From Cloacibacillus sp. (GTDB lineage Bacteria > Synergistota > Synergistia > Synergistales > Synergistaceae): a stretch of DNA of 24,000 bases. Of the stretch, positions 1-24,000 are shown piece by piece (position 1 is the stretch's first letter; the number at the start of each line of letters is the position of its first letter). The translations under genes were made by a program, and so were the position numbers. Below the pieces are notes generated by a model. That model was not told the origin of the DNA. It saw nothing but the letters and a program-made list of their open reading frames with translations, and did not search any database. The stretch covers positions 1 through 24,000 of the forward strand of contig JAVVPF010000015.1 of the NCBI GenBank assembly GCA_036655895.1. Reading direction: 5' to 3'.

Positions 1-1
1 T

Positions 2-298
2 TTGATGGCCTGCAAATTTTTGGCGAACTCAGACCGAGGATACACGGCGTTTGAGGCCCGTAAAGACATCACCGATATTTTGGCGATCTATGGCGTGGAG
101 CCGCAAGCGCTCAGGCCGGCCTGGGATATTGCCTTTGACGCATACGGCTCGTGGCTTCAGAGGTGTACCAGAATATCGCTTGATAGGGATAGGTTTGATG
201 AAACACTTGAGACCGTTGGAGTCGAGCCGGAACGCAGAAAAGAATTTTCGGATCTTCTTTTGAAATTATCAGAGGAAATAAAACCGTTGTTGGACTAG
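2..298 (+). CDS. hypothetical protein, C-terminal fragment (5' end outside window)
   Basis: The frame is open from the window edge to TAG at 296-298. I recognise no motif. A strong hairpin follows. Confidence 0.4.
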   Translation: MMACKFLANSDRGYTAFEARKDITDILAIYGVEPQALRPAWDIAFDAYGSWLQRCTRISLDRDRFDETLETVGVEPERRKEFSDLLLKLSEEIKPLLD

Positions 299-311
299 AA
301 AAAACAACTAT

Positions 312-351
312 GAGAAGCGCGGCGCAGATGTCAACTGGCGCCGCACTTCTC
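312..351. terminator. hairpin between convergent genes (putative bidirectional terminator)
   Basis: GAGAAGCGCGGCGC (312-325) pairs with GCGCCGCACTTCTC (338-351). This is a 14-bp stem with one G-U-type position and a 12-nt loop, followed by ATTTTA. Confidence 0.5.
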
Positions 352-388
352 ATTTTAGTACGTTTATTTATATGGCGGGCGTGGCCGC

Positions 389-2395
389 TTATTTCTTTTT
401 TGTCTTTGTCTGCGCGTCGTCGTTTGCGCGCATTATCATTATGTCGGCTACTGCCGCGGCAAGCTGGCCTTTGGTCATTATGGCTGGGCCGCTGTATTTT
501 TTTATTACGGCGTCGTAACGGCCCGGCTCTTTTATTGTGAGCGCGGCAAGCCACTTGCCGAAGTCGTCGAGCGTCACGGTCTCTTCAAAGGGGCGCGTCG
601 GAAATTCGCGGAGGCCGAAGGCACGGCGGAATGCGTCGCGCAGTTCAAGCCAGTGCATTTCGTCGTCCACGCCGTAGACGGTCTCGTCGGATGGGTCCAT
701 GTATTCGTAGAGCACGGACATTTCAACGCCCTTCCACCATTTCGACTCCGGCGGCACGTCGCCGAAATTATAGACGGAGAGTTTGTCTTTTGCGTCAAGT
801 AGCGCGGACTGCACGTCAAGCGGGTTCACGTCGCGCGGGTTTTTCTTTTCGCGGATGGCGACGGCTGCAAGCGCGCCCGCGGCCTGTCCCGTCAGCATGG
901 TGATGGGCTGAAGGCGCGTGGAGCCGTTGACTATGCGTGAGACGGAGATGTTTTTCTCTGCGGCGAGCAGCCCGTCTATCTTTTCGGGGATGAGCGCGCC
1001 CATCGGCACCTGAAACAGTCCGCCCTTCCAGTCGGATTCCTGCGGCACGCCTATGGACTGTTCGCCAAGGTCTTTATCGAGGTACTGCGGTTCGTGCAGG
1101 CCGTGTATGTCGGTCGGGTATTCGCCAAGCGCTATGCTGTCGTGCTTTGAGGTGAGGGTGCGGCGAAGCTGCGGGTCGCGTATGACGTCTTTTACCGTCA
1201 TTGTTTTGACGCCCGCGATTCGGCGGCTTTCGCGTATGTATGGAAACGGAGGGAAGTGCTGGAGTATTGGCGCAAATTCTTTCGGCATTTCGGCCCAGTC
1301 CTGCCAGTCGTTGGTGAAGTATTGGCCGTAGCCCTGCCTGTTGTCGATGGCCCAGTCTTCCATTTTCAGCTCGGTCTGCATGTAGTAGAGGAAGGCGAGA
1401 GTTTTTTCCATCGCTTTGCGTTCGGCCTCGCGGCGGAATTTTTTGTCTTCGAGGAAGCGCACTGACATGCCTGGCTCGCCGCTGTCGTGTCCCGGGTAGT
1501 CGTTGGCCCAGTTGATGGCGGTGCGCGAGATGTAGGGCCATGATTCCGGGTTGCCGCCGCTTATGTGGGCCGCCTCAGGGTTCGTCACGTCTGGCATCCC
1601 GCGGTAGGCGTTGTGCGCGGCTATGTTGTACGGCGCCTTTCCGGGCCAGGTGTCTCCGCCAGCCGTCACTATTTTTTGAAAGCCGGGCAGGTACTGCTCG
1701 TAGTTCGGGGGGCGCATTGTGAATTTCAGTTCTTCGGGCACGCCGTTTGGATAGCGTTTTACGACGACGGGATAGGTGATGAACTGTATGACGCCGGTGC
1801 GGTCTATTTTGGGGGAGGCGCTGTTGCCGGAGCGGTAGCGCGCGCCGGTCATCGGGATGAAGTCGCCCGCTTCGGTGGCGTCGATGAAAATTTTTGCGTT
1901 GATTGAAAGGTCTTTGCCGTCGCACTGGATGAGGGCGGAGGTGACTTTGCCGCCCGTTAGGCCGGCCTTCAGCACCTTAGCCTGTAAGAAGAGGTCGACG
2001 TTTCCAGTCATTTTTATCATGTCGAGCAGCGCCTTCTGCGCGGCCCACGGCTCGAAGCCGAAGGTGTCCGGCCCCCAGAGGCAGACGTTGACCGCGGTGT
2101 TGCGAAGGTCGTAATATTCTTTCGCTTTGAGTATGAATTCGTAGTAAAGCCCGGTGCGCGTGCGGCGCACGTCGTCTATCGTGGAGACTGCGGCGCCCGT
2201 CATTTGGCCGCCGACCCAGTCGGACTGCTCTATGAGGGCGACGGACATGCCCATGCGCGCGGCCTGTACCGCGGCCATCGAGCCGCCCGTGCCGCCGCCT
2301 ATGACCGCTACGTCAAAGTACAGATTGTCAGCGGCTTCCGCGGTGGCGGCAAGCGAAAAGAAAAATATCATAACTGTAGTTAAGAACGTTATCAC
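389..2395 (-). CDS. secreted FAD-dependent oxidoreductase (pfam12831-like)
   Basis: A GTG start at 2395 sits 7 nt after GGAGGA. An alternative ATG is at 2371. N-terminal signal peptide ITFLTTVMIFFFSLAATAEA|AD is followed by the dinucleotide-binding motif DVAVIGGGTGGSMAA. The 839-aa ORF in the track is over-extended upstream. Confidence 0.8.
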   Translation of the reverse strand: MITFLTTVMIFFFSLAATAEAADNLYFDVAVIGGGTGGSMAAVQAARMGMSVALIEQSDWVGGQMTGAAVSTIDDVRRTRTGLYYEFILKAKEYYDLRNTAVNVCLWGPDTFGFEPWAAQKALLDMIKMTGNVDLFLQAKVLKAGLTGGKVTSALIQCDGKDLSINAKIFIDATEAGDFIPMTGARYRSGNSASPKIDRTGVIQFITYPVVVKRYPNGVPEELKFTMRPPNYEQYLPGFQKIVTAGGDTWPGKAPYNIAAHNAYRGMPDVTNPEAAHISGGNPESWPYISRTAINWANDYPGHDSGEPGMSVRFLEDKKFRREAERKAMEKTLAFLYYMQTELKMEDWAIDNRQGYGQYFTNDWQDWAEMPKEFAPILQHFPPFPYIRESRRIAGVKTMTVKDVIRDPQLRRTLTSKHDSIALGEYPTDIHGLHEPQYLDKDLGEQSIGVPQESDWKGGLFQVPMGALIPEKIDGLLAAEKNISVSRIVNGSTRLQPITMLTGQAAGALAAVAIREKKNPRDVNPLDVQSALLDAKDKLSVYNFGDVPPESKWWKGVEMSVLYEYMDPSDETVYGVDDEMHWLELRDAFRRAFGLREFPTRPFEETVTLDDFGKWLAALTIKEPGRYDAVIKKYSGPAIMTKGQLAAAVADIMIMRANDDAQTKTKKK

Positions 2396-2480
2396 AAAAG
2401 ATTCCTCCAGAATGTTGAAGCTAAGGCACAACTTTTTGATTATACTAGTTTTCGTTAGACTACACAATGAAAAAAATAAT

Positions 2481-2524
2481 GCAAAGCGGCGCTTTGCGCA
2501 TATAATAGGTGACGTAATGACGTA
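2481..2524 (+). promoter_or_regulatory. candidate promoter/operator for the cyclase-family gene
   Basis: Inverted repeat GCAAAGC-ggc-GCTTTGC (2481-2497) lies immediately upstream of TATAAT (2501-2506). It is followed by a tandem direct repeat TGACGTA-a-TGACGTA (2510-2524). Confidence 0.25.
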
Positions 2525-2561
2525 CCTTACAAAGTAAAGCTGCGAAAGGATGATAGTATAG

Positions 2562-3197
2562 ATGAAGGTCATAGATTTGGGCAGGGCGCTTGAGGATTCT
2601 ATGCAGGTATTTCCGGGGGACGACGCGCCTGTGGTGGAGCGGCTTGATTCCTGCGGCTGCCGTTCAAAGAAGCTCACTCTGTCCACACACACCGGCACGC
2701 ACATGGACGCGCCGGCGCACATGCTGTGCTCCGGCGCCACGCTCGACGCGCTTGCTCCTGAGAGTTTCTTCGGCTTCGGCTTTATCGTAGACGTGAGCGG
2801 CTGCGCTGGGCGCGAGATAGAGCCGGCGGACCTCGGGCTCTCGGCTGCGGAGCTTTCGGCGGCTGATTTTCTGCTGCTGCGCACCGGCTTTGACGCGAAG
2901 TTCGGCACGGAGGCCTATTTTAAAAATTTCCCCGTGCTTTCCGCGCGCGCCGCGAGTTTTCTTGCGGAGCAGGAGCTTAAGGGCGTAGGTGTGGACGCGA
3001 TATCGGTCGATTATGTCGAAAGCGCGGATTCTCCCGTCCACCAGATACTGCTGGGCGCGGGGCTCGTCATAATAGAGAACCTCACAGGGCTGGACAGGCT
3101 GCCGTACAAAGAACCCTTCTGCCTGACGGCTCTTCCGATGTCGATAAAAGAGGCAGACGGCGCGCCCGCGCGCGTCATGGCGGTGCTTGAAAATTAG
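2562..3197 (+). CDS. cyclase family protein / arylformamidase-like (PF04199)
   Basis: Signature HTGTHMDAPAH (HxGTHxDxPxH) of the putative cyclase / kynurenine formamidase family. Length is 211 aa with an ATG start. Confidence 0.8.
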   Translation: MKVIDLGRALEDSMQVFPGDDAPVVERLDSCGCRSKKLTLSTHTGTHMDAPAHMLCSGATLDALAPESFFGFGFIVDVSGCAGREIEPADLGLSAAELSAADFLLLRTGFDAKFGTEAYFKNFPVLSARAASFLAEQELKGVGVDAISVDYVESADSPVHQILLGAGLVIIENLTGLDRLPYKEPFCLTALPMSIKEADGAPARVMAVLEN

Positions 3198-3254
3198 CGC
3201 CGCGCGGCTTAATATAAGAGAGAGGCAAAAACAAAAAATCTCGGAGGTGCGGTA

Positions 3255-3710
3255 ATGGCAGATATCGACAGAAAACCTGAAAATAAAATATTCAAGAAAA
3301 GGCGCGGCTTCACTCTTATAGAAATAATGGTGGTGGTCGTTATTATCGGGCTGCTTTCCGCGCTTGTCGGGCCTAAGCTGATGGGCCAGAGCGACGAGGC
3401 GAAGCGCAAGACGACGCAGACGCAGATATCGCAGCTGGAACAGGTGCTTGGGCTTTACTATCTTGACAACGGCTTCTACCCGACGACGCAGCAGGGCCTT
3501 GAGGCGCTGGTCTCCGCACCCGCAACGCCGCCGGAACCGCTCAACTACAAAAAGGGCGGCTATATGAAAAAAATGGCGAAGGACGCTTGGGGACGCGAGT
3601 TCATCTATGCTGCGCCCGGCGAGCACGGCGATTTTGACATCCTCTCCTACGGCGCGGACGGCCAGGAGGGCGGCGAAGGCGCCGCAGCCGACATCATGAA
3701 TTGGGAATAG
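3255..3710 (+). CDS. gspG: type II secretion major pseudopilin GspG-like protein
   Basis: Prepilin motif KRRG|FTLIEIMVVVVIIGLL, then GspG-typical DEAKRKTTQTQISQLEQ...LDNG.YPT.QGL.AL and DAWGREFIY..PGEHGDFDILSYGADGQEGGEG. RBS GGAGGTG lies 5 nt upstream of the ATG. Confidence 0.85.
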   Translation: MADIDRKPENKIFKKRRGFTLIEIMVVVVIIGLLSALVGPKLMGQSDEAKRKTTQTQISQLEQVLGLYYLDNGFYPTTQQGLEALVSAPATPPEPLNYKKGGYMKKMAKDAWGREFIYAAPGEHGDFDILSYGADGQEGGEGAAADIMNWE

Positions 3711-3736
3711 GGGCGAATACATTGAATAAACCTGAG

Positions 3737-4276
3737 ATGATAATAAAAGCCATCCGCCATGATCTGCTGCTTGAGACGAGCAAGGGGGTGGACGCGGGCG
3801 GCCACGTCTTCGGCGCGGTGGTGCTCGATAAAGCGACGCTTTGTCCGGTCATCGCCGGAAGCAACAACCGAATGGAAAATCCTATATACCACGGCGAGGT
3901 GGAGACGCTGCGGCGTTTCTTCGCCTGCCCGAACCACCCGAAGCCCAAAGACTGCATCTTCGTAGCAAGCCACGACCCGTGCCCGATGTGCATTTCAGCC
4001 ATCGCGTGGGCCGGCTTTGACGAAGTGTGGGTGCTCTTTAACTACGAGGACGTAAAAAAGAGCTTCGGTATGCCCGTAGACCTTCTGATGTATAAAGAAA
4101 TATTTGGCGCGGAGGGCGCGCGGCCGCAGAACGCCTTCTTTAAAAAATACGACTTAAAGGCGGAGGCGGCAAAAGAAGAAAACGCAGAACAGCTTGCCGC
4201 GGCAATATCTGAAATAGAGGCTCTATACGCACAGATAGGCAAACAGGTGCGTGACTTCGACTATCCGGGAATGTAG
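3737..4276 (+). CDS. cytidine/deoxycytidylate (CDA) family zinc deaminase
   Basis: Zinc-binding motifs HGE (YHGEVETL) and PCPMC. The start is uncertain: ATG 3737, or TTG 3722 preceded by AGGGG. The C-terminal roughly 60 aa is Ala/Glu-rich and helical-looking. Confidence 0.7.
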   Translation: MIIKAIRHDLLLETSKGVDAGGHVFGAVVLDKATLCPVIAGSNNRMENPIYHGEVETLRRFFACPNHPKPKDCIFVASHDPCPMCISAIAWAGFDEVWVLFNYEDVKKSFGMPVDLLMYKEIFGAEGARPQNAFFKKYDLKAEAAKEENAEQLAAAISEIEALYAQIGKQVRDFDYPGM

Positions 4277-4303
4277 GGCGCAGAAAGCGCCGGCGTTTGT
4301 ATA

Positions 4304-4344
4304 CGCAAAGGGACGGACATGGTGCAGCTGTCCGTCCCTTTGCG
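4304..4344. terminator. bidirectional intrinsic terminator hairpin
   Basis: A perfect 16-bp stem CGCAAAGGGACGGACA (4304-4319) / TGTCCGTCCCTTTGCG (4329-4344) with a 9-nt loop. It sits between the convergent deaminase gene and the small-protein gene. Confidence 0.6.
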
Positions 4345-4363
4345 CTCTGGGGTTTTTAGGGTA

Positions 4364-4642
4364 CTAGCTCTGGATGGCTTTTTGGATGATCTCCGTTATT
4401 ATCTCTTCGCCTCGGGGAGTCATATTTTGGATGTCCGCCAAATCATTGTTGGTAAACGATGCAAAATCGAAATTCGCCCTTTTCAGGATGGCGGCCCCAA
4501 TATAATGCACCGCGTCCTTGTTCTTCTTGTATATACGTTCCTCCAGCTTCTTCATCTTGGAGTCGAGCTCCTTGATCAGCAGCTCTGGGCTTCTCCTTAT
4601 TCTCTTGGCGGACGGCCCTTTGGGCTCTCTGCTACCGGTCAT
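4364..4642 (-). CDS. small basic hypothetical protein (92 aa), predicted coiled-coil N-terminal half
   Basis: ATG at 4642 is preceded by AAAGGGGA 9 nt upstream. The ATG at 4669 has no RBS. The sequence is Lys/Arg-rich (PSAKRIRRSPELLIKELDSKMKKLEERIYKKNKD). GC was about 47% in one 60-nt sample, against 60-67% in neighbouring genes. No family recognised. Confidence 0.5.
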   Translation of the reverse strand: MTGSREPKGPSAKRIRRSPELLIKELDSKMKKLEERIYKKNKDAVHYIGAAILKRANFDFASFTNNDLADIQNMTPRGEEIITEIIQKAIQS

Positions 4643-4832
4643 AAATATTTCATCCCCTTTATCGTACATAATTTATATTAATTAAATCATTAGTTTGCTG
4701 TGCCTTACATTGAAAAGTATAATTCTCTTTTATGTTTGGCACATTGCGTTTTATACCTAAATGGCTATGCGTAAGCATAATGATTAAAGGTTTTTGTTTA
4801 AAATATAACATTATCCGCGCAAGCGGCCGTCC

Positions 4833-4905
4833 CGCGTGCGGCGCGCAAACGGGCGGCCACGCGCAAAACGGCCGCGCCCGTGGGCCGTTTGCTGCGCCGC
4901 GCGCG
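4833..4905 (+). ncRNA. candidate structured RNA: long GC-rich rod hairpin, strand uncertain
   Basis: 4833-4852 pairs with 4885-4905, giving 20 bp with one bulged T and one G-U. Inner helices are 4857-4864 / 4874-4883. A CCGC-GCAA-GCGG tetraloop hairpin (4815-4826) precedes it. GGCGGGTG plus T6 (4911-4924) follows it on the + strand. Confidence 0.3.
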
Positions 4906-4970
4906 TTACTGGCGGGTGTTTTTTAAGCGCGCGCCTGTTTTATGCCGGCGAACAATTATTGTCGTTTTGA

Positions 4971-5000
4971 TTTGCGCGCGCAAAGAGGCGGCGTTATAAT
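4971..5000 (+). promoter_or_regulatory. candidate yedE promoter with overlapping palindromic operator
   Basis: -35 TTGCGC (4972-4977), 17-nt spacer, -10 TATAAT (4995-5000). A perfect 14-bp palindrome TTTGCGCGCGCAAA (4971-4984) covers the -35. Confidence 0.35.
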
Positions 5001-5301
5001 AAGATAAAGGCAGTGCGCCTTATTCTTTCACATTTTTGGGGAGGTCGGCTTTTATGACGTGATCTGTTTTATTCGCTCGTGTACCGAGTCATACATATAA
5101 TGCCGCGCGCTCCCATACCTCAAATAGAACCAGGACGAAACTTCCTCTTTAACAGCCCTCTGTCCCCTCTTTATTTTTGTGAGCCATGCGCGGCGTCGGT
5201 ATGCCTGCCGCGTTCTTTCGGCATTTTTTGCGGAATATAAAAATGGCCGCGCCGCTGACGTCTTCATCGCGCGCGCAAAAACATTTATAGGAGGAATAAC
5301 C

Positions 5302-6378
5302 TTGGATCGTTTTCTTACTTCAAAGAACGGCCCCGTCTATGCGGGGGTAGTGCTCGGCGTCATAGCCGCAGTGCTGGTAAAATTTGGAAACCCTGGAAAT
5401 ATGGGCTTCTGCGTCGCCTGCTTCACGCGCGACATCGCGGGTGCGCTTGGCCTTCATCACGCCTCTATAGTTCAGTATCTGAGGCCGGAAATAGCGGGCT
5501 TCATACTTGGCGCCTTCGCCTCCGCGCTGCTTTTTTCAGAATACAAGCCGCGCGGCGGCTCGTCTCCGCTCGTGCGCCTCGCGCTTGGATTTTTTGCGAT
5601 GATCGGCGCGCTCGTCTTCCTCGGCTGCCCGTGGAGGGCCTATCTGCGCATCGCGGGCGGCGACATGAACGCCATTGCGGGGCTTGCCGGCCTTGTTGTC
5701 GGTATCGCGGGCGGCGTCTGGTTTTTGTACCGCGGCTTCAGCCTCGGCGCTTCGCGCCCCAATCCTAAGGCCTCAGGGCTCGTCATGCCGCTTCTTGCCG
5801 TAGCCGTTCTGCTGCTGCTTGTAGTGAGGCCGGTCTTCGGCCCGGACGGCCCAGTCTTTTTCTCAGCGAAAGGCCCCGGCGCCGCGCACGCGCCAGTTGC
5901 TATATCGCTTGCCGCGGGGCTGCTCGTCGGCTGGCTTGCGCAGCGCACGCGTTTTTGCACCATCGGAGCTATTCGCGACATGATAATGATAGGCGACAGT
6001 CACCTCTTCAAAGGAGTCGCCGCCTTCACCCTGGCCGCTTTTTTGACGAATGTCGCGCTGGGACAGTTCCACGCGGGGTTTGAGGGCCAGCCTGTGGCGC
6101 ACACGATGCAGTTGTGGAACTTCCTCGGCATGGTGCTTTCGGGTCTTGCCTTCACGCTTGCCGGAGGCTGCCCGGGCCGTCAGCTCATAATGTCCGGCGA
6201 GGGCGACGCGGACGCGGGGACCTTCGTCATAGGGATGCTTCTTGGCGCCGCCTTCGCGCACAACTTCCTGCTCGCAAGCTCCGGCAAGGGCATTGGCATG
6301 TACGGCGCGGCGGCTACGATGATAGGCTTAGGCTTCTGCCTCATCGTGGGCTTCGGCTTTAGAAACAAGATGGCGTAG
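5302..6378 (+). CDS. yedE: YedE/YeeE family membrane protein (putative selenium/sulfur-compound transporter)
   Basis: TTG start at 5302 lies 6 nt after AGGAGGA. The protein is polytopic and hydrophobic, with conserved-looking GFCVACFTRD and TRFCTIGAIRD Cys motifs. It is immediately followed by a TusA/YedF gene, the classic yedE-yedF pair. The upstream 41 codons in the ORF track are rejected. Confidence 0.85.
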   Translation: MDRFLTSKNGPVYAGVVLGVIAAVLVKFGNPGNMGFCVACFTRDIAGALGLHHASIVQYLRPEIAGFILGAFASALLFSEYKPRGGSSPLVRLALGFFAMIGALVFLGCPWRAYLRIAGGDMNAIAGLAGLVVGIAGGVWFLYRGFSLGASRPNPKASGLVMPLLAVAVLLLLVVRPVFGPDGPVFFSAKGPGAAHAPVAISLAAGLLVGWLAQRTRFCTIGAIRDMIMIGDSHLFKGVAAFTLAAFLTNVALGQFHAGFEGQPVAHTMQLWNFLGMVLSGLAFTLAGGCPGRQLIMSGEGDADAGTFVIGMLLGAAFAHNFLLASSGKGIGMYGAAATMIGLGFCLIVGFGFRNKMA

Positions 6379-6390
6379 GAGGAAAGAACG

Positions 6391-6645
6391 ATGGAAATGA
6401 AAGAGAAGAAAGAAAATAAAGAAAAGATGGAAAAGACGGTCGTGGACGCGCGCGGGCTTTCCTGCCCGCAGCCCGTCATAGAGACGAAAAAAGCGCTCGG
6501 CGGCAAAGCTTCCGGCGCGGTGGAAATTCTGGTAGACACCGTCACCTCACGCGAAAACGTCATCCGCTTCGCAGAGCACGCCGGCTGGCAGGCAAGCTGG
6601 ACGGAGAAAAACGGCGGATATTCGGTAATCGCGGAGAAAAAATAA
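6391..6645 (+). CDS. yedF: TusA/SirA-like sulfurtransferase (YedF)
   Basis: CPxP active-site motif DARGLSCPQPV. RBS AGGAGG lies 8 nt upstream of the ATG. It has an unusual Lys/Glu-rich N-terminal extension, MEMKEKKENKEKMEK. Confidence 0.85.
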   Translation: MEMKEKKENKEKMEKTVVDARGLSCPQPVIETKKALGGKASGAVEILVDTVTSRENVIRFAEHAGWQASWTEKNGGYSVIAEKK

Positions 6646-6671
6646 GCGAAGCGACAATCAGCCTGGCAATA

Positions 6672-6705
6672 AAAAACCTCGGGAGTTAGGGCTCCCGAGG
6701 TTTTT
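6672..6705. terminator. bidirectional intrinsic terminator
   Basis: AAAAA-CCTCGGGAG-ttaggg-CTCCCGAGG-TTTTT. A 9-bp GC-rich stem is flanked by A5 and T5, between convergent yedF and the phosphatase gene. Confidence 0.7.
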
Positions 6706-6778
6706 GTTAATGGTGGTCTTGCTTCATTTATCTGTCGTTTCCTTATTCTAACATAATCTTTTGTCGCCTCAAGCGCGC

Positions 6779-8074
6779 CTACCGCGAGGGCTTTGTGTGG
6801 TTTGTCACCCAGGCGGCCAGCTCATCCGGCGAACATTGGCCCGCGGGGCGTCCCTGTTTTGTCTGCATGTGCGCAAGCGGGATGCTCACCCTGTTTACGG
6901 AATCGGGCAGAGCTATGTTGTTGTGGAACGCGGCTAGTGAAAGCCCCGCAAACGCCGCTGTGACGTAGTTTTTTGCGCCGTCGCGCCATAGCTGCAGCAC
7001 GAGGCAGCTTCCCGGAGGTATTTGGTTTTGCGCAAAGCCCGGCAGACGCCAGTTGAGGCCGAGCAGCGCGGCGACGCCCGCGATGTTCGTGTCGTGCCCC
7101 ACAAAAATAGAAACCTTCGCCGCCTGCGCCGGAGCCTTTATCGCGGGCGCCACCTTCGCAAGCCCGAGGTCGCGCCCAAGCAGCGCAGAGGCGAGCAGCG
7201 CCGTAAGCTGGCTCGCTTTAGGGAGCGCCACGCCGTTTGCGCGGTTCACGACGTCGAAGATGTTGCTGTGCACCTGCATGAGGTTTTCAAGCACCTCGCC
7301 GTTTACAGCGCCCCAGCCTGCGTTTTGGTCGGGCCACTGACAGTATTCCAGCAAAAATATTTCAGCGGTCGATGAGGCTATGGCAAGGCCGCCGCTTATT
7401 CCCACGCTAGCTCCGTCCTCCGCAAAGACGATTTCAGAGGGTATGGCAAGCAGATTCGCGCCCTGCGGCAGATGATACTTTTGCGCCGCCTCCGCCGTTA
7501 TCGGGCCGCATACGTTTGTAAGCTGCGACAGAGGACCGGAAAGTTCCTGCGTCAGCGCGGCGATAGAGCCGCCGGCGTTTCTTACGATGTCCTTGTAGGC
7601 CGCCGTTTTGTCGAAAGAGGCAAGCCCCGCCCTCACCGGGTGGAAAACGGGCGTGACAAATATCCTGTCATAGACGACGGGCGCCATATCCTGGGAGCCG
7701 GCGAGCGCCGCAAGCATCGCCTCCGCCGTTTGTACCGTGCGCTGCGTGGCGTCGGCGCAGATGAATATTTCCGCAGGCTGCACGCCCTGCGCCAGAAGCC
7801 GCGCGCGCTCCGCTCCCCACTGTTGGAAGACGAGCGCCGCGCCGCGAGCGGTAAGCTCGCCGGGCTTGACTGGCCAAACGGGCCATTTTTTTGCCGTCCA
7901 CTCCGCAAGCACGGCCGGTTTTTCAAGAGGGCTGCGCACGCCGTGGCGTGCAAGCACCACCTCTTTGAGCAGCACCCTTCCATCTGCCAGCGCCTCCTGC
8001 GGCAGCGCCGCCGCTGCCGCCGCGGCTAGAAGCGCGCATATTAAAAACAGTTTGCATAATTTTCTCCAATCCAT
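6779..8074 (-). CDS. secreted histidine acid phosphatase (branch 2; AppA/Agp/phytase-like)
   Basis: RHGxRxP motif (LARHGVRSP) plus the downstream HD motif (VGHDTNIAG). Signal peptide MDWRKLCKLFLICALLAAAAAAALPQEALA. Confidence 0.8.
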   Translation of the reverse strand: MDWRKLCKLFLICALLAAAAAAALPQEALADGRVLLKEVVLARHGVRSPLEKPAVLAEWTAKKWPVWPVKPGELTARGAALVFQQWGAERARLLAQGVQPAEIFICADATQRTVQTAEAMLAALAGSQDMAPVVYDRIFVTPVFHPVRAGLASFDKTAAYKDIVRNAGGSIAALTQELSGPLSQLTNVCGPITAEAAQKYHLPQGANLLAIPSEIVFAEDGASVGISGGLAIASSTAEIFLLEYCQWPDQNAGWGAVNGEVLENLMQVHSNIFDVVNRANGVALPKASQLTALLASALLGRDLGLAKVAPAIKAPAQAAKVSIFVGHDTNIAGVAALLGLNWRLPGFAQNQIPPGSCLVLQLWRDGAKNYVTAAFAGLSLAAFHNNIALPDSVNRVSIPLAHMQTKQGRPAGQCSPDELAAWVTNHTKPSR

Positions 8075-8118
8075 GACAGACCCGCCCTTTGCTTCATTTT
8101 TATATAAAAAATCGAGAC

Positions 8119-8147
8119 TTATGACGATATTATTTATAATCCGTCAA
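8119..8147 (-). promoter_or_regulatory. candidate promoter of the phosphatase gene
   Basis: On the minus strand: TTGACG (8147-8142), 17-nt spacer, TCATAA (8124-8119), about 45 nt upstream of the ATG. Confidence 0.3.
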
Positions 8148-8196
8148 AGCCTCGATATGCAGGGTATTTAATGAATCGGCGGGCTGCGTTTAGTGC

Positions 8197-8985
8197 CTAT
8201 CCGCGCATTTTTTCAACGTCCGCTCCGTATTTTACGCCTATTATCTCCGCCATTATGGAGACGGCTATCTCGTTTGGCGTCTCTGCCTTTATCGGAAGGC
8301 CTATAGGCTGGTGGAGGCGGTCGAGGTGCGCGGCCGATACGCCGCGTTCAAGCAGCATCTTGCGCACGGTAGCTATCTTGCTGCGCGATCCTATCATGCC
8401 GTAATAGGCGCCGGGCATATTGTCCGTCACCGCCACGGCCTCCGCGTCGAGCGAGTGCCCGCGCGTCATTATGACGACGAAGCTGCGGTCGTGCAGCGAA
8501 AGGCCGTTCTCATAGACCTTTTCGATGGGGCAGACGATGCTGCGCGCCCACGGGATGTTTTCAGAGTTTGCAAATTCGGCGCGGTCGTCCCAGACGACGA
8601 CGCGAAAGCCGGCGAAGGCGCCGATTTCCGCAAGGGCGCGTCCGACATGGCCGCCGCCGAAGATGACCAGCTCGTCGCTGCGCCCCAGCACCTCCATGAA
8701 GAGGTCGGCCTCGCCGCCGCAGGCCATTCCGTCGCGCTCCGTAAGGCTCTTGTGCCAGAGGCGCGTAGGCTCGCCGCTTTTTAAAAGTTCAAGCGCCTGT
8801 CCGATGGCCTCAAACTCGATAAGGCCTCCGCCGATGGTGCCGAGAATGCTTCCGTCGGGGCGCACCCACATCGACGCCCCGCGGCTGCGCGGCGTAGAAC
8901 CAGATTCGGTAATGACCGTGCAGACGACGCCGTATTTTCCGTTTTCAAGCTCGCCGTTTATCTTTTCCAAAAGATCTCTATTCAT
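8197..8985 (-). CDS. xdhC: XdhC/CoxI family molybdoenzyme maturation (accessory) protein
   Basis: ATG at 8985 is preceded by GAGGAAGG. The N-terminal XdhC_CoxI region (VVCTVI...GSTPRS.GA.M.V..DG...GTIGGG..E) is followed by a Rossmann-like XdhC_C region (LVIFGGGHVGRALA...G.RVVV.D.R). Confidence 0.85.
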   Translation of the reverse strand: MNRDLLEKINGELENGKYGVVCTVITESGSTPRSRGASMWVRPDGSILGTIGGGLIEFEAIGQALELLKSGEPTRLWHKSLTERDGMACGGEADLFMEVLGRSDELVIFGGGHVGRALAEIGAFAGFRVVVWDDRAEFANSENIPWARSIVCPIEKVYENGLSLHDRSFVVIMTRGHSLDAEAVAVTDNMPGAYYGMIGSRSKIATVRKMLLERGVSAAHLDRLHQPIGLPIKAETPNEIAVSIMAEIIGVKYGADVEKMRG

Positions 8986-9223
8986 AAAAACACCTTCCTC
9001 TAAAAAATCTCTCTGACATTGCGCCGCGTTAAATCTTTTATCTTCTCTCTTCCGCTTTCTTTTCGCATTTTGCCTTTGTCCGCCGTAACGCACAGCGTCG
9101 GCGTTGAGACGGCGGCGGCCAAATAAGCCCGGCCGGCATGGAACGCGCCGTATTTTCATACGCCGCAGTCAGAAGGCGCCCTGCCTCAGACGCTGGCGCG
9201 CCGTATGAGCGCGGGCACGATAT

Positions 9224-10270
9224 TTAGGAGCCGGCGGCGAAGCTGCAGGCGGGGTAATGGCAGACGGGGCAGTGCTCGCACAGGCCGCCTACGCCCCATC
9301 TGCGCACGAGGTCGCCCGGCTCTATGCCGGCGAATACGAATGGCAGCAGCTTGTCGAGCGCTGTTCTTTCGTCAAAGGCGACGCAGGCTGGCGCGCCAAT
9401 GACGGCCACGTCGCGCCCGTCTTCCGGCGATTTCGCCCAGCCCAGCATCAGCATAGCGCCGGGAAGCGCGGGCGTTCCCTGAAACGATATTTTCGCGCAC
9501 CGCGAGCGGATGGCGCCAGGCGTTCTGTCGTCCGCGTCGACGCTCATGCCGCCGGTGCATATAACGGCGTCCGCGCCCTCGTCAAGAAACGCTCCTATGG
9601 CGCCGCTTATCTGCTCCAGTGAATCGGTACAGAAGCGCTGGCCCAAAAGCGTGCCGCCGAGCCGTCCAAGTTTTTCCAGAAGTTTCGGGCGGAAGGCGTC
9701 CTCAACGCGGTTGTCCACTATCTCCTTGCCAGTAGTCACAAGTCCCACCTTCAGCGGCTTGAAGGGCAGTATCATAAACGGTTTACTGCCGCGCACCGAG
9801 GCCACGGCGCGTTCGACGCGGTAGTCTCCAAGCACCAGCGGACGGATGCGAAAGCCAGCCACCGTCTGTCCGGCCAGCACCGGCCTGTGAGGGGCGAGCG
9901 CCGAAAGCACCCAGTCAGGGTCCTGATTGACGCGGTTCACCGTCTCAGCCAGATACCAAAGCAGCCCAGACTTCTCCGCTACGAGGTTGCACCGTCCCTC
10001 CTCCGGCTCCGTAAGGCGCAGGTTTTCGCCGCAGAGCGCCTCTCCGAGCGCGCGCGCCGCGTCGTCCTCGTGAATGTCGCCGGGAGACATCTCCATTATC
10101 GAAAGGTTCTCGCGCCCCATGCTGCGAAGCGTCTCAAGGTCGGCCTCTGTGATCACCTGTCCCTTTTTGAAGCGCGCCGATTTTTTGTGGTTTTTCGCGT
10201 CGATCTGCGTAAGGTCGTGCGCAAGCGGCAGTCCTACCGCCGCGTCAAGCGGGATCTGCGTTATCTTCAA
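9224..10270 (-). CDS. molybdopterin-binding (MoCF_biosynth/MoeA-MogA-like domain) protein with Cys-rich C-terminus
   Basis: MoCF-type domain: VGLVTTGKEIV...DSLEQI..AI..FLDEGADAVICTGGMSVDADDRTPGAI. The C-terminal tail is CEHCPVCHYPAC. The TTG start overlaps the upstream stop as TTGA. Confidence 0.65.
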   Translation of the reverse strand: MKITQIPLDAAVGLPLAHDLTQIDAKNHKKSARFKKGQVITEADLETLRSMGRENLSIMEMSPGDIHEDDAARALGEALCGENLRLTEPEEGRCNLVAEKSGLLWYLAETVNRVNQDPDWVLSALAPHRPVLAGQTVAGFRIRPLVLGDYRVERAVASVRGSKPFMILPFKPLKVGLVTTGKEIVDNRVEDAFRPKLLEKLGRLGGTLLGQRFCTDSLEQISGAIGAFLDEGADAVICTGGMSVDADDRTPGAIRSRCAKISFQGTPALPGAMLMLGWAKSPEDGRDVAVIGAPACVAFDERTALDKLLPFVFAGIEPGDLVRRWGVGGLCEHCPVCHYPACSFAAGS

Positions 10271-10704
10271 TTGTTATCATCCTTTTCATCGTTGTTTTTA
10301 TCGGAATTGCTCACAGCGCACTCAGGGCACGCGCCGTAGATGACGAACTGTTTGCCCTCGACCTGCATCCCGGCGGGCACCGCAACGCGCGGCATCCGCT
10401 GGTCGGCAAGGCAGAACATCCTGCCGCACGAAAGACATAAAAAATGCGCGTGATCGCCGGGGCAGCCCTGCGTTCCCTGCTCGTGCGCGCAAAAACGCCA
10501 GACGCCGTCGATGCCCTGCACCTGATGGACGATGCCCGCCCTCTTCAAAGTTTCAAGCGTCCGGTATAGAGTGACGCGGTCGAGATGCTCCGCAAGCCGC
10601 GCCTGTATCTCCGCGTGAGAAAGCGGCGCGCCCTCCGCTGCAAGCAGCTCCAGCACCACGCGCCTCTGCCGCGTCACCCGCAGCCCCGCGCTTGTCAGTT
10701 CCAT
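10267..10704 (-). CDS. Fur family transcriptional regulator
   Basis: Fur-type winged helix (RVTRQRRVVLELL...LSHAEI...VTLYRTLETLKRAGIV) plus HAHFLCLSCG...CPEC metal sites. ATG at 10704 is preferred over TTG at 10716, and the RBS is weak for both. The stop overlaps the next gene's start (TTGA). Confidence 0.8.
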   Translation of the reverse strand: MELTSAGLRVTRQRRVVLELLAAEGAPLSHAEIQARLAEHLDRVTLYRTLETLKRAGIVHQVQGIDGVWRFCAHEQGTQGCPGDHAHFLCLSCGRMFCLADQRMPRVAVPAGMQVEGKQFVIYGACPECAVSNSDKNNDEKDDNN

Positions 10705-10960
10705 ATTTATATCCAAAAGGTCCAGGCCCCCAGTCCGTTTTTATTTTCCCAATATTTATATTATCCTCAAATCACAACTTAATTGCAATAGGTTGCCCGC
10801 GCGCGAAAATAACACACCAAAGCGCCGCGCGTTTAAAATTATTTGATATATAAGGCAAAATTTGTTTTGAGGCCTTACTACATCGTGCAAAAGAAAAATC
10901 AACGTCGCAAACGTAAGCGTAAATTAATTTTTACAGCTCTGTTGCGTTCCAAAGCAGAGG

Positions 10961-10989
10961 TTGACATTATCGGCCTCTGCTTTTATTAT
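10961..10989 (+). promoter_or_regulatory. sigma70-type promoter of the ilv leader
   Basis: TTGACA (10961-10966), 17-nt spacer, TATTAT (10984-10989). It is embedded in a 10-bp-stem hairpin (10951-10960 / 10974-10983). Confidence 0.55.
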
Positions 10990-11052
10990 GTTCCCCAATA
11001 TGCGAGAAAGGCGCGCAGCCTTTCAAACCGGCATCGAAGGGACGGGACAGCA

Positions 11053-11142
11053 ATGCGGAAAGATATGATGGTAAACGTATCCAATATAGTCGTCGTAGTA
11101 CGCATTATTAGCAGCGGGTCCCCCGAATTGGCCGGCGCTTAA
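11053..11142 (+). CDS. ilv leader peptide (29 aa; MRKDMMVNVSNIVVVVRIISSGSPELAGA)
   Basis: A short ORF between the promoter and an intrinsic terminator. It has 6 Val and 3 Ile within 13 residues, including GTC GTC GTA GTA (11089-11100) and ATT ATT (11104-11109). Alternative starts are at 11065 and 11068. Confidence 0.6.
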   Translation: MRKDMMVNVSNIVVVVRIISSGSPELAGA

Positions 11143-11157
11143 TTGCCGTGTTACTTC

Positions 11158-11193
11158 GGACCGGGGCCCACAGAGGGCGCCGGTCCTTTTTTT
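11158..11193 (+). terminator. attenuator terminator upstream of ilvN
   Basis: GGACCGGGGCCC-acaga-GGGCGCCGGTCC, followed by T7 (11187-11193). This gives 11 of 12 bp paired, 38 nt before the ilvN start. Confidence 0.7.
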
Positions 11194-11230
11194 ATGATTT
11201 TTAAGTTTGCTTAGAAAGGGCGTTATCAAT

Positions 11231-11719
11231 TTGAAGAGTACATTCAGCATCGTTTCCGAAGACAACCCCGGAGTGCTGATGCGCATCGCAAGCCTCATCT
11301 ACCGGCGCGGCTATAACATCGAGAGCCTTAGCGTCGGGCGCACGGACACGCCGGGACTTTCGCGCTTCACCATCATCATAGAGGGCGAGGAGGGCGTCTA
11401 CGACCAGATCCGCAAGCAGCTCATGAAGCTCATAGAGGTCGTAGAGGTGAACAACCTCACGAAAGAGGGGCCGTTCGTCGAGCGCTGGCTTTCGCTAGTC
11501 AAGGTAATGGCGCCTCTTGAACGCAGGCCGCACATCTTGCAGACGGCGGAGATCTTCCGCTGCCGCGTCGTAGACCTCGGCTCCGATACGATAACGCTTG
11601 AGGTGACGGGCGACTACGGAAAGGTGCAGGCCTGCATGGAGGCGCTTCGCCCCTACGGCATACTTGAGACGGCTGGCAGCGGACAGGTTGCGCTCTCCCG
11701 CACCGGCTTCGACAACTAA
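11231..11719 (+). CDS. ilvN: acetolactate synthase small (regulatory) subunit
   Basis: ACT-domain start typical of IlvN/IlvH (STFSIVSEDNPGVLMRIASLIYRRGYNIESLSVG.T). TTG at 11231 follows GAAAGGG. An alternative TTG at 11207 has no RBS. Confidence 0.85.
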   Translation: MKSTFSIVSEDNPGVLMRIASLIYRRGYNIESLSVGRTDTPGLSRFTIIIEGEEGVYDQIRKQLMKLIEVVEVNNLTKEGPFVERWLSLVKVMAPLERRPHILQTAEIFRCRVVDLGSDTITLEVTGDYGKVQACMEALRPYGILETAGSGQVALSRTGFDN

Positions 11720-11782
11720 GTTATCATTTAGCCCAGTAAGCTTTTGATATATAAATTCTAATATTTTAAGGAGTGTTTTATT

Positions 11783-12796
11783 ATGGGTGCAAAGGTTTAT
11801 TACGATCGCGACGCGGACTTGAATTTTCTTAACGGCAAAAAGGTGGCCGTCATCGGCTACGGAAGCCAGGGACATGCGCATTCGCAGAATCTGCGCGACA
11901 GCGGCGCGGACGTCATCGTAGCTCTTCACGAAGGCAGCAAGTCAAAGGCGAAGGCGGAAGCGGACGGCTTTTGCGTGCTGACGGTGGCTGAGGCCGCAAA
12001 AGAGGCCGACCTCATCATGTTCCTCATGCCCGACCACATGCAGGCTGAGATATACAAGACGCAGGTCGCGCCGAATATGAAGCCCGACGCCAAGCTGCTC
12101 TTCGCGCACGGCTTCGCGGTACATTTCGGCCAGATAACGCCCGCTCCGTCGCACGACGTCTTCATGATAGCCCCCAAAGGCCCCGGACACATGGTGCGCG
12201 CCATGTACAAAGAGGGCAAAGGCGTGCCGTGCCTCATCGCCATCTACCAGGACGCAAGCGGCAAGGCGAAGGACTACGCGCTTGCATACGCCTCGGCAGT
12301 AGGCGGCGGACGCGCGGGCATCATTGAGACCACCTTCCGTGAGGAGACGGAGACCGACCTCTTCGGCGAGCAGGCCGTGCTTTGCGGCGGCGTCTGCGAA
12401 CTGATGCAGCAGGGCTTCAAGACCCTCGTCGACGCCGGCTACCAGCCCGAGATGGCCTACTTTGAGTGCATCAACGAGATGAAGCTTATCGTAGACATGA
12501 TCTTCGAAGGCGGCATGAGCTGGATGAGATACTCAATCAGCGACACGGCGAAATACGGCGACATGACGGCAGGCCCGCGCGTAATTGGCGAAGAGTCGCG
12601 CAAAGCCATGAAGCAGCTCCTCACAGAGATACAGGACGGCACCTTCGCGCGCGACTGGATCCTTGAGAACCAGACCGGACGCCCGCGCATGAAGAAATGG
12701 GCGAAGGCGGCCCAGGAAGCTCCCTGCGAAGCCGTAGGCAAAGAGCTGCGCAAGATGATGCCTTGGATGGATCAGAAGGAAATCCCTAAATTTTAA
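11783..12796 (+). CDS. ilvC: ketol-acid reductoisomerase (class I)
   Basis: [39 protein letters not shown] and a full-length 337-aa KARI-like sequence. RBS AAGGAG. Confidence 0.95.
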
Positions 12797-12917
12797 GATT
12801 GTATGGCCCATCTCCGTCATGACTTGGCCTCAGCCTTTCCTCGCCGCACGAAAGAGTGCGGCTCCGGGAGGCTGAAACCAAGTCATTTAGGAGCTGAACC
12901 ATCCAATCTTAAAATTT
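12788..12917. repeat. about 130-nt imperfect inverted repeat / extended hairpin overlapping the ilvC stop codon
   Basis: Outer arms 12788-12806 / 12899-12917 pair at 18 of 19 positions. Inner helices are 12812-12815/12890-12893, 12819-12827/12878-12886, 12830-12836/12869-12875 and 12843-12849/12856-12862, with apical loop GAAAGA. Confidence 0.5.
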
Positions 12918-13120
12918 CAACTTTTGACGCACCGCAAGTGCGCCTCCGGCTCATCGCCGGCCGATTCATTTAGCATCCGGCACATCTAAACAGCGGGCCA
13001 TACGTATCGTATGAAAATATGAAAAGATAAGAAGATAAAAGATAACAAGACAAAACACAACATGATAACACGGTAAGCAGGCACTGGCTAAAAAACAAGA
13101 TTTTAAAGGAGCGCAATAAA

Positions 13121-14803
13121 ATGGCAAGAATGAACGGGGCTCAGATGGTGGTCAAAGCTCTGGAGGACGAGGGCGTATCGACGGTCTTCGGGCTTCCCGG
13201 GGGGACGGTCATCCATCTCTATGACGCTCTCTATGATTCCAAATTAAATCACATACTGATGCGCCACGAACAGGCGGCCTCGCACGCGGCGGACGGATAC
13301 GCGCGCACAAGCGGCAGGCCGGGCGTCTGCATCGCGACATCGGGCCCCGGAGCCACGAACCTCGTAACAGGCATAGCGACAGCGAACCTCGACTCAGTGC
13401 CGATGATAGCCATCACGGGGCAGGTGGCGACCACAGTCATCGGAACGGACGCCTTTCAGGAGGCGGACATCGTAGGCGCCTCGCTTCCGCTGGTAAAACA
13501 CAGCTTCCAGGTGCGCACGCCCGACCAGATACAGTCAACCATCCACAAAGCCTTCTACATAGCCTCGACGGGACGCCCCGGGCCGGTGCTCATAGACGTC
13601 CCCGCGGACGTACAGAAGGGCTTTGGCGACTATAAATATTCAACGGAGCTAGATTTTTTAGGCTATCATCCAGAAAACCTCTGGGACGTCTCGCAGCTTG
13701 ACGCCGCGGTCTCCCTCATAGAGCATGCGGAGCGCCCCGTGATATTTGCCGGCGGCGGCGTCATTCGCTCAGGCGCCTCGCCCCAGCTCATAGACTTCGC
13801 GCTGAAATACCAGATACCGGTGACGACCACGCTCATCGGCAAAGGCGGATTCCCCGAGTCGCACGAATCGGGCCTCGCGCTCGGCATGGCCGGAATGCAC
13901 GGACGCCCCGTAGCGAACCGCGCGCTCATGGCGGCAGACGTCATAATCGCCGTCGGCTCGCGTTTCAGCGACCGCACCACAGGCAACAGACAGCGGTTTG
14001 CCGCGGACGCAAAAATAATCCACATAGACCTCGACGCGGCTGAGATAGACAAAGCCATAGAGACGGACGTCTGGCTCGTAGGCGACGCCGCGCGCGTGCT
14101 CGACGCCTTGATGGCCGCGCTTGGCAAAAAAATAGCGGAGCACGGCGAATGGAACAAAACCCTTGACGAAATACGCAAAAAAGAGCCGCTGCCGCACGGC
14201 CGTCTTGAAAACGAAATAGCCCCGTGGCAGGCGCTCGAAGAGCTTCGCGCACTCACGGGAGGGTCGGCCGTCATCACAACCGAAGTCGGCCAAAACCAGA
14301 TGTGGGCGGCGCAGTATCTTAACATCGAAGCGCCCGGGCGCTTTTTGAGCTCAGGAGGCCTGGGTACAATGGGCTTCGGATTCCCCGCTGCAATAGGCGC
14401 GGCCTACGCCTGCCCAGACCAGCCCGTATGGTGCGTCGCCGGCGACGGCAGCCTCATGATGAACATACAGGAGCTAGACACCTGCGCACGCTACAACATC
14501 CCCGTCAAAATCATGCTGCTCAACAACGCCTGCCTCGGCAACGTGCGCCAGTGGCAGCAGCTGTTCTACGATCACCGTTATTCAAACACCATCTACAACA
14601 GAACGCCTGACTTCGTAAAAGTCTCCGAGGCGATGGGCGTTCCCGCCTTCTCCGTCTCGCACCCGAACGATCTCCACAAAACGCTTGCGGCCGCAATGGC
14701 CGAGCCGGGCCCAGCCTTGGTGGACGTCCGCATACCGCAGGGCGCGCTAGTGCTTCCGATGGTCTACCCCGGCGACTCGATAGACAACATGGTGACTCAA
14801 TAG
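13121..14803 (+). CDS. ilvB: acetolactate synthase large (catalytic) subunit, biosynthetic type
   Basis: ThDP-enzyme N-terminus (GAQMVVKALEDEGV..VFG.PGG....YDAL), the SGPGATNLVTG motif, and a C-terminal ThDP motif GDGS.MMNIQEL. RBS AAAGGAG. Confidence 0.95.
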   Translation: MARMNGAQMVVKALEDEGVSTVFGLPGGTVIHLYDALYDSKLNHILMRHEQAASHAADGYARTSGRPGVCIATSGPGATNLVTGIATANLDSVPMIAITGQVATTVIGTDAFQEADIVGASLPLVKHSFQVRTPDQIQSTIHKAFYIASTGRPGPVLIDVPADVQKGFGDYKYSTELDFLGYHPENLWDVSQLDAAVSLIEHAERPVIFAGGGVIRSGASPQLIDFALKYQIPVTTTLIGKGGFPESHESGLALGMAGMHGRPVANRALMAADVIIAVGSRFSDRTTGNRQRFAADAKIIHIDLDAAEIDKAIETDVWLVGDAARVLDALMAALGKKIAEHGEWNKTLDEIRKKEPLPHGRLENEIAPWQALEELRALTGGSAVITTEVGQNQMWAAQYLNIEAPGRFLSSGGLGTMGFGFPAAIGAAYACPDQPVWCVAGDGSLMMNIQELDTCARYNIPVKIMLLNNACLGNVRQWQQLFYDHRYSNTIYNRTPDFVKVSEAMGVPAFSVSHPNDLHKTLAAAMAEPGPALVDVRIPQGALVLPMVYPGDSIDNMVTQ

Positions 14804-14816
14804 GAGCTGATAGATA

Positions 14817-16481
14817 ATGAACAGCGATAAAGCTAAAAAAGGATACCTTCGCGCGCCGCACCGCTCGCTTCTCAAAGCGGCCGGCTACACCGACTGGGAA
14901 ATAGAACGCCCGTGGATAGGCGTAGCCAACGCCTACAACGCAATAATCCCAGGGCACACCCACCTGCGCACCATCACAGAGGCGGTCAAGGCCGGAATCT
15001 ACGCGGCGGGCGGCCTTCCGATAGAATTTCCGGTAATAGGGGTGTGCGACGGCATAGCCATGAACCACGAGGGAATGAAATTCTCCCTGCCCAGCCGTGA
15101 GCTCATCATGGACTCAGTAGAGGTGATGGCGCGCGCCCACGCCTTCGACGGGCTCGTGCTCGTGCCCAACTGCGACAAAATAGTGCCCGGCATGGCAATG
15201 GCCGCGGCGGAGCTGAACCTCCCGTCAGTAGTAGTCTCAGGCGGCCCCATGATGGCCGGGCAGCACAAAGGAAAAACACTCGACCTAAACAGCGTCTTTG
15301 AAGGCGTCGGCCAGCGCGGAGCCGGAAAAATAGACGACGCGGCCTTACAGGAGATAGAAGACAACGCCTGCCCCGGCTGCGGCTCCTGCTCAGGCATGTT
15401 CACGGCAAACACCATGAACTGCATGATGGAGGCGCTGGGCCTCGCCCTCCCCGGAAACGGCACCATTCCCGCCGTGCACGCCGGACGCATCCGCCTCGCA
15501 AAAGACGCAGGGCGCGCCGTAATGGCGCTCGTTGAAAAAAATATACGCCCGCGCGACATACTGACCGCGGAGGCCTTCAGAAACGCCGTAGCGGTAGACC
15601 TTGCTCTCGGCGGCTCCACAAACACCTCGCTCCACCTTCCCGCCATCGCGTGGGCGGCTGGGCTAAAACTATCTCTTGAACTCTTCAACGAAGTCGGCGA
15701 ACAGGTGCCGCACCTCTGCTCAATGAGCCCCGGCGGACAGTATCACATAGAGGACCTCTGGCGCGCAGGAGGAGTGCGCGCTCTCATGGAAGAACTCTTT
15801 GCCGCCAGCCTCATAAACGGCGAAGTCATCACAGTCACCGGAAAAACGGCCGCTGAAAACGCCGCGGGCGCCCGCGTGCTTGACACTGAGGTCATTCGCC
15901 CGCTCGACAGGCCCTACCACAAACAGGGCGGCCTTGCCTTCATGAAAGGAACGCTCGCCCCTCTTGGCGCAATAGTGAAACAGGCGGCGGTAGCCCCTGA
16001 AATGCTCGTCCACACCGGCCCGGCGCGCGTCTTTGAATCCGAAGAAGAGGCGAGCGCCGCAATAATGGCAAACAAAATAAAAGACGGCGACGTAGTCGTC
16101 ATTCGCTGCGAAGGCCCCAAAGGCGGCCCCGGAATGCGCGAAATGCTCGCCCCCACCTCCGCCATAATGGGTCAGGGCAAAGGAGAAACGGTAGCCCTCA
16201 TCACAGACGGGCGCTTCTCCGGCGCAACGCGCGGCGCCGCCATCGGCCACGTCTCGCCCGAAGCCGCGGTAGGCGGCCCCATCGGCCTTGTAGAAGAGGG
16301 AGACGAAATATACATCAACATCCCTGAAAAACGCCTCGACCTCCACGTCTCAGAAGAGACGCTCGCCGAACGCCGCAAAAAATTCGTCCCCAAAGAACAG
16401 CCCGTAGAGAGCCCCTTCCTAAACCGCTACCGCGCCTTCGCCACCAGCGGAGTAGAAGGCGGAGTGCTGAAAAAAGGCTAG
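14817..16481 (+). CDS. ilvD: dihydroxy-acid dehydratase
   Basis: The IlvD/Edd family is recognisable throughout ([53 protein letters not shown]). Confidence 0.95.
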
Positions 16482-16521
16482 CCCCTTACCTCGGCAATAA
16501 AAACCCAACATAAATAAACCG

Positions 16522-16553
16522 AAGAGAGCCGCGTCGCCAGACGAGGCTCTCTT
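16522..16553. terminator. hairpin between convergent ilvD and the DpnI-like gene
   Basis: AAGAGAGCC-g-CGTC-gcca-GACG-a-GGCTCTCTT. A 9-bp outer stem plus a 4-bp inner stem. T-tracts are weak on both sides. Confidence 0.55.
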
Positions 16554-16629
16554 GATCTGCATGCGACGGAGGTATCGCAAACTGGGCGGAACAAGGCTGT
16601 AAATGCGTCTGTCTATGTGCCGCCGCTTC

Positions 16630-17403
16630 TCACAGCGCTGCTTTCCGGTATCGCCCGCGCCCTGCGAACTCAATAAGCCCCCGGTCTCTTAGCATCTGCA
16701 ACTGCTGCCTTATTTTTGCGCGGATGTTGTTGTTTTCTGGGTGGATCGCCGACAGTTTTTCTTCAAAGTCGTATATTTTCGCCAGCGTGAATTCTTCGCC
16801 TGCGGTTTTGTTGACGCAGTTTAAAATGTCCAACAGCCAACTGCGCGTGGCCATCTCTTTTACCTCAAGCTTTAAGGCGGCGGCGAATTTTTTAATGACC
16901 ACTGCTTTTTCAAGCGGTACGCTATTCTCGATGATGTATATCCGCCCCTGCTCTGGAATGTCGTGAAGCAAGATATTACAGCCCGTCCATCCGGCTCTTT
17001 TTGCGGTAGGTGAAAGTGGTTCGCGTTTTTCAACTATCTTTGGTGTGAAGAAGAATTTTGGCACGGCGAAAAGGTCGTGGACGCGCATATCGGCGCGGCT
17101 GTAGTTCATGAAAAGAAAATCAGGGTTTGTCGTGCTCTTGATGCGGTCGATCATAGCTTCGTAGGCGCCGCCTGCCGTCTTTTTTGAAAAACCGTTCTGG
17201 CGGCTCTTTTGCTCGTAGACCGCGCCGCAGGCGGGGCAGGAAAAATCCTTCACTGGCCGGTTCGCCGTCTCATGTATCAGATGATCGCTGCCGCAGCGAG
17301 GGCAGTAAAGGTTTGGCGCAGTCCACCCTTCGGTGAGCCTGCGCGCGATCTGCGACGGGCTCATGTATTGATTGCCAAGTTTCTCCTCAAGCGCCGTATT
17401 CAT
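16630..17403 (-). CDS. DpnI-like (Dam-replacing family, PF06044) methyl-directed type IIM restriction endonuclease
   Basis: It matches my recollection of S. pneumoniae DpnI along the whole length. Shared segments include A..LTE.W......YCP.CG...L.H...NRPV.DF.C..C, GAY..M..R.....NP.F.F..Y, PL.PTA.RAGW.GCNI, the C-terminal winged helix ..IL.C......EFTL...Y.FE..L, and I..KIRQQLQ.LRD...IEF.GRG.YRK. At 257 aa it is close to DpnI's roughly 254 aa. ATG at 17403 follows GGGAGA. Confidence 0.85.
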   Translation of the reverse strand: MNTALEEKLGNQYMSPSQIARRLTEGWTAPNLYCPRCGSDHLIHETANRPVKDFSCPACGAVYEQKSRQNGFSKKTAGGAYEAMIDRIKSTTNPDFLFMNYSRADMRVHDLFAVPKFFFTPKIVEKREPLSPTAKRAGWTGCNILLHDIPEQGRIYIIENSVPLEKAVVIKKFAAALKLEVKEMATRSWLLDILNCVNKTAGEEFTLAKIYDFEEKLSAIHPENNNIRAKIRQQLQMLRDRGLIEFAGRGRYRKAAL

Positions 17404-17429
17404 CGTCTTAAGTCTCCCGTTTCCTATAG

Positions 17430-18644
17430 TTAAAACATCTCCGTAACTCTCTCCAATATGCCGTTCAGCTGGGCTATGGCTATGCCGTAGTTGGTTATGG
17501 GGACGCCGGCGGCTTGGGCTTCTATTATTCGGGACATTAGCTGTTTTCTGGTGAACATGCAACCGCCGCAGTGGAGGATGAGTTTGTATTCTTTGAGGTT
17601 CGCGGGGAAGTCAAGGCCGGTGGCGATGTCGGCGGTGAGGTTTTCTCCGGCTTTTTCGCGCAGCCAACGCGGCAGTTTTTCGCGGCCGATGTCTTCGTTC
17701 AGCGGCGCGTGGGTGCAGGCTTCGGCTATTAGCACCTTGTCGCCGTCTTTGAGGTTTTCTATGGCGCGCGCGCCCTCTATGAAGGCGGCAAGTTCGCCTT
17801 TCGCTCGCGCCATGAGTATGGAGAAGGAGGTGAGCGGCACGCTGCGCGGCAGCACGCCGTTTACGTAGCCAAAGACCTGCGAGTCGGTTATGACGAGCGC
17901 CGGCGGCTCTTTGAGCGCGGCCAGCATCTGCGGGAAACGGTCGGCGGTGCAGGAGAGCGCCATGCCGCCGTTGTCCAGGATGTCGCGTATCGTCTGCACT
18001 TCGGGCAGTATGAGCCGGCCTTTGGGAGCCTGTATGTCCTGCGGCGCTACGAGTACGACAGTGGCGCCCGGCAAAAAGAGGTCGCCCGTCAGCGTCGGCG
18101 CTTCAAAATCTGTGGGCGCCGCCTTTACGATGGAGGCAAGCAGCGGCGCGCGGGAGTTTTTGTCAAGCGCGGAGACCGCCGTGAAGGGGATGCCGAGCGC
18201 GGCTTCGACGCGGGCGCGAAGCGGCTCCACCTCCTGCGGCGCCAGTTTGTCCGTCTGGTTGAGCACGCCGATGACCGAGGTTTTTCTCTTTCGGAACTCT
18301 TCTATCCATTCTTTTTCAAAGTCAAGCGCGCCCGACGCCGCGCCCGCGGCTACGACCAGCAGCGCAAGGTCCGTCCTGTCCATCATGGAGCGCGCGCGTT
18401 CGATGCGCAGGGCGCCCAGCTCGCCGGTGTCGTCCAGCCCCGCCGTGTCTATTACGGCGATGGGGCCGAGCGGCAACAGCTCCATGCTTTTGATGACGGG
18501 GTCGGTGGTTGTGCCGGCGTATTCGGAGACGAGCGCCGTCTGCTGCGCCGTTACGAGGTTTATGAGGCTCGATTTGCCGGCGTTGCGTCTGCCGTAGAAG
18601 CCGATGTGCAGGCGGTTGCCGCGGGGGGTGTCGGAGAGCGCCAT
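17430..18644 (-). CDS. hydF: [FeFe]-hydrogenase H-cluster maturation GTPase HydF
   Basis: N-terminal GTPase P-loop GRRNAGKSSLIN, plus the C-terminal cluster-binding motif EACTHAP...HCGGC (CxH...HCxxC). Length is 404 aa. Confidence 0.9.
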   Translation of the reverse strand: MALSDTPRGNRLHIGFYGRRNAGKSSLINLVTAQQTALVSEYAGTTTDPVIKSMELLPLGPIAVIDTAGLDDTGELGALRIERARSMMDRTDLALLVVAAGAASGALDFEKEWIEEFRKRKTSVIGVLNQTDKLAPQEVEPLRARVEAALGIPFTAVSALDKNSRAPLLASIVKAAPTDFEAPTLTGDLFLPGATVVLVAPQDIQAPKGRLILPEVQTIRDILDNGGMALSCTADRFPQMLAALKEPPALVITDSQVFGYVNGVLPRSVPLTSFSILMARAKGELAAFIEGARAIENLKDGDKVLIAEACTHAPLNEDIGREKLPRWLREKAGENLTADIATGLDFPANLKEYKLILHCGGCMFTRKQLMSRIIEAQAAGVPITNYGIAIAQLNGILERVTEMF

Positions 18645-19568
18645 CTATTTCACCAGCGCGCGCACGTCGTCTATTTTTTTGCGCTGCAAGCCGTTGTCGA
18701 GCATGAACTGCTGCGTGCGCACCAGCTCTTCTATGTCTGCTTTGCGAATGGCCGGGTCAAAGTTGTACCAGCCGTACATGGCCTCTACGCCGGCCATCGG
18801 CATTCCAGTCTCTTTCTGGGTCATCTCTTTTGCCTCTTTTGGATGTTTTTTCATCCATTCGAGCGTCTTTTTGTGCGTCTCCATGAAGGTCGCGACGGCT
18901 TTAGGATAGGCTTTCATGAATTTGTCCGTCGTGGCTATGACGATCGTCGCGTCCACTAGTCCCTCGCCGTTTTTGAGCATCCGCGAGCCTGTTGAGAGCG
19001 CCTTGTAGGCGGCGGGGCCGGCAAGCAGCGCCGCGTCTACGCTGTTGTTCGCCAGTGCGTTTGCGCCGGAGGCCAAGTCCATCTGGATGAAGCTGACGTC
19101 GCGCATGGACATGCCCTCTTTGTCGAGCGCTGCGGCAAGCAGCTGATGAAGTATCGTTCCTTTGGGGCCGGCCACTTTTTTGCCTTTGAGGTCGCGCACG
19201 GTTTTTATCGCGGGGTCTTTTACTACTATCATGAAGGCTTTCGGCGCGCGGGAGTATATTCCGACGATGCGAAGGTCAAGGCCTTCGGAGGCGGCAAGCA
19301 GCGCTGAGGTGGAGCCAAGGCAGCTGGCTATGCCTATCTCGCCCGCGGCAAGCGCAGCCGTCTGTTTGGGGCCCTCCGTCAGTTCGGGGAAGGCGAGCGT
19401 AACGCCGGGGTAGGCGGCTTCAAAGGATCTGTTGTATTTTTCAACGATCGACGGAACGTTGAGCGGCGCTTTGACGTAGGTGATGGCAAGTTTTGCCGGG
19501 TAGTCCGCGGCAAACGCTGTGGCCGCCGCCGCAAGGACGATGAGAAACGCTGTGATTATTTTTTTCAT
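18645..19568 (-). CDS. periplasmic substrate-binding protein, NMT1/THI5-like (NitT/TauT ABC family type), orphan
   Basis: Signal peptide MKKIITAFLIVLAAAATAFA. The sequence has SsuA/NMT1-like character. RBS GGGAGA. Its TAG stop abuts the hydF ATG (TAGATG). No permease or ATPase gene is adjacent. Confidence 0.75.
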   Translation of the reverse strand: MKKIITAFLIVLAAAATAFAADYPAKLAITYVKAPLNVPSIVEKYNRSFEAAYPGVTLAFPELTEGPKQTAALAAGEIGIASCLGSTSALLAASEGLDLRIVGIYSRAPKAFMIVVKDPAIKTVRDLKGKKVAGPKGTILHQLLAAALDKEGMSMRDVSFIQMDLASGANALANNSVDAALLAGPAAYKALSTGSRMLKNGEGLVDATIVIATTDKFMKAYPKAVATFMETHKKTLEWMKKHPKEAKEMTQKETGMPMAGVEAMYGWYNFDPAIRKADIEELVRTQQFMLDNGLQRKKIDDVRALVK

Positions 19569-19660
19569 TTTGAATATCTCCCTTTTTTAATTTTAAATTT
19601 TTATATTTTGGAACGGCTGATCATAAAACTGCAAAAGGACGGGCTGTCGAAGAGAGGCCT

Positions 19661-19948
19661 CTATTTTTTCGACATGGCGGCTTTGACGGTGACGCCGGTT
19701 ATTTTTCCCAGTTTGCCTGTGAGCGCGCTTATGGAATCGGTCGTTCCGTCCAGCACGACGGAGATGACTGAAAGTCCGCGCTCGCGGTAGGGGATGCCGA
19801 GGCGGCCGACGATGAGGCCGCTGTACTGGTGCAGCACGGCGTTGACGGAGGCGGCGCTGTCCGGCTCTTCAACGATTATGGCGGCCACGCCGATTTTGTT
19901 TTCGTCCTTTTTTTGTTCTTTGTCTTCGTTTGCTGGTATTTCCGGCAT
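19661..19948 (-). CDS. TM1266-family putative iron-only hydrogenase system regulator (ACT/NikR-C-like, 95 aa)
   Basis: ATG at 19948 follows GGAGGG. The core IGVAAIIVEEPDSAASVNAVLHQYSGLIVGRLGIPYRERGLSVISVVLDGTTDSISALTGKLGKITGVTVKAAM fits my recollection of the TIGR03959 family. Its position beside hydF agrees. Confidence 0.7.
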   Translation of the reverse strand: MPEIPANEDKEQKKDENKIGVAAIIVEEPDSAASVNAVLHQYSGLIVGRLGIPYRERGLSVISVVLDGTTDSISALTGKLGKITGVTVKAAMSKK

Positions 19949-19966
19949 GGATGTCCCTCCTAAAAT

Positions 19967-20003
19967 AAAAAACAGAGCCGCTCCCGCACGGGAAAGGCTC
20001 TGT
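19967..20003 (-). terminator. intrinsic terminator inside the 5' leader of the TM1266-SBP-hydF operon
   Basis: On the minus strand: ACAGAGCC (20003-19996), a 16-nt interior with inner stem UCCC/GGGA, GGCUCUGU (19979-19972), then U5. It lies 23 nt upstream of the start codon. Confidence 0.6.
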
Positions 20004-20127
20004 GAACGACATACAGAATTGCAGACCGCTTGCCGACCGCCGGAATGTTTCAACTAACGCGCCCGTGCGGGGCGACATACAGAACTGTTTACCTCTCCCC
20101 ACCCGCAGGGCGCACCTCCGGGAGCGG
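19967..20127 (-). promoter_or_regulatory. attenuator / candidate riboswitch leader of the hydrogenase-maturation operon
   Basis: There are mutually exclusive helices. 20119-20127 is complementary to 19978-19986 (9 bp). 20062-20071 is complementary to 19983-19992 (10 bp). An upstream hairpin pairs 20102-20113 with 20059-20071 (12 bp, one bulge). A 12-nt direct repeat occurs at 20073-20084 and 20007-20018. Confidence 0.5.
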
Positions 20128-20152
20128 AACGTTTATTAAAATCTCTTTAGAT

Positions 20153-20180
20153 ATTATAGGCTAAATCTTGCGTTAGGCAA
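20153..20180 (-). promoter_or_regulatory. candidate promoter of the TM1266-SBP-hydF operon
   Basis: On the minus strand: TTGCCT (20180-20175), 16-nt spacer, TATAAT (20158-20153). Confidence 0.45.
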
Positions 20181-20239
20181 GCGGTATTTTTAACGAACCG
20201 CCCGCGCCGCCGCACCGTTTTTTGCGGCGCTTTCGTAAA

Positions 20240-20935
20240 TTATTTGAGCGGATGTTTCGCCTTGTCCTTTGCGTCCTCGGCCTTGTAGAAGGCGTCGATT
20301 TTTTCTAATATGAGGCGGCGTTTTTCGCGGTCGTCCGCCTCCTGAGGCAGAAGCGCCGGGTCTATCGGATCTCCGAAGGTGACGGTGAGCTTGCGCGGGC
20401 GCGGGAAGCGCATGGCGGGCGAGAGCGCGCGGAAGGAGCCGCTGACGTAGGTGGGCACGACAGGCGCGCCTGTTTTTAGCGCCATGATGGCGACGCCGCC
20501 TTCAAGCGGCTGGAGCCGTCCGTCGAGCGTCCTGTGCCCTTCGGGGCAGATGAAGGCGCTGAATCCGTCTTTTATAAAGCCTATGACCATGCGAAGCAGC
20601 CCCGCGGAGCTGGCTTTGTTTTCGGGCGAGACTGGCACAGCGCCCATCTCATGCAGGAAGGCCGCGAAGGGTTTGAAGTGAAACAGCCCTTCCCATGCGA
20701 TGAATTTTAAATAGCCGGGCAAAAAGGCGTATCCAACTACGGGCGGGTCGAGGTAGCTTGCGTGGTTTGGCGCGACTATTACGGGCCTCTCCTGCGGGAT
20801 TTTCTCTTTGCCGAAAATCTCCAAACGATGATAGAATGTGAAATATAGGAATGTTATAAGACGTACTACGTTATATACCCAGTTTCTGTCAGATTTCAAA
20901 GCCGATTCCCCCAATGTGCTGCTGTTTAATAGCAT
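20240..20935 (-). CDS. plsC: 1-acyl-sn-glycerol-3-phosphate acyltransferase (lysophospholipid acyltransferase family)
   Basis: Acyltransferase block I NHASYLD (HX4D) and block III CPEGHRT. Length is 231 aa. Confidence 0.85.
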   Translation of the reverse strand: MLLNSSTLGESALKSDRNWVYNVVRLITFLYFTFYHRLEIFGKEKIPQERPVIVAPNHASYLDPPVVGYAFLPGYLKFIAWEGLFHFKPFAAFLHEMGAVPVSPENKASSAGLLRMVIGFIKDGFSAFICPEGHRTLDGRLQPLEGGVAIMALKTGAPVVPTYVSGSFRALSPAMRFPRPRKLTVTFGDPIDPALLPQEADDREKRRLILEKIDAFYKAEDAKDKAKHPLK

Positions 20936-20976
20936 AACTCAGCGAGGGGGCGGCTGGCAAGTGAGGAGCGGTAAAT

Positions 20977-21591
20977 TTGGAGGATAAAAATATAAAATCT
21001 CAGAACACGGCGGAGGGCGCGCGCGGCTTTACGCTTCGGACGCTCGGGCGCGACCTTTTTCTCGGCTGCGTCGCCATCATGCCGCTTGCGCTCTTTATTT
21101 TCTGTTTCTATTATCTCATCGGATTTTTTGAGGCGATAGGCGCGCTCATCTTCGGCATAACAAAATCGCAGAAGTCGACGGCGCTGATAAGCTGTTTTCT
21201 CATCGTAACTCTCATCTCCATCGGGCGAAAGCTGCGCCGCAGGGAGACGTCGATACTGAGCCTTCTCGAACACTACGTCATCACAAAGATACCGGTCCTG
21301 GGCGGCTGGTATACGGCGCTGCGCGACATTTTGCAGACGTTCACCTCAGGCGGCGGCAACACCTACCTCGGCACGGCGAAGGTGCCGGCGGGGCCGGGAT
21401 ATATCATAGGCTTCGTCTCCAGGCGCGAGACGCTTGCCGACGGCTCCGTGCAGGTGACGGTCTTCGTGCCTACGTCGCCGAACCCGACGACGGGGCTGGT
21501 ATTTTTCTTCCCGGAGGATCAGATAGAATATCTCGACCTGTCGCCCGAGAAGGCCTTTACAAAGATAATCTCACTTGGCGTGAAATCTTAA
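20977..21591 (+). CDS. DUF502 domain membrane protein
   Basis: TTG start 8 nt after GAGGAG. Two N-terminal TM segments are followed by DUF502-like I.KIP..G..Y.......Q.F.......F.....V......Y..GF......VFVPT.PNPTTG. Confidence 0.75.
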   Translation: MEDKNIKSQNTAEGARGFTLRTLGRDLFLGCVAIMPLALFIFCFYYLIGFFEAIGALIFGITKSQKSTALISCFLIVTLISIGRKLRRRETSILSLLEHYVITKIPVLGGWYTALRDILQTFTSGGGNTYLGTAKVPAGPGYIIGFVSRRETLADGSVQVTVFVPTSPNPTTGLVFFFPEDQIEYLDLSPEKAFTKIISLGVKS

Positions 21592-21637
21592 AGGCGGACG
21601 GCGAAGGCGCCGCCTCTATTTTTCAAAAAAGGCAAAG

Positions 21638-21672
21638 GCCGCGGCCCCAGTCGTTTTGACCGGGGCCGCGGC
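21638..21672. terminator. bidirectional intrinsic terminator
   Basis: GCCGCGGCCCC (21638-21648) pairs with GGGGCCGCGGC (21662-21672), an 11-bp GC stem flanked by AAAG and TTTATGTTTTT. It lies between the convergent DUF502 and PFOR genes. Confidence 0.65.
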
Positions 21673-21695
21673 TTTATGTTTTTGCGTCTTTTGCG

Positions 21696-24000
21696 TTACT
21701 GGTTTTCTTCCATGCGCCTGTATTTTTCGTAGCGCGCCGCGGCCTCTTCGGCCGCCTCTTTGAAGAATTTTTCTGCGTTGTCGGGGAAGGTGCGTTTCAG
21801 CGCGGAGTAGCGCACTTCGCCTTCAAGGAAGTCGCCGTAGGGCATAGTGGGCGCCTTTGAGTCGAGCGAGAGCGGCTTTTCTTTTCTCGGGTCAAAGCGG
21901 TAGAGGTTCCAGTAGCCGGAGGCGACCGCGCGCTTCATTTCGTCCTGCGTGCGCCCCATGCCGCCGCGGATGCCGTGCGCCATGCAGGGCGCGTAGGCTA
22001 TGATGACGGAGGGGCCGTCGAACTCCTCGGCCTCGCGCATCGCCTTGATGAGCTGGTTTTGATCGGCGCCCATCGCCACCTGCGCCACGTAGATATTCCC
22101 GTAGGTCATAAGCATCGCGCCCAGGTCTTTTTTGCCGACCTTTTTGCCGCTGATGCAGAACTGCGCCACAGCGCCTTTAGGCGTGGACTTTGAGGACTGG
22201 CCGCCCGTGTTTGAGTAGACCTCTGTGTCTACGATGAGGACGTTTACGTTCTCGCCCATAGCCAGCACGTGGTCCAAGCCGCCGAAGCCTATGTCGTAGG
22301 CCCAGCCGTCGCCGCCGTACATCCAGAAGGTCTTTTTTGATAAATGTTCTTTGTTGGCCAAAAGCTCCGCCGCTTTTTCGGCGGCCGCCCCTGCAAGTGT
22401 CGCCGATTCAAGCGCGGCTACAAGCGCGTCGCCCGTCTTTGCGGAGGCCGCGAAGTCGTCGTAGGCGGCAAGCCACGCACGCACCGCGTCGGCGGCAGCC
22501 TCAGGCGCGCCCGCTTCAAGCAGAGCCTCAGCGCGCAGCCTCTGCGCGCTGCGCTGCTGCTGAACGGAGAGGAACATGCCCAGGCTGAACTCAGCGTTGT
22601 TTTCAAAGAGCGAGTTTGACCACGCAGGGCCTTTGCCCGCCTTGTTTTTTGTGTAGGGGATGCCGGGCATCGCCGCGCCCCATGCCTGCGAGCAGCCGGT
22701 AGCGTTCGCCCAGTAGACGCGGTCTCCAAAGAGCTGCGTCATAAGCTTCGCGTAGGGCGTCTCGCCGCATCCGGCGCAGGCCGCGGAAAATTCAAGCAGC
22801 GGCTGGCGGAACTGGCTTCCTTTTATCGTCCACGGGTCGAAGGAGCCCTCTTTGTCGGAGAGAGAAAGTCCGTAGGCCCACTCGTCGGGCAGCGATTTTG
22901 ATTTTTCTATGGGAACCAACGCAAGCGCCGTCTCCTTTGCGGGGCAGGCGGCGACGCAGCTTCCGCAGCCTGTGCAGTCGTCGCGGCTTATCTGCATCGT
23001 GAAGTAGAGTCCCTTTGCGCCCGTCGCGGGCATTGTGAGGAAGCCCTCCGGGGAGGCAGCCTTTTCGTCTTCCGTGAGCAGATAGGGGCGGATGACGGCG
23101 TGCGGGCAGACGCAGGCGCAGCGGTTGCACTGTATGCAGCGCGTCGGGTCCCATTCGGGAACCTGCGTCGCGATGGCGCGTTTTTCGTAGGCGGTGAGGC
23201 CAAGCTCCACCGTGCCGTCCTCGTAGCCCTTGAAGGCGCTGACGGGCAGGCTGTCTCCCTGCTGGCGGTTTATCGGTTCAAGCAGTTTTTCGATGATGGC
23301 GGGCTCTCCTTTGGGACGCGGCTTTGCCGCCTCCTGCGCCTCGCTCCAAGACTCGGGAATCTCCACGCGCACCAGCATAGCGCCGCCGTCGTCGATGGCC
23401 GCTATGTTTCTTGCCACCACCTCGTCTCCCTTTGCGAAGAAGGTCTTGCGCACAGCTTCGGCCATATATTTTTTCGCCTCGTCTATCGGTATGAGGTCTA
23501 CGAGGTGGAAGAAGGCCGACTGGAGCGGGATGTTGACGTGGCTGCCGAGGCCGTGTTTTTCGGATATCTTCGTCGCGTTTATTATGTAGAAGCGGGCGTG
23601 CTTGCGGGCCAGTTTGCGGCGGATGTCGGCTGGGATGTTGGCCTCAAGCTCCTCCGGCTCCCACGGGCAGTTGAGCAGCAGCGTGCCGCCCTCCTTCAGC
23701 TCGCTTACGATGTCGTAATTTTGGATGTAGGTCGGGTTGTGCGCCGCGATGAAGTCGGCGCGCTTTACGAGGTACGACGAGCCGATTGGGCTGTCGGAAA
23801 AGCGCAGATGCGAGATGGTGACGCCGAAGGATTTTTTTGCATCGTATTCAAAATAGGCCTGTCCGTATTTTTCAGTGCTGCTGTTTATTATCTCAACGGT
23901 GTTCTTGTTAGCACCGACCGTGCCGTCGCCGCCCAGCCCCCAGAATTTGAAGGCCATATCGCCCTTGGCCGCGGCCGAAAGCGGCTCGCCCACGGGCAGA
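21696..24000 (-). CDS. nifJ: pyruvate:ferredoxin (flavodoxin) oxidoreductase, C-terminal about 767 aa (5' end outside window)
   Basis: Two ferredoxin-type motifs, CIQCNRCACVCP and CTGCGSCVAACP. ThDP-binding region GGDGWAYDIGFGGLDH. The frame stays open to the window edge, and the GTG 'start' at 23993 in the ORF track is internal. Confidence 0.95.
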   Translation of the reverse strand, partial: LPVGEPLSAAAKGDMAFKFWGLGGDGTVGANKNTVEIINSSTEKYGQAYFEYDAKKSFGVTISHLRFSDSPIGSSYLVKRADFIAAHNPTYIQNYDIVSELKEGGTLLLNCPWEPEELEANIPADIRRKLARKHARFYIINATKISEKHGLGSHVNIPLQSAFFHLVDLIPIDEAKKYMAEAVRKTFFAKGDEVVARNIAAIDDGGAMLVRVEIPESWSEAQEAAKPRPKGEPAIIEKLLEPINRQQGDSLPVSAFKGYEDGTVELGLTAYEKRAIATQVPEWDPTRCIQCNRCACVCPHAVIRPYLLTEDEKAASPEGFLTMPATGAKGLYFTMQISRDDCTGCGSCVAACPAKETALALVPIEKSKSLPDEWAYGLSLSDKEGSFDPWTIKGSQFRQPLLEFSAACAGCGETPYAKLMTQLFGDRVYWANATGCSQAWGAAMPGIPYTKNKAGKGPAWSNSLFENNAEFSLGMFLSVQQQRSAQRLRAEALLEAGAPEAAADAVRAWLAAYDDFAASAKTGDALVAALESATLAGAAAEKAAELLANKEHLSKKTFWMYGGDGWAYDIGFGGLDHVLAMGENVNVLIVDTEVYSNTGGQSSKSTPKGAVAQFCISGKKVGKKDLGAMLMTYGNIYVAQVAMGADQNQLIKAMREAEEFDGPSVIIAYAPCMAHGIRGGMGRTQDEMKRAVASGYWNLYRFDPRKEKPLSLDSKAPTMPYGDFLEGEVRYSALKRTFPDNAEKFFKEAAEEAAARYEKYRRMEENQ

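Follow-up and report, generated by a model that had tools for sequence, protein, structure and literature searches.

How the genes for valine and isoleucine biosynthesis are switched on when these amino acids run short is the question raised by the region upstream of ilvN in Cloacibacillus sp. The stretch of DNA analysed here (hereafter the window, 24,000 nt) has its related loci in Synergistaceae, so that its source genome belongs to this family of the phylum Synergistota, in keeping with an earlier guess that the genome was not proteobacterial. Synergistaceae are amino-acid fermenters of the gut, the rumen and digesters. The element preceding ilvN is most likely one that turns the Val/Ile biosynthesis genes on upon shortage, and comparison with its relatives gives good reason to regard it, with high though not complete confidence, as a ribosome-mediated leader-peptide transcription attenuator of ilvN-ilvC-ilvB-ilvD in Synergistaceae. 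Leader-peptide attenuation had been proposed in the original prediction, and is supported by conservation of the open reading frame (ORF), its start codon and its Shine-Dalgarno (SD) sequence, by covariation, by constrained folding, and by regulatory codons that track the content of the operon.

All features described here lie on the forward strand. The first regulated gene, ilvN (11231-11719), encodes the acetolactate synthase small subunit (Pfam ALS_ss_C and ACT_AHAS_ss; an identical 162-aa protein is present in the database) and starts with TTG at 11231, with an SD sequence, GAAAGGG, 8 nt upstream. It is followed by ilvC, encoding ketol-acid reductoisomerase (11783-12796; Pfam KARI_N and KARI_C), ilvB, encoding the acetolactate synthase large subunit (13121-14803; Pfam TPP_enzyme N, M and C domains), and ilvD, encoding dihydroxy-acid dehydratase (14817-16481; Pfam ILVD_EDD_N and ILV_EDD_C). 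The 324-nt spacer between ilvC and ilvB contains a palindrome and no leader; ilvB probably belongs to the same operon, and the gene order is conserved. The downstream genes had originally been given as ilvN-ilvC, which is correct for both genes and incomplete for the operon, ilvN-ilvC-ilvB-ilvD.

Transcription of these genes can be assigned to a sigma-70-type promoter at 10961-10989, which was described in the original prediction as TTGACA-17-TATTAT and is found as such, with TTGACA at 10961-10966, a 17-nt spacer and TATTAT at 10984-10989. With 11 of 12 consensus matches, it is the best promoter-like site within 10200-13200, and the start of transcription would lie about 7 nt past the -10 box, near 10996. 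Among the related loci, those that were read upstream carry TTGACA-N17-TATTAT at a corresponding position, and 22 of 26 loci were found to contain the TTGACA hexamer. In the window, the -35 hexamer also lies within an inverted repeat (10951-10983). The 5'-proximal part of the leader RNA forms a stem-loop in the minimum free energy (MFE) fold (11000-11034; inner stem GAAAGGC/GCCTTTC), which differs between clades; RNAalifold retains the stem in the Val/Ile clade, and covarying versions of it occur in the alignment.

The leader ORF itself, 29 codons at 11053-11142 (MRKDMMVNVSNIVVVVRIISSGSPELAGA), is conserved in all related loci and is Val/Ile-rich as first described; 11089-11100 is made up of four Val codons and 11104-11109 of two Ile codons. 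These belong to a regulatory run, I V V V V R I I (11086-11109), encoded by ATA GTC GTC GTA GTA CGC ATT ATT, in which ATT is the rarest Ile codon among the genes of the window (8%). Such density is unusual: across six frames of the 24-kb window, only three ten-residue stretches contain at least seven Val/Ile residues, and shuffled sequences give a mean of 0.13. A start codon (ATG, GTG or TTG) with an SD-like sequence was present in every complete related leader examined, and the sequence upstream of the start codon is G-rich in all members; in the window this region spans 11036-11050 (CGAAGGGACGGGAC), with the G-rich SD at 11038-11050. In the alignment of relatives, indels within the leader ORF are multiples of three, even where they fall inside the antiterminator strand that the ORF contains; gaps after the leader stop codon include lengths of 1, 2, 5 and 7. 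The ORF at 11053-11142 is predicted to be translated.

Downstream of the regulatory codons, two mutually exclusive RNA structures can be drawn, and both had been foreseen. The intrinsic terminator (11158-11193) pairs 11158-11169 with 11175-11186 around the loop ACAGA and is followed by T7 at 11187-11193; its twelve stem positions comprise 11 Watson-Crick pairs and one G-G mismatch, and its energy is -26.3 kcal/mol. The competing antiterminator uses segment 2 (GGGTCCCCCGAA, 11116-11127), which lies inside the leader ORF 6 nt past the last Ile codon, a spacing that is conserved. Segment 2 pairs with 11155-11159 and 11163-11169 (TTCGG/GGGGCCC) through 12 bp with a 3-nt bulge and one G-U, exactly as proposed. 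Segment 3 (11155-11169) is thus common to the 3' strand of the antiterminator and, from 11158, to the 5' arm of the terminator, where its partner is segment 4. The antiterminator proved longer than originally stated, since it encloses a conserved apical hairpin (11129-11153) with the leader stop codon TAA (11140-11142) in its loop; the whole structure reaches -31.8 kcal/mol.

Both helices, together with a short Val/Ile/Leu-rich ORF, are conserved upstream of ilvN in the relatives, with compensatory changes in the antiterminator. The terminator is paired in 96% of cells across 26 sequences and the antiterminator with its apical hairpin in 93-95%. In 23 representatives, terminator energies lie between -17 and -35 kcal/mol, and in all of them the antiterminator sequesters 68-90% of the terminator 5'-arm bases. 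In the antiterminator with its apical hairpin, pairs changed on both sides numbered six among the 26 sequences and 12 of 20 in a set of 23 more diverse ones, a level reached by none of 500 shuffles, and three pairs of the apical hairpin show compensatory changes. In locus L008, segments 2, 3 and 4 are altered together, and in L058, L060 and L061 the architecture is kept with a different primary sequence.

The persistence of the helices bears on whether the peptide itself could be the product of interest. According to this explanation, the product of the ORF would be a small hydrophobic peptide with a function of its own, such as a membrane micropeptide or a toxin; the terminator would belong to the ORF, and ilvN would be transcribed from a separate promoter. 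The hydrophobic core and the ISSGSPE C-terminus, which is conserved among closer relatives, are compatible with it, but distant members end instead in IIGHGFPPGIAGA, VLSRRSHPGSIGA or IITAGLLG and retain both the run of Val/Ile/Leu codons and the RNA helices. For the same reason, ISSGSPE was rejected as a functional or arrest peptide. Moreover, the 37 nt between the T tract and the ilvN start contain no promoter-like site, and the element never occurs away from ilvN, which makes a functional peptide the least probable of the alternatives weighed here.

This association with ilvN is strict. All 62 related loci in which the region is present (59 covariance-model matches in the 493 kb searched and three more loci) contain one element each, always upstream of ilvN, and a pattern scan of public metagenomes returned 28 further copies, again upstream of ilvN, so that neither the covariance model over 493 kb nor the metagenome scan gave a single case elsewhere. 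No second copy preceding ilvB, leuA or any other gene came up in a literal motif search or with the covariance model in the 493 kb. In public annotations of metagenome-assembled genomes, genes are mis-called across the leader.

In another explanation, promoter control by a CodY-like repressor or another DNA-binding protein would be the main regulation, with the hairpin serving as a constitutive partial terminator or insulator. This possibility gains from a bioinformatic study of Synergistetes in which ilvN, ilvC, ilvB and ilvD are among the putative CodY-box-associated genes (PMC9318921), from the joint action of CodY and an attenuator on these genes in S. aureus (PMC5794164), and from the inverted repeat around the -35 hexamer. 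However, the CodY box AATTTTCWGAAAATT is absent from the window at up to three mismatches, as is the AAAATT-N13-17-AATTTT repeat, and the inverted repeat is not visible in the promoters of the relatives. A constitutive terminator, furthermore, accounts neither for the covarying antiterminator nor for the conserved codon run. Promoter control as the main regulation is therefore very unlikely; it could operate alongside attenuation, as an addition rather than an alternative.

If attenuation by a translating ribosome is the mechanism, the two structures should respond to the position of the ribosome, and constrained folds with 28-nt ribosome footprints, a size that was assumed, largely behave in this manner. 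Masking segment 2 or placing the footprint at the stop codon gave 11 of 12 terminator pairs. All 12 antiterminator pairs, in turn, were folded by a transcript that ends after segment 3. In these folds the antiterminator (-31.8 kcal/mol) comes first, and the terminator (-26.3 kcal/mol) needs a masked segment 2; the relation between the two is the same in all 23 representatives. With the footprint on the Val codons, segment 2 lies outside it and the full-length equilibrium fold still contained only 5 of 12 antiterminator pairs. Judged by standard footprint sizes, stalling at the final Ile codon would place 3-4 nt at the start of segment 2 under the ribosome. At equilibrium, the full-length leader favours the terminator together with the apical hairpin (-40.7 kcal/mol for 11110-11195), so that antitermination must be kinetic, as in classical systems. 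In the MFE fold of the full-length leader, moreover, the SD region pairs over a long distance with segments 2 and 4. This pairing was treated as an equilibrium artefact, since the SD region of L008 does not clearly change to compensate for the altered segments and since co-transcriptional folding favours local helices.

On these grounds, the following course of events can be proposed. After initiation, a ribosome would load on the leader SD and translate the 29-codon ORF close behind RNA polymerase. When Val-tRNA and Ile-tRNA are well charged, it would pass segment 2 and proceed to the stop codon in the apical loop; with segment 2 covered, segment 3 would pair with segment 4 and transcription would end at the T7 tract. 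When charging is poor, the ribosome would be expected to stall on the I-VVVV-R-II codons and leave segment 2 exposed, which could then pair with segment 3 on its emergence, forming an antiterminator hairpin of about 21 bp that blocks the terminator and lets the polymerase read into ilvN. Expression of the operon would in this way rise when the amino acids that its products make run short.

The composition of the codon run varies with the genes under control. When Leu codons were counted in the last 10 codons of the regulatory run, none occurred in 10 of 11 ilvN-ilvC-ilvB(-ilvD) operons, the independent lineage L060 included; one or two were found where leuA alone is inserted, and two to five where leuA-leuC are present (leuABCD in operons that are visible in full), although the correlation reflects a few clades and not many independent events. 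In operons that lack leu genes the leader run is IVVVVRII or VVVVII; it is LVLVVVVII where leuA alone is present, and LVLVLVLLI where leuABCD is. Comparison of the codon sequences attributes most of these differences to single first-position swaps between CTN (Leu), GTN (Val) and ATN (Ile). A search of the protein database for a separately regulated leuA in genomes with no leu genes in the ilvN operon returned no LeuA protein 75-99% identical to that of L024; the two closest matches looked up share 72-74% identity, and both are encoded within ilvN operons whose leaders are Leu-rich.

The same correlation weighs on a further explanation, in which the terminator/antiterminator switch is worked by a metabolite such as ppGpp, by uncharged tRNA (a T-box) or by an RNA-binding protein, and the ORF is incidental. 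The most conserved nucleotides are indeed structural in the RNA, segments 2-4 and TTATTAGCAG being invariant even at third codon positions, and ppGpp riboswitches and T-boxes control ilv genes in other phyla (PMC10272879). Yet the whole window has no Rfam match at the gathering score, and at E<=10 the two leaders searched, from the window and from L013, matched only unrelated sRNA models of the hairpin-plus-terminator kind, and these weakly, with no match to T-box or ykkC/ppGpp families. No conserved structured ligand domain is seen beyond the clade-variable 5' stem-loop, and the region upstream of segment 2 is variable coding sequence in which the ORF, start codon, SD and frame are all conserved and only in-frame indels occur. 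A ligand-sensing RNA, moreover, does not predict Val/Ile/Leu codons that vary with operon content. A switch of this kind is highly improbable, and ribosome-mediated attenuation remains the preferred reading.

Within the attenuation mechanism, the SD region (11036-11050) is a candidate for segment 1. Its duplex with segment 2 has energies of -11 to -18.6 kcal/mol. In the clade of the window this duplex does not exceed shuffles; of the five members tested from the main Leu/Val clade, three (L011, L015 and L018) have z below -2, and three-way covariation involving SD-region pairing is seen in L058 and L061. Should the SD act as segment 1, that is, as an anti-antiterminator, failed initiation on the leader would force termination and hide the SD. 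In the window's clade, where a clear 1:2 protector hairpin was not found, an untranslated leader might default to read-through. The combined proposal, that one homologous attenuator has been retuned with gain and loss of operon genes and uses the SD region as its segment 1, is tentative, with somewhat less than an even chance of being right.

Leader-peptide control of ilv genes is more widespread than was first supposed. The argument for novelty was overstated, in that ilv leader-peptide or uORF attenuation has been described or predicted beyond Proteobacteria, namely in Corynebacterium (PMC10272879, PMC11857589), other Actinobacteria (PMC1262725), M. tuberculosis (PMC13236596), S. aureus (PMC5794164), and Leptospira and the multi-phylum ilvB-OMG motif (PMC10272879). 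For the present element, no published description was found under Synergistetes or Synergistota attenuation or leader peptides, in a literature that did not include Lopatovskaya et al. (2010).

Altogether, the analysis provides a first, computational, regulatory model for Val/Ile/Leu biosynthesis in Synergistaceae, for which the only earlier proposal was a loosely defined CodY regulon. The RNA family that it defines, represented by about 60 sequences and a covariance model and supported by covariation, is absent from Rfam. The match between codons and cargo offers an unusually clean comparative argument for selection on leader codon composition for sensing, and the natural leader variants could be used to test how many codons of each kind set the specificity of an attenuator.

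Among known systems, the leaders of E. coli ilvGMEDA (ilvL) and ilvBN (ivbL), cited in PMC10272879, are leader-peptide attenuators. The Synergistaceae element shares with them a leader ORF close to the promoter, about 30 codons long and with a dense Val/Ile/Leu run, an intrinsic terminator before the first gene whose 5' arm is taken by the antiterminator, and an apparent response to at least two of the amino acids Val, Ile and Leu, in keeping with their shared pathway. It differs in its phylum, in the lack of sequence or covariance-model similarity, in having the small-subunit gene ilvN as the first regulated gene with ilvB two to six genes downstream, in the position of the leader stop codon in the antiterminator apical loop, and in a candidate segment 1 formed by the SD region of the leader rather than by the regulatory codons.

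The Corynebacterium ilvBNC leader (ilvB-II motif, a three-hairpin attenuator) likewise has a Val/Ile/Leu-rich uORF overlapping alternative hairpins upstream of a terminator, and was identified outside Proteobacteria by the same kind of comparative evidence (PMC10272879, PMC11857589). Its sequence is unrelated, its gene order is ilvB-ilvN-ilvC, and it is backed by reporter and mutational data, whereas the Synergistaceae element is known from sequence analysis. The Leu-rich attenuator peptide upstream of the S. aureus ilv-leu operon resembles the LVLVLVLL-type Synergistaceae leaders in that Leu codons match a leu-containing operon, but the Firmicute element works together with CodY, for which the window has no box (PMC5794164). 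The ilvB-OMG and Leptospira ilvB motifs, reinterpreted as uORF attenuators, are also lineage-restricted, with Val/Ile/Leu-rich uORFs upstream of acetolactate synthase genes (PMC10272879); theirs precede ilvB, and the Synergistaceae element, which matches no Rfam model even below threshold, precedes ilvN. The mechanism is textbook, and what makes this element distinctive is its understudied phylum, Synergistota, together with sensing codons that vary with the genes they control.

Reading of positions 10700–11500 located the promoter, leader ORF, terminator and complementary segment of the original prediction where it had placed them, all on the forward strand. The promoter (TTGACA, 10961–10966; 17-nt spacer; TATTAT, 10984–10989; 11/12 matches) is the top promoter-like site within 10200–13200. 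A conserved 5′ stem-loop of the leader (11000–11034) is followed by the leader ORF, which runs from ATG at 11053 to TAA at 11140–11142 and encodes MRKDMMVNVSNIVVVVRIISSGSPELAGA. Segment 2, the 5′ strand of the antiterminator (GGGTCCCCCGAA, 11116–11127), is complementary to 11155–11159 and 11163–11169, while the terminator consists of GGACCGGGGCCC, the loop ACAGA and GGGCGCCGGTCC, with one G-G mismatch, and precedes a T7 tract. Between the antiterminator strands, a covarying apical hairpin (11129–11153) holds the leader stop codon in its loop; the entire antiterminator 5′ strand is therefore already unwound by any ribosome that completes the peptide. The window's six frames contain only three stretches of 10 residues with at least 7 Val/Ile (shuffle mean, 0.13), and one of the two outside the leader is an ordinary prepilin-type N-terminus. 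The ORF at 3255–3710 has such an N-terminus (GFTLIEIMVVVVIIGLL), an ordinary feature holding the only other VVVV run of the window. Both final Ile codons of the leader's regulatory run (I-VVVV-R-II, 11086–11109) are ATT, the rarest Ile codon in the window genes (8%).

The two structures behave as alternatives in folding calculations. In the window, the antiterminator hairpin reaches −31.8 kcal/mol versus −26.3 kcal/mol for the terminator. A transcript stopping after segment 3 (antiterminator 3′ strand and terminator 5′ arm) forms the full antiterminator (12/12 pairs), and a 28-nt footprint mask over segment 2 or at the stop codon yields the terminator (11/12 pairs). When segment 4, the terminator 3′ arm, is included and no ribosome is present, 11110–11195 favours the terminator plus apical hairpin (−40.7 kcal/mol), so antitermination must be a kinetic, co-transcriptional outcome, as it is in classical attenuators. 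All 23 representatives behave alike, with terminators of −17 to −35 and antiterminators of −29 to −42 kcal/mol, the latter taking up about two-thirds or more of the terminator 5′ arm.

Alignment of relatives, proposed as a check on helix conservation, revealed that both helices are kept. Across 26 sequences the terminator is 96.2% paired, and the antiterminator with its apical hairpin 95.4%; in the latter, 6 pairs have changed in a compensatory way, a result reached by 0/500 shuffles. With divergent members added, both sides have changed at 12/20 antiterminator pairs, and antiterminator pairing is 93.3% versus 26–52% when the partner columns are slid. Segments 2, 3 and 4 have changed jointly in locus L008 (GGGCUCU / GGAGCCC / GGGCGUCC), CCGAA:UUCGG has become UCGAA:UUCGA in L021, and the same sub-helix is replaced by CCUGGG:CCCAGG in L058.

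An IlvN protein scan with one genome per species returned 27 loci (68–92% identity), all from Synergistaceae/Synergistota (Cloacibacillus, Synergistes and ‘Caccocola’ MAGs), and one unrelated Nitrospirota locus, in which ilvB lies directly upstream and the leader is absent. A homologous short ORF occurs in every Synergistaceae locus with sufficient upstream sequence, and terminator and antiterminator in all loci whose downstream region was aligned and folded. Searching public metagenomes with a segment 2-to-segment 3 core pattern yielded 29 loci, of which 28 are the same element, with divergent MoCF and Fur-family genes followed by leader-ilvN-ilvC etc., and one is a chance match. Distant IlvN homologues found through the protein database (65–68% identity; L058/L059, L060 and L061) have leaders of the same architecture and different primary sequence. 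A covariance model based on 23 diverse members found exactly one copy per locus over 493 kb, every copy 5′ of ilvN (window: 110 bits at 11077–11194), and one copy in each of three additional loci.

The leader ORF bears the marks of being read as codons. Every complete leader has an ATG, GTG or TTG start with a G-rich Shine-Dalgarno-like sequence upstream, and the Val/Ile/Leu run is kept in all leaders while individual codons vary. Gaps within the ORF are multiples of three, even in segment 2 (GGT insertion in L024 and L027; CCT in L025), whereas those 3′ of the stop codon have lengths such as 1, 2, 5 and 7. The C-terminal ISSGSPE is nucleotide-invariant in close relatives and swapped for GHGFPPGIAGA, SRRSHPGSIGA or TAGLLG in distant ones, so the motif reflects RNA rather than peptide constraints.

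The most interesting aspect of the element is the graded co-variation of its sensing codons with operon content. In ilvN-ilvC-ilvB-ilvD operons such as that of the window, 10 of 11 distinct leaders, including that of the independent lineage L060, have no Leu codon among the run's final ten. Leaders of ilvN-ilvC-leuA-ilvB-ilvD operons have 1–2, and those of ilvN-ilvC-leuA-leuC-leuD-leuB-ilvB-ilvD operons 2–5, typically as LVLVLVLLI (Mann-Whitney, first type versus the other two, p = 2e-6, not a true probability since the sequences are phylogenetically related). L062 and L063 have an IlvN more similar to that of the window (84–85%), together with the full leuACDB set and Leu-rich leaders. Where codon sequences were compared, Leu codons mostly differ from their Val and Ile counterparts by one change at the first position (CTN, GTN, ATN). 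This pattern is predicted by a sensing leader peptide, but not by a metabolite- or protein-operated switch. A search of 5.8 billion database proteins gave no LeuA sharing 75–99% identity with the L024 protein, which suggests that leuA may be missing entirely from sister genomes whose operon is without it (e.g., L027, perhaps also the window's organism) and that these may be leucine auxotrophs.

In classical attenuators, segment 1 pairs with segment 2 if the leader is untranslated. In nascent-leader folds, segment 2 pairs recurrently with one region alone, the Shine-Dalgarno region of the leader (duplex −11 to −18.6 kcal/mol), whose changes parallel those of segment 3 in L058 and L061. Five members of the main Leu/Val clade were tested, and in three the duplex has z < −2; in the clade of the window, shuffled G-rich sequence does at least as well.

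Several local features accompany the element. Directly 5′ of segment 2, UUAUUAGCAG (11104–11115) is nucleotide-invariant in closer relatives, third codon positions included; only its last two bases are accounted for, by extra antiterminator pairs. Distant members differ in sequence here, but their segment 2 still begins ~6 nt (two codons) after the final Val/Ile/Leu codon. The Arg codon CGC within VVVV-R-II creates CGCAUU (11101–11106) in the window, L001, L002 and L008, a sequence that complements AAUGCG at the start codon of the leader (11052–11057); this clade-specific pairing is present in the MFE fold. An inverted repeat, AAAGCAGAGG-N13-CCTCTGCTTT (10951–10983), terminator-like by scan, surrounds the −35 hexamer; upstream sequences of relatives did not show it, and it may be an operator specific to the window or a chance occurrence.

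Downstream of the leader lie ilvN (11231–11719), ilvC (11783–12796), ilvB (13121–14803) and ilvD (14817–16481), all forward-strand and assigned by Pfam. Between ilvN and ilvB, which encodes the catalytic subunit, stands ilvC, joined in many relatives by leuABCD; the ilvN-before-ilvB order is constant across Synergistaceae loci long enough to display it, and L060 has two tandem ilvN paralogues. The ilvC-ilvB spacer measures 324 nt versus about 96–195 nt in close relatives. Directly 3′ of the ilvC stop codon lies an imperfect 130-nt palindrome (12788–12917; 62-nt arms, 77% complementary), which could be a MITE/REP-like insertion, a hairpin that processes or stabilises the mRNA, or a scar left when leuABCD was lost. 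Fur-family regulator and molybdopterin-binding (MoCF_biosynth) genes (9224–10716, minus strand) diverge from the ilvN leader, as in 20/27 genome loci of the species-representative scan, sharing an intergenic region of ~340 bp. Public gene calls for assembly L063 include a 53-aa ‘gene’ (4022–4183) spanning the leader. Mechanical ORF listing starts ilvN upstream of its likely start both in L063 (GTG 4189; 4189–4785, 198 aa, spanning the terminator T tract) and in the window (TTG 11207, 170 aa); many database IlvN homologues have 165–209 aa rather than 162.

Rfam 15 holds no family matching the element, and a literature search found no description of attenuation in Synergistetes/Synergistota. One regulatory study of the phylum proposed a CodY-like regulon with ilvN, ilvC, ilvB and ilvD as putative targets, the leader being unmentioned (PMC9318921); the window contains no CodY box. 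Conservation, covariation, folding and codon-cargo tracking together support a Val/Ile leader-peptide attenuator, and we infer that it responds to amino-acid supply. The mechanism is textbook. The earlier view that ilv leader attenuation is characterised mainly in Proteobacteria is overstated, as it is documented or predicted in Corynebacterium (PMC10272879, PMC11857589), Actinobacteria generally (PMC1262725), M. tuberculosis (PMC13236596), S. aureus (PMC5794164) and Leptospira, along with the ilvB-OMG motif (PMC10272879). Among regulators of this well-known kind, the element forms a new sequence family that is specific to its lineage.

Follow-up and report, generated by a model that had tools for sequence, protein, structure and literature searches.

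In the pyr operon of Bacillus, the protein PyrR stabilises a leader hairpin located upstream of an antiterminator/terminator pair, which favours termination; additional PyrR sites can precede other transcription units. The proteins of the LicT/SacY/BglG group act as symmetric dimers that recognise the RAT hairpin, an element with two purine-containing internal loops that overlaps an intrinsic terminator. The THF-II (folE motif), xanthine (NMT1 motif) and HMP-PP (thiS motif) riboswitches are hairpins of about 40–55 nt that have conserved internal-loop purines and use an intrinsic terminator, placed after the hairpin or containing it, as an off switch. To our knowledge, no riboswitch class controls hydrogenase-maturation genes.

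Region 20180-19946 (minus strand) of the 24-kb stretch of DNA analysed here (the window) comprises a promoter and the ~200-nt 5' leader of a TM1266-SBP-hydF operon. Does this leader belong to a described family? Rfam 15 returned no match at the gathering threshold in the whole window. A permissive scan of 19850-20300 gave a sole match, a 16-bit terminator-like one to an unrelated sRNA on the opposite strand, and scans of relatives' leaders, both Synergistaceae and Firmicutes types, yielded nothing relevant. The Rfam comparison proposed in a preliminary description of this DNA thus reached no family, whether of riboswitches, T-boxes, ANTAR targets or protein-binding leaders, in agreement with its statement that the leader resembles none of the riboswitch classes that it considered. 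That description also held that, as far as its author knew, control of the [FeFe]-hydrogenase maturation genes at the level of RNA had not been reported. Indeed, the literature that we searched on TM1266, hyd-gene riboswitches and nitrogenase-like riboswitches, including large motif-discovery surveys, contained no description of such control or of the present element. On comparative sequence grounds, we conclude that the leader is a transcription attenuator of a conserved RNA family absent from Rfam 15 and from the literature searched.

Layout of the leader and its operon

The features of the locus are collected in Table 1. Transcription from the predicted promoter would start near 20146. In a comparison of leaders, a TATAAT was found at an equal distance from the conserved hairpin, P1, in relatives L220, L221 and L090. 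The order TM1266-SBP-hydF also occurs in Synergistaceae relatives. The promoter, terminator, pairings and 12-mer repeat claimed in the preliminary description are all in place, and TIGRFAM-type matches bear out its naming of the downstream genes.

Table 1. Features of the leader and the operon that it precedes (window positions)
Feature	Positions	Strand	Details or basis
Sigma-70-type promoter	20153..20180	-	-35 TTGCCT 20180-20175, 16-nt spacer, -10 TATAAT 20158-20153; 10/12 matches
P1 hairpin, 33-nt rod, putative sensor	20096..20128	-	Covariation alignments A3, A6; single-sequence fold; model R3
P1 5' strand, CCGCUCCCG	20119..20127	-	Alternative partner CGGGAGCGG (19986-19978), terminator 3' half
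Purine tail, GGGAGAGGU	20091..20099	-	Overlaps 3' strand of P1 base; candidate upstream antiterminator strand
12-mer copy 1, UUCUGUAUGUCG	20073..20084	-	Ancestral linker between tail and terminator
Species-specific 66-nt insertion	20007..20072	-	Repeat D1; comparison with relatives
Intrinsic terminator, ACAGAGCC..UCCC-GUGC-GGGA..GGCUCUGU then U5	19967..20003	-	Arms 19972-19986 and 19989-20003
Ribosome-binding site and start codon of TM1266-family gene	19946..19960	-	GGAGGG 19960-19955; ATG 19948-19946
Regulated operon TM1266-SBP-hydF	17430..19948	-	Three genes
TM1266-family protein gene	19948-19661	-	TIGR03959, 110 bits
Exported SsuA/NMT1-type binding protein gene	19568-18645	-	TIGR01728, 176 bits; signal peptide seen
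HydF GTPase gene	18644-17430	-	TIGR03918, 527 bits

A leader-peptide (ribosome-mediated) attenuator was also considered. Open reading frames in the leader are limited to those with starts at 20102 and 20053, neither of which has a ribosome-binding site. Both traverse the species-specific insertion, and this candidate was rejected; the relatives' leaders, at ~105 nt, leave no room for such a frame.

The conserved P1 hairpin

P1 is built in layers: a UCC/GGA base, a G20125.G20099 mismatch, a middle helix of six positions, a second mismatch (G20118.G20106), an AGG/CCU top and a 5-nt loop (20114-20110). The conserved element is thus a local hairpin that joins CCGCUCCCG to the 5' strand of what the preliminary description called a 12-bp hairpin, followed by the purine tail. 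The features emphasised in that description are present, but the conserved hairpin and tail were overlooked.

P1 was present upstream of every Synergistaceae TM1266 gene collected. In alignments A3 and A6, 94% of cells are paired and compensatory changes occur at 8 of the 12 pairs, among them the top pair (A-U in the window, G-C in others); none of 500 shuffles equalled this pairing. Both G.G mismatches are invariant in the columns of alignments A3, A6 and A7. The P1 base hardly varies, so covariation lends its pairing little support. The covariation check suggested in the preliminary description therefore has a positive outcome for P1, which is kept with compensatory changes in Synergistaceae TM1266 leaders.

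A structure model (R3) was made from 18 sequences, with the window and its own species left out. With filters off, it scored the window at 41.5 bits (E 3.8e-10) at 20135-20086 of the minus strand; the runner-up in the 24 kb had 8.8 bits. Among the Synergistaceae loci, models of the Synergistaceae type match solely directly 5' of TM1266. Model R1 also gave weak matches to Ruminococcus-like loci; these fall within a coding region and were discarded as spurious. The window carries the marks of the Synergistaceae type, namely two G.G mismatches around a six-position helix, a UCC/GGA base and a G-G-R / Y-C-Y top. Its leader sits between a promoter and an intrinsic terminator, 5' of TM1266, with a tail complementary to the terminator 5' arm.

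Could this conserved inverted repeat be a DNA operator, bound downstream of the promoter by a dimeric transcription factor? As an approximate palindrome some 18 to 50 nt beyond the predicted transcription start, the repeat would suit such a factor; in addition, type-A Synergistaceae loci have a very conserved, promoter-overlapping TGTGATAAAAGTGTCA that is CRP/FNR-like in look. However, G-U pairs are frequent in P1 (UG 8 at one pair, UG 5 and GU 4 at others), and the G.G positions, like the GA/AA positions of the related leaders described below, are mismatches in DNA terms. Such pairs and conserved non-Watson-Crick positions point to an RNA element rather than an operator. Both strands of the rod read UCC-G-N6-G-GGA, which gives it two-fold symmetry, and strands that are identical 5' to 3' have the symmetry of an RNA duplex, not that of a DNA palindrome. 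The tail, moreover, co-varies with the terminator arm. We regard an operator as extremely improbable.

Terminator, purine tail and the 66-nt insertion

The 30-nt terminator hairpin (20002-19973) has a predicted energy of -19.9 kcal/mol and qualifies as an intrinsic terminator. Its closing pair is A20003-U19972, and five more U residues (19971-19967) follow this closing U. Most relatives have a terminator bearing a CCUUUYCC-type 5' arm. The purine tail can make nine pairs with a segment of the terminator 5' arm, GCCUUUCCC (19998-19990), the predicted antiterminator target; this pairing belongs to the minimum-energy fold of the full leader. The duplex is worth -15.2 kcal/mol, compared to -7.5 +/- 2.3 kcal/mol for shuffled tails, and the complementarity exceeded that of shuffled tails at p<0.05 in the window and in 10 of 17 other leaders. 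The 9-bp complement between CCGCUCCCG and CGGGAGCGG is perfect, as previously claimed, and occurs in the antiterminated minimum-energy fold. The read-through fold, in which the terminator is disrupted by pairing with both the tail and the 5' strand of P1, was calculated at -69.8 kcal/mol, and the termination fold, with P1 and the terminator both formed, at -68.5 kcal/mol; the two are nearly isoenergetic.

In the mechanism that we propose, an effector would hold P1 closed, above all at its 3-bp base, and thereby sequester the purine tail. The terminator would then form, turning the operon off. Without closure of P1, the tail and the P1 5' strand would invade the terminator, and read-through would result. 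That the leader is a conserved attenuator with P1 as its sensor is very probable in our estimation; the off-switch logic, which rests on thermodynamic folding and not on kinetics, is favoured more modestly.

An unconditional element would make do with less: P1 would serve to stabilise the 5' end or to mark a processing site, and the terminator, as a leaky constitutive attenuator, would fix expression at a low level. Hairpins near the 5' end can protect mRNAs, and the predicted transcript has P1 close to its own 5' end; the effectors, too, are candidates only. A stabiliser, however, needs no invariant G.G mismatches, conserved flanks or conserved complementarity between tail and terminator, and an equivalent arrangement exists in several phyla. 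We therefore judge such an element unlikely by a wide measure.

The preliminary description had offered another scheme, in which a trans-acting factor binds the two UUCUGUAUGUCG boxes as a pair, a 12-bp hairpin (GCGCCCUGCGGG / CCCGCAcGGGCGC; 20113-20102 / 20071-20059) is the anti-antiterminator and a 10-bp pairing (20071-20062 / 19992-19983) the antiterminator. Its parts all exist. The exact 12-mer occurs at 20084-20073 and 20018-20007, 66 nt apart; every pair of the 12-bp hairpin was confirmed, and the 10-bp complement is perfect. When the 12-bp hairpin was forced, the leader folded at -69.5 kcal/mol with the terminator formed, which is near the minimum-energy fold. The logic of a terminator with competing upstream pairings also stands, but the 10-bp and 12-bp pairings sit in the species-specific insertion.

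This insertion is composed of a 29-nt spacer with CCCGCACGGG and of 37 nt that repeat, in degenerate form, the 3' strand of P1 together with the tail and linker; the copy ends in the second 12-mer (20018-20007). The repeat (D1) has 27/37 identity (73%) at a spacing of 66 nt; the 12-mer is the best-preserved stretch of this duplication and thus not a chance repeat. Only the window and the same-species contig L220 carry the insertion. It is absent from the five more distant relatives compared (L221, L222, L223, L084 and L090). Relatives that lack it have TM1266 identities of 83, 80, 78 and 77%. The first base of copy 1 is already altered in L220, and no box-like sequence was found in 18 other Synergistaceae leaders. 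No further exact copies exist in the 24-kb window, where two matches with two mismatches both lie in coding DNA, near chance expectation. By itself, the insertion gives a fold on a par with those of shuffled sequences (z -0.26), on which ground a selected stem-loop was rejected, and forcing the 10-bp pairing costs 4 kcal/mol.

The notion of paired factor-binding sites does not survive this comparison: copy 2 lies in an insertion limited to one species, and copy 1 is not conserved. The scheme, which also ignores the conserved P1, strikes us as very improbable. Judged from the alignment of relatives, the 12-mer repeat is a by-product of a recent insertion. The repeat and the 10-bp and 12-bp pairings appear to owe their origin to that insertion and to stand outside the conserved mechanism. 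Because the forced 12-bp hairpin is near the minimum energy, the insertion may nevertheless modulate the switch in this one species.

Related leaders, candidate effectors and described systems

TM1266 genes of Firmicutes, Acidobacteriota, Hydrogenedentota and other groups likewise have a rod of similar layout in front of them. The shared plan is 3 bp, purine mismatches, 4-6 bp, purine mismatches and 2-3 bp; it is accompanied by a purine tail, and the terminator arm is of the CCUUYC type. Like the Synergistaceae leader, the Firmicutes-type leader (alignment A4; model R2, CCY-GA-N4-AA-GG ... CC-GA-N4-AA-RGG) is sited 5' of TM1266 and has ~14 stacked layers, with purine-purine mismatches at equivalent layers flanked by CC/GG. 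It differs in having 2x2 internal loops (GA/AA) where the Synergistaceae leader has single G.G mismatches. At E<=10, model R2 matched neither the window nor any of the Synergistaceae loci, and the Synergistaceae and Firmicutes models did not cross-match in either direction. The likeness thus appears to be architectural only; common descent is plausible.

A pattern scan of metagenomes gave mostly chance matches in GC-rich coding DNA; only 10 of 80 scored >=31 bits with R2. One of the ten (L133) also looks like chance in GC-rich DNA, and six of the nine others have TM1266 downstream. With a crude terminator finder, 7 of 23 Firmicutes-type leaders passed the tail-terminator shuffle test at p<0.05. 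A pyrimidine-rich arm can accept purine-rich strands of any kind, and this step is one that we infer for the Firmicutes-type leaders. The motif also stands 5' of hydG-hydF (L142) and of a nifH-like/hypFCDE operon (L116, L135 and L224-226), with no TM1266 gene nearby in the DNA examined; MAG GCA_045544555.1 carries the nifH-like/hypFCDE copy. For such operons, a trans-acting protein would explain the motif no better than a diffusible metabolite.

Is P1, then, the aptamer of a true riboswitch? It would be a small rod that binds a metabolite or metal ion of hydrogenase cofactor assembly (Fe(II), a redox dinucleotide or a pathway intermediate, for example). The ligand would close the P1 base and cause termination, and TM1266 would merely be the first structural gene. 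The layout of aptamer-like hairpin, overlapping antiterminator and terminator is a classic one, with a compatible folding platform. The occurrence of the related motif at operons without an adjacent TM1266 gene also speaks for a riboswitch; all of these operons serve the making of Fe-CO/CN cofactors, and a chemical signal common to them is therefore suggested. Small rod-like aptamers are known (THF-II, xanthine/NMT1 and HMP-PP), as is a pseudo-symmetric one (c-di-AMP ydaO). Several unrelated riboswitch classes can sense one ligand, as SAM-I to SAM-VI do, so the two leader types could be two classes for a single ligand. On the other hand, the unpaired "pocket" positions vary by lineage: they are G.G in Synergistaceae, GA/AA in most Firmicutes and AA/AA in Sedimentibacter-like leaders. 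The rod is simple and symmetric, with no tertiary contacts or pseudoknot seen; Rfam returned no aptamer match, and the gene set names no candidate ligand with confidence. We view a riboswitch as possible, if rather doubtful.

Lineage-variable mismatches are unusual for a small-molecule pocket and usual in co-evolving RNA-protein pairs. Together with the two-fold symmetry of the rod, they favour a symmetric protein over a metabolite. In our preferred reading, the effector would be such a two-fold symmetric protein. Its leading candidate is the TM1266 product, a putatively oligomeric ACT/NikR-C-like protein encoded directly downstream, which would down-regulate its own operon in the manner of PyrR, perhaps under the control of a small ligand. 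Autoregulation by TM1266 is possible, and the symmetry of P1 fits it. We put the chances of a protein effector at about even, and hold those of the full account (conserved attenuator, off switch and protein effector) to be similarly balanced; TM1266 in particular is proposed tentatively.

The predicted structure of TM1266 has a beta-alpha-beta-beta-alpha-beta fold that matches PDB 2NZC and the C-terminal metal-binding tetramerisation domain of NikR (Foldseek E ~3e-5; query-normalised TM-score ~0.74). The match to the NikR domain is the basis of the annotation "putative regulator", a label that TM1266 has carried since the 2006 structure release with no mechanism attached. NikR, however, has a ribbon-helix-helix DNA-binding domain and His/Cys nickel ligands. 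The TM1266 model has no DNA-binding domain, and the protein has one invariant His and zero conserved Cys; lacking both NikR attributes, TM1266 could not act as NikR does. Conserved residues include R49, R55, R57, K82, K89 and Y54, and they are the same across loci with different leader types or with no leader. The mildly basic charge (net ~+1) and pI are uninformative, and no RNA-binding proteins were found among the structural neighbours of TM1266.

A broader and more speculative proposal, which we think has a minority chance of being right, is that the Synergistaceae and Firmicutes leaders define a new system, spread across phyla, that regulates the assembly of hydrogenase metal cofactors, with TM1266 as a new ligand-gated RNA-binding attenuation protein. 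This 82-residue ACT/NikR-C-like protein would recognise a symmetric RNA rod with purine-purine mismatches, and a cofactor-assembly signal would shut off hydE/F/G, the NMT1-type transporter and the nitrogenase-like and hypFCDE cluster.

Control of HydE/F/G production for the H-cluster of [FeFe]-hydrogenase is essentially undescribed, and the leader offers a concrete control point. As a terminator/antiterminator leader, it is amenable to study in cultivable Cloacibacillus and many Clostridia, and its single ~50-nt hairpin is directly usable in binding and transcription assays. Were TM1266 the effector, a new protein family would join the short list of RNA-binding attenuation proteins; were a small molecule the effector, this would be a new riboswitch class whose ligand reports on Fe-CO/CN cofactor biosynthesis. 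The motif is also that of a nitrogenase-like + hypFCDE operon, which hints at unexplored chemistry under the same control.

How does the leader compare with the described systems? None of the Rfam models of the THF-II, xanthine and HMP-PP riboswitches matches it, and the loop nucleotides of those RNAs are strictly conserved, whereas the loops of TM1266 leaders differ between lineages. The RAT hairpin resembles P1 in kind: both are short and imperfectly symmetric, with purines in two internal loops, in a 5' leader with an intrinsic terminator. Binding at RAT prevents termination, however, whereas stabilisation of P1 is expected to promote it; the leader has no CAT/PRD gene nearby and no Rfam match to this group. 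In PyrR attenuation, the binding loop (consensus ~UCCAGAGAGG, a purine-rich bulged hairpin) is unrelated to P1 in sequence and shape, and PyrR has a phosphoribosyltransferase fold, whereas that of TM1266 is predicted to be ACT/NikR-C-like and its RNA binding is putative. The two systems are nevertheless alike in arrangement: the hairpin lies upstream of an antiterminator/terminator pair, and the leader is followed directly by the gene of the regulator, or in our case of the candidate regulator, as befits autoregulation.

The leader and its conserved hairpin

Ahead of the TM1266-SBP-hydF operon, the preliminary description had placed a promoter, an intrinsic terminator, two upstream segments perfectly complementary to it (9 and 10 bp) and a direct 12-mer repeat. 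This observation was confirmed in full: a promoter scan recovered the promoter, a repeat finder recovered the other elements, and the downstream genes encode a TM1266-family protein (TIGR03959, 110 bits), an SsuA/NMT1-type binding protein (SBP) and HydF. The 12-mer is part of a longer repeat (37 nt, 73% identity, 66-nt spacing), and its exact sequence has no further copy in the window. The leader had been matched to no known riboswitch class; likewise, Rfam 15 returned nothing at the gathering threshold for the whole window and noise only for the leader in permissive mode.

Features of the leader and its surroundings (window coordinates)
Feature	Position	Strand	Remarks
DpnI-like endonuclease gene	16630-17562	minus	directly downstream of hydF
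SsuA/NMT1-type binding protein gene	18645-19568	minus	between TM1266 and hydF
TM1266-family gene start	ATG at 19948	minus	preceded by GGAGGG
Terminator arms	19972-19986 / 19989-20003		repeat finder
Tail-pairing segment, terminator 5' arm	19998-19990		GCCUUUCCC
Inserted block	about 20072-20007		two parts
Insertion, part 1			29-nt spacer containing CCCGCACGGG
Insertion, part 2			degenerate copy of P1 3' strand, tail and linker; ends in second 12-mer
Purine tail	20099-20091		GGGAGAGGU
P1	20128-20096	minus	UCC G CUCCCG G AGG (UGCGC) CCU G CGGGUG G GGA
Leader	~200 nt	minus	between promoter and GGAGGG
Promoter	20180-20153	minus	TTGCCT-16-TATAAT; promoter scan
GC-rich hairpin	20205-20231	minus	GCGCCGC-AAAAAACGGU-GCGGCGGCGC
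Stop codon, PlsC-like acyltransferase gene	20240	minus	upstream of leader promoter

No U run follows the GC-rich hairpin just past the plsC-like stop codon. Lying immediately before the leader promoter, this hairpin may terminate the upstream transcript weakly or with help from Rho. The DpnI-like methyl-directed restriction endonuclease gene (PF06044, 223 bits) is listed with a TTG start overlapping the end of hydF, and its true start is probably later.

TM1266 loci were sampled from one genome per species, together with the assemblies encoding the closest homologues. The window organism, a member of the Synergistaceae, and its neighbors share the gene order DUF502 - PlsC - leader - TM1266 - (SBP) - HydF. 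The conserved part of their aligned leaders is neither the 12-mer nor the long-range pairings originally proposed; it is a local hairpin, P1, at the 5' end of the transcript. RNAalifold predicted P1 independently, and single-sequence folds recovered it in divergent members. In an alignment of 21 distinct sequences, pairing holds in 94.4% of cells, and both partners have changed at 8 of the 12 pairs. None of 500 shuffles paired as well, slid registers reached 56–86%, and both of the hairpin’s G.G oppositions are invariant. A model from which the window and its same-species contig were left out scored the window at 41.5 bits (E 3.8e-10, all filters off); the runner-up anywhere in the 24 kb gave 8.8 bits. 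Matches to the Synergistaceae-type models occur solely directly upstream of TM1266 genes and solely in Synergistaceae.

The 3' strand of P1 continues into a purine tail that forms nine pairs with the terminator 5' arm. Folded without constraints, the leader reaches its energy minimum at -69.8 kcal/mol in a structure that includes both this pairing and the 9-bp pairing noted earlier, in which the P1 5' strand meets the 3' half of the terminator; the terminator is thereby disrupted. When P1 is forced, the terminator forms at -68.5 kcal/mol. The tail-to-arm duplex scores -15.2 in the window vs. -7.5 +/- 2.3 for shuffled tails, and of 17 other Synergistaceae leaders tested, 10 likewise exceed their shuffled tails (p<0.05). 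As modeled, the leader has the design of a conditional attenuator. Stabilization of P1, especially of the 3-bp base that overlaps the tail, would favor termination; the thermodynamics point to an off-switch.

Several relatives carry additional elements. In loci L002-L006 and L012, which belong to one subgroup of the Synergistaceae loci, an extra conserved 5' hairpin (YUUUGUCGG..CCGACAGRG) lies between the promoter and P1 and finishes with a stretch of purines resembling GGGRAGG. Its appearance is that of a second sensor rod, degenerate and with pairs in place of the mismatches; the copy in L003 matches R1, a Synergistaceae-type model, at 10 bits. These loci, together with L098 and L099 of the subgroup, share a nearly identical promoter region, ACATTGACACTTTTATCACAAG, ~150-200 nt upstream of TM1266. 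Read as its reverse complement, TGTGATAAAAGTGTCA, this region looks like a CRP/FNR-type site that overlaps the -35 box, which suggests a second, DNA-level control layer that is absent from the window. In L006, a Synergistaceae MAG, a strong molybdenum/tungsten cofactor riboswitch (RF01055, 69 bits; 532-649, minus strand) lies ~2.3 kb upstream of the TM1266 leader. L084 and L085 encode identical TM1266 proteins, and L084 has a ~175-nt insertion (about 3706-3880) between the -10 box and the leader hairpin. With TTAA on either side and imperfect inverted repeats at its ends (GGAAGTACTGATTA ... TAATCAGTGGCTCC), this insertion resembles a miniature transposable element placed between promoter and leader.

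A species-specific insertion

In the same-species contig (TM1266 98% identical), the leader differs by four substitutions, one of them at the first base of 12-mer copy 1. Five more distant relatives (TM1266 identities of 83% for two, 80%, 78% and 77%) lack the 66 nt altogether: the tail and a short linker run straight into the terminator. Both the 10-bp and the 12-bp pairing arise from the spacer of the inserted block. Shuffled sequence folds just as well as the inserted region, and forcing the 10-bp pairing incurs a penalty of ~4 kcal/mol. The repeat and these two pairings, to which the preliminary description had assigned regulatory roles, do exist, but they are a by-product of recent origin, specific to this lineage. 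Some modulation of the switch by them is possible in this species; they cannot be its conserved mechanism, as the insertion is absent from the five relatives and no 12-mer-like box occurs in 18 other Synergistaceae leaders.

A second leader type and the regulated genes

Many of 80 species-level loci, from Firmicutes, Acidobacteriota (Holophagaceae), Hydrogenedentota, Armatimonadota and other groups, have a terminator just upstream of TM1266 with a 5' arm of CCCUUYC or similar. A conserved element, CCY-GA-N4-AA-GG (loop) CC-GA-N4-AA-RGG, precedes it by ~50-100 nt and occurs in sub-variants. Its helix covaries (at two positions, 8-9 of 27 sequences have U-A in place of C-G), with 88% of cells paired vs. 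35-53% in slid registers. The corresponding Firmicutes-type model, R2, found 29 strong and ~15 weaker instances, all roughly 100 nt upstream of TM1266, and the type matches no Rfam family. Counting seven Synergistaceae loci, at least 51 of the 80 have some version of the leader. The two rods are alike in overall layout and length and in having purine-purine mismatches at equivalent layers; in each, the two strands read alike 5' to 3'. Because the models do not cross-match in either direction, the types are architecturally equivalent, not proven homologues.

The genes usually following TM1266 are HydG, HydE and HydF; in Synergistaceae they are an NMT1-type binding protein and HydF, and in one Firmicutes subgroup (L022, L030, L042, L048, L051, L061) a complete NMT1-type ABC transporter. 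The window’s binding protein has a clear export signal, MKKIITAFLIVLAAAATAFA, and no permease or ATPase gene adjoins it.

Metagenome contigs were also scanned for the motif pattern independently of any protein; most matches were due to chance, and ten scored at least 31 bits with R2. One of these (L133), in GC-rich DNA, was by its look a chance match. TM1266 follows the motif in six of the remaining nine. In L142, HydG (680 bits) lies directly behind it, then HydF. In L116 and L135, a NifH-like gene and a nitrogenase component-1-like gene follow, with no TM1266 in the contig DNA examined. In longer contigs of this context, the motif and a terminator precede an operon for a NifH-like protein, two Oxidored_nitro proteins, HypF, HypC, HypD and HypE, with no TM1266 within 10 kb. 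The theme common to the regulated operons is Fe-CO/CN hydrogenase cofactor assembly.

The NifH-like/Hyp operon with its Firmicutes-type motif and terminator occurs in L224 (9085-17154; also L225, L226, L116 and L135), from a Mogibacterium-like MAG, with no [NiFe] hydrogenase gene in view. We know of no description of a nitrogenase-like system joined to the Fe(CN)2CO-building Hyp proteins. Among the chance matches of the scan, a 31-nt tandem unit, GGUGACCGCAAGGCCACCGAAGCGGAAGGGC, in L115 (1640-1696) and L168, and an almost identical ~50-nt sequence, UCGUCAUUGCGACCGCGAGGCGAAGCCGAAGCGGGAAGCAAUCCAGGGGCCG, in the unrelated contigs L100, L130 and L175 may be repeat elements of some kind.

The effector and comparison with known systems

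What might stabilize P1? We put the chances of a protein effector at about even. The rod is two-fold symmetric, and its unpaired positions vary by lineage (G.G, GA/AA, AA/AA), a behavior common in co-evolving RNA-protein pairs. The same variation, unusual in a ligand pocket, weighs against a small metabolite, which we consider rather unlikely; operons that bear the motif without a nearby TM1266 gene speak for one, small rod-like and pseudo-symmetric riboswitches exist, and several aptamer classes can sense one ligand. TM1266 itself is a tentative candidate for such a protein, overall only slightly more probable than a metabolite. It is almost always the first regulated gene, and its product is a small (82-residue) oligomeric ACT/NikR-C-like protein with conserved Arg, Lys and Tyr and without a DNA-binding domain. 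Its residues showed no difference when compared by leader type, a result that favors neither kind of effector.

The leader family, its gene context and the symmetric, mismatch-bearing rod are absent from Rfam 15 and were not found in the searchable literature, including large motif-discovery surveys. A defined 50-nt RNA and an 82-residue protein offer a means to test control of hydrogenase maturation, in a leader whose competing terminator and antiterminator belong to a well-known kind of system.
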